Positions 1 to 64,000 of a stretch of 64,000 bases of DNA are shown one piece after another (the first letter of the stretch is position 1; every line of letters starts with the position of its first letter). The notes under the pieces were generated by a model. That model did not search any database. It was given only the letters and a program-made list of their open reading frames with translations, and was not told where the DNA came from. The translations under genes and the position numbers were made by a program. The DNA is from Candidatus Spongiisociaceae bacterium (GTDB lineage Bacteria; Actinomycetota; Acidimicrobiia; Spongiisociales; Spongiisociaceae), in assembly GCA_965219685.1 (NCBI GenBank), contig CBDCOH010000002.1:2336001-2400000 (forward strand). Direction: 5' to 3'.

Positions 1-401
1 CGTGGAAGGAAGCGCGGGCCTACGACTTCGCCGTCCGCCGGCCCCACGCTCCAGGTCGCCACATCGGCAACGTGAGCGTATGGCACCTCTCCCGTTCTTC
101 CCGCAGTGGCGAGATCGGCTACTGGATCCGAACCGACGAGACCGGCCTCGGAATCGCCACGGAAGTAGCGCGGTCGGCGCTCAGGATCGGTTTCCGAGAA
201 CTGGGCATGCACAGGGTAGTGCTGCGGATCGCCCTGGGAAACGTCCCGAGCGAGCGGGTCGCAGCCAAGCTCGGCTTCGTCCGCGAGGGCGTCTTACGGG
301 AGGAGATCAAGGTGGGCGACCGGTGGCTGGACCACTCGGTCTGGGGGTTGCTGGAACACGAGTTCCGACGCTCTGGAAACCCGAAACGCTCAATCATCTA
401 G
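1..401 (+). CDS. RimJ/RimL-type GNAT N-acetyltransferase, 5' truncated by window edge
   Basis: Frame open from position 3; EIGYWI, GLGIATE, N..SERVAAKLGF..EG.LR motifs. Confidence 0.9.
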   Translation, partial: WKEARAYDFAVRRPHAPGRHIGNVSVWHLSRSSRSGEIGYWIRTDETGLGIATEVARSALRIGFRELGMHRVVLRIALGNVPSERVAAKLGFVREGVLREEIKVGDRWLDHSVWGLLEHEFRRSGNPKRSII

Positions 402-483
402 AACACGCACCATCGCTACCCAGCGGCGTAGAACGCCGCCGATCGCCTGAGAACCCTCCCCAAGATCCGAAGGCCGAGGAGGA

Positions 484-699
484 CTAGCCGGGTTGAGAGG
501 CGAAGTCGCTTGCGTCCACAGGGTAGCTGCGAACGTACTCGAGGATCTCGCTCCGGAAGAACTTGAACGTCCGCCCGCCAGGGAGCCGGTAGGCCGGGAG
601 CCGGCCCTCTCGTGCGTACTTCCGCACCATCTGAACGTTCATGTCCAGGAGGTCAGCTACTTCCTGAGCCCCGAGAATCCGATCGTCTTCGCGTGCCAT
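484..699 (-). CDS. Small excisionase/BldC-like helix-turn-helix protein (HTH_17)
   Basis: 71 aa, EVADLL..N...VRKYAREGRLPAYRLPGG; GGAAAGGG upstream. Confidence 0.85.
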   Translation of the reverse strand: MAREDDRILGAQEVADLLDMNVQMVRKYAREGRLPAYRLPGGRTFKFFRSEILEYVRSYPVDASDFASQPG

Positions 700-780
700 A
701 ACTCGTCCCTTTCCATCCGGGAGGTATCATCGTCGCCGGTGATACCCGGTGTTATCATGTGGTGACCCGCCACTGGCCGG

Positions 781-2352
781 ATGCCAAAGCTGTCGTCCGA
801 CAGGCTACCGCAACCCAAGCGAGCCAAGGATAGTTTATCTTACTTCTCGGCTGTCCGAATGCATATTCGATGGACATCCGCCGAAAGGGGTCGAAAACTG
901 CACCGGATACGACCGTCGCGTGCCAAGTGGTGGGGCAACCGATCCCACATCATCTACACGATCACTGTCTTCGTTGTCCTGGCGTCGCTCGACAACGCAG
1001 CGATAGCTCTCTACCCGGCCCTGACCAAGGTGATGGCCGCCGATCTGGAGGTGAGGGAGTCGAGACTCGGTCTGGTGACGGCTCTGGTGATCCTGGTCTC
1101 CGCCGTGACGGCGGTGGCTTGGGGCTACTACGGCGACCGGTCCCGGCGCAAGCCTCTCATGTTCTGGGCCACCCTCCTCTGGAGCCTCGGGTTGCTGATG
1201 GTGGCCAGATCCGGGTCTCTTGCCGAACTCGCCTGGTGGTCCGCCGTGGTCGGAGTCGGGCTGGGAGCCATAGCCTCGGTGGGATTCTCCATAATCTCGG
1301 ACTTCATATCCCCGAGGCGGCGAGGCCTGGCAATGAGCTTCTGGGGACTCTCCCAGGGTACCGGCGGGTTCTTCGGCATCCTGGTTGGCGGGGTGCTCGG
1401 GGCCGAGAACTGGCGAGCCCCCTTCGTGGGCCTGGCCTTGATCAGCATCGGAGTGGCAGTCATCTATCTGACAACCCTCGACGCCCCCCGTGCGAGATCG
1501 GAGCCGGAGCTGGCCGCGGCACTGGCAGCCGGGGGAAGCTACGAGTTCCGGATCGAGAGGTCCGACCTGGCCGGGCTCTGGCATACCCGCACCAACCGCT
1601 GGCTCATCCTCCAGGGGCTCACCGCGCAGTTTGCCTACGGATCGTTGATATGGGTGCCTCTCCTGTATCAGAGCAAGGTCCAGGCCTTGGGGTACGACCT
1701 GAGCACGGCCACCGCGGTGGGGGCGGTATTCGGCGCGATCTTCCAGATCGGAGGCGTGACCTCGATACTGACCGGGCATCTGGGGGATCGGTTCCAGCGG
1801 CGCACCGCTCGGGCCAGGGCGATCATATCGATGGTGGGAATCCTCGGCGCCATACCGTTTTTCGTCGCCTTCTTCTTCGTCCCGCTAACCGGACTCGACA
1901 TCCCCACCGGCGAGGGCAGCATGGCCATAGTCGTGGCCACGCTGGCCAGCGTGGTGACCAATCCGTATGCCGCCAGCGCCTTCGGCCTATCGGTGATCGC
2001 GCTGGCATTCACCTCGGCTGACTCCGCCAACTGGTACGCCCTGATCTCGGATGTCAACCTCCCTGAACACCGGGGAACCGCCTTCGGGCTGGGAAACCTC
2101 TCCAACGGGATCTCCCGGACGCTCGGAAACGCTCTCACGGTGGTCGCGGCGGGCCTCCTGACGGCCCGCTTCTCCGCACCTTGGAACTACGCCATCGGGT
2201 TGACGGCCTTCCAGGTGTTCTTCATACCCACCGGGCTGTGCTACTGGATGGCGTCCAAGACCTGCCCCGGCGACATCGAGCGCGTCCGCAAGTTGCTCGC
2301 CAGGCGGGGGCGGGAGGCCTTCGCAGCGGTTGACGAACCGGATGGCGGATGA
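781..2352 (+). CDS. MFS transporter (true start may be downstream)
   Basis: About 12 hydrophobic segments; WGYYGDRSRRK and GHLGDRFQRR motif-A loops. Confidence 0.9.
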   Translation: MPKLSSDRLPQPKRAKDSLSYFSAVRMHIRWTSAERGRKLHRIRPSRAKWWGNRSHIIYTITVFVVLASLDNAAIALYPALTKVMAADLEVRESRLGLVTALVILVSAVTAVAWGYYGDRSRRKPLMFWATLLWSLGLLMVARSGSLAELAWWSAVVGVGLGAIASVGFSIISDFISPRRRGLAMSFWGLSQGTGGFFGILVGGVLGAENWRAPFVGLALISIGVAVIYLTTLDAPRARSEPELAAALAAGGSYEFRIERSDLAGLWHTRTNRWLILQGLTAQFAYGSLIWVPLLYQSKVQALGYDLSTATAVGAVFGAIFQIGGVTSILTGHLGDRFQRRTARARAIISMVGILGAIPFFVAFFFVPLTGLDIPTGEGSMAIVVATLASVVTNPYAASAFGLSVIALAFTSADSANWYALISDVNLPEHRGTAFGLGNLSNGISRTLGNALTVVAAGLLTARFSAPWNYAIGLTAFQVFFIPTGLCYWMASKTCPGDIERVRKLLARRGREAFAAVDEPDGG

Positions 2353-2661
2353 ACCGCAGTCCACTGTCCGGAGCGGTTGCGCGGACCGGTCCCCGCGTCC
2401 AATCCCGACCGGTCCTCGGCCGCCGGCCTTATCGACCCCCCGTACCGGCTTGCAATGGGGTACCCTCGCTAGGGTGGGCTCGGTAGCTTGCCTGCCCGGT
2501 GGCGCTCCTAACCGGACCGCCGGCGTGTCGGTCGCCCGATACGTCGATCCGAAGTGGGCGCAGCGAGATTGCCCGGGGCCGGAGCACGGCAACGGCGCGA
2601 CCTCGTGCCTTCGTCGGCAGGCAGACCACCGGAGCCTGCATAACCGATCAAGGAGACTTGT

Positions 2662-2883
2662 TTGCCCAGGGACGACGTTCTACGAGTTCAGGGAAGCGTC
2701 ATCGAGACCCTCCCCAACGCCATGTTCAGCGTACAGATCGACGGAGGGTTGAAAGTCCTCGCCCGTGCATCCGGGAAGATGCGCCGGGGACGCTTCATAC
2801 GCATCCTGCCTGGAGACCGGGTGGATGTGGAACTGTCGGCATACGACCCCAGCCGGGGCCGGATCGTCTGGCGGTACAAGTAG
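2662..2883 (+). CDS. infA: Translation initiation factor IF-1
   Basis: [11 protein letters not shown]...SGKMR...[23 protein letters not shown]; AAGGAG RBS, TTG start. Confidence 0.97.
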
Positions 2884-3009
2884 TCGGTAGTCGGTAGTCG
2901 GTAGTCGGTAGTCGGTAGTCGGTAGTCGGTAGTCGGTAGTCGAGTTTAACTACAACGTTAACTAGTAAACCAATGAAACTAGTGACTATGGACTAACAAC
3001 TACAGACTA
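2881..3009. repeat. Heptamer array (TAGTCGG)x8+1 facing a degenerate opposite-strand TAGTNNN arm
   Basis: Begins with the infA TAG; minus strand from the tauE stop reads TAGTCTG TAGTTGT TAGTCCA TAGTCAC TAGTTTC. Confidence 0.95.
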
Positions 3010-3747
3010 AAACATCATCCTGACCGCGGATCCTACGGCACCGAGAACCAGAACCCACCGCGCCCAGGCGGCCCCTTTGCTCACCGCCAGTCTGGCCGCC
3101 AGGTAGGCGCCTGAGGAGTACCCCGCCGCCAGGACCAGGCCCAGAGTCAGGTCGACGTGGCCGGCCAGAACGTAGAACGGCAGGACCACCACGGTATAGA
3201 CGAGAATCAGGGCCACTTTGGCGCCATTGCCTCTCAGCAGGTCGAACCCGGAGCCCAAGACCAGGGCGGTTAGCAACAGGATGCCCACACCGATCTGGAT
3301 GAAGCCCCCGTAGAAGCCAATGAACACGAACACGACGGTTCGCCACAAAGGGGAAAGCCGGGTCGGCACGTCCTCTAGCCAGCGGTTGGTGTTGAAGACC
3401 GCCGAGAGGGCCACGAACAGCAAGACCACCGCGAATACACGTTGCATACCCTCCGGCGACAGTTGCGTGGCAGTCCATGCTCCCAGGGCGCTCCCTACCA
3501 GGACCGGAGGCAACAGCCGCCTGACCCTCAGCCACGCGATCGACTTGCCCTGCTGGTATGCGCTTACCCCGGCGATGTTGGCAAAGAGGACAGCGACCCT
3601 GATCGTCCCGTTGGCGATGTTGGCATTGGCCATGAGGGTCACCAACGGGACGGTTAGCGCCGAGCCACCTCCGGCCACGGCGTTGATGAAGCCGGCGCCG
3701 AACCCGGCAAGGAACAGGATGACCAGCTCGAGTTCCGTGAGCTACAC
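3007..3747 (-). CDS. TauE/SafE (TSUP) sulfite-exporter family protein; in-frame TAG right after the likely GTG start
   Basis: LFLAGFGAGFINAVAGGGS N-terminus and IGFYGGFIQIGVG motif; GTG at 3747, TAG at 3744-3742. Confidence 0.85.
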
Positions 3748-3809
3748 CTTTGCGGGAACGACAGGCCACCCGGCCTGCACGAGCGGGGAGAAAACCAAGT
3801 GGCCGGCGG

Positions 3810-3896
3810 CTGGTAGCCGGTGTCCGGTGACTTGTGTGCCTAGTGCCTGGTATCGTAGTCTATCCATAACCATTCGACACACCTAACACCTAACTA
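3810..3896. repeat. Degenerate heptamer arms downstream of bpa
   Basis: Plus TGGTAGC CGGTGTC CGGTGAC; minus from the bpa stop TAG TTAGG TGTTAGG TGTGTCG. Confidence 0.6.
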
Positions 3897-4409
3897 GAGA
3901 TACAGGCCCGGAGACGTTTCATCCCCCTCATCGGGCGACCTGCCGCTGCGTATCTGCTTCAACTGCGCCCGCGCTGCCATCTGCTGCGTCATGATTGCGG
4001 CGTGTATACCGTTGAACAGACCCTCGAGCCAACCGATCAACTGCGCCTGCGCAACTCGGATCTCGGCCTGGGTCGGGATCTCCCTGTCCAGCGGAACGAA
4101 TACATCGGCGAGTTCGGCCCGAAGATCATCGGTCAGAACGCTGTTCAACTGCTCCATCGATGCCTCGAACACAGCTCGCAGCCGAACCCTGCCCTCCTCG
4201 TCCAGGGTGGCCGTTCTCACCTCTTCCAACATCGACCTGGTCATCGAAGCGATCCTCAACAGCTTGGCCGGCTCTTCGATGCGTTCCTGGGCGTCCGCGT
4301 CGGCGGCTGCCGACTCGACCACCATCAACGCTGAGTCCGACGCCTCCGGCCCATGAGCCGCCCCATCATCGATCATCGAAGCCTCCCAATCTCCCGCGGG
4401 ATCCCACAA
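3894..4409 (-). CDS. bpa: Bacterial proteasome activator Bpa/PafE
   Basis: EEPAKLLRI..M...LEEVR, AEIRVAQAQLIGWLEGLF and C-terminal GLYL (HbYX) motif. Confidence 0.93.
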   Translation of the reverse strand: MWDPAGDWEASMIDDGAAHGPEASDSALMVVESAAADADAQERIEEPAKLLRIASMTRSMLEEVRTATLDEEGRVRLRAVFEASMEQLNSVLTDDLRAELADVFVPLDREIPTQAEIRVAQAQLIGWLEGLFNGIHAAIMTQQMAARAQLKQIRSGRSPDEGDETSPGLYL

Positions 4410-4539
4410 GCAGGAAACACTCGCCCACTCAGGTACTCACCATAACGCCATCCGGGCAGTTACGAGGGTCGCTCCTACTCACCCGCGGACCGTCTCAGGC
4501 CCGCCGCCCCCCGGTCACGCACCGAGCTATCCGGGACTA

Positions 4540-5124
4540 TCAATCGAGCCAGTCGTCGAGCACAAGGCCGGAGTCTCGCCTGCGGTCTCCGCGCGCCATC
4601 AGCCTCAGTCCACGCACCCAGACCGGTAGGACGACACCGAAGAACCTTCTCCAACCGGCGATCAGGGCAACCGTCAGATACAAGGCCGGGACCCACCGCA
4701 ACGTGCCATGGAGGGTCGCGGACCAGAGAAAGACCCCGAGCAGGTAGCCGGTGCCCATCATGACCACCGACGGGTTGTGTGCAACCAAGGATCCGACGAA
4801 CACGACGGCCGCAACAGGCCCCACGGTCCACCAGGAGATGTAACCACCCAGACCCAGACCCAGACCCAGCCCGACTCCAACCCAGGAGTCTGCCCTCAGG
4901 TCCCACTCCTTCAGCCGGGTGTCGCGGGCAGCCGCCCTAGCGAAACGACCGTCGAAGTAGTCGGTGCACCAGGCAAGGCCGACCAATCCGACAGCCATGT
5001 CGACTTGTCGATTCGCCACGAGCCAGGCGAGAAGTGGGGCACTCACCAATCGTGAGAACGTGAGCACGTCGGCGACAGCGGCCCGGTCGACAACCACACC
5101 CCCGGCGCCCAGGTTGCGTTCCAT
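4540..5124 (-). CDS. CDP-alcohol phosphatidyltransferase family protein
   Basis: AD.LT.SRL ... D.FDG.FAR ... W.D..AD signature; start approximate. Confidence 0.85.
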   Translation of the reverse strand: MERNLGAGGVVVDRAAVADVLTFSRLVSAPLLAWLVANRQVDMAVGLVGLAWCTDYFDGRFARAAARDTRLKEWDLRADSWVGVGLGLGLGLGGYISWWTVGPVAAVVFVGSLVAHNPSVVMMGTGYLLGVFLWSATLHGTLRWVPALYLTVALIAGWRRFFGVVLPVWVRGLRLMARGDRRRDSGLVLDDWLD

Positions 5125-5394
5125 TGAACTACTCCGGTATACAACCCCTCTCCATATCAATGCTACGCGTCTTGAGCCTCGGGTGGCCACCGATCTCTGG
5201 TGTTTCCGGCAACTCCCGGAGGTCGAGCACGTCCGCCCGACGCCCGACAAAGCGGGTCGGCTAGCGCCGGAAGTGCATGGCTGACGAGCATGGCCGCTCC
5301 GCCGGAGACCGGTCAGCCCTTCAACCGCCGGAGGGACTCTGGCTACGATCGTGTCAACACTAGCGCCGCCCATCGCTACCGCGGCGGCGTCCAT

Positions 5395-5467
5395 GCCCGC
5401 GTAGCTCAGGGGATAGAGCAACCGCCTCCTAAGCGGTAGGTCGCAGGTTCGAATCCTGCCGCGGGCG
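5395..5467 (+). tRNA. tRNA-Arg (anticodon CCT)
   Basis: Cloverleaf: GCCCGCG/CGCGGGC acceptor, ACCGC-CTCCTAA-GCGGT anticodon arm, GGTTCGAATCC T-arm; CCA not fully encoded. Confidence 0.97.
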
Positions 5468-5713
5468 CCGCGGGGTCTTCGCGGGTTAGGGGTCTGGGGG
5501 GGGGGGGGGGATTCTGGCCTATTTCGGGCTGGTCGGGGCAGAATTGGCCGGTGTTCGGGGTTGTGGGGCCGGTTATGGGCGCTGGCGGTGTTGACTGTGA
5601 ACCGTTCCCGTGGGTTTCCGAGCTTGATAAGTTGGGAGAACCTGGGTCATGGGTGTCCACTGTGGCAGATCCCCTGTGACGAATCGTTGAACTCCCCGGT
5701 CCCGGTTTCTGGG

Positions 5714-5950
5714 TCAGCGATGCTGGGACGCGATCTCCCCTATCAGATACTGGACAGATACCGGAATCCGCTGATGTGGGTACGCGTTCTCCACCAACCG
5801 CAGCAGCTCGTCCGGGTGTGACAGCCCTGTTTCTCCCATAAGGAACCGGATGTCGCCCATGTCATCGGCCCGGCCGGAAACAACTTTCATCGCCAGGATG
5901 TACTCGGCGTTAGGGCTGTAAACGCGTAGGCGGTTGCCGGTGAACACCGG
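5714..5950 (-). pseudogene. C-terminal remnant of a DUF6036-like nucleotidyltransferase (toxin-antitoxin-type)
   Basis: LRVYSPNAEYILAMKVVSGRADDMGDIRFL; no coherent N-terminus. Confidence 0.6.
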
Positions 5951-6029
5951 CTCCCCGCGACACCGATCCCCCACGCCACAAGGACTACGAGGCGGGTTCG
6001 CCCGGCCCGCGCCCCGCCACGCGCGCCCC

Positions 6030-6553
6030 GCCACTGCAACTCCTCAGCGCCAGCTCGACGTCGATCAACGAAGGCGCGAGCGGACATCAACATCACCCTC
6101 CGGCTAGCCCGCCCCGCCGAAGCCGACATGCGGATCAACCTGAAAGCGTACGGAACGGCGACGCTCTGGAGTGATTACTCCTGGACGGATTTCATCCAAA
6201 TCTACGCCGGGGAGCGATCCGGGACGACCATACTCAACCACCTACACGACTCAGCCGTGGAGGGCGACGAGTACATCATCATCCGCCCGGAATCTGTACC
6301 CCAGGAGGCCTACCCTTCGCCGGGGGCGGCGGTCTACTCCCTGACCGCCCTGCGGATCACTATCATCGCCGACGGACCGGCCGGCGCCAGCCGCCAGCAC
6401 CCAGCACACTGATCCCGCCCTCGCCGAGATCACCCGCCGCCAGGCCGAATGTGCCAAGAGCATCAAAACCGAGATGGACGCGTGGCTGAACGGTACTGGC
6501 ACCGAGGCGGCGGTGAGGGCCGCCCAAAGCGCCAGCGCCGCGTGCCAGTTCTA
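6030..6553 (+). pseudogene. Frameshifted Calx-beta-domain surface protein remnant
   Basis: Joined frames read LSASSTSINEGA/ADINITLRL..GTATLWSDYS..IYAGERSGTT..DSAVEGDEYI. Confidence 0.6.
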
Positions 6554-6618
6554 GCCCCCGGCTCGCTGGCCGCGTTTAGCAAGGCGGGCGTCCGGACAGA
6601 CCGGGCAGCGCCCCCAGC

Positions 6619-6717
6619 GGTCCGCTACTCGGTTCACGTCGCCGGCGGACGGAGACCCGGTGGGGCTTACGCTGTCATCGCGGGCGGGATGGTGCCGCAG
6701 GCGCCGCTCTCAACCGG
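6619..6717 (+). repeat. ~100-bp direct repeat, copy 1
   Basis: Matches 8773-8872 with 6 substitutions and 1 indel. Confidence 0.95.
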
Positions 6718-6780
6718 CGCCCCCATCTGGGAGAAGCTGCCGGCGAGCCGCGTGACTGTGTCCCCGCAGGTCACCGCGGG

Positions 6781-6818
6781 TTGACATTCTGAGAGCTTTT
6801 CGTTACGGTTAGCTCTCA
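6781..6818 (+). promoter_or_regulatory. Sigma70-type promoter with overlapping inverted-repeat operator (abiE, probably leaderless)
   Basis: TTGACA-17 nt-TACGGT; TGAGAGCT(6790-6797) and AGCTCTCA(6811-6818); ATG at 6818 without RBS. Confidence 0.75.
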
Positions 6819-7414
6819 TGAGTGCGGCGCAGCTTGTACGGGAGCAGGTCGAGGCCGCTGCGGCGCGGTCGTTCATCTCTACCCGTGAGGTGGTAGGCTC
6901 TCGCCGCGCGGTCGAATGTGAGCTGTCCCGCCTGGCTGGTTCGGGAGCGGTCATCCGTGTACGGAGGGGCCTGTACTGGAAGGGGCCCCGCACCCGTCTC
7001 GGGATGCCGCTGCCCCGGCCCGATGAGATCGCACTCGCCGTGGCCGGACCTGGCGCAGGACCTGCTCGGTTGTCCGCGGCCGCACACCTCGGCTTGACCA
7101 CACAGGTACCGGCAGTCGACACGATCGCGGTTGCCGGACGGACCCCGACCGCCCCGGCGGCTACCCGGTTCGTATCCCGGTCCGTTGAGCGACGCATTCG
7201 CGACCTCACACCCACCGAAGTCGCCGTCATCGAGGTCCTTCGCGAGGGACCGGATCTGCTGGAAGTACCCTGGGAGGCCTTCGCAGCAGCGGTCACCCGG
7301 CTCGCAGCCTCCAGAGAACTGCGCCACGAGCGAATCACCGAACAGCTCGCCGATGAGCGCCACGTCGCAGCGCGAGAGCGCTGGCGACCGCTCGCGGAAA
7401 CGCTTGAGCCTTGA
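6818..7414 (+). CDS. Type IV toxin-antitoxin antitoxin AbiEi (DUF6088-like)
   Basis: Winged-helix LSRL...G..IRVRRGLY and AA.HLGLTTQVP; 4-nt overlap with the toxin. Confidence 0.88.
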   Translation: MSAAQLVREQVEAAAARSFISTREVVGSRRAVECELSRLAGSGAVIRVRRGLYWKGPRTRLGMPLPRPDEIALAVAGPGAGPARLSAAAHLGLTTQVPAVDTIAVAGRTPTAPAATRFVSRSVERRIRDLTPTEVAVIEVLREGPDLLEVPWEAFAAAVTRLAASRELRHERITEQLADERHVAARERWRPLAETLEP

Positions 7415-8355
7415 CCACTCCGCTCCGAACGCGCCTCGACGAACTCGAGGTATACGTCACCCGCGTCGCTGAAGCGACCAGCATCCCGCCAGCACACCTG
7501 GAGAAGGACTTCTGGGTAACCGAGGTCCTGCGGGGCGTATCCAACGCGTCGGAGGCCACCGGCTGCTCGGTCATCTTCAAAGGCGGCACCAGTCTGTCCA
7601 AGGCCTACCGGATCATCCGAAGGTTCTCCGAGGACGTGGACCTCGTCGTGGTGTTGCCCGAAGGCGGCAAGGGCGCGAAGGACTCCACGATGAAGACGTT
7701 CGTTGCGGCCGCCGAATCGACAACCGGCGTCGAAGGAGCCGTCGACCCCTTCTCCGCCACCAAAGGAGTGAAGAGAACAGCAACCTTCGCGTACCCCACG
7801 ACACACAGCTCAGCACTCAAACCTGGTGTGCACATGGAACTCGGCACCCGGGGCGGTGCGCTCCCAAATCGTCGGCTGCCCATCCGTTCACTGATCGCCG
7901 AGCACGCCGAGGCCGTCGACTTACCCATCGACTTCGAGGAAGCAGCACCGGTGAGTTTGCTCGTGCTCGAACCGGTCAGAACACTCGTAGAGAAGCTGAT
8001 CCTGCTTCACCACGCCGCCACCGAAGGCGACGCGCAGCGCCAAGCGGCGACGGCACGCCACTACTACGACGTCGATCGCCTGCTCCGCGATGACAGCGTG
8101 CTTTCGGACCTCCAATCGAATCCGATCGACCTGCTCGCCCGAGAAGTCACCGAGCACTCACGCGCCGCGAAATTGCCGACCGCGATGCGACCACGTGACG
8201 GCTTTGCTGCGAGCCCGGCCTGGGACCCTTCCGCGACCAGCAGCGCTGAAGCCGCATACAGCGCTGTGATGGATGAGTTGCTGTGGCCAGGCGCGCCGCG
8301 CTCATCGTTCGCGGAGTGCTGCCACCGAGCGCACGAACTCGCCGATCTCCTGTAG
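7411..8355 (+). CDS. AbiEii/AbiGii nucleotidyltransferase toxin
   Basis: EKDFWV..L, FKGGTSLSK.Y..I.RFSEDVDL, RTLVEKL, RHYYD motifs. Confidence 0.92.
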   Translation: MTTPLRTRLDELEVYVTRVAEATSIPPAHLEKDFWVTEVLRGVSNASEATGCSVIFKGGTSLSKAYRIIRRFSEDVDLVVVLPEGGKGAKDSTMKTFVAAAESTTGVEGAVDPFSATKGVKRTATFAYPTTHSSALKPGVHMELGTRGGALPNRRLPIRSLIAEHAEAVDLPIDFEEAAPVSLLVLEPVRTLVEKLILLHHAATEGDAQRQAATARHYYDVDRLLRDDSVLSDLQSNPIDLLAREVTEHSRAAKLPTAMRPRDGFAASPAWDPSATSSAEAAYSAVMDELLWPGAPRSSFAECCHRAHELADLL

Positions 8356-8477
8356 TCCACCAACACCACCGTGCCCTGTGCCGCGTGGCCGCCCTCTCGA
8401 TCGTGAAAGAGGTGATCGACCCTCCCCGCCTGTGCCGCCACCGGCGCGGTTCGAGGCAAGAAATTCGACCCGACGAG

Positions 8478-8770
8478 TCACGTCATCGATGGCATATGGA
8501 GGGTATCCGCACTGCCGAGCACGGCCGGGAACATCTCCTCGGGGGTCATCCCGGTGATCTTCACTAGAGAGGGTCGCCGCACAGGTCGAGGTCTTCGCCC
8601 CAGACGGTCGAGGTGCCCGGGCCGATCCGCACGGCGGAGAAGAACTCTCGGTCCTCCCACGCGACGAACACTCCGTCGCCCGCCAGGTGCGAGAGGTCCA
8701 CTTCGCCCTCAACCCCATTCTCGTAGCGGTGCCGGATTCGGTGCAGCTCCAGGGCGCGCACTTCGACGCC
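8478..8770 (-). pseudogene. DUF2442 antitoxin-like gene, start lost and 1-nt deletion
   Basis: EVRAL...Y.NGVEGEVDLSHL.G.GVF..W.D..FF..V..DLC; one added base at ~8564 restores LYVKITGMTPEEMFP. Confidence 0.75.
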
Positions 8771-8772
8771 GG

Positions 8773-8872
8773 GGTCCGCTACTCAGTTTCGCGTCGCCGG
8801 CGGACGGGGATCCGGTGGGGCTTACGCTGTCATCGCGGGCGGGATGGCGCCGCAGGCGCCACTCTCAACCGG
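8773..8872 (+). repeat. ~100-bp direct repeat, copy 2
   Basis: Matches 6619-6717. Confidence 0.95.
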
Positions 8873-9031
8873 GGCATCTACCGGCGGAATCACAACCTGA
8901 TTTGGGCCCTTAGCCTGAATCCACCGGTCGGGTTTCGTTGTTGGGGGTGAATAGCCGCGGAAAGTGCCTCTGACCTGGGACAATAACCGTAAGCAACAAG
9001 GGTATTGGCCCGGAGTCGGGAGGCACTTCCT

Positions 9032-10420
9032 GTGAGTGGAGTATCGCAGAAAATCGACCGTTACGCGGTTGTTTTCGATGATGAGTCGCTGGTGGCTGAT
9101 GGGGGACTGTTGGCGGCAGCGACGTTGATAGGGCGGCTGGGTTTAGAAGCTTTGGTGGACGAGGTGGTGCGGTTGGGTAACCGACCGGGTGGCGCGAATC
9201 CGGGTCGTAAGGTATTGACTTTGGTGGCGTCAATGCTGGTGGGTGCCACTCATATTGATCATGTGGGGAGGCTGCGGGCCGGCTCCACGGGACGGGTGTT
9301 GGGGTTTGGGGTTACGGCTCCCTCCACGGTGGGTACGTTTCTACGATCGTTCACCTGGGGGCATGCACTCCAGTTGGACAAAGCCTGCGCCGAGACGCTG
9401 GGTCGGGTGTGGGCAGCGGGTGCCGGTCCCGGCGACGATGCGTTGACTCTGGATGTGGACTCGACGATCTGTGCGGTGTCGGGCAAAGCCAAAGCCGGCG
9501 CCGCCTATGGGTATACGAATGTGTTGGGTTATCACCCCCTGGTAGCAACCCGGGCCGATACGGGGGAGATAGTCGGTGCCCGCCTGCGGGGAGGGGCATC
9601 ACAGGGAGGTGTGGTCCATTTCGCCAAAGAAACCATCGGGCGTGTCCGGCGGGCCGGGGCATCAGGCAACATCACTGTACGGGCTGATTCGGGGTTCTGG
9701 TCCTATGAAATGTTCAAGACGCTGGAGGGTCTCGGAGTCGGCTGGTCGATCACCACCCCGCAGTACAACAACGTTCGCCAAGCAATAGCCGAAATAGACA
9801 AAGACGCCTGGACCAGCATCGACTACCCCCAAGGCGGGGTGGCGCAAGTCGCGGAGACAACCATCTGGGCAACACATCGCACCCGCCGCCGCGAGCGGAT
9901 GAAACTCCGCCTAATCGTACGCCGCACCCGCCTCACAGGTTCCCAACGCCAGCTGTGGCCCGACTGGCGCTACCACACCTTCGTAACCAACCCGCAGCGG
10001 CCAGCCGCCGAAGCGGACCAACACCACCACCCGAACACCGACACCGATACCGGCCAGCAGATAGTCGAAGCCGACCGATACCACCGAGCGCACGCGGTGT
10101 GCGAACTCGCCATCCGTGATCTCAAAAGCTCTGCGGGTCTCTCCCACCTACCCTCCGGCCGGTTCGCCGCCAACGCCGCATGGCTGGCCTGCGCCGCCCT
10201 AGCCCATAACATCTACCGATGGATCGGCCTCTTGGGTCGGACAGAACCCAAGGAACAACTCGTCTACGGATCAACCATCCGCGCCCGCCTCTTCGGCATA
10301 CCCGCAAGGCTCCTCAACCACAGCGGACGGCACATCCTTCGCCTACCCGCCCGCTGGCCCTGGACCAACACCTACCTGACCACCCTCGGTAACCTCCGCT
10401 CTCTTCCCCAACTCTGCTGA
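9032..10420 (+). CDS. IS1380-family DDE transposase
   Basis: LDVDST, GYHPL, VRADSGF, ELAIRDLK...LPSGRF.ANAAWL. Confidence 0.95.
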   Translation: MSGVSQKIDRYAVVFDDESLVADGGLLAAATLIGRLGLEALVDEVVRLGNRPGGANPGRKVLTLVASMLVGATHIDHVGRLRAGSTGRVLGFGVTAPSTVGTFLRSFTWGHALQLDKACAETLGRVWAAGAGPGDDALTLDVDSTICAVSGKAKAGAAYGYTNVLGYHPLVATRADTGEIVGARLRGGASQGGVVHFAKETIGRVRRAGASGNITVRADSGFWSYEMFKTLEGLGVGWSITTPQYNNVRQAIAEIDKDAWTSIDYPQGGVAQVAETTIWATHRTRRRERMKLRLIVRRTRLTGSQRQLWPDWRYHTFVTNPQRPAAEADQHHHPNTDTDTGQQIVEADRYHRAHAVCELAIRDLKSSAGLSHLPSGRFAANAAWLACAALAHNIYRWIGLLGRTEPKEQLVYGSTIRARLFGIPARLLNHSGRHILRLPARWPWTNTYLTTLGNLRSLPQLC

Positions 10421-10508
10421 ACCCACCCCACACCCACCACAACCAGAACCAACCCGCCCCCGGACCACGCACGTCTCGAACCAGCCGACACCCACCACCG
10501 AACACTTA

Positions 10509-11473
10509 GAGGCCGCGCGGATTGGTGATTTAGGGGATTCCACCAGTTGAGGTGTTGTTTCGGCTTGTATACCGAGTGCGAGTAACCCCCAACTGGTGGA
10601 GAACCTATTATGCGCGCGCTCGATCCCGAAGTGGTAGATGCTGTATGGGCGGCTTGTGAGCCGCTGATTCCCAAGCCGGCGTCGACCCATCCGCTGGGTT
10701 GTCACCGTCGGCGGATTCCCGACAGGCTGTGTTTCTGGGGGATTCTGGTGCGGTTGGTTACGGGCTGTTCATGGGTAACCGCCGAGCGGCTGTTGGGAGG
10801 TCAGGTGTCGGACACGACGTTGCGGACCCGCCGCGACCAATGGACCAAAGCCGGTGTGTTCGAGAGCCTCGAGACCGAAGCTCTAGCAGGCTATGACCGT
10901 ATTGTGGGATTGGACCTCTCAGAGGTATCGGTCGACGGGAGCCAACACAAGGCGCCTGCCGGTGGCCAAGGAACCGGGAAAAACCCCTGGTGTGCGGGGG
11001 AAACTGGGAATCAAATGGTCGATCATGGTCGACCGCAACGGTATCCCCCTCGGGTCGGTGCTGGGGGGCGCGAACCGTCACGACACCGTACTGTTCGAAC
11101 CCACTCTCCAAGCCGCCGACGACCGTGGCTTCGTGCCGGACATCGAGACACTGCACCTCGACCGCGGCTACGACAACAACCCGGTCCGGCAACTATGCGC
11201 CAGCCTGGGAATCACCGACGTGATCTGCGCCAAAAAACGCCCGCGAGGTCAAGCCAACCACACCAAGATGCCAACACCCCTCGGTATGCGCTGGACCGTG
11301 GAGCGTACGAACTCATGGCTATCCAACTACGGGCAACTCCGCCGCAACACCGACCGCAACCCCCACCACCGACAAGCCCAACTCCAGCTAGCGATCACCC
11401 TCCTACTCACCGCCAAACTCATCGACTGGCGAAACCGCTGGAGTCCCAACTCAGCCCCTATCCGCTAGCCCTC
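10509..11473 (+). mobile_element. IS5-family element nested in the IS1380 right end
   Basis: Inverted repeats GAGGCCGCGCGGATTGG / CCTATCCGCTAGCCCTC; TTA duplication at 10506-10508 and 11474-11476. Confidence 0.92.
10610..11468 (+). pseudogene. IS5 transposase split by a +1 frameshift near 10990
   Basis: First frame MRALDPEV..GTGKNP, second frame RGKLGIKWS..LDRGYD..RWTVERTNSWL; neighbouring paralog is continuous. Confidence 0.85.
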
Positions 11474-11610
11474 TTAACACCGAATCGCTCCACCCCCGCC
11501 ACACCACCCAGAACACCTCAGACCCCCCCAGCCCGCACCCAGCACCCCACCACCGCAAAATCACCCATCCCGCCATCCACCCACCAGCCCGATCGGTGGA
11601 TTCAGGCTTA

Positions 11611-12573
11611 GAGGGCGCGCGGATTGCTTAGTTGGTGGGGTTCCAGCGGTTTCTCCAGTTGATGAGCTTGATGGTGATGATCAGGGTGATGGCTAGGGCG
11701 AGTTGCGCTAGCCGGTGGTGGGTGCGGCGGTCGGTGTTGCGGCGTAGCTGCCCGTAGTTGGTGAGCCACGAGTTGGTTCGTTCGATGGTCCAGCGCATAC
11801 CGAGGGGGGTGGATAGTTTGGTGTGGTTCCCTTGGCCTCGTGGTCGGCGGCGGGCGCAGATGACGTCGGTGATCCCGGCGGCTTCGCAGAGAGCCCGTAC
11901 TGCTTTGCTGTCATAGCCCCGGTCTAGGTGCAGGGTCTCGACATCTAACAGCAGACCACGGTCGCCGACCGCTTCGAGGGTAGGTCCGAACAGGATACTG
12001 TCGTGACGGTTGGCGCCGTCGGTGGCGCAGCCAACCGGGATACCGTTGGCATCTGTGGCCAGGGACCACTTCCAGCCGGATTTGGCCCGGTCGCAGGGGT
12101 TTTTCCCGGTTCCTTGCCCACCGGACGGTGCCTTGTGCTGGCTGCCGTCAACCGAAACATCGGAAAGGTCCAACCCCACCATGCGGTCATAGGCCGCAAT
12201 GGCCTCTTCCGCCAGAGCGTCGAACACCCCCGCATCTATCCACTCGTCGCGTCGGGCCCTCAGTGTGGTATCCGACACCGCCCCACCCAAGACGTGTTCG
12301 GCGCTCACCCACGAGCAGCCGGTCACCAACCGCACCAGGATCCCCTGAAAACAGACACGATCCGGGATACGGCGACGGTGACCACCCATGGGATGGTTGA
12401 CCACCCGCTCAGGCAACAAGGCCTCCACCGCTTCCCACACCGCGTTTGCCACTTCGGGTTCCAGCGCGCGCATAATCATTCCTCCACCGGTTGGGGGTGT
12501 GTAATTGCTGCTCGGTATCAAACCCGAGATACCACCCCAACTGGTGGATTTACCAAGCTATCCGCGCACGCTC
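11611..12573 (-). mobile_element. IS5-family element, second diverged copy
   Basis: Inverted repeats GAGGGCGCGCGGATTGC / GCTATCCGCGCACGCTC; TTA duplication at 11608-11610 and 12574-12576. Confidence 0.92.
11628..12473 (-). CDS. IS5-family transposase (intact)
   Basis: SVDGS, LDRGYD, RWTIERTNSWL DDE motifs. Confidence 0.95.
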   Translation of the reverse strand: MRALEPEVANAVWEAVEALLPERVVNHPMGGHRRRIPDRVCFQGILVRLVTGCSWVSAEHVLGGAVSDTTLRARRDEWIDAGVFDALAEEAIAAYDRMVGLDLSDVSVDGSQHKAPSGGQGTGKNPCDRAKSGWKWSLATDANGIPVGCATDGANRHDSILFGPTLEAVGDRGLLLDVETLHLDRGYDSKAVRALCEAAGITDVICARRRPRGQGNHTKLSTPLGMRWTIERTNSWLTNYGQLRRNTDRRTHHRLAQLALAITLIITIKLINWRNRWNPTN

Positions 12574-12577
12574 TTAG

Positions 12578-12666
12578 CCTGAATCCACCGGCCGGGTTTC
12601 GTTGTTGGGGGTGAATAGCCGTGGAAAGTGCCTCTGACCTGGGACAATAACCGTAAGCAACAAGGG
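12578..12666 (+). mobile_element. Truncated second IS1380 left end (~89 bp)
   Basis: Near-identical to 8914-9003, then abrupt divergence. Confidence 0.9.
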
Positions 12667-12707
12667 TGGCCTTGCTACCGGGGACACATCGTCCGGGTTC
12701 GGGTGTG

Positions 12708-12747
12708 AGCCACGACCCACCAACAACCGTCCCCCCACCACCAACTA
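12708..12747 (-). repeat. Degenerate heptamer array starting at a stop codon
   Basis: Minus strand TAGTTGG TGGTGGG GGGACGG TTGTTGG TGGGTCG TGGCTCA. Confidence 0.7.
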
Positions 12748-13080
12748 GACGAGCCTCGCTACCAGGGAAGCCGGATCCCGGAACACCAGAGAACGCGGCA
12801 GCACCTCGGTTGCTCCCATTCGCCTGGCCTGCTCCAACGTATCGACGCGAACGTGCGGACCGTATGCGAGGCAGGCGACCGAGTCCGATGCAACCGCCGC
12901 TTCCACCACCTCGAAGGCCAGCGGGTGCTCGAGGTCGACGAGGACCGCCTCCAGAGTCTCGGGCAGGCGGCGGTCCTTCAGGGGAACAACCTCCCAGCCT
13001 GCCTTCCTGAGGCCGGCCTCCAGCTTCGACCTGTCCATGAGGTTGCGTGTGAGCAACCCCGCTTGCCCTCCGGTCCTCAT
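12745..13080 (-). CDS. Hypothetical protein, degenerate receiver-like fold
   Basis: VLVDL..., AYGPHV....AR..GA..VLPRS pattern; operonic overlap. Confidence 0.7.
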   Translation of the reverse strand: MRTGGQAGLLTRNLMDRSKLEAGLRKAGWEVVPLKDRRLPETLEAVLVDLEHPLAFEVVEAAVASDSVACLAYGPHVRVDTLEQARRMGATEVLPRSLVFRDPASLVARLV

Positions 13081-13487
13081 TATGTCCTCCCGGTCATCGC
13101 CGCGGCCTTGGCCGCGCCCCAGGCAAGGTGCGCCCGCCAGACCTCCTCACCCAGCTCGCGCGAGGAGGCCGGGGCCAGATGGTACAGATCGCCGGGCAGC
13201 GCGCTGCGGGACAGTTCGTCACGCGGCACCGGCGGGTAGCCCTCTGCTTGAAGCACCGCGGTAGGGAACCTCATGGCTTCCTGGAACAGTTCCAGCGGAC
13301 CCCGATCCTGCAACGGATACGGCCGGGCCAGCAAGCCCTTCAGGGCATCCTGCAACCACCTCCGCCCTTCTCCGAGGGCTTCGTCCAACCCAGCGGGCTC
13401 GCGTCCGGCTCGTTGCACCACCACGGCTCTCACGTACGCCCCGTAGGTATCGACCAGCACCTTCACAAGGTGATCGCCTGCCCTCAC
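13080..13487 (-). CDS. Conserved hypothetical protein
   Basis: Operonic position, native codon usage, PGD.Y.LAPASS..LG...W.AHLAWG..KA. Confidence 0.75.
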   Translation of the reverse strand: MRAGDHLVKVLVDTYGAYVRAVVVQRAGREPAGLDEALGEGRRWLQDALKGLLARPYPLQDRGPLELFQEAMRFPTAVLQAEGYPPVPRDELSRSALPGDLYHLAPASSRELGEEVWRAHLAWGAAKAAAMTGRT

Positions 13488-13500
13488 CGGCGAACGCCTC

Positions 13501-15765
13501 TCATCCGGTGAATACCTGGACGACCATCAGACCCAGAGGGCCCTCCAGAGCCGACACCCCCACCCGGGTGAACCGGGGATCCAGCATCGTCGCACGGTGT
13601 GACTCGGAGGACAGCAGGCCTTCGTGGACACTCGACACGGTCGGGGAGAGCGCCAGGTTCTCGCCGGCGGCGCGGAAGGGAATCCCGGAGGCACCTAGAC
13701 GATCGTCGAGGGCGCCGGCGACAGGTGAGAGGTGCGAGAAGTAGCCCTGCTCATACATCTCCCGTCCGTGCCGGACCGCCACGCCGGCTAGCGCCTCCGA
13801 CCATGCAACCGTCCCCACACCCTCCTCGATCCTGGCCTGGTTGATCTTCATGAACAGTTCCCGGGCTGAGTCGTGCTGATCCTCCAGTCCCCGCGAGCCG
13901 GTCGCCGGGAGGTCCACGAATTCGTCACCCTCTATCACCACCTGGCTCTTTCCAACCAATCGGTTGATGTTCACCAAGGACTCGAGAATCCGATCTCCCA
14001 GCAGGCGGCTAACCGCCGGAGTCACGGCCCCGTCTTCCGACATCACGATCCGGGCAGCCGTCGATCCCGACAGGACCCCTTCCAGCCGTCCGGGCAGAAA
14101 CGGAACGGCGGCGGCGAGGATCAGCAGCAGGATCGCCAGCACCGCGAACCACGCGCCCGAGGCCACCGCCCCGGCCGCCCTATCGAGGGGACGGAGCGGT
14201 GCAGGGACCCACACCAGTCTCCTCGCCAGCAGCGTCGCCACCGAAAGGACCGCCCCGAACACCAATACGGAGCCGATTACCCTGGCAGTCACGGGGCTGG
14301 TGCCGGACCAGGACTCGACCACCACGCCGACGGCGGGACCCGTGCGGTAACCCAACACCACGGCCGCCACGAAGCCGGCAAACTCCGCGACACCGCGAAG
14401 GAACCCGCGGCGGTATCCCCGGATCAGGGCAGCAAGGAGGCCCAGCCCGAGGACAAGATCGAGCATCGGATCAGTCCTTGCCGGGGAGCGAAGTCTCCGT
14501 TGCCGGCGCCTCGGTGCGTCTTCGAGGATCTCGCCTCCTTGGTCCGGGTCCTCGGGACCATCCGCGGAGTCTGCAACCCGCGAACCCTCGGCCCTTGCCC
14601 GCCGGAGCCGTTCCTTCAGGGGCTCGGGCTCGTACTCGACCAGGACAGCCTGCACGGCCTCATCCCACGACTCGCCCAACACGCGGGTCCTCCATAGGTG
14701 GCCGGCGACGATCTTGAGGACCGCAGTCACCGGGACCGCGATTAGAACCCCGAACAGGCCCCCGAGGGAACCTCCCGCCAGCAGGGCCAGGATGATGGTG
14801 ACCGGACTCAGGTGGACCGCGACCCGTAGGATGAGAGGGCTCACGAAGTGGTTGTCGAACTGCTGGATCGCGAGGAAGGCCACCGCCACCCAGATCGCGC
14901 GGAGCGGGTCACCCACGATCAGCGCCGTCGACACTCCCAGGGCGCCTCCCACCCACGGCCCGATGAACGGGACGATGTTCAGGAAGCCGGCGACCAGCCC
15001 GACGATGAGCCAGAAGGGAAGATCGAGGATCCTGAGCGCCAGGCTCGACAGCACACCGACCACCAGGGCAACCATCAGTTGCCCCCGGATGAAGCCGCCC
15101 ACCGCCTTCCCGATCTGGCGGGCCAGGTGAATGGCTTCGTCCCGGTCGGCCGCCGGAACCAGACGCTCGCCGGCCCGGCGCAAGTTGTGCGCATCCACCA
15201 GGATGTAGAAGGCCAGCACGGGCGCGAGCAGCACCACAACCGCCACCTCCAGAACCCCTCGAGCGATCTCACCCACCCGGCCGATGCCCTCGAGAATGAC
15301 CTCGCGGTTGGCAGGGTCGGCGAACCATTCGCGCAACCCGTCGGACAGTGACCCGACATCCTGGAAACTCTCGGGCAGGTTGAGCGCGGCCGCGACGTCC
15401 GACAGGCCCTGGGAAGCATCGTCGATCACCTCCGGGACATGGTCGACCAGTTCGACCGCCTGGCTACTCATCACGGGAACGATGAGGACACCGACCAGGA
15501 CCAGCAGGGCACCGAACAGCACGTAGGCGAGGCATCCGCCCGCCACTCTCGGGACCCTGTGCCTCTCGAGCCGGTCGACCAGGGGTTTGAACAGGTACAC
15601 GATGATCACCGCGAATATGAGCGGAGGCCAGATGATCCTCAACTGCAACACGATCCAAGCGAGGAGAGCCAGGACGAGGCACGCCCCCACGATGCTCCAA
15701 GCCGCTATTCCCAGCCCGCGCAGCCACTCGAACCGCCTGGTCGCTTCCCGTTCCCTACTATCCAC
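13501..15765 (-). CDS. AI-2E family transporter read through in-frame into a CvpA + CAP-domain protein (internal ATG at 14466)
   Basis: AI-2E motifs IPFIGP, QQFD....P; MLDLVL..GYRRGF (CvpA); YFSH.SP..GENLA..S.SHRA.ML (CAP). Confidence 0.85.
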   Translation of the reverse strand: MDSREREATRRFEWLRGLGIAAWSIVGACLVLALLAWIVLQLRIIWPPLIFAVIIVYLFKPLVDRLERHRVPRVAGGCLAYVLFGALLVLVGVLIVPVMSSQAVELVDHVPEVIDDASQGLSDVAAALNLPESFQDVGSLSDGLREWFADPANREVILEGIGRVGEIARGVLEVAVVVLLAPVLAFYILVDAHNLRRAGERLVPAADRDEAIHLARQIGKAVGGFIRGQLMVALVVGVLSSLALRILDLPFWLIVGLVAGFLNIVPFIGPWVGGALGVSTALIVGDPLRAIWVAVAFLAIQQFDNHFVSPLILRVAVHLSPVTIILALLAGGSLGGLFGVLIAVPVTAVLKIVAGHLWRTRVLGESWDEAVQAVLVEYEPEPLKERLRRARAEGSRVADSADGPEDPDQGGEILEDAPRRRQRRLRSPARTDPMLDLVLGLGLLAALIRGYRRGFLRGVAEFAGFVAAVVLGYRTGPAVGVVVESWSGTSPVTARVIGSVLVFGAVLSVATLLARRLVWVPAPLRPLDRAAGAVASGAWFAVLAILLLILAAAVPFLPGRLEGVLSGSTAARIVMSEDGAVTPAVSRLLGDRILESLVNINRLVGKSQVVIEGDEFVDLPATGSRGLEDQHDSARELFMKINQARIEEGVGTVAWSEALAGVAVRHGREMYEQGYFSHLSPVAGALDDRLGASGIPFRAAGENLALSPTVSSVHEGLLSSESHRATMLDPRFTRVGVSALEGPLGLMVVQVFTG

Positions 15766-16793
15766 TATGGCCCCTCGCTGCCGGCAACCCGGCGTCGCGG
15801 CGCAGCACCCTCAACCTGGTCCTCGGACTGGCTGTCGGGCGCCGGCTCCGCCGGCTCCTCGATCCCCTCCCATTGTTCCACCACTAGCTCCGAACCGGGA
15901 TCCACTTCCACTAGAAACCGGGAGGTCCCCGAGCCGTCGAACCGCTTTCCGTCCGCGCTCACCTCCCAACCCGGGCCCACCTGGACGCTCCCGGTCACCT
16001 CGACGGACGCGTCGGATGGAATTTCCATTACCAGCGCACCTGCAACGAAGACCGGAACGTCTCCGGGCGCAGGGCCAAGGCGCACCCGGCCGTCGGCAGC
16101 GACGCGGAGGGAAGTCAACCGTACGGCCGTCAGGTCGGCCTCGACACTCCCAGCGACGATGTTCACGCTCCATTCCGGCAGGGCGGAGACGGATACGTTC
16201 CAACCTGCGGATGCGAACCAACCCGGTTCGGACTCCTCCGTAATCCGCACGACGACCTCGTCGCCGGCGACCATCTCCGAACTCCGGGCCGGGGCGACGT
16301 CTCCCCCTACTCGCATCTGACCCACTTCGTAGAGCAACGTGGCGCGCCCGTCCAGGGTGACCTGACCGTCGGTGTGGAGGTCGAGAACCGCGCCGGCAAT
16401 CTGGCCTTCCGCCGGCGGGCCCGCCAGGTTGGCGGCCGACGACGGGAGCGCCTCCCAACCGGTGAGGTGCGACCCCAGTCCGACGACCAGCCACGTGAGC
16501 ACCAGGAACGGGGCTGCCGCGCCCGGCCCCTGCCGCAAGAAGGTGCGTCGATGCTTGGTCATCCTGCTTCGTAGCGCGAGCAACACCAGCGAGACTGCCA
16601 GCCCGGGCCAGAGTGAAAGGATGTCGAGAAGGACGGCTCGCATCAGCCACCCGTTGTAGGCCGCCACCACTGCGAACAGCACCGCGACCGCCAGTCCAAC
16701 CCAAACGGATGCCACCCGCAAGTTCGCCGAGCGGGCAACTCGGGACCCGGACCGGAAGCGGGGGGGCCTCCTCGTCCCCCTCGGAAGCATCAC
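15765..16793 (-). CDS. Hypothetical membrane protein (LiaF/adhesin-like C-terminal beta region possible)
   Basis: Three N-terminal TM segments with SLWP motif; start uncertain. Confidence 0.65.
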   Translation of the reverse strand: MMLPRGTRRPPRFRSGSRVARSANLRVASVWVGLAVAVLFAVVAAYNGWLMRAVLLDILSLWPGLAVSLVLLALRSRMTKHRRTFLRQGPGAAAPFLVLTWLVVGLGSHLTGWEALPSSAANLAGPPAEGQIAGAVLDLHTDGQVTLDGRATLLYEVGQMRVGGDVAPARSSEMVAGDEVVVRITEESEPGWFASAGWNVSVSALPEWSVNIVAGSVEADLTAVRLTSLRVAADGRVRLGPAPGDVPVFVAGALVMEIPSDASVEVTGSVQVGPGWEVSADGKRFDGSGTSRFLVEVDPGSELVVEQWEGIEEPAEPAPDSQSEDQVEGAAPRRRVAGSEGP

Positions 16794-17395
16794 TCGCTGT
16801 AGGACGCCCCGAGTACCACGGTCAGGGGCGCCTGGGGATCGCCACCGCCGAAGGGCGCAATGCCTGCATCGGGGACAGCCTCGGCCAGCACCTCGGCTTC
16901 CCGCCGGAATCCCTCCACGTACCAGATGACCGAGGTTTCCAACTCGTCGGGATGATTGTCGGGATCGAGGGTACGGTACCCCAGGTCGGCCAGCCGTTCT
17001 GTCAGGCGCCCCGCCAGCCCCGCTACACGAGTCGAGTTGAGAACCATCACGGTCAACCGTTCGGGACCGCGCACCGGCGGAAGCGTGGTGGTGGTTTCCG
17101 GCACAGTGGTCGTCACGCTCGCCACGGTGGAGGTACCGGCTCCGGCGGTGGTGGTCACGGCGATGGTCGTCGTCGAGCCGTCGGCGACAGTCGTGGAGGA
17201 CGCGCCGGAGGAAACCGTCCCCTGTTCATGGGTGGTCGCCACCTGCGCCTCCGGCTCCTCCGACCCGCCTCTCAGAATCCCGATGATCAGGAACGCGCTG
17301 ACAGCCACCACCACGGCAAGCATCGCCAGGAGGATCAGACGAGTCAGGTCGCGACGAAACCGGCTTCGATCCGCGGAGGCATGCCTTCCCGGCAA
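16790..17395 (-). CDS. LytR C-terminal domain protein
   Basis: TM, Thr-rich linker, V.VLNST...GLA....L...GY...LTVVLG. Confidence 0.88.
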   Translation of the reverse strand: MPGRHASADRSRFRRDLTRLILLAMLAVVVAVSAFLIIGILRGGSEEPEAQVATTHEQGTVSSGASSTTVADGSTTTIAVTTTAGAGTSTVASVTTTVPETTTTLPPVRGPERLTVMVLNSTRVAGLAGRLTERLADLGYRTLDPDNHPDELETSVIWYVEGFRREAEVLAEAVPDAGIAPFGGGDPQAPLTVVLGASYSE

Positions 17396-17451
17396 GTTAC
17401 CACCCCTGCCGTCGGAGGCCGCTGCCAGGAGCCCCGAGGTGCATGACGCGG

Positions 17452-17706
17452 CTACTCAACGGATCGGAACACGCCGGGTCGGTGTCCTGATGCAGCGAGA
17501 GCCCCGGCCCGGATCCGGCGCAGCCGCCTCACGGTCAGCGGGTCATACCGGAGAGCATCCGGCCTGTCGATCAGGTCCCTCAGGACTCGGTAGTAGATCG
17601 CCGAACTGAACCCGAGGGTCTCATATATGTTTCGGTCCTTGGGTCCCGGTAACGTCCACCACGAGCGCTCGAAGTCCAGTACGCGCTGCTCACGGGAACT
17701 GAGCAT
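17452..17706 (-). CDS. DUF3263 domain protein
   Basis: LDFERSWW..PGPK...YY..L..LID...AL.YDPLTVRRLRR. Confidence 0.9.
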   Translation of the reverse strand: MLSSREQRVLDFERSWWTLPGPKDRNIYETLGFSSAIYYRVLRDLIDRPDALRYDPLTVRRLRRIRAGALAASGHRPGVFRSVE

Positions 17707-17794
17707 GATGAGTGGAGCGTATAACGTGCGGGAGCCAGATCAGGGTATTTCGCGACCTTGCGCCACCGCCCGGCCCGCAAACCAACCTGAGACA

Positions 17795-18214
17795 TCATTC
17801 GAATGCGACGCACGCGTCCTCGACAACCAGGAGAACCGACTCCTGGGAGAACCGGCGCTTGTATTCTCCTATCATCTCGTCGATCCGGGTCGTGGCGCCG
17901 TCATCCGGCGGCGCCAGTATCACCAGTAGCTTGGACCGCTCCTTCTGTACGGCGCCCTCCGCATCCCGCCACTGGCCCTGAGCGTCGAGAGCGGTGAGTC
18001 CATCGGGGAACCGCGGGGTGACGGTCTCCCTCAGGAATGTCTCCCAGGCGGCGTCGTCCACCACCTCCCCACCGGGCCTGCTGCGTCCCATGTACAGCTC
18101 GTACCTGACGAAATGGTCCGTCCCGTCGGGACAGGGAGTCTCGTCCGAGCGGGCGCAACCGGCCGCAACCACCAGTACCAGAACCATGCCCAGCCGCGCC
18201 AGCGTTCCACTCAC
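17795..18214 (-). CDS. DUF3574 lipoprotein
   Basis: Lipobox AAGC; W..FL...VTPRFPDGLT.LDA.GQW; YK.RF.QESVL. Confidence 0.9.
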   Translation of the reverse strand: MSGTLARLGMVLVLVVAAGCARSDETPCPDGTDHFVRYELYMGRSRPGGEVVDDAAWETFLRETVTPRFPDGLTALDAQGQWRDAEGAVQKERSKLLVILAPPDDGATTRIDEMIGEYKRRFSQESVLLVVEDACVAFE

Positions 18215-18392
18215 ACCTCGCGTGCGGGAAAGGCCGGCACGGACCCGGGGTCGCGTTCTGTCCTGCGTCTCAAGGCAGACGCACCATAGTCACCCCTGGG
18301 GAGTGGCGGGTGATCAGTTTCGGGGCGGGTGGCTTCCGGTACCGGACCCCTTGCTCTGGATCACCACGGCGACGGGAGAGGGACCCGAGCGG

Positions 18393-18465
18393 AGCCGGGT
18401 ACCGGATTCGAACCGGTGACATCTTCTTTACAAGAGAAGTGCTCTACCAACTGAGCTAACCCGGC
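18393..18465 (-). tRNA. tRNA-Thr (anticodon TGT)
   Basis: GCCGGGT/ACCCGGC acceptor, CTTCT-CTTGTAA-AGAAG anticodon arm, GGTTCGAATCC. Confidence 0.97.
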
Positions 18466-18479
18466 CGGTTACTCCATCC

Positions 18480-18525
18480 TAGATGAATAGTTCCTAGTCG
18501 GTAGTCTGTAGTTTCTAGTTGGTGC
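18480..18525 (+). repeat. Degenerate TAGTNNN heptamers upstream of tRNA-Thr
   Basis: TAGTTCC TAGTCGG TAGTCTG TAGTTTC TAGTTGG. Confidence 0.8.
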
Positions 18526-18794
18526 TCGACGGTTAACGTTAGATCGAGTCATCTGCCATCCTCCATAGCACGGTTCGGGTATCAAGTTTGCGCTGCGGGT
18601 GGCTCTTCACGAAATGGCAGCCCCGGGGTCCGAGTCCAGAACCAGGGGTATACCAGCTATAAATGCATAGTACAGCGTTGTGTAGCGTTCATAGAGTAGG
18701 GTCGCTTGTGGTCAGATCCCTTGGAACTACTCGTGTAGTTGTCGCTCGCGCTGAGGCACCGGCCAGTCGGGCAACTCCCGACACGTGCCGCCGG

Positions 18795-19517
18795 CTACTC
18801 GACCTCTCCCAGATATGCCTGGCGCATCTCGGGATTGGCCAGCAGATTGCGAGCGGTGTCGGCCAGGACGATCTGCCCGGTCTGGAGAACGTATCCGTAA
18901 TCGGCGATCGACAGTGCCATGCTTGCGTTCTGTTCGACCATGAACACCGTGGTACCAGCCGCGTTGATTCTCTGGATGAGTTCGAAGTTCTGGGCTACCA
19001 GGACGGGCGCCAAGCCCATGGACGGCTCGTCCATGAGCAGGACCTTGGGATCGGCCATCAGCGCTCGACCCACAGCGACCATCTGCTGCTCACCTCCGGA
19101 GAGAGTCCCGGCTCTCTGCGCCAAACGCTCCTTCAGCCTCGGGAACATGTGGAGTATCCGCTCGTAGTCGGCCGACGTGTCCTCTGTGCGAAGGTAGGCG
19201 CCGATTTCGAGGTTCTCCTTCACCGTCATGCGTTTGAAGAGTCGGCGGTTCTCGGGAACCATGGACACCCCCCTCGCCACTATCCGGGCGGTGCGCCACC
19301 CGTTGACCACTTCCCCGTCGATCAACACCTCTCCTGCTGTGGGTACGACCATGCCGAGGATGGTCTTGAGCGTGGTCGTCTTGCCGGAAGCGTTGCCACC
19401 CAGCAGGCAGACGATCTGTCCCTCGTGGATGGCCAGGTTGACATCCTTGAGGATGTGAACCGGCCCGTAGTGAGTGTGGACGTTGCGGAACTCGAGCATC
19501 GGACGGTCGGCCGCCAT
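18795..19517 (-). CDS. livF: Branched-chain amino acid ABC ATP-binding protein
   Basis: GGNASGKTT, LSGGEQQM, DEPSMGLAP, VEQNA. Confidence 0.93.
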   Translation of the reverse strand: MAADRPMLEFRNVHTHYGPVHILKDVNLAIHEGQIVCLLGGNASGKTTTLKTILGMVVPTAGEVLIDGEVVNGWRTARIVARGVSMVPENRRLFKRMTVKENLEIGAYLRTEDTSADYERILHMFPRLKERLAQRAGTLSGGEQQMVAVGRALMADPKVLLMDEPSMGLAPVLVAQNFELIQRINAAGTTVFMVEQNASMALSIADYGYVLQTGQIVLADTARNLLANPEMRQAYLGEVE

Positions 19518-20296
19518 CAGCGTATCTCCGCCGGGCGTCCGAGATACGCCTCGATAACCGCCTCGTTGCTGGACACCTCGTCGTAGGAGCCCTCGGCGAT
19601 CTTGACTCCGTGGTCGAGCACTATCACCCGGTCGCTCACATCTCGCACCACTCGCATATCGTGCTCGATCACTACCACGGTGAAGCCCCGCTCGTCACGG
19701 AGCTTGCGGATCAACCCTGTCAGTTCGGCTGTCTCTCGCGGGTTCATTCCTGCAACCGGTTCGTCGAGGAGGAGCAGCTTCGGCTCTGTCGCCATGGCCC
19801 TAGCGATCTCGAGGCGCCTCCGGTTGGCGTAGGAAAGCGATAGGGCCGGCTGGTCGAAACGGTATCCCACGAGCCTGGAGCCGAAGAAGCCGAGTATCTC
19901 CTCGGCGCGGGCTCTGATCTCCGCCTCCTCGCGACGCAGGAAGCGGGTACGGAGGATGGCGCGGAAGGCGCCCGCTCTGGTGCGGCAGTGCTGGGCCACC
20001 ATGACGTTCTCGAGAACGGTCATGTTGAGGAACAGCCGCACGTTCTGGAACGTGCGGGCGATTCCCGCCCGGGTGATCTCGCTCGACTCGAGCCCGATGA
20101 TGCTCTCCCCCTCGAAGAGTATCTCTCCCGAGTCCGGGGGGTAGAGTCCGGTCACCACGTTGAAGAACGATGTCTTGCCGGCACCATTGGGACCGATCAC
20201 CGACACTATCTCGCCGTCGGCAACCTGTAGGTTCACCCCGGCCAGCGCCTGCACACCCCCGAAGGACTTGTGCAGGTCGCTAATGTCCAGCATCAC
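19517..20296 (-). CDS. livG: Branched-chain amino acid ABC ATP-binding protein
   Basis: GPNGAGKT, ARTFQNVRLF, LEIARA, IEHDM, VIEAYLG. Confidence 0.93.
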   Translation of the reverse strand: MMLDISDLHKSFGGVQALAGVNLQVADGEIVSVIGPNGAGKTSFFNVVTGLYPPDSGEILFEGESIIGLESSEITRAGIARTFQNVRLFLNMTVLENVMVAQHCRTRAGAFRAILRTRFLRREEAEIRARAEEILGFFGSRLVGYRFDQPALSLSYANRRRLEIARAMATEPKLLLLDEPVAGMNPRETAELTGLIRKLRDERGFTVVVIEHDMRVVRDVSDRVIVLDHGVKIAEGSYDEVSSNEAVIEAYLGRPAEIR

Positions 20297-20298
20297 CG

Positions 20299-22059
20299 TC
20301 AGCCGCCCGCTCGCCCGTCACCCGCCGAGTCGGCGAACGCGCCGCCCTTGTCGAGCCAGGCGTCCTGAGTCAACTCGTCCGCATGCAACTCCCTTGTGCG
20401 ACGAACGCTCGGCAGCAGTCCCTCGGGCTTGCGCAGCATCATGAAGACCAGAAGAGCGCCATAGATCAGGAGCTTGAACTCGGCGAACTCCGCCAGCAGA
20501 CCCGGCAGATTGGGACCGCCCAGCACACCGATCAACACCACGGCGCCAACCGCCACCCCGGGGATATTCCCCATACCCCCGACGATCACCACGACCAGGA
20601 TGATGATCGACACCAGCAACTCGAACGAACTCGGGAAGACCGAACCGAGCTTGGCGGCAAACAGGGCGCCGGCGAACCCGGCCAGGATGGCACCCACGAT
20701 GAATGCGTTGAGCTTGGCTCGCACGATGTTTATGCCCATGGCCTCGGCCACGGTCTCGTCCTCCCGGAGGGCGGTCCAGGCCCGCCCGATGCGAGACTCC
20801 TGGAGCGACCACGAGATCCAAGCCGCCAGCATCACGAAGAACAGGGCGAAGTAGAGCACTCCCTCGGGTCCGACGCCGCTCACTTCGGTGAAACCCAGCG
20901 GGATGCCCGGGATGTTCTGTACCCCTTGCGCTCCCCCGAACGTAGGAGAAAGCCAGTCGGACAGGAACAGGATCCGCACTATCTCCCCGAAGCCGAGAGT
21001 GACGATGGCGAGGTAGTCGCCGCGCATCCGGATCACCGGAGTTCCAACCAGCAACCCCGCCAGCGCCGACATGAGGATGGCCACGGGCAGAGCCGCCCAC
21101 CACGACCACTCGAAGGCAAAGCGGGGCGATATAGGAGAGGTGAGCACCCCGACGGTGTAGGCACCCACCGCGAAGAAGGCGACGTAGCCGAGGTCCAGCA
21201 TCCCGGCCAGCCCCACCACGATGTTGAGCCCCAGCCCCATGAGCAGGAACAGCCCAACGTTGGCGAGCACCTCCGACAGCAGGCTGCCGAGGACCTGGGG
21301 AATGAAGATCAGGAACACCAGCACCACGACCGCCATCCATACCGAGTTGCGGGTGCGCTGCCTGGGATCCCCTGCGAACAGTCGCTGCCGTATCCTGCCC
21401 ATGCCGCCCCTCGTCCGCTCGGCGATGGCGCCGACGAGGAGCACCACCACCAGCGCCGCCCACCACTCGAGGGCTCTCAGCGTGAACACCCGGTCTGCCA
21501 CGACCTCCAGCCCGATCTGGCGAAGGATCTGGGAGAAAACCTGCTCGAGGAGCGCTACCACCACCACCCACTCCACTGCCAGGATCACCCGTCGCCGTCC
21601 CGAGGGTGACGGGAGGTGCATCAGACCGCCGACCAGTCCCAGCGCCGCCGGAACCAGCACCGTATACGGAAGACCGTCCGGGACCCCCGTACCGTAAGTG
21701 AGCAGACCGGCCAGCTTGACGGAGAACGGAACGAACACATCGCGCAGGTCGAAGGTGTCGATGATCACAGCGAACACCGCCAGTACCAACCCACCGAGGA
21801 GTCCGGATAGCGCCCCGGCTACGACATTGTGGAGACCCTTCGGCGGCGCCTCCAGGCCCTCGAGCACTGCCACGTTGGTGGATTGATATCCGGCGAGAGG
21901 GACGAACCATAGTAACAACAGGTAACCGAGGCTTAGGACGGGGTAGATGAGCAGCCGGTCCTCGAAGGCCTCCAGCATCCCCACCGCGGAGGTGAAGGTC
22001 ATGACACCCCCCGCGATCAGTCCCCAGCGGAACATCCTGCGAACGTCGATCCCGGTCAC
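20299..22059 (-). CDS. livM: Branched-chain amino acid ABC permease with long N-terminal extension
   Basis: GLNIVVGLAG.LDLGY, RGDYLAIVTLGFGEI. Confidence 0.92.
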   Translation of the reverse strand: MTGIDVRRMFRWGLIAGGVMTFTSAVGMLEAFEDRLLIYPVLSLGYLLLLWFVPLAGYQSTNVAVLEGLEAPPKGLHNVVAGALSGLLGGLVLAVFAVIIDTFDLRDVFVPFSVKLAGLLTYGTGVPDGLPYTVLVPAALGLVGGLMHLPSPSGRRRVILAVEWVVVVALLEQVFSQILRQIGLEVVADRVFTLRALEWWAALVVVLLVGAIAERTRGGMGRIRQRLFAGDPRQRTRNSVWMAVVVLVFLIFIPQVLGSLLSEVLANVGLFLLMGLGLNIVVGLAGMLDLGYVAFFAVGAYTVGVLTSPISPRFAFEWSWWAALPVAILMSALAGLLVGTPVIRMRGDYLAIVTLGFGEIVRILFLSDWLSPTFGGAQGVQNIPGIPLGFTEVSGVGPEGVLYFALFFVMLAAWISWSLQESRIGRAWTALREDETVAEAMGINIVRAKLNAFIVGAILAGFAGALFAAKLGSVFPSSFELLVSIIILVVVIVGGMGNIPGVAVGAVVLIGVLGGPNLPGLLAEFAEFKLLIYGALLVFMMLRKPEGLLPSVRRTRELHADELTQDAWLDKGGAFADSAGDGRAGG

Positions 22060-23153
22060 GCCCGATCCTCCGCGGAGAGGCGCTCACCGAACAGACCCGA
22101 GGGCTTGAAGATCAGTACGAGTACCAGTGCCGTGAAAGCGACCACGTCCTTCAATTGGGACACACCGGGTATACCGAAGCCGGCCAGCACGAGTTGTGGA
22201 CCAACTCCCTCGAACAGACCCAGCAGCACACCCCCCGCCATCGCCCCTCCGAGGTTCCCGATTCCTCCCAGCACCGCAGCGGTGAATGCCTTGATCCCTG
22301 GTAGGAAGCCGGTGATGAAGGACACGCCGCGGAACAGCAGCGCCCACAAGGTGCCGGCCACCCCGGCCATCGCCCCTCCCACGGCGAAGGTGGCGACGAT
22401 GGTTCGGTCCACATTGATCCCCATCAACGCGGCGATCTCCTTGTCCTCCGCCACCGCTCTTATCGACCGGCCGGTCCGGGTCTTCTCGACGAACAGGTAC
22501 AGGCCGATCATCGTCACGACCGCCACCACGATGACAGCCAGCTTGGTGCCCTCGATTGCAAGATTCAGGAACCCGATCCGAGCCCTCAGGGCTTCGGGGG
22601 GCGGGGGATAATTCTTCACCGCCACCCCGAACAGGCCGGCGAAGGTGTACTGGAGGAAGAACGAGATGCCTATCGAAGTGATGAGGGGGATGAGGCGTGG
22701 CGCGCCCCGGAGAGGCCGGTACGCAACCCGCTCCACGATCACTGCCACCAAGGTGGAGGTCAGGATCGACGAGAGCAGCACCAGCAGGATGGATAGGACG
22801 AAGTTGGTGTCCCAGAACCGGATGTCCCAGAGGTAGTTGGCCACGAAGAAGCCCACCATCCCTCCCGACATGAACACCTCGCCATGGGCGAAGTTGATGA
22901 AGCCCAGAACGCCGTACACCATCGAGTAGCCAAGGGCGATCAGACCGTACATGGCGCCTTGGGCGATCCCCGCCACGACGAGATCGCGCCAGGCTTCTCC
23001 GGTCGGGCCCTCACCGTTGATACCTTGAACGACGGTTCCCGCGATCCCCCAGATCAGCAGCACTATCGCCGCGACCCGCACGACCAGGAGGAAGGAGTCG
23101 ACCCAGCCCGGCCTTCTTCGCCGTGACGAAGGGGTGGCGGCGGCTGAGGTCAT
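22056..23153 (-). CDS. livH: Branched-chain amino acid ABC permease
   Basis: YGLIALGYSMVYG....INFAHGE, KAFTAAVLGGIG. Confidence 0.93.
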   Translation of the reverse strand: MTSAAATPSSRRRRPGWVDSFLLVVRVAAIVLLIWGIAGTVVQGINGEGPTGEAWRDLVVAGIAQGAMYGLIALGYSMVYGVLGFINFAHGEVFMSGGMVGFFVANYLWDIRFWDTNFVLSILLVLLSSILTSTLVAVIVERVAYRPLRGAPRLIPLITSIGISFFLQYTFAGLFGVAVKNYPPPPEALRARIGFLNLAIEGTKLAVIVVAVVTMIGLYLFVEKTRTGRSIRAVAEDKEIAALMGINVDRTIVATFAVGGAMAGVAGTLWALLFRGVSFITGFLPGIKAFTAAVLGGIGNLGGAMAGGVLLGLFEGVGPQLVLAGFGIPGVSQLKDVVAFTALVLVLIFKPSGLFGERLSAEDRA

Positions 23154-23184
23154 GGCCTGACTCTAGTTACCGGTGGCTGAAGGC

Positions 23185-23392
23185 TTATGGATGGTGTGGG
23201 GCCCGTTGCCCGTGGGTGGTGGGTGGTGAGGTCCGTTGTCCGTTGTCCGTGTGTGGTGGCTCGTGGTTGGTGGCTGGTGGTAGTGTGTATTGTTCGTCAC
23301 CATTCACCATTCACCATTCACCATTCACCATTCACCAATCACCAATCACCAATCACCAATCACCAATCACCAATCACCAATCACCAATCTCA
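23185..23392. repeat. Bipartite heptamer region: degenerate G/T arm then (TCACCAT)x5 (TCACCAA)x8 at 23297-23387
   Basis: Counted directly; minus strand reads TGATTGG/TGAATGG right after the stop of the substrate-binding gene. Confidence 0.95.
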
Positions 23393-24691
23393 CGGCGCGA
23401 AATCGAACACTACGTTGTTCTTGCCGACCTCGATGTTGCGCGGATCGGTGTTGTAGAGAACCGTAATCCGCTGCGAACCGCAGTCTCCGTACTCGTCGCA
23501 GCTTATCGGCCCGATGATCCCGTCGAAGGTGGACCGATCTATCTCATCGCGCAACTCCTGGCGGTCGATGTAGAGTGTCGCGTCAATCTCGACCGCCACC
23601 CGTTCGATCGCTCTCAGCAACATCACCGTCGCGTCGTAGGCGTGTCCCCAGTACCCGCCGGAGGGCTCCTCACCGTACGATTCCACGTACTCGGCCAGGA
23701 GGCTTTCCGCTGTCCTTCCGGTCACGCTGTTCCGATTGGAACCGAAACGCAGGTCCGGCCCCGATATGTAAACACCTTCCGACTCGGCCAACTCCATGAA
23801 GTTATCCACCAGCAAGGCCGCGGACACGATGAGCTTCACATCCTCGAGACCGGCCACGCTGCCCACCTGCTGGACGACAAAGCCGCCTTCGGGCATGAAG
23901 ATCGGGAAGAACACGGCTTCGGGATTACCCGCGGCAACCTCGGTCAGAACCGCGATCATGTCGGTGTCGCCCTTGTTCACCGCGGTGAACGCGGTCATCT
24001 CGCCGCCCAGGTCCTCGAAGGCCTCCCTGAACGCCTCGCTCAAACCCTGCGTGTACGGATCACCGTCATGGATCGCGGCTGCCCGGGCGAAGCCCAGTTC
24101 GTTGCGCACGAACAGCGCCACCGCCCGACCCTGAAACAGATCGTTGTGAGAAACCCGGTAGTAACCGGGCTGGTAGGCGGAACCCGGCGTCCCCGCCAGA
24201 TCCGATGTCAAGGCCGGAGACGTGTTCGACGGTGCGATCATGACCATGCCCGCATCCGAGATCAGGGGTGCCGCCGCAACCGCCGCGGCCGAACAGGTCG
24301 TGCCGATGACGCCTACGACGCTCGGATCGGCCACGACCGTCTGGGCAGCTGCCTGTCCGCCGTCCGGCGAACAGAGATCGTCGAGAGGTGTCCCCATGGT
24401 CACGGAACGACCGGCGACCGTCCCGTAGTCAGCGAGCGCGAGCTCGACACCACGCTGATTGGGAGTTCCCAGGGAAGCGACGTCGCCGGTTATGGAATTG
24501 AGCGATCGGATCTGTATCTCCTCGCCCGGACGCACCTCTACCGCGCCGAGCGGCCCCGGCTCAAACTCCTCGACGAGATCCGGCGGCGCTTGCTCCCCGC
24601 TGCAGCCAAGCGTGCCCAGCAACAAGCACAGCCAGACGAGACCGATCCCACGCACGCCGAAACTCCTCCCGATGCTCATCGAACCCGCCAA
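23390..24691 (-). CDS. LivK/LivJ-like substrate-binding lipoprotein (single domain)
   Basis: Lipobox LGC; DDLCSP.GG, SPSNTSP.LT, AYDA motifs. Confidence 0.92.
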   Translation of the reverse strand: MAGSMSIGRSFGVRGIGLVWLCLLLGTLGCSGEQAPPDLVEEFEPGPLGAVEVRPGEEIQIRSLNSITGDVASLGTPNQRGVELALADYGTVAGRSVTMGTPLDDLCSPDGGQAAAQTVVADPSVVGVIGTTCSAAAVAAAPLISDAGMVMIAPSNTSPALTSDLAGTPGSAYQPGYYRVSHNDLFQGRAVALFVRNELGFARAAAIHDGDPYTQGLSEAFREAFEDLGGEMTAFTAVNKGDTDMIAVLTEVAAGNPEAVFFPIFMPEGGFVVQQVGSVAGLEDVKLIVSAALLVDNFMELAESEGVYISGPDLRFGSNRNSVTGRTAESLLAEYVESYGEEPSGGYWGHAYDATVMLLRAIERVAVEIDATLYIDRQELRDEIDRSTFDGIIGPISCDEYGDCGSQRITVLYNTDPRNIEVGKNNVVFDFAP

Positions 24692-24760
24692 TCCCGGAGC
24701 CCGTGATCAGCGTACTCGCTATACCGCTGGTCACCGATCACCGGCTACTCACGATTGGCT

Positions 24761-27259
24761 TCAGGGCGCGTAGCCGAAGACGACGTTGTTCTTACCGGCT
24801 TCGATATCGCGAGAGTCGGTGTGGAGGACAACCGTTATCAACTGCGAACCGCAGTCACCGTACTCATCACAGGTGATCGAACCGATGATCCCGTCGAAGC
24901 TCGAACCCGACAACTCCTCACGCAGAGCCGCACGATCGATATAGAGCGTCCCCTCCACCTCGACCGCCACCCGATCGATCGCCCTCAACAGCATCGTCGC
25001 AGCGTCATAAGCATGAGCCCAGAACGCCGCCGACGGCGCCTCCCCATAGGCCGCGTCATACGCCGCCAGGAAATCATCAGCGCTCTTGCCCGTGATGCTG
25101 TTCCGGTTCGACCCGAACCTCAGATCCGGTCCCGACATATACACACCCTCGGACTCGGGCAACTCCATGAAGTTATCCGTCAACAACCCATCCGCCGCGA
25201 TCAACGTCACCCCGTCGAGGCCGGCCACACCGCCCACCTGCTGAACGATGAAACCACCCTCCGGCATGAAAATCGGGAAAAACAACGCCTGGGGATTACC
25301 CGCGGCAACCTCGGTCAATACCGCAGTCATATCGGTATCACCCTTGTTCACCGCCGTGAACGTCGTCACCTCACCACCCAACTCCCCGAACGCATCCGCG
25401 AACGCCTGCGCCAACCCCTGGGTATACGGATCACCATCGTGAATCGCCGCAGCCTTGCTCAAACCCAGTTCGTTACGCACGAACAACGCCACCGCCCGAC
25501 CCTGGAACAGATCGTTGTGAGCAGTCCGGTAATAGCCAGGCTGGTAAGCCGTACCCGGCGTCCCCGCCAGATCCGACGTCAAAGCCGGAGACGTGTTCGA
25601 AGGCGAGATCATCACCATCCCCGCATTGGAGATCAACGGCGAAGCCGCCACCGCCGCACCCGAACACGACGTCCCGATCACACCCACCACAGAGGGATCA
25701 GCCACGATCGTCTGCGCCGAAGCCTGGCCACCATCAGGCGAACACAAATCATCCAACCCCGTGCCCAACGACACACTCCGACCCGCGACAGGCCCGTAAT
25801 CAGCAATCGCCAACTCCACGCCACGCTGATTCGGAATACCCAAGAAAGCAACATCCCCCGTAATCGCATTCAACGACCGGATCTGGATCTCCTCACCCGA
25901 ACCAACCTCAACCGCACCCAACGCACCCTCCGTGAACTCGCTCACCATCGGCGCGGTGGGCCCAAAGCCGAAGACGACGTTGTTCTTACCGGCTTCGATA
26001 TCGCGAGAGTCGGTGTGGAGGACAACCGTTATCAACTGCGAACCGCAGTCACCGTACTCATCACAGGTGATCGAACCGATGATCCCGTCGAAGCTCGAAC
26101 CCGACAACTCCTCACGCAGAGCCGCACGATCGATATAGAGCGTCCCCTCCACCTCGACCGCCACCCGATCGATCGCCCTCAACAGCATCGTCGCAGCGTC
26201 ATAAGCATGAGCCCAGAACGCCGCCGACGGCGCCTCCCCATAGGCCGCGTCATACGCCGCCAGGAAATCATCAGCGCTCTTGCCCGTGATGCTGTTCCGG
26301 TTCGACCCGAACCTCAGATCCGGTCCCGACATATACACACCCTCGGACTCGGGCAACTCCATGAAGTTATCCGTCAACAACCCATCCGCCGCGATCAACG
26401 TCACCCCGTCGAGGCCGGCCACACCGCCCACCTGCTGAACGATGAAACCACCCTCCGGCATGAAAATCGGGAAAAACAACGCCTGGGGATTACCCGCGGC
26501 AACCTCGGTCAATACCGCAGTCATATCGGTATCACCCTTGTTCACCGCCGTGAACGTCGTCACCTCACCACCCAACTCCCCGAACGCATCCGCGAACGCC
26601 TGCGCCAACCCCTGGGTATACGGATCACCATCGTGAATCGCCGCAGCCTTGCTCAAACCCAGTTCGTTACGCACGAACAACGCCACCGCCCGACCCTGGA
26701 ACAGATCGTTGTGAGCAGTCCGGTAATAGCCAGGCTGGTAAGCCGTACCCGGCGTCCCCGCCAGATCCGACGTCAAAGCCGGAGACGTGTTCGAAGGCGA
26801 GATCATCACCATCCCCGCATTGGAGATCAACGGCGAAGCCGCCACCGCCGCACCCGAACACGACGTCCCGATCACACCCACCACAGAGGGATCAGCCACG
26901 ATCGTCTGCGCCGAAGCCTGGCCACCATCAGGCGAACACAAATCATCCAACCCCGTGCCCAACGACACACTCCGACCCGCGACAGGCCCGTAATCAGCAA
27001 TCGCCAACTCCACGCCACGCTGATTCGGAATACCCAAGAAAGCAACATCCCCCGTAATCGCATTCAACGACCGGATCTGGATCTCCTCACCCGAACCAAC
27101 CTCAACCGCACCCAACGCACCAGCGGTGAACTCCTCGGCTTCCGTCGGGCGCTCGGTTGTAGCTACCTCAGGCTGAGTGTCCGGCGCGGTCTCATCCCCG
27201 TCGCCGCACGCTGCGGCAACCAGCACCAGACACAGCATCAAGATTCTCAACGTCCGCAT
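24761..27259 (-). CDS. LivK/LivJ-like substrate-binding lipoprotein with two identical tandem domains
   Basis: Lipobox AAAC; 832 aa; domain repeated with a 398-codon period. Confidence 0.92.
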   Translation of the reverse strand: MRTLRILMLCLVLVAAACGDGDETAPDTQPEVATTERPTEAEEFTAGALGAVEVGSGEEIQIRSLNAITGDVAFLGIPNQRGVELAIADYGPVAGRSVSLGTGLDDLCSPDGGQASAQTIVADPSVVGVIGTSCSGAAVAASPLISNAGMVMISPSNTSPALTSDLAGTPGTAYQPGYYRTAHNDLFQGRAVALFVRNELGLSKAAAIHDGDPYTQGLAQAFADAFGELGGEVTTFTAVNKGDTDMTAVLTEVAAGNPQALFFPIFMPEGGFIVQQVGGVAGLDGVTLIAADGLLTDNFMELPESEGVYMSGPDLRFGSNRNSITGKSADDFLAAYDAAYGEAPSAAFWAHAYDAATMLLRAIDRVAVEVEGTLYIDRAALREELSGSSFDGIIGSITCDEYGDCGSQLITVVLHTDSRDIEAGKNNVVFGFGPTAPMVSEFTEGALGAVEVGSGEEIQIRSLNAITGDVAFLGIPNQRGVELAIADYGPVAGRSVSLGTGLDDLCSPDGGQASAQTIVADPSVVGVIGTSCSGAAVAASPLISNAGMVMISPSNTSPALTSDLAGTPGTAYQPGYYRTAHNDLFQGRAVALFVRNELGLSKAAAIHDGDPYTQGLAQAFADAFGELGGEVTTFTAVNKGDTDMTAVLTEVAAGNPQALFFPIFMPEGGFIVQQVGGVAGLDGVTLIAADGLLTDNFMELPESEGVYMSGPDLRFGSNRNSITGKSADDFLAAYDAAYGEAPSAAFWAHAYDAATMLLRAIDRVAVEVEGTLYIDRAALREELSGSSFDGIIGSITCDEYGDCGSQLITVVLHTDSRDIEAGKNNVVFGYAP
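24772..27121. repeat. 1156-bp direct repeat (24772-25927 and 25966-27121)
   Basis: No differences seen by eye; ORF track repeats at a 1194-nt offset in several frames. Confidence 0.95.
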
Positions 27260-27385
27260 GAAATCTCCCCTTCCTCATAATCCCGAACTCGGTGGTCAAA
27301 GGGTTCTTCCGGGCCACCTTACCCAGCGTGTTGGAGGAGTCGCCTCGGATCAGAACCCGGCTCCAGAATAGCCAGGACCCCAGTG

Positions 27386-28165
27386 CTAGGACGGGAAAAC
27401 CAACGTGGACCCCGGCTTGCGTCGTGCCGAGGTAGTGCAGCGCCGGATCCTGAGAACCTCGAAGCAGGCGAGAGCCGCGGCTACACCCGCGTTCAGGTTG
27501 GACGCACCAGCAGCCATTGGAATCGAGACCACCGTGTCGAGACGCTCCCTTACGAGCCGACCCAAGCCTCTTGCCTCCGACCCTACGAAGAGCGCTACCG
27601 GCTCGGTCAGCAGACCGAGACCGAAAAGCGGCTCGGGCGCGGAAGGGTCGAGTCCCACCGTCCAGACCCCGGCGGCGGAGGCCCGCTGGGCCGCCACCGC
27701 CACCGATGACACAGACGACACCGGGATTTGTTCCAGGGCCCCGGCCGCAGCTTTGAAGGTCAGGGCCGAGAGCGGCGCCGCCCGCCGGCGCGGAACCACC
27801 ATTCCCGTCATCCCGGCGGCCAGGGCCGAGCGGGCGATCGCGCCGACGTTACGTGGATCCTCGAGATGGTCCAGAACCAGCAGGGAAGGTGGGTCCTCGT
27901 CGCTACCGGTAAGCAGGCGGTCGAGGGGCACGAGGCGGATGGGACGAGCCTTCGCTACCAGACCCTGGTGCGCCTCGGTCTCCGCCATGTTGGCCACACT
28001 GTCCAGTAGCTGCACGTCGGCGCCCGACCGGCGCGCCTCCTGCACCAAGCGCTCGACGTCCCGGCGAGTTCGCTCCACGTACAGCACCTGCACCCGGCGA
28101 GCGGCCAGGGCGGCCCGGACCGCCTGGACCCCTTCGACCCTACCTCCTATACCAGCGGCTGCCAT
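27386..28165 (-). CDS. rlmB: 23S rRNA Gm2251 methyltransferase (TrmH family)
   Basis: LDHLEDPRNVGAI.RSA, VGSE..GL, NLNAGVAA; follows cysS. Confidence 0.92.
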   Translation of the reverse strand: MAAAGIGGRVEGVQAVRAALAARRVQVLYVERTRRDVERLVQEARRSGADVQLLDSVANMAETEAHQGLVAKARPIRLVPLDRLLTGSDEDPPSLLVLDHLEDPRNVGAIARSALAAGMTGMVVPRRRAAPLSALTFKAAAGALEQIPVSSVSSVAVAAQRASAAGVWTVGLDPSAPEPLFGLGLLTEPVALFVGSEARGLGRLVRERLDTVVSIPMAAGASNLNAGVAAALACFEVLRIRRCTTSARRKPGSTLVFPS

Positions 28166-29540
28166 CGGCGGAGTCCTCGATGAGAATCCCGACACCCGCC
28201 AGATCCCGGCGGATCGCGTCGGCCCGGGCCCAGTCCCGAGCACTCCGGGCCCGGCTCCGGGCCATGACCAGGCCTTCGACAACGTTCTCGGGGCTCCCGG
28301 CGCCGGTACCGTGCGCGAGCGCCAGATCGGAGAGGGGTCCGGCCAGGTCCTCCAGTCCCGCATCCGTGAGGTCGATTCCCAGCACACCGGCCAACTCGGC
28401 AACCGCGGCGGCCAAGCGGCCGGCATCCCCGCCTCGGTCCAGGCGAGCGTTGCCGTCCCGTACCGTCTCGAAAAGCACCGCCAGCGCCTCGGCCGTGTTG
28501 AAATCGTCGTCCATGGCAGCCGCGAAGCGCTCGATCGTGCGGGTGTCCGCCACCGCGGCCTGCGGTGACCGGCGCGCGAACGCGCGCAGCCTCTCCAGGC
28601 TGGTCGCCGCCTCTTCGAGCAACTCCTCGGAGAACTCCAGTGGGGAGCGATAGGCAGCCCGCAGGTAGAACAACCTGATCACGGGACCCCCGTGACGCTC
28701 GACAGCTTCGGCCAGATCGATGGTGTGACCTGTCGACTTCGACAGCTTCTCCCCACCCAGGTTCACCATGCCGTTGTGCATCCAGTACTTCGCGAAGGGG
28801 AGGCCCGAGGCACCCTCCGACTGGGCGATCTCGTTCTCGTGATGCGGGAAGATCAGGTCCGAGCCCCCTGCGTGGATCTCGAACGACGGCCCGAGGTACT
28901 CGGCGGACATCGCCGAACACTCGATGTGCCAACCGGGCCGGCCGGGACCCCACGGCGACGGCCAAGCCGGTTCTCCGGGCTTGGCGCCTTTCCACAGAGC
29001 GAAGTCCAGCGGATCCTCCTTGTCGACCCCCGGCTCGACCCGCTCCCCACTTCGCAGTTGGTCGATGTTCCTCCCCGAGAGTTTCCCGTACCCGTCGAGG
29101 GCGCGGACCCTGAAGTACACGTCACCCCCGCCCGGATAGGCCAACCCCCGATCCACGAGAAGTCCGATCATCGCGATCATCTCTGGTATGTGTTCGGTGG
29201 CGGCCGGCTCCACATCCGGCTCGAGAACGTTCAGAGCCCGGTAACCGCTCCGGAAACGGCCGGCCATGTCGCGGGCGAGTTCCTCGGGGGCGATCTGCAG
29301 CCGGGCGGCGTTGGCGATGATCTTGTCGTCGACATCGGTGATGTTCTGCACGTAGCGAACATCCCAACCTCGCCAAGCCAGGTAGCGGCGGATCACGTCG
29401 AAGACCACGGCACACCTTCCGTGCCCCAGGTGGGGCGCCGACTGGACGGTGGGACCGCAGACGTACATGCGTACCAAGCCCTCCTCCAAGGGCTCGAAGG
29501 TCTGCGATTCCCGTCCGAGGGTGTTGTAGACCGTTACCAC
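28140..29540 (-). CDS. cysS: Cysteine--tRNA ligase
   Basis: YVCGPTV..PHLGH, GRPGWHIECS, FPHHENE, KLSKS. Confidence 0.97.
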   Translation of the reverse strand: MVTVYNTLGRESQTFEPLEEGLVRMYVCGPTVQSAPHLGHGRCAVVFDVIRRYLAWRGWDVRYVQNITDVDDKIIANAARLQIAPEELARDMAGRFRSGYRALNVLEPDVEPAATEHIPEMIAMIGLLVDRGLAYPGGGDVYFRVRALDGYGKLSGRNIDQLRSGERVEPGVDKEDPLDFALWKGAKPGEPAWPSPWGPGRPGWHIECSAMSAEYLGPSFEIHAGGSDLIFPHHENEIAQSEGASGLPFAKYWMHNGMVNLGGEKLSKSTGHTIDLAEAVERHGGPVIRLFYLRAAYRSPLEFSEELLEEAATSLERLRAFARRSPQAAVADTRTIERFAAAMDDDFNTAEALAVLFETVRDGNARLDRGGDAGRLAAAVAELAGVLGIDLTDAGLEDLAGPLSDLALAHGTGAGSPENVVEGLVMARSRARSARDWARADAIRRDLAGVGILIEDSADGSRWYRR

Positions 29541-29672
29541 GGGCCTGCCCCCGAGGCCTTTGCCGTCCTGGGGCGGGAGCCAAGCGGGCACGAGCGTCCG
29601 AACCGGGCATGGTTCACCCGGCCCGGAACTGCGGATGGTTGAGAGCCTGACACTGGCTGGAAGGGTACCCGC

Positions 29673-30200
29673 TCAGCCCGAAGGACTCGAAGACGGCTCC
29701 GTAGGCGCAGTGCCACCCGCGAGCAGTACCGTTGCCCACGCAGCCACCCCCTCGCCCCGACCAGTGAAGCCCATTCCGTCCGTGGTCGTCGCCTTGACGG
29801 ACACCCTCCCGGGCTCTACGCCCAATACGTCCGCCAAGTCTCTCTGCATCCGATCGCGAAACGGGGCTACCCGTACCGTCTCGGCGATGACGGTGAGATC
29901 GACGTTTCCGACTCGCATTCCGGCCTCGGCAACCATCTCCACCACTCTCGCCAGCAGCGCCATGCTGTCGGCGCCCTTCCACTCGACATCCCGGGACGGG
30001 AAGTGCGTGCCCAGGTCCCCGAGCGCCCCCGCCCCCAGCATGGCATCGGCTACCGCGTGGGCGGCCACATCGCCGTCGGATGTGCCGATCAGTCCCTGCG
30101 TCCCGTCCACCTCCACCCCGGCGAGCCTGAGGGGGGGTGGACCGCCGAGCCGGTGGGCGTCGAAGCCCAGACCGACCCGAAAGGCGTCAGGCCCCATCAC
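29673..30200 (-). CDS. ispF: 2-C-methyl-D-erythritol 2,4-cyclodiphosphate synthase
   Basis: RVGLGFDAH, SDGDV..HA..DA.LGA..LGDLG..F, VKATT..MGF.GRGEG. Confidence 0.95.
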   Translation of the reverse strand: MMGPDAFRVGLGFDAHRLGGPPPLRLAGVEVDGTQGLIGTSDGDVAAHAVADAMLGAGALGDLGTHFPSRDVEWKGADSMALLARVVEMVAEAGMRVGNVDLTVIAETVRVAPFRDRMQRDLADVLGVEPGRVSVKATTTDGMGFTGRGEGVAAWATVLLAGGTAPTEPSSSPSG

Positions 30201-30862
30201 CGGCCCCGGCCCGCGCGCCGCCGCAGCAAGGCCCCGGCTACCACCAGGTCCTCGGGATAGGTGATCTTCATCGCCGCTCGATCCCCGGCGACGCTCACCA
30301 CCCGCCCTCCTACCGCCTCCACCATGGCCGCGTCATCCGGCGCCGAACCGACCGAGTCGGCCGTCACCGGCGCTGCATGGGCGCGACGTAGCACGGGGGC
30401 ACGAAAGACCTGGGGAGTCTGGGCCCCGAGCACCTCCCCGCGGCTCATGGTCGCCAAGACCCGGCCGTCGCCGGAGCGGACCCGCTTGATCGAATCGGGA
30501 ATCGGCACGACGGGAATGACACCGTCCCACGGACCCTCACGCAACGCCTCATACATGCGAACCATCATCGCGGCCGGGGCGAGGGGCCGGGCAGCATCGT
30601 GGACCGCAATGACCGTGGCCTCCTCACCCACCGCAGCCAATCCCCTAGCGACCGACACGTGCCGCTCCGGTCCGCCCGCCACCCCGCCGGGCACACGACC
30701 CACCACCACCACCCGGTGAACTCCGCTCTCGAGGAGCGCGTCACGCGCCCACTCCCACAGGGCCCGTCCGTCCAGACGGGCCTCGTGCTTGGGTCCTCCG
30801 AAACGGGAGCCGCTTCCGGCGGCCACCACGACTCCCCAGATCTGCTCTCGGCCGGTCACCAC
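30197..30862 (-). CDS. ispD: MEP cytidylyltransferase
   Basis: AAGSGSRFG..K, VHDAARP, AQTPQ.F, KITYPEDL. Confidence 0.95.
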   Translation of the reverse strand: MVTGREQIWGVVVAAGSGSRFGGPKHEARLDGRALWEWARDALLESGVHRVVVVGRVPGGVAGGPERHVSVARGLAAVGEEATVIAVHDAARPLAPAAMMVRMYEALREGPWDGVIPVVPIPDSIKRVRSGDGRVLATMSRGEVLGAQTPQVFRAPVLRRAHAAPVTADSVGSAPDDAAMVEAVGGRVVSVAGDRAAMKITYPEDLVVAGALLRRRAGRGR

Positions 30863-30865
30863 CGC

Positions 30866-30930
30866 TGCCAGGCGCCAGGTGTCGGATGCCAGGTGTCGGG
30901 TATCGGGTGTCGGGACTCGGGAGGTGGCGG
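30866..30930 (+). repeat. Degenerate heptamers between carD and ispD
   Basis: GGCGCCA GGTGTCG GATGCCA GGTGTCG GGTATCG GGTGTCG GGACTCG. Confidence 0.8.
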
Positions 30931-30960
30931 ACTCCGGTCACCCTCCAGCGATCGCACCGG

Positions 30961-31755
30961 CTAGGCCTCGGAGGGCTCCGGAACGGGCAGGGCCCGTTCG
31001 ATCCTCTCTTCCGCTTCCTCGGGGGTGATGTTGAACGCGAATGCCAGTTCGCTCCGCAGCGTGACCTTGGCTCTCGAGAGCATCCGTTTGAGCGCCGGTG
31101 AGATCCCTTTGGTGTTCTGCGCGTGCGTCAGATCGCGCACGACCTCGGCCACCTGGTTGATATCGCCGGACGTCATCTTCTCGTTCAGCACCTTGTACCA
31201 GCGACTCCAGTTCTTGCCCGATGCCTGGGGCTCTTCCTTGAAGATGCGAAGAACCCGGCCGGCCGCGGTCTTGGAAATCACCGGTCGGATGTTCTCATCG
31301 ATCGTGTCGACAGGCACGAACACGGTCAGCTGCTCGGTTGCTATCTGTAACTCGAAGTAGCTGCGACGGACCCCGGCGACCTCCTGCTCGATCTTGCGGG
31401 TTATGACCGCCGCCCCATGATGAGGATGGACGACCTTATCGTTCACCTTGAACGAGGTCGCCCTCCGTGTGCGGGCGGAGGACCGAGACTTCGCGGATCG
31501 CTTGCGAGGGATCTTTCGTTTGGCGGCGGTCCGCTTGGCCGGGACCCGTTTGGGAGGCGCCTTCTTTGCCGGCCTTCTCTTGGGAGGAGCGGCCTTCGCA
31601 GCCCTCGCCTTGGACGCCGAGGCCTTCGACTTGGACGGAGTGGCTTTCGGACTGCTCGGCGCTACCGGCTCCTTCGCCGCCGAGGATCCTGACGGGTCTG
31701 GAGACGGAGCCGAATCCTGAGTAGCGGGGGCAGCATCGGTCTCGGGCATCACCAA
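30961..31755 (-). CDS. carD: CarD transcription factor with N-terminal Lys/Ala/Pro-rich extension
   Basis: FKV.DKVVHPHHGA..I, NWSR.YK, AEVVRDL; upstream of ispD. Confidence 0.93.
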   Translation of the reverse strand: MVMPETDAAPATQDSAPSPDPSGSSAAKEPVAPSSPKATPSKSKASASKARAAKAAPPKRRPAKKAPPKRVPAKRTAAKRKIPRKRSAKSRSSARTRRATSFKVNDKVVHPHHGAAVITRKIEQEVAGVRRSYFELQIATEQLTVFVPVDTIDENIRPVISKTAAGRVLRIFKEEPQASGKNWSRWYKVLNEKMTSGDINQVAEVVRDLTHAQNTKGISPALKRMLSRAKVTLRSELAFAFNITPEEAEERIERALPVPEPSEA

Positions 31756-31798
31756 GTGAGTTTACCCGGCCCGCAATCGAAAGTAACTTCGAGTCGTG

Positions 31799-32851
31799 TC
31801 AGGAGGCGGAGTCCCGGTACGTACGCCGGACTTGATCGAGATAGCGGCGGAGCGCAAGTGTCAGCGTCTCGCTCACCCCGTCGACCGTGCCCAGATCGGC
31901 CGCGGAGGCCATCATGATCTTTCCGAGATCGCCGAAGTGCTCCACCAACGCATCCCGGACGGACTTGGGGAGACCGGACATCCCGGCGAGCAGGCGATGA
32001 CCCATCGGGCGGACCGCCGATCCGGCGTCGGCCAAACCGAGCCGCGTGCATAGCCGATCAATGTCGTACAGGTCTTCCAGCGGCCTGGCCTCCAGCACGC
32101 GTAGCAACTCAGCGCCGCGGTCGCCGTTCTCCTGCAGGTAGTCCCTGGCCAGCACCTGCTGCAACTCGTCCACGCCCATCATCAGGTCTGCGTGCTGCAG
32201 GCTCGCCAGATGGCCTTCCTCACCGAGGTCCACGGCAAGCCGGCTGACCCGATCACCGATGCGACGCACCAACTCGGTGCGCTGGAGAAGCGTTATCGCG
32301 TCACCCAACGTCGCCTGATCATTGACCTCCAGGCGCGTCAGCCGCTCCTCCGCCTCGACAACGCGCCTCCTGAAGCGTTCCAACGTCTGGAGTTCCTGGT
32401 TTATGCGCACCAGCAACTCCGAGGGGGTCCTGAGCCGGTGCTTCCGGTCGCCGTAGAAGAGGAAACACTGCCCGCGCTCCTCGCTGATGGCCAGCACCGG
32501 CCGGTCGCTCATGCGCGCCATCCGCTCGGAGGTCCGGAACCGCGATCCCGTCTCGTCGGTACGGATCGAGGGATCGGGGAGGAGGTGGGCATTGGCGCGC
32601 AGGATCTTCTGCCCCTCCTCGTCGAGGATGATGGCGCCATCCATCTTGGCCAACTCTGCCAGCCGGGCAGGGGCGAACGGGCTGTCCCTGAGAATGAAGC
32701 CACCGTGGGCGACGGCCTCCACCTCGGGACCCGACCCGATTACGACCAGCGCGCCGTTACCCTGCTGAACGATCCGCTCCACCGCGGTACGCAATGCGGT
32801 TCCGGGAGCGACACGAGCCAGAACCTCCAGAAATCCGGGCCGATCCGTCAT
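31799..32851 (-). CDS. disA: DNA integrity scanning diadenylate cyclase DisA (RHR motif reads RFR)
   Basis: VAPGT.LR, ELAKMDGAI.L, linker, C-terminal HhH LGTVDGV. Confidence 0.93.
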   Translation of the reverse strand: MTDRPGFLEVLARVAPGTALRTAVERIVQQGNGALVVIGSGPEVEAVAHGGFILRDSPFAPARLAELAKMDGAIILDEEGQKILRANAHLLPDPSIRTDETGSRFRTSERMARMSDRPVLAISEERGQCFLFYGDRKHRLRTPSELLVRINQELQTLERFRRRVVEAEERLTRLEVNDQATLGDAITLLQRTELVRRIGDRVSRLAVDLGEEGHLASLQHADLMMGVDELQQVLARDYLQENGDRGAELLRVLEARPLEDLYDIDRLCTRLGLADAGSAVRPMGHRLLAGMSGLPKSVRDALVEHFGDLGKIMMASAADLGTVDGVSETLTLALRRYLDQVRRTYRDSAS

Positions 32852-32949
32852 CGGTGCATCAGGCTAACGGCAACGGGTCGTGCATGTCATATGTACAAAC
32901 CTCTGACCGATCGATGCGCCGCGCTCGCGCTACCGTGACCGGGCATGGT

Positions 32950-33075
32950 TCACTGTCGATCACCGGCCCGCCATAGTCGCCACAGCACGAGCACCAGGAG
33001 GACGAACAGAACCAGTCCCGCCAACTCGGACCGGACGGTCCATGGTTCGGCTGTCCGGATGGCGTCCGCGAACAT
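32950..33075 (-). CDS. Putative 41-aa single-TM small protein
   Basis: GGAGAGG RBS then ATG; LAGLVLFVLLVLVLW followed by basic residues. Confidence 0.5.
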   Translation of the reverse strand: MFADAIRTAEPWTVRSELAGLVLFVLLVLVLWRLWRAGDRQ

Positions 33076-33140
33076 CACCCCAGTCCTCTCCACCGCAACT
33101 AGTATCGCCCCCAAGATTAACGGGTGAAGGCAGGTTCGGA

Positions 33141-34034
33141 TTGAGCGACCGTGGACGAGGTGGATCCTGGGACGATCCATTGGACGGGATCGACTTCGAG
33201 GAGTTCGAGCTAACAGAGCCTGAGGACTGGGACGATGTGGACCCCTACCGGCCCATCGATTCACGCGAGGAATCCGTAACCTGCCCTTCCTGCGGCGTTG
33301 CCCAGAATGCCGCCAACCGGCATTGCGAGCAGTGCGGGGCAAGACTCGGACAGCAGCGTATCGCCGTGGCCGCTCCACCGCTGCGATCGGTGAGTCCGGG
33401 AGGGCGCGCGCTCGGGATCATCGTGGTCGTGATCGCATTGGTGGTAGTGGCGGCGCTGGTCATCTCGGCGATCCGTGGGGAAGACCCGGACACCGAGGTG
33501 GTAGCCGAGGAGCAGGAGACCACACCCTCCACGCCGCCGACAACCCTGGGTCGTCTCATGAAGGTGACGCCTATCTCCATTACCTGCTCAAGCGAGTACA
33601 ACGCCAACCTCGGTTGCGAGAACCTGATCGATGGCACCGACACCTACTGGAACGACCAGAGCCTGCGGGGGGAGGATGCGTGGATAAAGGTCACCTTCGT
33701 AAACCCGGTGGCTCTCGAGTCCGTGCTGTTTATCAACGTCAGCAACCAGGAGAAGTTCCGCCGGAACTATCGGGTCAGAGCCGTCGAGATCCACGCCGAC
33801 GATCTTCCCGGAGTGCCGTTCGTCGAGGAGATCCCCGATGCGAACGACCGCCCGCTCTCCGTGTCGACACCTACCAACCACACGCTCGAGCTCGAGATCA
33901 GGGTGACAGCCACCTACCCCTCCGAGCCTCTCGGGGGAGGTCAGGCATTCGATGAGCTCGCCATCGAGGACCTGGAGTTCTGGGGCCGAGTGAAGGACAC
34001 CGATCCTGTGGAGAGCGAAACCGTCTCCGGGTAA
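33141..34034 (+). CDS. Zinc-ribbon + TM + discoidin-like beta-sandwich membrane protein
   Basis: CPSC..N..CEQCG, hydrophobic helix, NLIDG..TYW, YRVR.VEI; TTG start inferred. Confidence 0.8.
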   Translation: MSDRGRGGSWDDPLDGIDFEEFELTEPEDWDDVDPYRPIDSREESVTCPSCGVAQNAANRHCEQCGARLGQQRIAVAAPPLRSVSPGGRALGIIVVVIALVVVAALVISAIRGEDPDTEVVAEEQETTPSTPPTTLGRLMKVTPISITCSSEYNANLGCENLIDGTDTYWNDQSLRGEDAWIKVTFVNPVALESVLFINVSNQEKFRRNYRVRAVEIHADDLPGVPFVEEIPDANDRPLSVSTPTNHTLELEIRVTATYPSEPLGGGQAFDELAIEDLEFWGRVKDTDPVESETVSG

Positions 34035-35254
34035 TGCCCGAGTTTTTCGATCCCTCCGACAGATCCTTCATCGACAACCCCTACCCCACGCTAAACGCCC
34101 TAAGGGAACAGGCACCGCTGCACCGCGATACGGAGTGGAACCTCTGGCTGGTGACCCGCTACGCGGACGTGAGGGCCGTGCAGTTGGACCGCCGGCTGGG
34201 GAGGGTCAAACAAGGACATGCTCTCCCCTCGGACCTGCGCCCCATCCGCAAACTCGGCCTGGTCGGGTGGGAGCCGTACTACCAGGTGGAGCGCTACTCG
34301 TTGCTCATGCTGGAACCGCCCGAGCACACCAGGCTGCGCTCGCTCGTGAACCGTGCCTTCACACCGAGGCGCGTTCGCGAACTCAGGGATCCGATCACGG
34401 CAATCGCCGATGAATTGCTGGAGAGCCTGAAGGATCGCTCGAACTTCGACCTTCTGGGCGACTACGCCCAACCGTACTCCGTCCGGGTCATCGCTACGCT
34501 GCTGGGGGCTCCGGTGGAGGACGCGGACCTGCTCCTCGACTGGTCCCACGCAATAGTGAAGATGTACGAACTCCATACCACGCACGACCAGGCCCGGGCG
34601 GCCATCGATGCCTCCGGGGAGTTCTCGCGATGGGTCTCCGACCTGATCGCCCGCCGCCGCGCCGAGCCACGAGACGACCTGATCACGGCCCTCTGCTTCG
34701 CGGAGACCGCACAGGGCCAACTGACCGACCCGGAAATAGTCTCGACCGTGATCCTCCTGCTCAACGCAGGGCACGAGGCAACGGTCAACACCATGGGCAA
34801 CGGGATAGTCGCCGCACTGCGGAACGGCAACGCGTGGAGACAACTCGTCGACCGATCCGTCCAACCCGCCACAGCCATCGAAGAGATGATGCGCTTCGAC
34901 CCTCCCCTCCAACTCTTCGAGCGCTACGTCCTCGCTGAAGGAGTCGAGATCGCAGGAACCCCCATTCCTCCCGGTGACAAGGTCGCCGTCCTGTTCGGAT
35001 CCGCCAACCGGGATCCGCGAAGGTTCGAGGCGCCCGACGAGTTCCGCATCGGCCGGGGTGATGCGGATCACATCACCTTCGGGGCGGGGGTCCACTTCTG
35101 CCTGGGCGCGCCCCTCGCCCGCCTGGAACTGGAGATCGCGGTGGACCGGCTCACCCGGGCCTTCCCCGAAGCGAGACTCGCCTTCGAACCCCGGCGTGAA
35201 GATGGATTCGTCATCCGCGGCTACGACACCGTGGAACTGTCAACGTCCGGATAA
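34034..35254 (+). CDS. Cytochrome P450
   Basis: AGHEAT, EEMMR, FGAGVHFCLG heme motif. Confidence 0.97.
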   Translation: MPEFFDPSDRSFIDNPYPTLNALREQAPLHRDTEWNLWLVTRYADVRAVQLDRRLGRVKQGHALPSDLRPIRKLGLVGWEPYYQVERYSLLMLEPPEHTRLRSLVNRAFTPRRVRELRDPITAIADELLESLKDRSNFDLLGDYAQPYSVRVIATLLGAPVEDADLLLDWSHAIVKMYELHTTHDQARAAIDASGEFSRWVSDLIARRRAEPRDDLITALCFAETAQGQLTDPEIVSTVILLLNAGHEATVNTMGNGIVAALRNGNAWRQLVDRSVQPATAIEEMMRFDPPLQLFERYVLAEGVEIAGTPIPPGDKVAVLFGSANRDPRRFEAPDEFRIGRGDADHITFGAGVHFCLGAPLARLELEIAVDRLTRAFPEARLAFEPRREDGFVIRGYDTVELSTSG

Positions 35255-35266
35255 GGGGAGCGCACG

Positions 35267-36199
35267 ATGCCCATACGAATGGTGATCGACACGGACACCG
35301 CCTCGGACGATGCGGTCGCCTTGGCGATGGCGCTGCGGCATCCGGCTGTCGACGTGGTGGCCATCACAACAGTGGCGGGAAACTGCCCTGTCGAGCTCTC
35401 GACCCGTAACGCCCTGTACACGGCGGAGTTGTGCGGCGCCGATGTCCCCGTCTACCAGGGAGCGGCCGGCCCGCTGGTGGTGGACGCCCACTTCGCCACC
35501 TGGTTCCACGGGGAGGACGGCCTCGGTGACCAGGGCTACCCGCCGCCGGCCCGTGAACCGGAGCCCGCGGATGCATCGACGGCACTCATCGGCGCCATCC
35601 GCGCCAACCCCGGTTGCGTGCTGGTGACCCTCGGCCCCTTGACCAACGTGGTCGTAGCGTTGCGGCAAGCCCCCGACATCGTCGACCTGGTAGGTAGGTG
35701 CGTGGTCATGGGGGGAACGGTCAACGCGGTCGGAAACGTCACCCCCGCCGCCGAGTTCAACCTGTGGTTCGACCCGCACGCCGCGCGCGCCGTGTTCGCA
35801 TCGGGACTGCCCATCGAGATGGTGCCCTGGGAGATATGCCGGGGCGAGGCCGGGTTGGACCGCGAGGAGCGGGTGGCGCTCAGGGCCTTGGACACCCCCC
35901 TCGCCCACTTCTTCGTGGACTGCAACTCCACCGCTATGGAAGCGGCACGCAGGCAGTCGGGAACCCGCCGGATGGAACTCCCCGATCCGACCGCCATGGC
36001 GGTCGCCCTCGACAAGGCGGCTGTAATCACCCATTCGACCCGCCACCACGTCGAGGTCGAGGCGGAGAGTCCGTTGACCAGGGGAATGTCGGTGGTCGAC
36101 TCGCTCGACGTCACCGGTAACCCACCCAACGTCGAGGTGGTTCACGCCATCAACACGGACCGCTTCAAGCAGATGATCTCCGACGCCGCAAGCGGGTAA
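35267..36199 (+). CDS. Inosine/uridine-preferring nucleoside hydrolase
   Basis: IDTDTASDDAVAL, LGPLTN, AEFN.WFDP.AA. Confidence 0.95.
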   Translation: MPIRMVIDTDTASDDAVALAMALRHPAVDVVAITTVAGNCPVELSTRNALYTAELCGADVPVYQGAAGPLVVDAHFATWFHGEDGLGDQGYPPPAREPEPADASTALIGAIRANPGCVLVTLGPLTNVVVALRQAPDIVDLVGRCVVMGGTVNAVGNVTPAAEFNLWFDPHAARAVFASGLPIEMVPWEICRGEAGLDREERVALRALDTPLAHFFVDCNSTAMEAARRQSGTRRMELPDPTAMAVALDKAAVITHSTRHHVEVEAESPLTRGMSVVDSLDVTGNPPNVEVVHAINTDRFKQMISDAASG

Positions 36200-36295
36200 T
36201 CGTTCTGTGATCAGCGCCGCCACGTGGCGAAACGGTCGTCACCGACCGGTACTGTCTACCCGCTCGTGGAGTGACGCAGGCCCGATGCTGAAACG

Positions 36296-36653
36296 TTAGG
36301 GAAGGCTCCTGATAGTCCATAGACCGTTGTCTCGGTCGGCGACAAAGTTGTTGAGGTGCATGCCGCCGCCGGCGCAGATGCATCCGAGACATCCGGAACC
36401 GTCGGGCTCAACCCTGAATGTGAATTGACTCGGACCATCGTCGTGACTGCAGCTCTCTCCCGCACTCAGAGTCAATCCCAGACGGCACGTACCATCATCA
36501 GTCGTGGTATCGGGCGCGGCCGTGGTGGTAGGTCTCGTCGTGGTGGTGGTAGGCGCGGAGGTTGGAGCGTTGGTGGTGACGCTGCCGTCATCGCCGCAGC
36601 CCAACCGCGAGCAGCGCAAGTGCAGACAGCACTGCGATCAACCTCCAAGTCAT
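36296..36653 (-). pseudogene. Small Cys-containing lipoprotein with a 1-nt frameshift at the lipobox
   Basis: AGGAGG RBS, MTWRLIAVLSALALLAVG; removing one G at ~36600 gives CGDDGS..TTTT..WTIRSLP. Confidence 0.75.
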
Positions 36654-36747
36654 TGACCTAGCCTCCTGGTAACACATAGAAACCACCCGGCACCTCCCTG
36701 ACAATTGAGACGCGAACTCAACCGAGCTGCGGCAACTTTTGCGTTGC

Positions 36748-37085
36748 CTATGGCAGACTTTCGATGGTCCACACACCGCCGGCCCTCGTCATACGCAACC
36801 CGCCCAAAAAGACAATCGACCCGCTGAATCTGGAATTGCTCATTTGGATGGCACCGATCGAGCCGTCGACAATCGCTACCGAAGAACCATCAATGCTGAT
36901 ACTGAACCCTTCGCCGTCACAGCTGTCACCAGGGCTTTGTCCCCCTGTCAGTTGGATGGCCTGGGGGGTGTTGCCACCCGCCGTGGTTGGGCACCTGCGA
37001 CCTCTTGGGGGACAAGCACCGACAGGGGGCTGGTTCGCAGATGTGGTTGAGGCGTTGGTGCCCTCGAGTAGCTGCCGAAAGGAGT
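36748..37085 (-). pseudogene. 5'-truncated paralog of the adjacent lipoprotein
   Basis: PGDSC...F.I...G and C-terminal WTIESLP. Confidence 0.6.
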
Positions 37086-37108
37086 TTGCGACTAGAGAGG
37101 ACCAGTTG

Positions 37109-37555
37109 ATGGGTGAGAGCCTTACGCCCGCTCCCGGAGTGTTCGTCGGTGTGGACATCGCCAAGGGCAAACATTACGCCTGTGCGGTGTCGGCTTGTGG
37201 TGAGGCGCTGTTTTCTCGGGCGGTTCGCAGCGACGAAGCAGCGATCCGGCGGGTGATCGACGACGCTGGGGACCACGGCCGGCCGGCGTTGGTGGTTGAT
37301 ATGACATCGTCTGCGGCTGTTGGGACCCTCGCGGTCGCCGCAGAGATGACGATTCCGGTGGCTTATGTCACCGGCTTGGCGATGCGCCGAGCTGCCGACC
37401 TCTACGCCGGTGCGGCAAAGGCTGACCCCACCGACGCCCAGGTGTTGGCCGACTTCGCTTGGCGTAACGCGGACCGGCTGACCTGGACCACCATCACCGA
37501 TGAGTTGTTGGCCGTGGTCGGCGGCTCTGGAGCGTGCCGTCGGTGGAAAGGCTGA
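37109..37555 (+). pseudogene. IS110-family recombinase N-terminal (DEDD) fragment
   Basis: FVGVDIAK..H.A, LVVD, AYV.GL.MRR.ADL..G.AK.D..DA.V.AD; C-terminal half absent. Confidence 0.88.
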
Positions 37556-37985
37556 TGTCGACACCTGGTCTCAGAGCTGCGCTGGCGAAATACCACCCCC
37601 CCCCCCCCCCCGGACCGGAAACACCGGAACAAAGGCGCGGCGACAGCTCCGAGCACGGTGGAACATCTCACTACATCTGAAACGCCAGGTCCCGAGCGAA
37701 ACCAAACCAACAAGCGTCGAGGTCAAACCGACCGGTTGACCTCGCAGACGGCATCCTCAGGACAGATAGCCCGAACCCGCTGTGCCCAGTCGATATCGAG
37801 CACCACGAGGCGCTTACCAACGTGCGGCGGTCGGAGGCCACCACCTTCAAGCCCGTCGCAGCAGGCACGCATCGGTCAGCACTCAAACCGCTTGACGCCC
37901 TTGTTGAGTACTGCGTGGGCGATCTTGCGAAGCCTATGTCCTCACTCGGGGAGACATCCCACTTGGCCGAGGAGGGCTCTTGCTG

Positions 37986-38316
37986 TCACCAGCACTGGTC
38001 CGTAGCCGGTCGGAGCCACCCCGCCGCCCTTAGTCCATTCGTTCCAGTCGAGAACCATCTGCCTGAACCGTTTCGTACGGCCGCGCTCCCGTTCTCGACA
38101 GTGACAGCGATGCCGCCGTCGACCGGACTGACCGCTTGGACGTATCCCCGTTGGCGGACGAGCCCCTCGGCCTTTCCGTTCAGCGCATCGTCGGGGCCGT
38201 CGGCGGCGCCGCTGAGGGCGATCTGCACCATCGCCGCCCACCTCGGCTTTGAGCGACTCGGGCGAGCCGCTAGCGACGATCTTGCCGTGGTCGATGATGG
38301 CGATGATGTTTGTCAA
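37986..38316 (-). pseudogene. Frameshifted C-terminal fragment of a DrrA-like ABC ATP-binding protein
   Basis: IAIIDHGKIVASGSPESLKAEVGGD then shifted VQIAL..VTVENGSAAV. Confidence 0.7.
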
Positions 38317-38544
38317 GTCATCTATCTCGCTTGCATACCATCCCGCATTGGGTCACATCCCTTGCTGGGTGCGCGGATAGGTACCCAAGTTGAGAAAGCG
38401 GTCCGTGCGGCGGGTGGTGACTCCACAGCCAGGACAGGAGTTTCTTTGCGTAGGAGCAGCGGCGAATCCTGCGGCCGGCGCGAACACTGCCGCCGCCTAT
38501 CGCATACCTTCTTAATATGGCTGTGATTAACAGTACGTAATATC

Positions 38545-38590
38545 GGCACCTGGCGCCGCTGGCATCTGGCCATCTGACACCTGGCCCCTA
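38545..38590 (-). repeat. Degenerate 7-8-mer array after the permease stop
   Basis: TAG GGGCCAG GTGTCAG ATGGCCAG ATGCCAG. Confidence 0.6.
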
Positions 38591-39871
38591 CGTCTCACCC
38601 TTCCTGAACGGGAGGCCATCTGCGGCGGGCGGGCGGAGGCGGGAGGTGGCGAACAGCAGCACCACGAGTACTGCGATGTGGGGGGTGATAGCCGGGAGCT
38701 GGTTGGGCACGCCGGTCGAGTTGGCGTACCAGAAGCCGACTGCGATGGCGATGATCGCCAACTGCAGGGTGCCCAAGTGGCCACTCCGGCGTAGTAGTCG
38801 CCAGACGATCAGCAGGCCGACAGCGATGGCAACCAGCAGTAGGAGCGCGTGCGCTGCGTTCTCGTCCCGCAACCGCAGCGTCTCGGTGAATCCGAAGAGG
38901 ATGGCGCCCCGGGCGGTGCCGATCGGGTTCCAGTTGCCGAAGATCATGGTGGCCAGCCCTATGTAACCCTTTCCCTGGGTCTGGCCTTCCTTGTAGAGGC
39001 CGGACAGCTGGATAGCGAGGAAGCCGCCCCCCAGACCGGCGAGGCTTCCGCTGATCACCACGCCGTAGTACTTGTACTTGTAGACATTGACGCCCAGCGA
39101 GTCGGCGGCGTGGGGGTGCTCGCCGCAACTCCGCAATCGCAGACCGAACCGGGTCCGCCAGAGTACGAGTATCGACAGCGGGAGGATGAGAAAAGCGATC
39201 AGCGTCAACCACGACATCTGGAACATGAACCCCCGCAGGATCCCGGCCAGGTCCGACAACCAGAACACTTCGGCCCGCTCTATCGAACCCAGGATGTCGG
39301 GGCTCTTCCAGCCGAAGATGGTTCCGCCCGCAAGTATCGGCAGGGTGAAGTCACTCACACCGGTGATATTGGGCGACTGAGTGATCGATCCGCCGCGGTC
39401 CGTGAAGTGCAGGTCGGACAGGAAGCGGGTCAGCCCGGGCGCCATCAGGTTGACGGCTACCCCGGCGACTATGTGATCCACGTTGAAGCCGACCGCGGCC
39501 ACCGCCATCATCAAACCGCCCACGCCGCCGGCGATCGCCGCCAGCAACATCCCGACCCAGGGCCCGCCGACCAACGTTCCGAAAGCGCCGAACCAGGTCC
39601 CCAGGATCAGCATGCCCTCGAGACCGATGTTGACCACCCCGGACCGTTCCGCGAACACGCCGCCGAGTCCGGCCATGAGGATCGGGACAGACCAGGCAAG
39701 GGCGATCGACCATGTACCGCTCGAGGTCAGGTCATCGGTGGCCTGCTTGGCGAACGTCTGGGTGGCAGCCAGCAGGAGCACCGCGGCCAAGCTGTAGACA
39801 ATCCACCGTCGCCGTCCTTGCAGGAGGGCTTCCCGCAGGTCGATCACGGGTCTCTCACGCACCGTACTCAC
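38588..39871 (-). CDS. Nucleoside/sugar ABC permease
   Basis: ERSGVVNIGLEG, RLRSCGEHP.AADSLGVNV, GYIGLA.MIFGNW. Confidence 0.93.
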   Translation of the reverse strand: MSTVRERPVIDLREALLQGRRRWIVYSLAAVLLLAATQTFAKQATDDLTSSGTWSIALAWSVPILMAGLGGVFAERSGVVNIGLEGMLILGTWFGAFGTLVGGPWVGMLLAAIAGGVGGLMMAVAAVGFNVDHIVAGVAVNLMAPGLTRFLSDLHFTDRGGSITQSPNITGVSDFTLPILAGGTIFGWKSPDILGSIERAEVFWLSDLAGILRGFMFQMSWLTLIAFLILPLSILVLWRTRFGLRLRSCGEHPHAADSLGVNVYKYKYYGVVISGSLAGLGGGFLAIQLSGLYKEGQTQGKGYIGLATMIFGNWNPIGTARGAILFGFTETLRLRDENAAHALLLLVAIAVGLLIVWRLLRRSGHLGTLQLAIIAIAVGFWYANSTGVPNQLPAITPHIAVLVVLLFATSRLRPPAADGLPFRKGET

Positions 39872-40998
39872 GTGTCGGCCTCCTTGGCATCGACCCCCGG
39901 AGCTTCGACGACCTGTGCAGCCGCGGCCGCGGCCGCCTCGATCCGTCTGCGCCGTTGGGCCAGCGCGTAGGCGATCACCGCGAACAGGATGATGACCCCC
40001 ACCATGATCGTCACGATCTCCCGCGGGGCGTCACCCCTCACCTCCAGCACCCCGGACGCTCGTTCGAGCCAACCGAAGGCCACCGCGGCGATCGCGGCCC
40101 CGACCGCGTGGTTACGGCCCAGCAGGGCCACCGCGATGCCGGCGAAGCCCAAGCCCTGCGGGAACCGGAGGCTGTAGAAGTGCTGGTCACCGAGTAGGTC
40201 GGCCATTCCCACCAGCCCCGCAACCGCGCCGCTGATCAGCATGGCCAGAACGATGGTTCGTTTGGGCGGTACGCCGCTGGCCTCCGCCGCCCACGGGTTA
40301 GTCCCGGTCGCCCGCAGGTCGAACCCGAGCCGGGTCCGGTTGACCAAGAGGTGGTAGCCGACGCCTACTGCCGCCGCTACGAGGATGAAGCCGGTCAACT
40401 CCACGCGTTTGATCTCCCGGGTGACCAGTTCGAGGATCGGGTTGAGGCTCGGGAACCAGCCGGTGGTGGCGATGTCACCCAGGCGGGTGTCGAGGGACTC
40501 ACTCTCGATACTCCACCGTCCCAGCAGGAAGGAGACCACCCCGCCCACCGCGATGGCGTTGAGCATGATGGTGGAGATCACCTCGTGGACGTTGCGGGTC
40601 ACCTTCATCCATCCGGCCAGACCGGACCAGGCCGCACCTACCAGCATCGCCACGAGGATGATGATCAGAACGTGTAGCGGAGGGAACAACGAGCCCACAC
40701 CGGCACCGACGTAGGCGGCGAGGAAAGCCGCCAGGATGTACTGGCCCTCCACGCCGATCTGGAACAGGTTCATCCTCATGGCGATGGCGAACGCGATGCC
40801 GGAGAGGTAGAGGGGTGTAGCCCGGTTGAAGGCCTCGACAAGGGTCTCGAGCCGGGTGCCGTACTCAATGACGTTGCCGAAGGCGACGAAGGGGTTGGCG
40901 CCGGAGACAGCGAGTATGACCGAGGCGACGATGACGGCCAGTAGCACTGCGCCCACCGGCGGGCCCAGTACCCTGCGGACGGCTCGCAGCCTGTTCAT
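39868..40998 (-). CDS. Nucleoside/sugar ABC permease
   Basis: LF.IGVEGQY, HEVISTIMLN, GFAGIAVALLGRN. Confidence 0.93.
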   Translation of the reverse strand: MNRLRAVRRVLGPPVGAVLLAVIVASVILAVSGANPFVAFGNVIEYGTRLETLVEAFNRATPLYLSGIAFAIAMRMNLFQIGVEGQYILAAFLAAYVGAGVGSLFPPLHVLIIILVAMLVGAAWSGLAGWMKVTRNVHEVISTIMLNAIAVGGVVSFLLGRWSIESESLDTRLGDIATTGWFPSLNPILELVTREIKRVELTGFILVAAAVGVGYHLLVNRTRLGFDLRATGTNPWAAEASGVPPKRTIVLAMLISGAVAGLVGMADLLGDQHFYSLRFPQGLGFAGIAVALLGRNHAVGAAIAAVAFGWLERASGVLEVRGDAPREIVTIMVGVIILFAVIAYALAQRRRRIEAAAAAAAQVVEAPGVDAKEADT

Positions 40999-42506
40999 GC
41001 GGCGGCTCCGGTCATGTAAGCGCCGAGCTCGCGGGGGTTGACCAGCGCCGGATCAAGCCGGGCCACGATTTCGCCGCGCAACATGACCAGCAGCGTGTCG
41101 CTCAGCCCTATCAACTCCTCCAGGTCGGCGGAGATGAGCAGCACTCCCAGACCGTCGGCCCGCGCGCGGCGGAGTTCCTCCCAGATCGCCGCCTGCGATC
41201 CCACGTCGATGCCCCGTGTGGGGTGGGCCGCGATCAGCGGGTTGCATCTTGTAGCCATCTCCCGGCCCACGATCAGTTTCTGCTGATTCCCCCCCGAGAG
41301 GGCGTGGATGGGCGTCGAGACACCCGGAGTTCGCACGTCGAAGCGTCGGACCACACCCTCCGCATGATCCCTCGAGGCCTGCTCATCGATCCACAACCGG
41401 GAACTGCAGAACGGCTTGCTGGTCTGGTGACCCAGAATGCTGTTCTCCCAGACGGGCGCCGGGAGCAGCAGGCCTCTTCGGTGCCGATCCTCGGGTATGT
41501 AACCGAGTCCGGCCTCCCGCCTCCGACGCACAGACCACTCGGTTACATCCTCTCCATGCAGGCTGATCGACCCGGTGGTGACCGGTGTGATCCCGAGGAT
41601 GGCCTCGACCAATTCGCCCTGGCCGTTGCCCTCCACACCCGCCACCCCGACGATCTCACCGGTGTGCACGGCGAAGTCGACGTCGCGAAGCCTGGTCACC
41701 CCGGCGTCGTCGACCGCCGAGATTCCCCGGACCTCGACCACCGTCTCCTCGGTGTCCGTCGAGACACGCGCTCCCGGGGTGGGGAGCTCCGAGCCGACCA
41801 TCAACTCGGCGAGGTCGTGGGCGGTCACGTCGGCGGGATCCACGGTGGCGACCGAGCGCCCATGGCGGAGCACGGTGATCGTGTCGGCTATCGCCAGCAC
41901 CTCATCCAGCTTGTGATCGATGAATATGATCGTGTGGCCCTCCGCCTTGAGTTCCCGCATGTTGCGGAACAACTCCTCGACCTCCTGGGGGACGAGCACC
42001 GCGGTGGGCTCGTCGAGGATCAGGATGCGAGCCCCCCGGTAGAGGATCTTGATGATCTCGATCCGCTGGCGCTCACCCACCTCGAGCGTGTCGGCCGTGT
42101 CGTCAAGGTCCAACTGCAGGCCGTAGGCATCACCGAGCTCCTGGAGCCGGGCCCGGGCGGTGGGGAAGTCGATCACGGCGCCCTTGCCCGGTTCGGCACC
42201 CAGGATCACGTTCTCGAGGACCGTGAGGTTGTCGGCCAGCATGAAGTGCTGGTGGACCATTCCGATCCCGGCGTCGATCGCTTCCTTCGGGGAGGTGAAG
42301 TGCCGCTCTTCCCCGAAGATCTCGATCCGGCCCTCGTCTGCGGGCTGCATCCCGTAGATGATCTTCATCAGGGTTGACTTGCCCGCACCGTTCTCCCCAC
42401 AGATGGCGTGGATCTCGCCCGACCGGACCGTCAGGTTCACGTTGTCGTTCGCCACCACACCGGGGAAACGCTTGGTGACCCCCTCAAGCCGGATCGCGGC
42501 TGTCAT
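40995..42506 (-). CDS. Nucleoside/sugar ABC ATP-binding protein (two ABC domains)
   Basis: GENGAGKSTL, MVHQHF, LSGGNQQK. Confidence 0.95.
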   Translation of the reverse strand: MTAAIRLEGVTKRFPGVVANDNVNLTVRSGEIHAICGENGAGKSTLMKIIYGMQPADEGRIEIFGEERHFTSPKEAIDAGIGMVHQHFMLADNLTVLENVILGAEPGKGAVIDFPTARARLQELGDAYGLQLDLDDTADTLEVGERQRIEIIKILYRGARILILDEPTAVLVPQEVEELFRNMRELKAEGHTIIFIDHKLDEVLAIADTITVLRHGRSVATVDPADVTAHDLAELMVGSELPTPGARVSTDTEETVVEVRGISAVDDAGVTRLRDVDFAVHTGEIVGVAGVEGNGQGELVEAILGITPVTTGSISLHGEDVTEWSVRRRREAGLGYIPEDRHRRGLLLPAPVWENSILGHQTSKPFCSSRLWIDEQASRDHAEGVVRRFDVRTPGVSTPIHALSGGNQQKLIVGREMATRCNPLIAAHPTRGIDVGSQAAIWEELRRARADGLGVLLISADLEELIGLSDTLLVMLRGEIVARLDPALVNPRELGAYMTGAAA

Positions 42507-42543
42507 ACGTCCATCTGTCGAACAGCCAACCGGATCCTCCTGA

Positions 42544-44610
42544 TCAGCCCTGGTAGTCCGCCGGGTCCCTGCTCACGATAACGGCCCCGGACACGATCTG
42601 CTCCTTGAAGGCGTCCAGTTGGGCGGCGATGTCGTCGACGAACCCACCCGAAGTGGAATACCCCACTCCGTCGACCGACAGGTCGAACACCTGCGGCCCC
42701 GCCTGGAAAGTGCCGGTCTGGACCGCCTGGATCGTGTTGAACACCGCCACATCCACCCGCTTGAGCATCGAGGTCAGGATGTAGGACTGGAAGTCTCCGG
42801 CGGTCAGGTACTGGTCCGAGTCGACTCCGATGGCCCACACATGGGTGTCGTTGGCCTCCGAGTAGTCCTTGGCGGCCTGGAAGAGACCGGCCCCGGTGCC
42901 GCCCGCCGCGTGGTACACGACATCAGCGCCCTGCTCGAACATGGACTGGGCGATCACCCGGCCGGCCGCCGGATCGTTGAAGCCACCGAAGTCGGGGGGC
43001 TCGGTCACGTACTGCGAGAGAATCTGTATGGATGGATCCACGGCCTGCACACCCGCCAGGAACCCGGCCTCGAAAGCATGGATCAACGGGATGTTGACCC
43101 CGCCTATGTAGCCGACTATCCCCGACTCGGTCTTCAAGGCCGCGGCGGCGCCCACCAGGAAGGATCCCTGCTCCTCTGCGAAGATCAACCCGGCCACGTT
43201 GGGGGCGTCGACCGTCGAGTCCACGATGGCGAAGTTGGTCTCGGGGAACTCGGCCGCCACATTGGCCATCGGCTCACCGAACAGGAACCCGACCCCTATC
43301 ACGAGGTTGGCGCCTTCCGAGGCCTGGAGCGCCAGCAACTCCTCACGGTTGGTCCCGTCCTCGTTGGCCGAAGCCTCTGACGTTCCGACCGAGAGCTCGG
43401 CCGCCGCCCGGTCGAGACCCGCCGCCGCGGCATCGTTGAACGACTGGTCACCGCGACCGCCGATGTCGTATACCAACCCGATGTTCACGGGCTCACCCGC
43501 CTCCACCGCCGGGGGCGGGGCTATCGCGAGATCGGCCGGATCCCGGGTGACCGAAATCTGGCCCGAGACGATCCTGTCCTTCCAGTTCTCGAGCTGGCCG
43601 ACGATGTCGTCGACGAACCCACCCGAGGTCGAGTAGCCGACCCCGTCGACCGACAGGTCGAAGACCTGGGGACCCGCCTCGAAGGTACCGTCCTGGACAG
43701 CCTGGATCGTGTTGTATACGGCCACATCCACCCGCTTCAGCATCGAAGTCAGGATGTAGGACTGGAACTCACCGGCGGTCAGGTACTGGTCCGAGTCCAC
43801 CCCGATCGCCCACACATGGGTGTTATTGGCCTCCGAGTAGTCCTTTGCGGCCTGGAAGAGACCGGCCCCGGTGCCGCCCGCGGCGTGGTACACGACATCG
43901 GCGCCCTGCTCGAACATCGACTGGGCCACAACGCGGCCTGCCGCCGGATCGTTGAAACCGGCGAAGTCGGGAGGTTCGGTCACGTACTGAGAAATGACCG
44001 CTATGTCGGGGTCGATGGCCTGGACACCGGCCAGGAAGCCGGCTTCGAAAGCATGGATCAGTGGGATGTTGACACCACCTATGAAACCGACGGTGTTGGT
44101 CTCGGTCTTGAGTGCCGCAGCCACACCCACCAGGAACGATCCTTGCTCCTCGGCGAAGATCAACCCCGCCACGTTGGGAGCGTCCACGACCGAATCCACG
44201 ATGGCGAAGTTGGTCTCGGGGAACTCGGCCGCCACATTGGCCATCGGCTCGCCGAACAGGAACCCGACCCCGAACACAAGGTCGGCGCCCTCCGACGCCT
44301 GGAGCGCCAGCAACTCCTCACGGTTGGTCCCGTCCTCGTTGGCCGAAGCCTCCGAGAACTCGATGCCCAACTCGGAAGCGGCCCTATCGAGACCCGCCGC
44401 CGCCGCATCGTTGAACGACTGGTCACCCCGACCACCGATGTCATAGACCAAGCCGATCCTGATCGGCTCACCGGCCGGGACCTGGGTGGCTGCCGCGGTG
44501 TCGGAGGTCGCCTGGGCTGCGGTCGTACCCGGCTCCTCTTCGCCCCCACAAGCCGCTGCCAGCAGCGCTAAGGCCGCCAGCACGTAAAACAACCTCGTCT
44601 TCATCCGCAT
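42544..44610 (-). CDS. BMP/PnrA-family lipoprotein with two tandem domains
   Basis: Lipobox AAAC; GGRGDQSFND, EEQGSFLVG, IGVDSDQ, SMLKRVD each occur twice. Confidence 0.95.
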   Translation of the reverse strand: MRMKTRLFYVLAALALLAAACGGEEEPGTTAAQATSDTAAATQVPAGEPIRIGLVYDIGGRGDQSFNDAAAAGLDRAASELGIEFSEASANEDGTNREELLALQASEGADLVFGVGFLFGEPMANVAAEFPETNFAIVDSVVDAPNVAGLIFAEEQGSFLVGVAAALKTETNTVGFIGGVNIPLIHAFEAGFLAGVQAIDPDIAVISQYVTEPPDFAGFNDPAAGRVVAQSMFEQGADVVYHAAGGTGAGLFQAAKDYSEANNTHVWAIGVDSDQYLTAGEFQSYILTSMLKRVDVAVYNTIQAVQDGTFEAGPQVFDLSVDGVGYSTSGGFVDDIVGQLENWKDRIVSGQISVTRDPADLAIAPPPAVEAGEPVNIGLVYDIGGRGDQSFNDAAAAGLDRAAAELSVGTSEASANEDGTNREELLALQASEGANLVIGVGFLFGEPMANVAAEFPETNFAIVDSTVDAPNVAGLIFAEEQGSFLVGAAAALKTESGIVGYIGGVNIPLIHAFEAGFLAGVQAVDPSIQILSQYVTEPPDFGGFNDPAAGRVIAQSMFEQGADVVYHAAGGTGAGLFQAAKDYSEANDTHVWAIGVDSDQYLTAGDFQSYILTSMLKRVDVAVFNTIQAVQTGTFQAGPQVFDLSVDGVGYSTSGGFVDDIAAQLDAFKEQIVSGAVIVSRDPADYQG

Positions 44611-44741
44611 GGTTCCAATCCTCCTACTCCGAACCCCGGCAGGGATATCGCACCAGCATTCTACGCCTCTCTTGGTTTGCTAGCCAGCGAACGGAAGATT
44701 GGTAGCGGGTATTGATGCGGTTCCCAACGTAAATATAACAA

Positions 44742-44788
44742 CTACCACAGGTCGTTAACAACCGATAACAGATAACGGATAACTGCTA
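44742..44788 (-). repeat. Degenerate heptamers starting at the clpC stop
   Basis: TAGCAGT TATCCGT TATCTGT TATCGGT TGTTAAC. Confidence 0.8.
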
Positions 44789-47278
44789 CGAGCCGGAGTC
44801 GACCAGGTCGACAGGCGGGATGTCGGGAGTGTCGACCATCTCGAAGACCAACTCCTCGCCCTCGGGGTCGGTGTCCACCACGATGGTGGTTCCAGACGGA
44901 TACTCCCCGAGCAACACCTGCTCGGCCAGCGGATCCTCCAGGTACCGCTGTATCGCCCGCCTCAGCGGACGGGCGCCCAACTCCCGGTCGTATCCCCTCC
45001 GCACCAGGAAGGTCTTGGCGGAGTCGGTCAACACGAGGTCGAGCGCCTGGGTGGCGAGCTGTTCGCGATCCCTCACCAGCAGCAGGTCGACGATCTGCTT
45101 CACCTCGTCCTCGGTAAGGCGGTGGAAAACGATCACCTCGTCGATCCGGTTGAGGAACTCGGGGCGGAAGTGGCGCTTCAACTCGTCGGTCAACTTCTGC
45201 TTCATCTTCTCGTAGCTGACCTCGTCGTCCTCCTGCTGGAAACCGACCGACCGCTTGCGCAGGGAGTGGGATCCCAGGTTGGAGGTCATGATGATCACCG
45301 TGTTCTTGAAGTCGACGGCGCGGCCCTGAGCGTCCGTCAACCGACCGTCCTCGAGGATCTGGAGCAGCGTGTTGAACACATCGGAGTGAGCCTTCTCGAT
45401 CTCGTCGAACAGGACCACCGAGAAGGGCTTCCGGCGGACCGCCTCCGTGAGTTGCCCACCCTCGTCGTATCCCACGTAACCGGGCGGGGACCCGACCAGG
45501 CGGCTGACCGTGTGCTTCTCCATGTACTCGGACATGTCGAGTTGGATGAGCGAGTCCTCGTCCCCGAAGAGGAACTCCGCCAGCGCTTTCGCGGTCTCCG
45601 TCTTGCCCACTCCCGACGGCCCGAGGAATATGAACGAACCGCTGGGCCGTTTGGGATCCTTCAGTCCGGCTCTCGTGCGACGGATGGCCCGGCTGACCGC
45701 CGAAATCCCATCGTGCTGACCGATGATGCGTTTGTGCAGTTCCTCCTCCATGTGCACAAGGCGGGCGGTCTCCTCCTCGGTCAGGCGATGAACGGGGATC
45801 CCGGTCCACTGCGCCAGCACATCGGCTATCTCGTCCTCGTCGATGACCCAGTCGTCGGCTGCCGAACCCGTGCCCAGCTCGGAGGTCCGCCTGGCGCGAT
45901 CCGACAGCAGGGACCTCTCCTGGTCCCGCAACTGCGCCGCCCGCTCGAACTGCTGGGCGGAAACCGCCTTGAGCTTGTCGTTCCTCACCGCGCTCAACTG
46001 GTCGTCGATCTGCTTGAGCTGCGGGCTGGAACTGCGCCGGAAGATGCGGTTGCGGCTTCCGGCCTCGTCGATGAGGTCGATGGCCTTGTCGGGTAGGAAC
46101 CGATCGGAGATATAGCGGTCGGCCAGGTTGGCGGCCATCTTCAGCGCACTGTCCGTGAACCGTACGGAGTGATGGGCCTCGTAGCGATCCTTGAGGCCGT
46201 GCAGGATGAGAACCGTCTCCGCAACGGTCGGTTCGTCAACATGGATCGGCTGGAACCGGCGTTCGAGCGCCGAGTCCTTCTCCAGGTACTTCCGGTACTC
46301 CTCGAGGGTGGTGGCGCCGACCGTCTGGAGTTCGCCACGGGCCAGCATCGGCTTGAGGATGCTGGCGGCGTCGATGGCGCCCTCGGCGGCGCCCGCCCCG
46401 ACCAGCGTGTGGATCTCGTCGATGAACAGGATGATGTCACCCCGGCTCTTGATCTCCTTAAGGACCTTCTTGAGCCGCTCCTCGAAGTCTCCGCGATACC
46501 GGGAGCCGGCCACCAGGGCGCCGAGGTCCAGCGTGTAAATCTGCTTGGCGCTGAGCGTGTCGGGAACCTCTCCCGCCACGATGCGCTGGCCCAGGCCCTC
46601 CACGATGGCGGTCTTGCCCACACCCGGTTCGCCGATCAGGACCGGGTTGTTCTTCGAGCGCCGGGAGAGAATCTGCATCACTCTCTCGATCTCGGTCTGG
46701 CGCCCGATCACCGGGTCCAACACGTGGTCACGCGCCATCTGGGTGAGGTTGCGACCGAACTGGTCCAGCACCGTGGACCCCGACGCGGTGGACCCCCGGC
46801 CGGACGGCGCGGTGCTGGCAGGCGCCGGATCGTCGCCCCCGGACGCCCCAGACAGCAACTGGATGACGGTATGGCGGACCTTGGGGAGGTCGGCGCCGAG
46901 TTTCTCCAGGACCTGGGCGGCGACGCCATCCCCCTCCCGGATCAGGCCGAGGAGTATGTGCTCGGTGCCGATGTAGTTGTGGCCCAATTGCAGCGCCTCG
47001 CGCAAGCTCAACTCCAGCACCTTCTTGGCGCGCGGCGTGAAGGGTATGTGGCCGGACGGGGACTGATGTCCCTGGCCGATCGTCTCGACCACCTGGCTAC
47101 GCACCGAGTCGAGACGGATGCCGAGGCCCTGGAGCGCACGAGCGGCCACACCCTCACCCTCATGAATGAGGCCGAGCAGGATGTGCTCCGTGCCGATGTA
47201 GTTGTGGTTGAGCAGCCGGGCCTCTTCCTGTGCCAGGACCACGACCCGGCGGGCCCGGTCGGTGAAGCGTTCAAACAC
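44786..47278 (-). CDS. clpC: ATP-dependent Clp protease ATP-binding subunit ClpC
   Basis: [12 protein letters not shown]-domain, GEPGVGKT and GPSGVGKT Walker A motifs, UVR middle domain, VGF loop. Confidence 0.98.
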
Positions 47279-47453
47279 GACCCCGTCAACCTCCGTGGGT
47301 TCAGCGGCTCTGCTTCCTACACGTACAAGCTTAAGCCCACTTGGTACTTACGTTAGGACTATACCCCCCATGAGCGACGTCGCGCGATCTGGATCGTCCC
47401 TCCGACCCGCTTACCATAGGCGAAGTAGGTGACCGGAGTAGGCAGCGGCAGAG

Positions 47454-48449
47454 ATGATGACCAACGTCCTGCGGGACTTCATCGACATCCCCCGACTCTG
47501 GGAGCGGATCGACCGCGTGGAGGAACGGCTCTTCGAGGTCTCCACCTCCGACGACCCGTTCCTCACCGAGATCGCCCAGCACCTGCTGGCTGCCGGCGGC
47601 AAGAGGTTCCGTCCCGTCCTCTCCCAGTTGGCAGCCGAGTTCGGACCCGCCCGTGACGATCGGTTGATCGAGGCCGGAGCGGCCGTCGAGTTGATCCACG
47701 TCGGCTCGCTCTACCACGACGACGTGATCGACGGTGCGGAGACACGCCGGGGAACGGTGTCGGTGAACACCAAGTGGGGGAACGCCCAAGCGATCCTAGC
47801 CGGCGACTTCCTCATCGCCAGGGCGTCGGAGTTGGCGGCCGCCAGCCTGGGCCTGGAAACCGTGAGGCTCCTCGCCCGTACCTACACGGACTTGGTCGCG
47901 GGACAGGCCCTGGAACTACGGTTGACCGGCGACCTGGCCCACGGACCTGCCGAGCACTACCGGGTGATGGGCGGCAAGACCGCCAGCCTGATAAGAACCG
48001 CGGCGCGCATGGGCGCCCTTGCCGCCGATGCGCCCTCCCGGTACGTGGAGGCGCTGTCCGTCGCCACGTGGGAACTGGGAATGGTGTTCCAGATCACCGA
48101 CGACGCCCTCGATCTCGTGGCCACCGAAGAACAGCTGGGCAAGCCCGCCGGCAGCGACATCCACCAGGGCGTGTACACCCTTCCCGTTCTCCGGGCGCTC
48201 GAAGGTCCGTCGGGCGCCCGGATCTCGGCGCTCCTGGCCGGCGGCATGCCTTTCGCGGAATCGACGGTGGCGGAGGTGATCGACCTCGTGCAGGAGGGCG
48301 GATACATCGAGGAGATCATCGACGAGTGCGTGAGCCGCCTGGACGTCGCTTCGGGGGCGATCGCCTCGCTGCCGGACATCGAGGCCCGTTCGGTCCTCCA
48401 AGAGATGGGTAGCTTCCTCGTGAACCGGGTGGAAGTGGTTGGTTGCTAG
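47454..48449 (+). CDS. Polyprenyl diphosphate synthase
   Basis: GGKRFRP, HDDVID..RRG, FQITDD.LD. Confidence 0.95.
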   Translation: MMTNVLRDFIDIPRLWERIDRVEERLFEVSTSDDPFLTEIAQHLLAAGGKRFRPVLSQLAAEFGPARDDRLIEAGAAVELIHVGSLYHDDVIDGAETRRGTVSVNTKWGNAQAILAGDFLIARASELAAASLGLETVRLLARTYTDLVAGQALELRLTGDLAHGPAEHYRVMGGKTASLIRTAARMGALAADAPSRYVEALSVATWELGMVFQITDDALDLVATEEQLGKPAGSDIHQGVYTLPVLRALEGPSGARISALLAGGMPFAESTVAEVIDLVQEGGYIEEIIDECVSRLDVASGAIASLPDIEARSVLQEMGSFLVNRVEVVGC

Positions 48450-48463
48450 TAATACTCAACCAT

Positions 48464-48543
48464 TCACCACTCACCACTCACCACTCACCATTCACCACTC
48501 ACCACTCACCATTCACCACTCACCACTCACCACTCACCACTCA
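48464..48543 (-). repeat. (TCACCAY)x11 heptamer array overlapping the lysS stop
   Basis: 9 TCACCAC and 2 TCACCAT units; minus strand TGAGTGG. Confidence 0.95.
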
Positions 48544-50066
48544 GGGCGGAGATGGGGGAACAGGACCACTTCCCGTAGGGTCCGCTGATCGGTGAGCAGC
48601 ATCACCAGGCGGTCGACCCCGATCCCAAGTCCCCCTGTCGGCGGCATACCCACCTCCAGCGCACGCAGGAAGTCCTCGTCGATCGGGTGTGCCGTGTCGT
48701 CCCCCGCCTCCCGCGCCGCGGCCTGCGCCTCGAAGCGACCTCGCTGATCCACAGGGTCGTTGAGCTCGGTGAACGCGTCGGCGTACTCGTTTCCCGCGAT
48801 GAAGAGCTCGAAGCGCTCCACGAGACCTTCCTTCGAGCGGTGACGGCGCGCCAGCGGCGAGATGTCGACGGGGTGATCGATCACGAACGTGGGGTCCCAC
48901 AGCCCGGGTACGACGCGGTGGTCGAAGACCTCCTCCACCAACTTCCCGAAACCCCAGGCGGGCTCGGGCTCCACCCCTGCTTGCTCGGCTAGCTTCCTGA
49001 GACGGGCAACGGAGGTCGAGGTCGTTACCGGTGTGTCCAAGGCCTCTCCGACCAAGTCCAGCATCGGCGCCCGGCGGTATGGAGGCCGGAGATCGATCTG
49101 GCGACCCTGATAGGTGATGCAGGACGTACCAACTGCGCGTTTGGCCACCGCCGGGATGACCTCCTCCATCAGTTGCATGATGTCGCGGTAGTCCGCCAGT
49201 GCCTGGTAGGCCTCGAGAGTCGTGAACTCAGGGTTGTGCGTGGCGTCGATGCCTTCGTTGCGGAACACCCGACCCAGTTCGAACACCCGCTCCATACCCC
49301 CCACCACCAGTCGCTTGAGATGCAACTCGGTGGCGATCCTCAGGTACATGTCTATCCCGAGTGCGTTGTGGTGGGTCCGGAACGGCCTGGCCAGCGCGCC
49401 TCCCGCCTGGACCTGGAGCACCGGAGTCTCCACCTCGATGAAGCCTCTTTTCTCGAACTGGCGCCGCAGCTCCGAGACCACCCCCGAACGCGTCTCCGCG
49501 ACGCGCCGAGCTTCGGGGTTGACCAGAAGATCCAGCTCGCGGCGACGGAAGCGGCCCTCCTTGTCGGTCAGGCCGTGCCACTTCTCGGGAAGGGGTCGAA
49601 GACCCTTGGCCAGCAGGGCGAACCCGGCCACATGCACACTGAGTTCGCCCCGACGGGTGGTCATGACCTCCCCTTTCGCCCACACCCAATCGCCCTGGTC
49701 GAGATCCCCGAACTCAGCGAGCGGGGAAGCACCGAGACCGCTCTCGTCCGCGAACAGCTGGATCCGGCCGGAGTGGTCCTGGAGCACCCCGAAGATCAAC
49801 CGGCCGAGCTGGCGCTGGTTCATCAGCCGCCCGGCGACCTCCACCACCTCGCCGGTCGTCGTGTCGGCTTCCAGGTCCGCGAATCGATGATGGAGTTCGC
49901 GAGCCGACGCGTTGCGCGTGTAGCCCAGCGGATAGGGATCGACTCCCTCCGAACGTAGCCGGGTCACCTTCTCCAAGCGGTTGGCCGTCAGCGGATGGTC
50001 TGCGAGGCCGAGACCTTCGGGGAGGTCCGAACCTGACGTTTCGCCGGGACTGTTCATCGGCCGCAA
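48534..50066 (-). CDS. lysS: Lysine--tRNA ligase (class II)
   Basis: GGALARPF.THHN, FRNEG...HNPEFT, GMPPTGGLGIGVDRL. Confidence 0.98.
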   Translation of the reverse strand: MRPMNSPGETSGSDLPEGLGLADHPLTANRLEKVTRLRSEGVDPYPLGYTRNASARELHHRFADLEADTTTGEVVEVAGRLMNQRQLGRLIFGVLQDHSGRIQLFADESGLGASPLAEFGDLDQGDWVWAKGEVMTTRRGELSVHVAGFALLAKGLRPLPEKWHGLTDKEGRFRRRELDLLVNPEARRVAETRSGVVSELRRQFEKRGFIEVETPVLQVQAGGALARPFRTHHNALGIDMYLRIATELHLKRLVVGGMERVFELGRVFRNEGIDATHNPEFTTLEAYQALADYRDIMQLMEEVIPAVAKRAVGTSCITYQGRQIDLRPPYRRAPMLDLVGEALDTPVTTSTSVARLRKLAEQAGVEPEPAWGFGKLVEEVFDHRVVPGLWDPTFVIDHPVDISPLARRHRSKEGLVERFELFIAGNEYADAFTELNDPVDQRGRFEAQAAAREAGDDTAHPIDEDFLRALEVGMPPTGGLGIGVDRLVMLLTDQRTLREVVLFPHLRPEW

Positions 50067-50085
50067 AGGGTACCGCAGGCGAGGC

Positions 50086-50868
50086 TCAGCGGTTCCGCTC
50101 CCAGATCAGGCGGAGACCCTCGAGGGTCAGGGTCTCGGCCACCGTCGACACGAGTCTGCACAACGGCACGATCACGGGAGCGATCCCGCCTGTGGCCACC
50201 ACGCTTATCACGCCACCGGCAGTAGCCGGCAGATGCTCGAACGTCCGCCCCAGGATTCCATCTACCAACCCGGCGTAGCCGTACAGGAGCCCGCTCTGGA
50301 TGGCTTCGACAGTGCCTTTGCCCACCACCGACCGGGGCTCGGTCAGATCGACCCTGCGCAGGGCCGCCGTCGCGGAGACGAGTGCCTCCATGGAGACCTC
50401 GAGACCCGGCGCGATGGCACCCCCGATGTAGTCGCCCGCACCGTCCACGACATCGAAGGTGGTCGCCGTCCCGAAGTCCACCACGACCACCGGGGCTCCG
50501 TAGCGCTCCCGCGCCGCCACCGAGTTGACTACCCGGTCGGCTCCCACTTCCCGCGGGTTGTCGATCTTGATCGCCATGCCGGTGCGCACCCCCGGACCGA
50601 CCACCAGCACCGGGGTTCCCACCAGGTCCTCAAGGGCCGCCTGGAGCGCCTTCGCCACCGGCGGGACCACCGACGACATCGCTGCTCCCTCGAAATCCCC
50701 GGCCTCGTAGACGGTCGGCGCGAGCAGCCCGCGCAGCAGGATCGCGAACTCGTCCCTGGTGCGCTCGCGGCCGCTGGAGAGCCGCCACTGCTGCACGACG
50801 CGGTGACCCGAGAGGATCCCGATGACCGTCTGGGTGTTGCCTACGTCTACGGCTAGGAACATGGTCAT
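50086..50868 (-). CDS. coaX: Type III pantothenate kinase
   Basis: DVGNT, SSVVP, EVGADR, VDFGTATT, ATGG. Confidence 0.96.
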   Translation of the reverse strand: MTMFLAVDVGNTQTVIGILSGHRVVQQWRLSSGRERTRDEFAILLRGLLAPTVYEAGDFEGAAMSSVVPPVAKALQAALEDLVGTPVLVVGPGVRTGMAIKIDNPREVGADRVVNSVAARERYGAPVVVVDFGTATTFDVVDGAGDYIGGAIAPGLEVSMEALVSATAALRRVDLTEPRSVVGKGTVEAIQSGLLYGYAGLVDGILGRTFEHLPATAGGVISVVATGGIAPVIVPLCRLVSTVAETLTLEGLRLIWERNR

Positions 50869-51770
50869 GGTTGGTGGGTGGTGGCTGGCGCTGCATCGTA
50901 CAGGACGCTGGGGCGCTCGAGGCAGACTCCCCGATCCGCCGTGGGACCGCGGTCATCGAAGGAGAGCCGGACGTTGTCAATGAGGCGTACCGGGCCGATG
51001 CGGGCCGCCACCGCCAGGACCACTCCCGCTTCGATACGCGAGACCGGCTCCACCGTCGTCGAGTCGAAGGCTTCGGCGTATTCGAGTTGGCCGGAGCGGA
51101 AGGCGTCCCGGACCGTCCCCGCCAGAACCTCGGCCCGGTACTCCCCCGTTTCGAACATCGTCGCGGCTTCCATCAAGCCACGCGACAGGCCCAACGCGTC
51201 CGGGCGGTGTTCGCCTAGGAAGACGTTCCGGGAAGACAGTGCCAGGCCGTCCTGTTCCCTGACCAGCGGGCACCCGACGACCTCCAAGGGGAAGCCCAGG
51301 TCATGGGCCAGGCGTCTCACCAGCGCAAGCTGCTGGGCGTCCTTGCGCCCGAGATAGGCCCGGTCCGGCTGGAGCGCCGCGAACAGCCGGGCGACGACCG
51401 TCGCCACGCCATCCATGTGGCCGGGTCGGTGCGCACCTTCAAGGCGTTCCCCGATGCCCGCCACCGAGACCGTGGTCAGCGGCGCGGTCGGGAACATCTC
51501 GTCAGGATCCGGAATCACCGTCAGGTCCACACCGCACTCCGAGGCCAGGGCAAGATCGCGATCGTGGTCGACCGGGTAGCGGGCGAGGTCGGCCGCGTCC
51601 TCGAATTGGAGAGGATTCACGTAGAGCGTCACCACCGTCTGGTCGCACTCGGCAACCGACCTGTGCATGAGCGACAGGTGGCCCTCGTGGAAGAACCCCA
51701 TGGTCGGGACGAGTCCCACCACCCCGCTCGCCGACTCCCGGGCGGCCCCCATGGTGCGGATGACCCTCAT
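50865..51770 (-). CDS. panC: Pantoate--beta-alanine ligase
   Basis: VPTMG..HEGH, VNPLQF, RPGH, G.KDAQQ, DGLALSSRN, RLIDN. Confidence 0.96.
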   Translation of the reverse strand: MRVIRTMGAARESASGVVGLVPTMGFFHEGHLSLMHRSVAECDQTVVTLYVNPLQFEDAADLARYPVDHDRDLALASECGVDLTVIPDPDEMFPTAPLTTVSVAGIGERLEGAHRPGHMDGVATVVARLFAALQPDRAYLGRKDAQQLALVRRLAHDLGFPLEVVGCPLVREQDGLALSSRNVFLGEHRPDALGLSRGLMEAATMFETGEYRAEVLAGTVRDAFRSGQLEYAEAFDSTTVEPVSRIEAGVVLAVAARIGPVRLIDNVRLSFDDRGPTADRGVCLERPSVLYDAAPATTHQP

Positions 51771-52579
51771 GAGAGAACTTCCTCCATGATGGCCGAGGTT
51801 CCGGCCACAGACGCTGTGACACGCGCGAAGGCACGGAACATCTCCGACACGGCGGGCGCATGGAGTTCCACGGCCTGCAGTTGGCTCCGTACCGTTTCCG
51901 TATCGCCCCTGGCAATAGGACCGGTGAGGGCTGGACGGGGTCCCATGTCGAAGGCATTGGCGACTATCTGCTCCACGAGAGGCCGAGCCACCCGGTAGTC
52001 CACCCCCGCCTCCGCATACAACCTCTCGGCGACCGCGAGCGCCGCCACAACGTAGTTGGCTGATGAAGCAGCCGCGGCGTGATAGAGAGGCTTGGCCGCG
52101 TCGGCGATACGGAAGGCCTGGCAGCCCAGCGAGCCGGCCAACTCCTCCAAGAAATCCCCCAACGCCGCCCCCGCGGTGATCGCAACGTGGGCACCCCTGA
52201 ACGACCCCGACCCGGTGCTCCAGTCCGGAAAGGTCTGGAGCGGATGGAACGAACCGGCTGCCAGGCCGGCATCGCGCAGCGGATCGAGAGCCGACCGCGA
52301 CACCAGCCCAGACAGATGCACGACGCGGGCGACCGGGATGGCGTGCCCGGCGAGGGATCGGGCGACGTGGCGGATCGCGTCGTCACGGACTGCGACCACC
52401 AACAGATCGGCCTCCGGCATGGGATTGCCGATCAGCCGGGCGACCACACCGAGATGCCGCGCCACCTCCTGGTCGTCGGCGCGGCGTGTAACTATCCCTA
52501 CTATCTCATGGCCCGCTTCGTGGGCGGCGACCGCCAACGATCCACCGGCCCTGCCGGGGCCCACAACGATGATTCGCAC
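51767..52579 (-). CDS. Rossmann-like + DUF2520 protein (PanG-type ketopantoate reductase candidate)
   Basis: GPGRAG, AVRDDAI, HLSG, FHPLQTF, YHAAA, LTGPIARGD. Confidence 0.9.
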   Translation of the reverse strand: MRIIVVGPGRAGGSLAVAAHEAGHEIVGIVTRRADDQEVARHLGVVARLIGNPMPEADLLVVAVRDDAIRHVARSLAGHAIPVARVVHLSGLVSRSALDPLRDAGLAAGSFHPLQTFPDWSTGSGSFRGAHVAITAGAALGDFLEELAGSLGCQAFRIADAAKPLYHAAAASSANYVVAALAVAERLYAEAGVDYRVARPLVEQIVANAFDMGPRPALTGPIARGDTETVRSQLQAVELHAPAVSEMFRAFARVTASVAGTSAIMEEVLS

Positions 52580-52742
52580 CTGTACTCCCGGTTCCGGTCC
52601 GTTCCTTCGGTACCGTTCCGGGAGGGTGCTGAAAAACCCCGTGCATCGGGGTCGCACATTCGGCCACAGCAGTCGAGCCAATGGTCTGCCGACGAGCGAA
52701 GCCCGAAAGATCCGCTTCTCAGCACCCTCCCGGGGCCGAAGG

Positions 52743-53309
52743 TTAGGGAGGCAACCTGGCCGCCGCCACCTGCGAGACGGACCGGCCGCCACCACCGGAC
52801 CCCCGACCCCCGACCCGTTGCCCCCGCCACCACCGGTCCTCGATCATCGTGACATCTTGATCGGCCACACCCGCGAGCAGGTCGGACACGCGCGTTCCGT
52901 CAGGATCGCGAGCCTCGGGCCAGGCGGCTGCCAGCGGCTCCATGACGAAGCGGCGTTGCCGATAGCGGGGATGCGGTACCGAGACCTCCACCGTGCGGAC
53001 CACCGAGTCGCCGTGGAGGATGAGATCCAGGTCGATAATCCTCGGACCCCAGCGCGGTCCCCTGACGCGGCCGAGTCGCTTCTCGATGGCGAGCAGGCGC
53101 GCCACCAGATCCTCCGGTTCCAGATCGGTCTCGATCACGGCCACCGCGTTGTAGAAGGGCTGCTGCTCCACAGGTCCCACAGGAGCCGTCTCGTAAAGAG
53201 GAGACAGAGCCTGCAGCCGCCCGAGTTCCGCGAGACGGGCGACCGCCTTGCCGAGGACGGCGCGACGGTCTCCCATGTTGGAACCCAGGGAGACGGCGGC
53301 CGGCGTCAT
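52743..53309 (-). CDS. folK: 2-amino-4-hydroxy-6-hydroxymethyldihydropteridine diphosphokinase
   Basis: SLGSNMGD, YET.P, WGPRIIDLDL, PHPR...R.FV..P. Confidence 0.96.
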   Translation of the reverse strand: MTPAAVSLGSNMGDRRAVLGKAVARLAELGRLQALSPLYETAPVGPVEQQPFYNAVAVIETDLEPEDLVARLLAIEKRLGRVRGPRWGPRIIDLDLILHGDSVVRTVEVSVPHPRYRQRRFVMEPLAAAWPEARDPDGTRVSDLLAGVADQDVTMIEDRWWRGQRVGGRGSGGGGRSVSQVAAARLPP

Positions 53310-53316
53310 ACCTGTA

Positions 53317-54165
53317 TCAGTCGCGGGGAGAGTGCCGGACGATGGTCACCGCCACGTCCTCGAAAGGAACCTCGATCGGCGCCTCGGGTTTGTGCACGGT
53401 CACCTCCACCCGGGTGACCAGGCGGTTCTCGAGAACGAGATCGGCCACCCGTTCGGCGACCGTCTCGATGAGGTTCCACTGCTCGCCCGACACCCGGCCG
53501 TGGATCGCCTCCGCAAGAACCCCGTAGTCGAGGGTCTCGGAAAGGTCGTCGGTACGGCCCGCCTCCGAGAGGTCCAGCCGGGCCATGACATCCACCGCGA
53601 AGGTCTGGCCGGCGGCCCGCTCCTCGTCGGTCACTCCATGACGGGCCGGTATGCGGAGACCCTTCAACGTGATCGAGTCGGCGGAACCGCGGACGCGGAC
53701 CGGACCCGGATCGGGTGGGTCCTCGCCCACAACTCCAGCCAGCAGCCGGAGAACCTCTTGGCGAACCTTGGGGAGGTCGGCGCCGAGATTCTCCAATACC
53801 CGGGCGGCGACGCCGTCCCCCTCCCGGATCAAGCCGAGGAGTATGTGCTCGGTGCCGATGTAACTGTGACCTAGCTGGAGCGCCTCGCGTAGGCTCAACT
53901 CCATCACCATCTTGGCGCGACGCGTGAAGGGTACGTGCCCGGAAGGGGATCGGTGACCCTTGCCGATAGTCTCCTCCACCTTGCTACGCACCGAATCGAG
54001 ACGCATCCCCAGGCTTCCGAGGACCCGGGCCGCAACACCCTCACCCTCATGGATAAGGCCGAGCAGGATGTGCTCGGTGCCGATGTAGTTGTGGTTCAGC
54101 AGCCGGGCCTCGTCCTGCGCCATGACCACCACCCGGCGAGCCCGGTCGGTGAAGCGTTCAAACAC
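53317..54165 (-). CDS. folB: Fusion of ClpC-type N-terminal (Clp-N x2) domain and dihydroneopterin aldolase
   Basis: Residues 1-147 about 84% identical to ClpC in this window; then DSITLKGL...HGV..EER..GQ.F, LDY, LIE, VHKP. Confidence 0.95.
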   Translation of the reverse strand: MFERFTDRARRVVVMAQDEARLLNHNYIGTEHILLGLIHEGEGVAARVLGSLGMRLDSVRSKVEETIGKGHRSPSGHVPFTRRAKMVMELSLREALQLGHSYIGTEHILLGLIREGDGVAARVLENLGADLPKVRQEVLRLLAGVVGEDPPDPGPVRVRGSADSITLKGLRIPARHGVTDEERAAGQTFAVDVMARLDLSEAGRTDDLSETLDYGVLAEAIHGRVSGEQWNLIETVAERVADLVLENRLVTRVEVTVHKPEAPIEVPFEDVAVTIVRHSPRD

Positions 54166-54227
54166 AGCGGGCCGGCAGTTGAGGGCTCTCCGTCCCAGAC
54201 GCGTCGGCGGTGCCGAACGCCATCGGG

Positions 54228-54704
54228 TCAGCCGGAAGGAGGTATCAGTGCACGGGCGCCGGGTCCGAGGGGCCGGCCGATGGCCGACTGTATGGCCATG
54301 GTCGCGAGACGCTCATCGTCGACCAGACCCGAGTACACCACATAGCCTGCCAGGATGCCGGCCACCGCGTCATCCACGAAGTCCCGATGCACCAGCACAC
54401 GAGCCCCCGGCTTGGAAAGCGCCTCGTGGATGGTGGAGAAAGCATGCTCGATAGCGGCCGGCTCGGATTCGAGATCCACCGGGGCCAGACACACCTCGAG
54501 GCCGGCCGCCTCGTAGCTGTTGACGTTCTGGGTTCCCGGGAGCAGGGAGACTACGGTGGTGAAACCCTCATCGACCAGCCAGGCAATCTCCTCTTGGCGG
54601 CGTACCCGCCGATGCTGGAAGCCCTGCCCTCCGATCCGCGCCGAGGTGGCCAGCCGATTGCCGATCACCCAGGCGAAATCACGCGGTTGCAGTCCGGTCG
54701 TCAT
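54228..54704 (-). CDS. Dual-specificity/protein-tyrosine phosphatase-like protein lacking the catalytic Cys
   Basis: F.WVI..RLA...R.GG, GFTTVVSLL, VLVH followed by RDFVDD instead of CxxGxxR. Confidence 0.65.
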   Translation of the reverse strand: MTTGLQPRDFAWVIGNRLATSARIGGQGFQHRRVRRQEEIAWLVDEGFTTVVSLLPGTQNVNSYEAAGLEVCLAPVDLESEPAAIEHAFSTIHEALSKPGARVLVHRDFVDDAVAGILAGYVVYSGLVDDERLATMAIQSAIGRPLGPGARALIPPSG

Positions 54705-55608
54705 CACCCTTGCCCATCTCCCGCACCATAGCGTCGGCCAGCGCCAAAGCGTCGCGCGCCAGCGCGACATCGTGGACCCTGACGATCGAAGCCCCTCCGA
54801 GCGCGCAGATAGCGGCTGAGACGGCCGTGACCGCATCCCGGTCGTGGACGGGCCGCCCGGTGAGGGCGCCCAGGAACGCCTTGCGGGAGGTACCCACGAG
54901 CACCGGTACGCCCTCCGCGGCGAAGGCGGGCAATCCGTTGAGCAGGGCCAGGTTGTGAGCCGTTGTCTTGCCGAATCCGATCCCGGGGTCGATGGCGATC
55001 GCACCCCGCCGGACTCCCGCCCGCACCGCGGATCCGATCCTGCCACGGAGAAACGCACCTACCTCGCCTACCACATCGGTGTAGGTCGGGTTGACCTGCA
55101 TGGTGCGCGGGTTGCCGCGCCTGTGCATCAGCACCACACCCACCCCGGCCCCGGCGCACAACCCGGCCATCTCCTCCGCCTCCAGCGCTGCCACGTCGTT
55201 GACCACGACCGCCCCGGCCGCGATCGCCTCGGCGGCAACCCTGGGCTTCGAGGTGTCGATCGACACCCGGACCCCGGCGGCGGAGAGGCGTCCCACCACG
55301 CCGACCACCCGGCGTAGCTCCTCGGTCTCATCCACATCGGCCGCTCCGGGGCGGGTCGACTCACCCCCCACGTCGATCAGGTGGGCCCCCTGATCCCTCA
55401 AACGCAGGCCTCGATCCACGGCCCCGTCCTCGTCCATGAAGCGGCCCCCGTCCGAGAACGAATCGGGTGTAGCGTTCACCACGCCCATGATCAGGGTGCC
55501 GCGGTTGGGATCGAGCACCTCTCCGCGTACATGCCAGAGGGGCCTATCGGACCGCACGCGTGCTTCGGGCGGTCGTGGAGGCCCCGGCTCGGAGCCTGAC
55601 GGTTTCAT
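54679..55608 (-). CDS. folP: Dihydropteroate synthase
   Basis: MGVVN.TPDSFSDGG, GGESTRPG, DPGIGFGK, SRK, RVHDV. Confidence 0.97.
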   Translation of the reverse strand: MKPSGSEPGPPRPPEARVRSDRPLWHVRGEVLDPNRGTLIMGVVNATPDSFSDGGRFMDEDGAVDRGLRLRDQGAHLIDVGGESTRPGAADVDETEELRRVVGVVGRLSAAGVRVSIDTSKPRVAAEAIAAGAVVVNDVAALEAEEMAGLCAGAGVGVVLMHRRGNPRTMQVNPTYTDVVGEVGAFLRGRIGSAVRAGVRRGAIAIDPGIGFGKTTAHNLALLNGLPAFAAEGVPVLVGTSRKAFLGALTGRPVHDRDAVTAVSAAICALGGASIVRVHDVALARDALALADAMVREMGKGDDDRTATA

Positions 55609-55680
55609 ACTCGACTGCCGCCCCGATCCTCGGAGCGAGCCGGTGCAGACCGGTCCGGCTCCCGCGTGACCTCACCGATG

Positions 55681-56262
55681 TCAGGGGCCGGCCCGGTTTA
55701 TGAGGGCCAGGGCCTCGGCTCTCGTGGCCGGGTTGCTCCGGAACTGGCCTCGGACCGCGGATGTCTGGGTGACCGCTCCAGGCTTGCCGACGCCCCTCAT
55801 CTCCATACATAGGTGGCGGGCCTCGACGACGACGAGCACTCCGCGAGGCTTCAGCACCTCCATCAACGACTCGGCCACCTGGGTGGTCAAGCGCTCCTGC
55901 ATCTGGGGACGGCGGGCGAATCCCTCGACGAGACGGGCGAGCTTCGAGAGACCGGTCACCCTGCCGTCCGGCACGTAGGCCACATGAGCGGTTCCATGGA
56001 AGGGAAGGAGATGATGCTCGCACATCGAGTAGAAGGAGATGTCGCGTACCAGCACCATCTCCTGGTGCTCGTCGGCCACGAACACGCGGTAGAGGTCCTC
56101 CCGTGGATCGCGGTGCATCCCTTCGAAGACTTCCGCGTACATGCGGGCCACCCGGGTCGGGGTGTCGACCAGTCCTTCCCGGCCAGGGTCCTCGCCGATA
56201 GCCTTCAGGATCTGGTGCACAGCGTCTGCGATCGCCTGCTGATCGACCACCCACCCTGACAT
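55681..56262 (-). CDS. folE: GTP cyclohydrolase I
   Basis: [38 protein letters not shown]. Confidence 0.97.
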
Positions 56263-56267
56263 GGTCG

Positions 56268-58199
56268 CTACCCGCTGATCGGGGAATCCCCCGCGGTGGC
56301 CGCCGCCACACCTTCCGAAAGAGCGGGACCGGCCAGGGTCGGCGCCTGGATTCGGGGACCGGCGCCGTCGACCGTTTCCCACTTGGGCACATCGTGGAGT
56401 ACGTCGCTGATCTCCGCGGCCTGGAGGGTCTCCGAGTCGAGCAACCGATCGGCGAGCCGGTGCAAGGAGTCCATGTGAGTGGTGAGTATCCGCTTCGCCT
56501 CGTCGTGAGCCTGACCCAACAATGCCCGGACCTCATCGTCGATAGCGGCGGCGACCTCGTCGGAGTAGTCCTGCTGGCTGGAGTAGTCGCGACCGAGGAA
56601 CACCTCGCCGTGGTCCTTTCCGTACTTCATGGGACCCAGGTTGTCGCTCATCCCGTATTCCATCACCATCCGTCGAGCCAACTCCGTGGCCTTCTCGATG
56701 TCGTTGGACGCGCCCGTGGTCGGGTCGGCGAAGATGAGTTCCTCGGCGGCCCGGCCTCCCATGAGCATCGCCAACTGGTCGGTCAACTCCGAACGGCGCA
56801 TGTAGTTGCGATCCTCCGTCGGAAGTGCGAGCGTGTATCCGCCCGCCCGGCCCCTCGGGATGATGGTGACCTTGTGGATTGGGTCCGCATTGGGTAGGGC
56901 GAAGCCCACCAGAGCGTGCCCGCCCTCGTGGTAGGCGGTCACCTTCTTCTCCCGATCGGTCATGACCCTGCTCTTGCGCTCCGGACCGGCGATGACCCTG
57001 TCGATCGCCTCCTCCAGTTCCTCCGGCCCAACCCGTTCCTTGTCCCGCCGGGCTGCCAGCAGCGCGGCCTCGTTGATGAGGTTGGCCAGGTCGGCCCCGG
57101 TGAACCCGGGGGTCTGGCGGGCGACGACGTCCATGTCCACTTCTTCCGAGATGGGCTTACCCTTGGCGTGGACACCCAGGATGGCCTTCCGCCCCTTGAG
57201 ATCAGGGCGGTCTACGACGATCTGGCGGTCGAAACGTCCCGGCCGGAGCAGCGCCGGGTCGAGGATGTCGGGCCTGTTGGTGCCCGCGACGACAATCACC
57301 CCGCTCGACACATCGAAGCCGTCCAACTCCACCAGGAGTTGGTTGAGAGTCTGCTCCCGCTCATCGTGACCACCTCCGAGACCGGCGCCCCGGTGCCGTC
57401 CCACCGCGTCGATCTCGTCGATGAACACGATCGCCGGAGCGGCCGACTTGGCCTGCTCGAACAGGTCACGCACCCGGCTGGCGCCCACTCCCACGAACAT
57501 CTCCACGAAGTCGGACCCCGAGATCGAGAAGAAGGGCACTTCGGCCTCGCCGGCCACCGCCCGCGCCAGGAGGGTCTTGCCCGTTCCGGGAGAACCGTAG
57601 AGCAGGACCCCTTTGGGGATCTTGGCGCCCATCGCCCTGAACTTCTGGGGCGCCTGGAGGAAGTCCTTGATCTCGCCCAACTCCTCGATGGCCTCCTCGA
57701 GACCGGCCACATCCTCGAAGGTCACCTTGGGCTGGTCCTTCGTGACCTGTTTTGCCTTGGCCTTGCCGAACTGCATGATCCGGCTCCCGCCACTCTGCAT
57801 CTGCATGATGACAAAGATCATGAAACCGAAGATCAGAAGCCACGGAAGGATGCCTAGGACCAGATCCCAGAACCCTGGAGGCTCGGGGTCGATGAGAACC
57901 TTCACGTCGTTGGCGAGCAGGATCTCGGTGAGCGTCCCCTCGTACTCCGCCGGGTACAGAACGCGGAACTCGGCGGGAACATCCGCCACGAGCGTTCCCG
58001 GCACCAGAGCGCCTTCGATGGCATTGGAGCGCTCGAGGATCAGGACCTCGGCCACCGCTCCGGTGGTGACCACCTCCTCGAATACGGTAAGGTCGATCTC
58101 CTCCGGCTTGCTGGCCTGGTTGAGGAACCGCTGTCCCATCAGGACCAACGCCATGACCACGAGACCGTATACGAAAATGGTGCGGGTGGTCTTACTCAA
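56268..58199 (-). CDS. ftsH: ATP-dependent zinc metalloprotease FtsH
   Basis: Two TMs, [25 protein letters not shown]. Confidence 0.98.
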
Positions 58200-58536
58200 T
58201 GTCTCTCTTTCTTGTTCTCGGCTTGCCCGAATGGAGGCCGGTGGAATCCCGTAGTGTCGACCGGACTTGCGTCGCGCCCCATCCTACGGGGCTGCCGGAA
58301 CTATCGCAGGTGGTTTCACCGTGACGAGGACAACCCGTGCCTACCAGGTGAAATAGCCAGTTCTAGTCTAGGTGACCGGGCGGCCAGGTTCGCCGGACCG
58401 TCTCCCGCCACGTAAAGGTTGCGACAGCGAGAATGCCATCTCTACGCTGGCACGTACATGTCGTCCACCGCCTTCCGGCGACTGGGGCCTGCGTTGGCGG
58501 TGCTGCAGGAGGGCGACGGACGAGAAAGGGTGAACG

Positions 58537-60288
58537 TTGGCTGCGGTAGGCGAGAACGGGAACGTCCGCTACGAACCGGATGAGAGTCCACCTCCACTGA
58601 TCGCCCTGGGCGCCGGCCTGCAGGCCGGCGCTCTGATAGTGGCGCCCGTGGTGCTGACCGTGGTGATCGTCGCCAGGATTGCCAAGCAGCCGGAGGGTTA
58701 CATCTCGTGGGCCGTCTTCGCCGCGCTGCTGATCAGCGGGATCACGACCGTGATGCAGGCGGTACGGGTGGGACGCATCGGCGCCGGCCACGTACTGATC
58801 ATGGGCACATCAGGAGCGTTCATCGCGGTGTGCGTAGCGGCGCTGGTCCAGGGTGGACCGTCCACGATGGCGAGCCTCATCGCCGTCTCGTCGCTGTTCC
58901 AATTCCTGATGGCCTCCCGGCTGTCGCTGCTACGCCGGGTCTTCACTCCGGTCGTCTCCGGCACCGTGATCATGCTCATAACCGCAACGGTCGTTCCGGT
59001 GATCTTCGACTCGCTCGGCGACGTAGCCGCCGACGCCTCCCCGGCCGCCGCTCCTGCAGCGGCGTTGGCCACCCTGATAACCGTCACCGGACTCGTGCTG
59101 CGAGCGCCGGCCGCATGGCGTCTCTGGTCGCCGGTGATCGGCATCACGGTTGGATGCGTGGTGGCGGCGTCCTTCGGCATCTACGATGCGCAACCCCTTC
59201 GCGACGCCCCCTGGATAGGAGTTGCCATAGGCTCCTGGCCAGGGCTCGATGTCACCCCCGGTGCGGAGTTCTGGGCACTCCTGCCGGCATTCGTCGTGGT
59301 GACGCTGGTAGGAGCCATCGAGACCATCGGCGACGGGGTTGCAATCCAGCGCGTCTCGCGGCGGAGCCCGCGCGCCACCGACTTCCGGGTCGTGCAGGGG
59401 GCTCTGAACGCAGACGGCATGGGGAACCTGCTCTCGGGCCTCCTCGGAACCCTCCCCAATACGACGTACTCGACGAGCATCTCCCTAGCCGAGGTCACCG
59501 GGATCGGGGCACGAAGGGTGGGTGTGGTCATCGGGGCGTTGTTCGCAGCGGTGGCCTTCCTGCCCAAGGTGGCAGCTGTGCTGATCTCCATCCCCGCGCC
59601 GGTGGCCGCCGCCTACCTGCTGGTCCTCCTGGGGCTGCTGTTCATCCAGGGTGTGAAGATCATCATCAACGACGGCATGGATCACCGGAAGGCCACGGTC
59701 GCCGGAGTGTCGTTCTGGGTGGGTGTCGGCTTCCAGAACGGCTGGATCTTCCCGGACCTGCTGGGGGAGGGTTTTCTCGGAGTGCTGTTCGGCAACGGGA
59801 TGACGGCCGGAGCCATCGTCGCCATCGTCATGGTCTTCTTCATGGAGGCGACCGCCCCACGGCGGAGCCGTCTCGAATTCGCTCTGGACATGGAGGAACT
59901 CCCCAGGCTCGGAGCCTTCCTGCGTGGAGTAGCCGAAGAGTACGGATGGGGGTCGGCCGCCGCCGAGCGCCTGGTCCTTGTCGGTGAGGAAACCCTTTCT
60001 AGCCTGCTGGAGGAACCACCCGACATCCCGGAGGAGCCGCGACACCTGCTCGTGACTGCTCGCCCCTATAGCGGCGGGGCCGAACTCGAGTTCCTGTGCG
60101 CATCCGAACCCGGGAACCTGGAGGATAGGTTGACGTACATGGGGGAGGCGCCGGACATAGCCGACGTCCGTGAGGTTTCGTTCCGCCTCCTGCGCCACTA
60201 CGCCTCGTCGGTCCGCCACCAGAAGTATCACGACGTGGACATCGTGATGGTGAGGGTAGACCGGCCGGGAGTGGTGAATAGTGAATAG
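58537..60288 (+). CDS. NCS2 (xanthine/uracil) permease with C-terminal degenerate HATPase/RsbW-like domain
   Basis: ETIGD, ADGMGN, PNTTYS, TG...RRVG NCS2 motifs; ~145-aa soluble tail. Confidence 0.85.
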   Translation: MAAVGENGNVRYEPDESPPPLIALGAGLQAGALIVAPVVLTVVIVARIAKQPEGYISWAVFAALLISGITTVMQAVRVGRIGAGHVLIMGTSGAFIAVCVAALVQGGPSTMASLIAVSSLFQFLMASRLSLLRRVFTPVVSGTVIMLITATVVPVIFDSLGDVAADASPAAAPAAALATLITVTGLVLRAPAAWRLWSPVIGITVGCVVAASFGIYDAQPLRDAPWIGVAIGSWPGLDVTPGAEFWALLPAFVVVTLVGAIETIGDGVAIQRVSRRSPRATDFRVVQGALNADGMGNLLSGLLGTLPNTTYSTSISLAEVTGIGARRVGVVIGALFAAVAFLPKVAAVLISIPAPVAAAYLLVLLGLLFIQGVKIIINDGMDHRKATVAGVSFWVGVGFQNGWIFPDLLGEGFLGVLFGNGMTAGAIVAIVMVFFMEATAPRRSRLEFALDMEELPRLGAFLRGVAEEYGWGSAAAERLVLVGEETLSSLLEEPPDIPEEPRHLLVTARPYSGGAELEFLCASEPGNLEDRLTYMGEAPDIADVREVSFRLLRHYASSVRHQKYHDVDIVMVRVDRPGVVNSE

Positions 60289-60385
60289 TGAATAGTGAAT
60301 AGTGAATAGTGAATAGTGAATAGTGAATAGTGAATTTTTACGACTGGTTGTAGTATTAGTTATTGTTTCTCACCGCTCACCAATC
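60274..60385. repeat. (GTGAATA)x8+1 array overlapping the permease stop, facing a short arm at the hpt stop
   Basis: Counted directly over 60274-60336; hpt ends in TTGG TGAGCGG TGAGAAA on the minus strand. Confidence 0.95.
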
Positions 60386-60906
60386 GAGTGCTGCTCGAGG
60401 ACCCCGATGTAGGGCAGGTTCCGGTACAACTGGTCGAAGTCCAGCCCGTAGCCGACCACGAACTCCGGACCGATCTCGAAACCCACGTAGCGGACTTCCA
60501 CCGGCACCCGCTGCATGTTCTCCTTGACCAGCAGGGTGGCCAGTTCGATCGAGGCGGGCCGCCGGAGTCTCAGCGTCTTGAGGAGGTAGTCGATGGTGAG
60601 TCCCGAGTCCACGATGTCCTCCACCAGCAGGACATGGCGTCCCGCGATCTCCTCGTCCAGGTCCTTGAGGATCCGGACCACTCCGGAGGTCTTGGTGGCC
60701 GATCCGTACGAGGACACCGCCATGAAGTCGAACTCGACCGGGAGCCGGATATGGCGGGCCAGATCCGCCATCACCATAAAGGCCCCCCGGAGGACGCCGA
60801 CCACCAGCAACGCTTCCCCCTCGTAATCGCGGGTGATCTGCTCCCCTATCTCGCGCAGGCGCGCCGCGATCTCGTCCTCGCCTATCAGTACCCGACCGGC
60901 TTCCAC
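60370..60906 (-). CDS. hpt: Hypoxanthine phosphoribosyltransferase
   Basis: VLRGAF, VSSYG, VLLVEDIVDSGLT, FVVGYGLD..YRNLP. Confidence 0.97.
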   Translation of the reverse strand: MEAGRVLIGEDEIAARLREIGEQITRDYEGEALLVVGVLRGAFMVMADLARHIRLPVEFDFMAVSSYGSATKTSGVVRILKDLDEEIAGRHVLLVEDIVDSGLTIDYLLKTLRLRRPASIELATLLVKENMQRVPVEVRYVGFEIGPEFVVGYGLDFDQLYRNLPYIGVLEQHSIGER

Positions 60907-62234
60907 ATCTCCTCCCGAGCGACCGACGCCACGACATGGCCCATCGTATCGTCATTCACCCAACCTGTGTACGCCCTCCGAACCCCCGGGATCCAGGCAA
61001 CCCTTCCATCCACCTCCAGAACGGGCCAACCATCGCGCTCGTCTGCGGGTATACGCGCTTCCGACAGCGCGTCCGAAGCCCGCTTGCGCCCCTCACGCAT
61101 CGCTATGCGGTCACCGGCGCCCACCCCTCTGATCACCACGCTCCGCCCCGAGAAGGAACCGATGTCGAACACCTGGCGCCAGCGTGACAAGGGATAGACC
61201 TCCGGCCGGCCGGTCCCCTGGTGAGCGGTCCAGGTCCAAGTCCCCCATCGCAGGGTCGCGTCGAGGTCCCAGCGGACCGGTCCGGGAGGCCCCTGGGTAC
61301 CGGTCCCGATCCGCACGTGGGCGCCGACACGAGTCACCGGATGGCCGCCCGTGACCAGGGCGTTGCTCCCGCCCTTTGCCACTCCGAGGACAGCTTCGAC
61401 ATCCGCCCTGGTACCCGGGTAGCCGCCCGCCATTGCGCGCAGCGCCCTCCGCACCACTCGTGCGGCCAGGCTCGGCGGGAGGGTTCGGAGCAGTCCCGTG
61501 GGAATCCTCACGGTGCCTGCGCTCTGCTCGATCTTCACGCCGCCGGCCACCTCATCCAGAAAGGCCAGGTCTGTCTGCGCCAGCCCGGCCAACTCCACCA
61601 GCCTCCTCGAGATGCCGGACGAGATCGATCGTTCCCACTCGCCCAGAACCCGCCGGATCCGGACTCGCCTGAACGAGACATCGTGGTTGGCCGGATCATC
61701 GACGAACGGCAGCCGGAGCAGGCGGGCCAGTTCACGTGTCTCGGAGCGCGTCACGTCGAGCAGGGGCCGCACCAGGCTGTTCCTGCGCCGATGGATCCCG
61801 CGGAGCCCGTCCAGCCCCGATCCCCAGATGAGGTTGCCCAGCACGGTCTCCGCCTGGTCGGTCGATGTATGACCGGTTGCGACCAACTCGCCGGGGCGGA
61901 CCATCCCATCCAGCGCCGCATAGCGGGCCCGGCGGGCCACCTCTTCGGCTGAGCCCGAACCCGACATCGTGATCCTTGCCGTCCGGAAACCCAGGCCGAG
62001 CCGGTCGGCCACCGCCGCGGCGGCCGACTCCATCCGATCAGAGGCGGGCCAGCCGTGGTGAACATGGACTGCCCGCACCGGTCGCCCATGCTGGAGTATG
62101 GCCCACGCAAGAACAGCGCTGTCCGCTCCGCCGCTGAGCGCAACCACCAAGGGAGCTCCGGACTCGCCCAGCCCCCCTCTGACCCTGTCTACGACTTCCG
62201 ACCCGAGCCGGGTCAGCCGACGCGAGCCAGCCAA
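60885..62234 (-). CDS. tilS: tRNA(Ile)-lysidine synthetase
   Basis: ALSGGADS, ARRARY, TGH..DQAET, RPLL, DPAN; start approximate. Confidence 0.95.
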   Translation of the reverse strand: MAGSRRLTRLGSEVVDRVRGGLGESGAPLVVALSGGADSAVLAWAILQHGRPVRAVHVHHGWPASDRMESAAAAVADRLGLGFRTARITMSGSGSAEEVARRARYAALDGMVRPGELVATGHTSTDQAETVLGNLIWGSGLDGLRGIHRRRNSLVRPLLDVTRSETRELARLLRLPFVDDPANHDVSFRRVRIRRVLGEWERSISSGISRRLVELAGLAQTDLAFLDEVAGGVKIEQSAGTVRIPTGLLRTLPPSLAARVVRRALRAMAGGYPGTRADVEAVLGVAKGGSNALVTGGHPVTRVGAHVRIGTGTQGPPGPVRWDLDATLRWGTWTWTAHQGTGRPEVYPLSRWRQVFDIGSFSGRSVVIRGVGAGDRIAMREGRKRASDALSEARIPADERDGWPVLEVDGRVAWIPGVRRAYTGWVNDDTMGHVVASVAREEMWKPVGY

Positions 62235-63250
62235 GACTCGGGCGCCTTGATCTCCGAGCGCGTGGGCAGGGTCTCGGGCGACTCCCATGCAATGTCCACA
62301 GCCGACCAACCGGCCCTACGCTCGACGTGGAGAATGAAGTCCCTTCCCTCCTCGTACTGCCGGAGCTTCATCTCCAGCCCGGTGAGTCTCAGCAAGGCAG
62401 CCACCCGCGGGTTGTTCCGTCGCTGGGCGAGCAACCCGGACATCCTGCGCCACGTAACCAACTGGCGGGACCCGATCCGATCCATCACCACATGACCATG
62501 ACCCTCGAGCAGTGACATGAGCGCCTGCACCTTGTCGAGACGGCGGAGTTCGGCGGGTGTCGCCATGAGTCCCGGGATGCCGGCCTCGCCGAGCGAGAAA
62601 AAGCCCTCTACGCCGGCCCGCTGGATCCCCGAGACGAGCACGGCGAGCCGGGATTCGTCCGGTTTGGAAACGTTGAGAAGCCCCATCGCGAGATCCAGGA
62701 AGTACGACCTCAACCAGGGGACCCCGACGAACTGGAGCCGGTGAGTGGCTTCGTGGAGCGCGACCCAGAAGCGGAACTCGTCCGGACGGAGTTGGTTCCT
62801 TCGCTCGAACTCCAGGATGTTGGGAGCGGGCAGGCAGATCTCGTCACCGCTCCCGGCCGAAGGAATAACCAACTCGTACTGCCCCAGAACCCGGTGGGAA
62901 AGGAGCCCGAGCAGCACGCCCATCTCGATCGCCAAAAGCCGTCCCGAGAGTCCGTCGCCCAGTCCGGCATCCGCCAATTCGTTCTCCAGCGAACTCTCAA
63001 CCGGACTGAGTAGGGCAGAGAAGAAGGCCAGGTTACGTTCCACCCAGGTCAATCGGTCTATGACCGCAACTCTCGGGACGTCGCCACCCGACAGGCCCGT
63101 CTCATCCTCGACCATTCCCGCAGCCCGCACGACCATCGAGGGAGCCGTCTCTTCAAGTACGCGCCGGTGGTAACCATCGGCGAGGGGATAGGTGCCGGCC
63201 AACCGACCGGCTATGCGGGCTGCCTGCTCGACGTGCACATCATCCATCAT
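62213..63250 (-). CDS. Zinc-dependent metalloprotease-like protein (DUF2342)
   Basis: VLGQYE, WVALHEATH..QF, MSLLEGH, K..QYE.G..F; usual position upstream of tilS. Confidence 0.9.
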   Translation of the reverse strand: MMDDVHVEQAARIAGRLAGTYPLADGYHRRVLEETAPSMVVRAAGMVEDETGLSGGDVPRVAVIDRLTWVERNLAFFSALLSPVESSLENELADAGLGDGLSGRLLAIEMGVLLGLLSHRVLGQYELVIPSAGSGDEICLPAPNILEFERRNQLRPDEFRFWVALHEATHRLQFVGVPWLRSYFLDLAMGLLNVSKPDESRLAVLVSGIQRAGVEGFFSLGEAGIPGLMATPAELRRLDKVQALMSLLEGHGHVVMDRIGSRQLVTWRRMSGLLAQRRNNPRVAALLRLTGLEMKLRQYEEGRDFILHVERRAGWSAVDIAWESPETLPTRSEIKAPESWLARVG

Positions 63251-63302
63251 GAGCGGGCCCGTTCACGGACCTTCCGAGTAAGGCGTCGGCGCCTCTCGAT
63301 CC

Positions 63303-63623
63303 TCACCGGATCACGCGATACCGATTCTTGGTGACCCTGACGAAATACATGACGATGGCTCCGACGACGGCCACCGTGCCGAGCAACAACGTGGCCGGAA
63401 CCAGGAAGCGGTACGACCACTCGGGGTCCGGTTGAGCCGGGGCGTCGTCGGGCACCGGTACTGCGGGCTCGGGAACTTCGGCGACCGGAGTCTCGACCGG
63501 GCCGTTCTCCTGGGCACCGACCGGAGCAACGGATACGCCGCCGAACCAAAGGACAAGCAGTGCAAGTGTCAGCAACGGGATGAGGAGGCCGGCGGGCACG
63601 TTGAATCGGACGGATCGCGACAT
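63303..63623 (-). CDS. Small two-TM hypothetical protein
   Basis: Signal/TM, Pro-rich linker, W.YRFL.., second TM. Confidence 0.6.
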   Translation of the reverse strand: MSRSVRFNVPAGLLIPLLTLALLVLWFGGVSVAPVGAQENGPVETPVAEVPEPAVPVPDDAPAQPDPEWSYRFLVPATLLLGTVAVVGAIVMYFVRVTKNRYRVIR

Positions 63624-63657
63624 TAGTCCAACTGTACCATCCGGAAGGCGTTGTTCA

Positions 63658-64000
63658 CTAATACCCGACCCGCTGAGAGGGTCCGTCGGAGCCGGACGCG
63701 GCGGGAAGGGGTTGGCGGAACAAGCCGGGCGGGACCGGGCAGCCGGCCCGGACAAGAGCGAGGCGCCAGGAGGGTGACGAACCCATCGCCCAGCGCAGCG
63801 AGGCTGTAGCGACCCGACCCGCCAGGTGTCCCCCCGGGACGTCCCTCATCCCGAGGATGCGGCGGATGCGGACGGGGGTTATGGCGACCGCTCCCCTGAA
63901 CAGGAGGCTGTACCCGGCCTTGTGGAGAGGACCTAGGGGTGGATCGGACAGGAACTCCACCGCGGCCTGCATGCCTGGTGAACGTTCCAGATCGGGATGG
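63658..64000 (-). CDS. MpaB/DUF2236 oxygenase family C-terminal part (5' end outside window)
   Basis: AVEFL.DPPL....GY.LL..GAV...P...R..LG pattern. Confidence 0.65.
   Translation of the reverse strand, partial: HPDLERSPGMQAAVEFLSDPPLGPLHKAGYSLLFRGAVAITPVRIRRILGMRDVPGGHLAGRVATASLRWAMGSSPSWRLALVRAGCPVPPGLFRQPLPAASGSDGPSQRVGY

Follow-up and report, generated by a model that had tools for sequence, protein, structure and literature searches.

The N-domain of ClpC1 is a leading antibacterial target, addressed by cyclomarins, rufomycins/ilamycins, ecumicin and BacPROTACs, and in ClpC and ClpA the N-domain is the site at which adaptors dock. ATPase-less copies of the domain, such as ClpC2, are a known natural way to blunt compounds that target ClpC1 at this point. 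ClpC2 itself, which occurs in mycobacteria and other Actinomycetota (9p2p_A, 8ad9_A), is homologous to the ClpC1 N-domain and has no ATPase. It is reported to bind cyclomarin A and phosphoarginine (pArg), to oligomerise and to shield ClpC1 by sequestration (PMC10030653, PMC13345244), and F2, F80 and E89 are named in the first of these as residues critical for cyclomarin A binding (PMC10030653). Dihydroneopterin aldolase (FolB) of other organisms is described as an octamer made of two tetramers (PMC4176595). Here we consider a gene in which these two kinds of protein are joined.

A ClpC-type N-domain on the only FolB

The window, that is the whole 64-kb stretch of DNA that was analysed, contains a genuine two-domain gene that encodes the cell's only dihydroneopterin aldolase. 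Its parts, its neighbours and the source of the copied segment are as follows.

53317..54165, minus strand: whole fused gene, the genome's only folB; GTG start, 282 codons and stop (open reading frame and profile searches)
53725..54165, minus strand: ClpC-type N-terminal domain, residues 1–147, two Clp_N repeats, eight predicted helices (alignment, Pfam, structure prediction)
53686..53724, minus strand: Pro/Asp/Gly-rich linker, residues 148–160, predicted disordered (sequence, structure prediction)
53317..53685, minus strand: FolB domain, residues 161–282, with the stop (Pfam, NCBIfam, structure prediction)
46838..47278, minus strand: stretch of clpC that codes for the N-domain and from which the copied segment derives, 85% identical at the DNA level (whole gene 44786..47278)
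55681..56382, minus strand: folE, GTP cyclohydrolase I; true start probably internal to the reading frame
54679..55608, minus strand: folP (Pfam Pterin_bind)
54228..54704, minus strand: gene X, about 158 residues, start approximate, overlapping the end of folP; conserved in relatives
52743..53309, minus strand: folK (Pfam HPPK), starting 8 bases past the stop of the fused gene

Pfam places Clp_N in two stretches of the 282-residue protein (E 1.6e-37, 127.8 bits); what follows is FolB at residues 165–275 (E 1.2e-35), with no AAA, AAA_2, lid or D2-small domain within the 282 residues. The FolB match (PF02152) scores 122.8 bits against a cut-off of 31.8 and covers profile positions 1–112 of 113, and NCBIfam likewise assigns this part to its folB equivalog, TIGR00525, with 114.6 bits against a cut-off of 72.15. 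In the predicted structure two confident domains, the first of eight helices with a pLDDT of about 87–95, lie either side of a linker of some 13–15 residues that appears disordered (pLDDT below 50 at residues 145–160) and that varies in length and sequence from one fused lineage to another. A sequence-only reading of this DNA had described a Pro-rich linker and an aldolase with EER, LDY, LIE and HKP motifs; the linker is there and the motifs stand at residues 181, 212, 232 and 258. E182, Y214, E234 and K259 (offset 160), which we take to be the active-site Glu/Tyr/Glu/Lys (E22, Y54, E74 and K100 in S. aureus numbering), are invariant in 39/39 aligned fused proteins. The aldolase part is intact and would work as an ordinary FolB. 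That it is the only one was also claimed, and the 4.42-Mb genome, which is 96.7% complete, indeed gives no FolB match other than the fused protein; the calculated mass of 30.9 kDa agrees with the predicted product of about 31 kDa.

The resident clpC lies 7 kb from the fused gene. Against its own ClpC the N-domain is identical at 126 of 154 residues (82–84%), and 367 of 431 bases agree at the DNA level; against ClpC1 N-domain chains it scores 235 bits, with the same residue numbering over 1–147. About 24 differences had been counted by eye, and exactly 24 of 147 residues differ, among them I78V, P82R, K86M and L88M, which flank the groove in this genome. Both genes begin GTG TTT GAA CGC as had been noticed, and DNA likeness to clpC in this genome begins at that GTG, with none upstream. 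F2, F80 and E89 are all present in the fused copy, as are the two GTEH motifs (residues 29 and 104), whose glutamates E31 and E106 we take to be the pArg-binding residues. The original observation is thus confirmed in every detail.

A copy so close to its source invites the explanation that the gene is an assembly chimera, or a gene call running over two genes. No single short-read contig covers the entire gene: the contigs stop inside the N-domain, at a motif shared with clpC, as a chimera would allow. Logan contigs nonetheless bridge both junctions in two separate studies, as had been asked of reads there. Those from run X1, possibly the source sample, are 5.6 and 3.3 kb long and match 53200–54085 and 54073–54700 without a single difference. 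Run X5, which is a sponge metagenome from a different study, supplies contigs of 5.4 and 1.9 kb that cover 53203–53862 with 10 differences and 54067–54700 with 13. Moreover, 65 of 432 bases distinguish the copy from clpC, and the same architecture recurs in relatives: 14 genomes have it, several of which consist of one to nine contigs, as do 44 database proteins. The case made earlier against mis-assembly is upheld, and we regard an artefact as refuted for practical purposes.

The gene order is ftsH-folE-folP-X-folB-folK, with the fusion in the folB slot. The 513 bases between folP and the fused gene, which the earlier reading of the cluster as folE-folP-folB-folK passed over, are not empty and hold the conserved gene X; its stop lies 62 bases ahead of the fused start, and it is 49–73% identical in 20/20 unfused loci of relatives. 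The gene X family has no name and is PTP/DSP-like by its features. Between folE and folK no promoter-like site was found, and the one terminator-like site there is at chance level; together these results lend at most weak support to co-transcription. Whilst clpC has GGAGG 8–12 bases upstream of its start in 11/11 genomes, the fused gene has no GGAGG there, and its ribosome-binding site is weak or absent. Six of 11 fused genes start with ATG and five with GTG; in one relative (G031) the fused start codon overlaps the gene X stop and in another (G028) it follows 4 bases after it. The window holds no match, at up to 2 mismatches, to the ClpC2 operator CGTCAAC-n5-GTTGACG. ClpS is encoded in the genome, and no McsB-type arginine kinase was found in it (96.7% complete).

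Distribution, selection and probable exchange with clpC

The search for the architecture, and for its presence in relatives, that the sequence-only reading had called for gave a clear outcome: among the 120 database matches listed, 44 carry both Clp_N and FolB, and the fusion is found in 14/401 genomes of the order, in 3/12 families. It occurs in 11/41 relatives examined, and neither these fused genes nor those of the 14 genomes contain an internal stop. A cluster of 79 members in the ESM Atlas has Clp_N in 100% and FolB in 82%, and the architecture persists down to 55–62% overall identity. Within genera it is patchy, with 3/8 genomes of the same genus, 2/3 of genus g4 and 6/8 of genus g7 unfused. 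A second, very divergent fused lineage (P0089/P0099) has a FolB part that is 43% identical. A sensitive tblastn search of 20 unfused loci found a single remnant of the N-domain upstream of folB, 21 residues long, in G013 (E 9e-8), a relative that has lost the domain by deletion; an earlier match in G019, a supposed remnant with two stops, was not borne out by it. Database names for the fused proteins are 'dihydroneopterin aldolase' or ClpC fragments only, and full-text literature searching found no publication on the Clp_N+FolB architecture. When genome contigs were searched with the whole fused protein, the 80 matches listed were ClpC loci only; all 80 cover residues 1 to about 150–180, and they served as a broad ClpC sample for comparing invariant sites.

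Comparison of close fused orthologues gave omega values for the N-domain of 0.36 (bootstrap 0.24–0.56) and 0.47 (0.23–0.92), and for the FolB part in the same comparisons of 0.24 and 0.21, against 0.00 for the ClpC N-domain. The copied domain, which might have been evolving neutrally, is not doing so by this measure (0.36–0.47), and selection on it is purifying but relaxed. A signature of this kind can also be left by gene conversion itself when the donor is under strong constraint. In 42/42 distinct fused N-domains F2, R4, T6, F80, E89 and T105 are kept, and T30 and E31 in 40/42. The second pArg glutamate, E106, is kept in 27/42 and replaced by G or A in 15/42. Several sites that are invariant in 39/39 diverse ClpC N-domains (R8, E19, N26, H39, P79, P82) vary in the fused copies, with R8 retained in 62%, N26 in 48% and P79 in 64%.

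New in this analysis is that each fused N-domain is closest to the clpC of its own genome. The synonymous distance (dS) between fused domain and own clpC is 0.20–0.21 in three genomes (G002, G018, G039), 0.31 in G004 and 0.49 in G000, whereas clpC orthologues of different genera are separated by about 0.8–1.2. A DNA tree joins fused copies with their own clpC (G018 100/99, G004 100/100, G002 98/96), and a tree that forces the fused domains into one clade is rejected (lnL difference 222, p-AU 1e-26). On these comparisons the fused N-domain does not behave as a lineage of its own; it tracks its own genome's clpC, at synonymous sites too.

Our best account of the origin, inferred from the gene sequences, is one old fusion that has been overwritten again and again by gene conversion from clpC, the domain being held thereafter under purifying but relaxed selection and now and then deleted. 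The alternative, to which we give a rather low probability, is that the fusion was made independently many times (at least six within the order), with the resident clpC as the source on every occasion. The pairing of each copy with its own clpC speaks for that, with starred tree branches that force at least six changes; linkers and upstream spacers differ between lineages, and P0089/P0099 look separate, in that their ClpC-type linker is long and the DRIE motif is repeated where the two parts join. Furthermore, there is no segment of the domain over which fused copies of different genera are closer to each other than to their own clpC, and with no trace of a common fused ancestor the case for a single origin comes down to the boundary of the homology. 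That boundary is constant. In the five genomes checked (G000, G002, G004, G018, G039) likeness to clpC sets in 0–7 bases from its start codon, and clpC upstream sequence or its GGAGG site is present in 0/11 fused genes, which would be unexpected for repeated illegitimate events and favours recurrent conversion over repeated fusion. The insertion is, moreover, always in the slot between gene X and folB, and G002 and G039 show a mosaic of identity levels that is consistent with conversion tracts; in G002 blocks of 98–100% alternate with blocks of 67–82% (permutation p 0.008, uncorrected for 10 tests). A tree of FolB, built on 122 columns, needs 7 changes, of which its starred branches force only 2, and is too weakly resolved for gains and losses to be counted.

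Possible roles of the N-domain

The best mechanistic reading, which we hold tentatively and would not call probable, is that the N-domain acts as a mimic or decoy of the ClpC receptor on the FolB oligomer. Carried on a flexible linker, it is a folded copy of the ClpC substrate and adaptor receptor that has no ATPase. FolB forms tetramer rings and octamers, so the oligomer would display several such domains. These would bind part of the ligands of the ClpC N-domain, through the F2/F80/E89 groove of the cyclomarin-type peptides and also through at least the first phosphoarginine pocket, and would titrate them from ClpC, serving as a decoy or buffer on the general principle of ClpC2. A decoy or adaptor had been proposed from the sequence alone, and much of what it was built on stands: the fusion is real and conserved, selection on it is purifying, the aldolase part is intact, F2/F80/E89 and GTEH are kept, and ClpC2 is a precedent. 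A strict decoy fares less well, since E106 is replaced in 15/42 copies, ClpC-invariant sites vary, and most close relatives lack the domain, which has been deleted in G013. The weak or absent ribosome-binding site argues against an abundant sponge for ligands, and the failure to find an arginine kinase of McsB type in the genome also weighs against a decoy, as do the changes I78V, P82R, K86M and L88M beside the groove.

Nearly as likely is that the N-domain is a tolerated passenger. A 5′ coding segment of clpC would have been inserted in frame before folB by chance, with no role related to ligands, and gene conversion from clpC would keep renewing it. As the insertion removed the start of folB itself, the frame of the N-domain would have to stay open and foldable for the sake of an essential aldolase. 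Ahead of the FolB part there is no evident start codon preceded by a ribosome-binding site: the valines adjoining it are GTC, and the sole GTG (residue 146) has GGAG just 2 bases upstream. The short distance of 5–10 kb between clpC and folB in most fused genomes provides the opportunity, and relaxed selection, the loss of E106 and of ClpC-invariant sites, the patchy distribution with its deletion in G013 and the weak ribosome-binding site are all what a passenger would be expected to show. Set against this, omega lies clearly under 1 and is comparable in magnitude with that of the catalytic FolB part, and 40–42 of 42 copies retain the surface residues F2, F80 and E89 together with the first pArg pocket. 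The architecture is found in three families, at overall identities down to 55–62%, and in the very divergent second lineage too; the domain can evidently be lost cleanly, and still it has been retained in many lineages.

It is improbable, in our judgement, that the N-domain is a regulatory handle, bringing FolB to ClpC or to ClpC partners (ClpS, other adaptors, pArg-marked proteins) and so coupling the level, location or activity of FolB to the state of the proteolytic system. The genome does have ClpS, and the operon also includes ftsH, another quality-control protease; nothing specific points to such a role, however, unfused relatives run the same operon with no N-domain, and we know of no contact between N-domains that would deliver FolB to ClpC.

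Returning to the receptor mimic, we can offer an extended form of it as a speculation that we think rather unlikely to be right as a whole. Conversion from clpC would keep a multivalent, ATPase-less copy on the FolB oligomer matched to the real receptor, making it a self-updating, constitutive buffer against cyclic peptides that target ClpC, or against an overload of pArg-marked proteins, in these sponge- and seawater-associated actinobacteria. The architecture would then have arisen at least two times, in this order and in P0089/P0099, and such recurrence, if true, would argue for selection on the combination itself.

Comparison with known systems

The closest relative of the fused domain is the N-domain of actinobacterial ClpC/ClpC1 (7aa4_A, 3wdc_A, 8a8u_A), with which it shares two Clp_N repeats, F2/F80/E89 and both GTEH motifs. 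Whereas ClpC/ClpC1 continues after the N-domain with AAA+ modules, an M-domain and a ClpP-docking part, the fused protein has the aldolase there. Two stand-alone double Clp_N proteins, compared by entry titles and scores, are 8b9o_A ('Clp amino terminal domain protein', 88 bits) and 4y0b_A ('Double Clp-N motif protein', 40 bits); neither is fused to an enzyme, and both are far more divergent from ClpC than the fused domain is. The former is presumably mycobacterial ClpC3. In FolB-FolK (2cg8_A, 'dihydroneopterin aldolase 6-hydroxymethyl-7,8-dihydropterin synthase'), compared by title and range, FolB is likewise one domain of a longer polypeptide; its partner there is the next enzyme of the pathway and is C-terminal, whereas the fused protein has an N-terminal partner taken from the machinery of protein quality control.

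Whatever its function, the fused domain offers an exceptionally clear example of concerted evolution, linking a portion of an essential gene to a domain of an unrelated enzyme, with gains, conversions and a documented loss of the N-domain all visible among close relatives. The fused protein is also a ready natural scaffold for studying multivalent display of the ClpC N-domain.

ClpC2 is the system to which the receptor mimic would be most akin in principle. ClpC2 reportedly keeps only one of two pArg sites, as do many of the fused copies, whilst its domain is C-terminal and about 40% identical to the ClpC1 N-domain; in the fused protein the domain is N-terminal. ClpC2 also has a DNA-binding part and reportedly represses its own promoter via CGTCAAC-n5-GTTGACG; the fused protein has no such additional N-terminal part, and its gene lies within the fol operon. 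That the fused domain might be an orthologue of ClpC2 is ruled out by its scores (92 bits against ClpC2, 9p2p, and 235 bits against the ClpC1 N-domain) and by its placement beside its own clpC in the DNA tree. ClpC2 is a separate old paralogue that is not kept in step with clpC, whereas the fused domain pairs with its own. If the mimic reading is true, a receptor copy that is 82% identical to the original, carried on a housekeeping oligomeric enzyme and updated from clpC, would be a new form of the ClpC2 principle.

The fused folB gene, its neighbours and its assembly

The gene at 53317..54165 is a GTG-initiated open reading frame of 282 residues (calculated mass 30.9 kDa). Its Pfam matches are a pair of Clp_N repeats (E 1.6e-37) and a full FolB domain spanning residues 165-275 (E 1.2e-35). 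The FolB part clears the NCBI folB equivalog model (114.6 bits, cut-off 72.15), and its score with M. tuberculosis FolB is about 102 bits. Residues 1-147 differ from the N-domain of the window's ClpC at 24 positions, including I78V, P82R, K86M and L88M, both GTEH motifs are retained together with the EER, LDY, LIE and HKP motifs, and the N-domain DNA is identical to clpC at 367 of 431 bases, starting at a common GTG TTT GAA CGC with no likeness upstream of it; sequence comparison bears out the sequence-only reading in all these particulars. An AlphaFold2 model built with 39 fused relatives has an N-domain of eight helices (block pLDDT about 87-95), a disordered linker at residues 145-160 (pLDDT under 50) and a FolB domain folded as beta-beta-alpha-alpha-beta-beta (pLDDT mostly 78-87). 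None of the solved chains compared with the fusion spans both domains. In one fused relative, P0057, part of the N-domain is duplicated in tandem: an insertion of ~24 residues repeats the 'IPF(S/T)xRAKKVL' segment.

The minus-strand genes run ftsH, folE, folP, gene X, the fusion, folK, a gene for a DUF2520 protein, panC, coaX, lysS and, farther along, clpC:

55681..56382, minus strand: folE
54228-54704, minus strand: gene X, about 158 aa, overlapping the end of folP
53317..54165, minus strand: the fusion
44786..47278, minus strand: clpC

Gene X occupies the apparent 513-base gap between folP and the fusion. It has same-place homologues in 20/20 unfused relatives (49-73% identical), is also conserved in fused ones, matches neither a Pfam nor an NCBIfam family, and belongs to an unnamed 429-member Atlas cluster with PTP/DSP-like features; at the His-Cys site of such phosphatases it reads 'VLVHRDF'. 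Its position hints at a role in the pterin branch, and one might guess at the as yet unassigned dephosphorylation step before FolB.

The genome search returned a single FolB match, the fusion itself. Clp_N repeats occur in three genes, clpC and a clpB-like gene besides the fusion, and ClpS is present; a McsB-type kinase was looked for in the genome and not found. Some unfused relatives have further Clp_N proteins, stand-alone or otherwise attached (34-58% identical, open frames of 200-424 aa; G027:C16, G029:C148, G035:C74, G008:C65, G011:C174). Such proteins occur in 0/11 fused genomes, numbers too small to call complementary.

A scan between the fol genes gave no promoter-like and no convincing terminator-like site. 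All 11 fused genes begin with ATG or GTG; in G031 the start overlaps the gene X stop, and in G028 it lies 4 bases past it. A good Shine-Dalgarno site is lacking ahead of the window's fusion, where the closest GGAG is 22 bases upstream. Inspection of the sequence before the FolB part revealed no evident internal start preceded by a ribosome-binding site; the fusion is therefore most likely the only form in which FolB is made.

The sequence-only reading had also argued, from the divergence of the two copies, against a mis-assembly. Logan contigs of run X1, possibly the source sample, cover 53200-54085 and 54073-54700 with zero differences, and those of X5, a sponge metagenome from a separate study, cover 53203-53862 with 10 differences and 54067-54700 with 13. 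The junctions between gene X and the fusion and between the N-domain and FolB are thus bridged in two studies. The whole gene is spanned by no short-read contig; the breaks fall at a motif that clpC also contains, and there the depth rises abruptly to about 1000. With both junctions bridged and the architecture recurring in database proteins, the fusion is not an artefact. The X5 strain is about 98% identical to the window over 660 and 634 bases. Besides the probable source, the runs listed as containing sequence from 53200-54700 (X5-X8, X11-X17) are mostly sponge, coral and marine metagenomes; those with a small share of it are uninformative on habitat, and no RNA run is listed.

Distribution and loss among relatives

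Among 120 protein matches listed, 44 have both domains, and in a 79-member Atlas cluster Clp_N occurs in 100% and FolB in 82%; the source names of fused proteins are Acidimicrobiia or Actinomycetota. The window's genome was compared with 40 relatives, and 11 of the 41 carry the fusion: five of eight in the window's genus, so that the copied domain does occur in close relatives, one of three in genus g4, two of eight in g7, two of two in family f5 and one in f8. Of 401 genomes sampled evenly across the order, 14 are fused at E <= 1e-80, a threshold that may overlook very divergent forms: 8/28 in family f1 plus the window's genome, 2/2 in f5, 3/7 in f8 and zero in the other nine families, including 0/125 and 0/124. 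A class-wide sample of 401 genomes gave matches only in the window's genome and G004. All these genome counts describe samples, and the f5 counts, with all statements on G028 and G039, depend on genomes flagged unpublished.

Two proteins known from metagenomes only, P0089 and P0099, form a separate lineage with a FolB part just 43% identical, a canonical ClpC N-domain, a long ClpC-type linker and a 'DRIE' motif repeated at the junction. The gene order is again fusion-folK-...-coaX-lysS, as at locus L149:

L149 3456-4139, minus strand: divergent Clp_N-FolB gene

This lineage may represent a second origin of the fusion. Its gene calls add 13 residues ahead of LFERF, perhaps clpC leader that is translated; the start itself lies beyond the end of the contig.

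The fusion has also been lost in one relative. The unfused FolB of G013 nests among those of fused G021 and G022 (clade 98/95), and its locus still betrays descent from a fused gene in three ways: the initial 21 N-domain codons remain, out of frame and 81% identical to those of the window; the junction reads 'AAAD|P.DSITL', as in its fused relatives; and folB has a new start within the former linker. No N-domain remnant was seen in the remaining 19 unfused loci.

Probable origin and upkeep of the fused domain

The window's fused domain is 80-85% identical to ClpC N-domains of any relative and 62-79% to other genomes' fused domains. At the DNA level, every fused domain is nearest the clpC of its own genome or sub-lineage, and ClpC amino-acid states specific to a lineage reappear in that lineage's fused copy. 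Between fused domain and own clpC, dS is 0.20-0.21 in G002, G018 and G039, 0.31 in G004 and 0.49 in the window, as against about 0.8-1.2 among clpC orthologues of different genera. In a DNA tree inferred by maximum likelihood from N-domain segments (10 from fusions and 30 from ClpC; the G031 fused copy was omitted because of a one-residue indel), the fused copy pairs with its own clpC in G018 (100/99), G004 (100/100) and G002 (98/96), the G000, G007 and G001 copies stand beside clpC of G000/G007 (96/94), and those of G021/G022 beside clpC of their genus (97/87). Constraining the fused copies to a single clade costs 222 log-likelihood units (p-AU 1e-26), and that arrangement is rejected.

Either one fusion followed by repeated gene conversion from clpC or repeated independent fusion could give this pattern. 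No part of the N-domain shows cross-genus likeness among the fused copies, and linkers and upstream spacers vary between lineages, as repeated origin would have it. Against this, the distance between the clpC start codon and the beginning of the copied segment is 0-7 bases in the five genomes worked out (G000, G002, G004, G018, G039), and 0/11 fused genes, including those at dS 0.2, carry clpC upstream sequence or its conserved GGAGG 8-12 bases upstream; the insertion point is always between gene X and folB; and in G002, more weakly in G039, blocks of 98-100% identity to own clpC lie amid blocks of 67-82% (G002: longest identical third-position run 40, permutation p 0.008; G039: 32 and 0.04; neither p value is corrected for the 10 tests). 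Boundary, slot and mosaic favour a single fusion with repeated conversion, which we consider probable, and repeated origin appears unlikely.

The copies of G021 and G022 (about 370-490 kb from clpC) and G031 (about 46 kb; 70% DNA identity) are among the more diverged from own clpC (dS 0.56-0.73). The G028 and G001 copies are also diverged with clpC only 5-8 kb off, so an effect of distance on conversion is not clear-cut. In G001 (L011, L039, contig C66) the clpC N-domain clusters with G003/G005/G006 (92/97), whereas the fused domain and FolB part, 8 kb away on the same contig, cluster with G000/G007/G002 (99/94, 99/96); dS to G000 is 1.7 for clpC and 0.32 for FolB. This mismatch suggests either that the locus has recombined between lineages or that the bin is chimeric (its contamination is 8%).

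For close fused orthologues whose tree path runs through fused branches only, omega (dN/dS) of the N-domain is 0.36 in G000-G007 (bootstrap 0.24-0.56; FolB part 0.24, ClpC N-domain 0.00) and 0.47 in G021-G022 (0.23-0.92; FolB part 0.21, ClpC N-domain 0.00). Neutral evolution of the copied domain is therefore not seen; it is constrained, much less than ClpC and roughly as strongly as the FolB part or a little less. Among 42 distinct fused domains, F2, R4, T6, F80, E89 and T105 are conserved in all, T30 and E31 in 40, E106 in 27 (G in 14, A in one), and R8, E19, N26, H39, P79 and P82 in 48-74%; all these sites are invariant in 39/39 distinct ClpC N-domains from 80 diverse actinobacterial loci. 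F2, F80 and E89 are reported as critical for cyclomarin A binding (PMC10030653).

Possible function and known relatives

The cell's only aldolase comes with a ClpC-receptor-like domain that is predicted to be folded and flexibly tethered and that, judging from the alignments, has been kept similar to the real ClpC receptor. Since the aldolase assembly is described as two stacked tetramers (PMC4176595), a FolB particle would carry several such domains. The preserved hydrophobic groove and first phosphoarginine (pArg) pocket could bind some ClpC N-domain ligands without unfolding them, and the fused protein would thus act as a buffer or decoy, a role we propose tentatively, as it falls a little short of probable. 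The N-domain could also be a passenger, refreshed by conversion and obliged to keep an open, foldable frame because FolB depends on it. This reading, nearly as likely as the buffer or decoy, explains equally well why constraint is relaxed, E106 is lost, translation signals are weak and relatives often lack the domain. That the domain is a handle coupling FolB to ClpC partners seems improbable.

The literature searches turned up no ClpC N-domain copy that is fused to FolB and evolves in concert with clpC, and sequence sources name the fused proteins dihydroneopterin aldolase or ClpC fragment only. ATPase-less ClpC N-domain homologues are already known, and for a buffer or decoy role ClpC2 provides the precedent, as it is described as binding cyclomarin A and pArg, oligomerising and protecting ClpC1 (PMC10030653, PMC13345244). 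The ClpC2 operator motif was looked for in the window and not found. The fusion is no ClpC2 orthologue: its N-domain scores only 92 bits against ClpC2 and 235 against ClpC1 N-domain chains, with which its numbering is identical.
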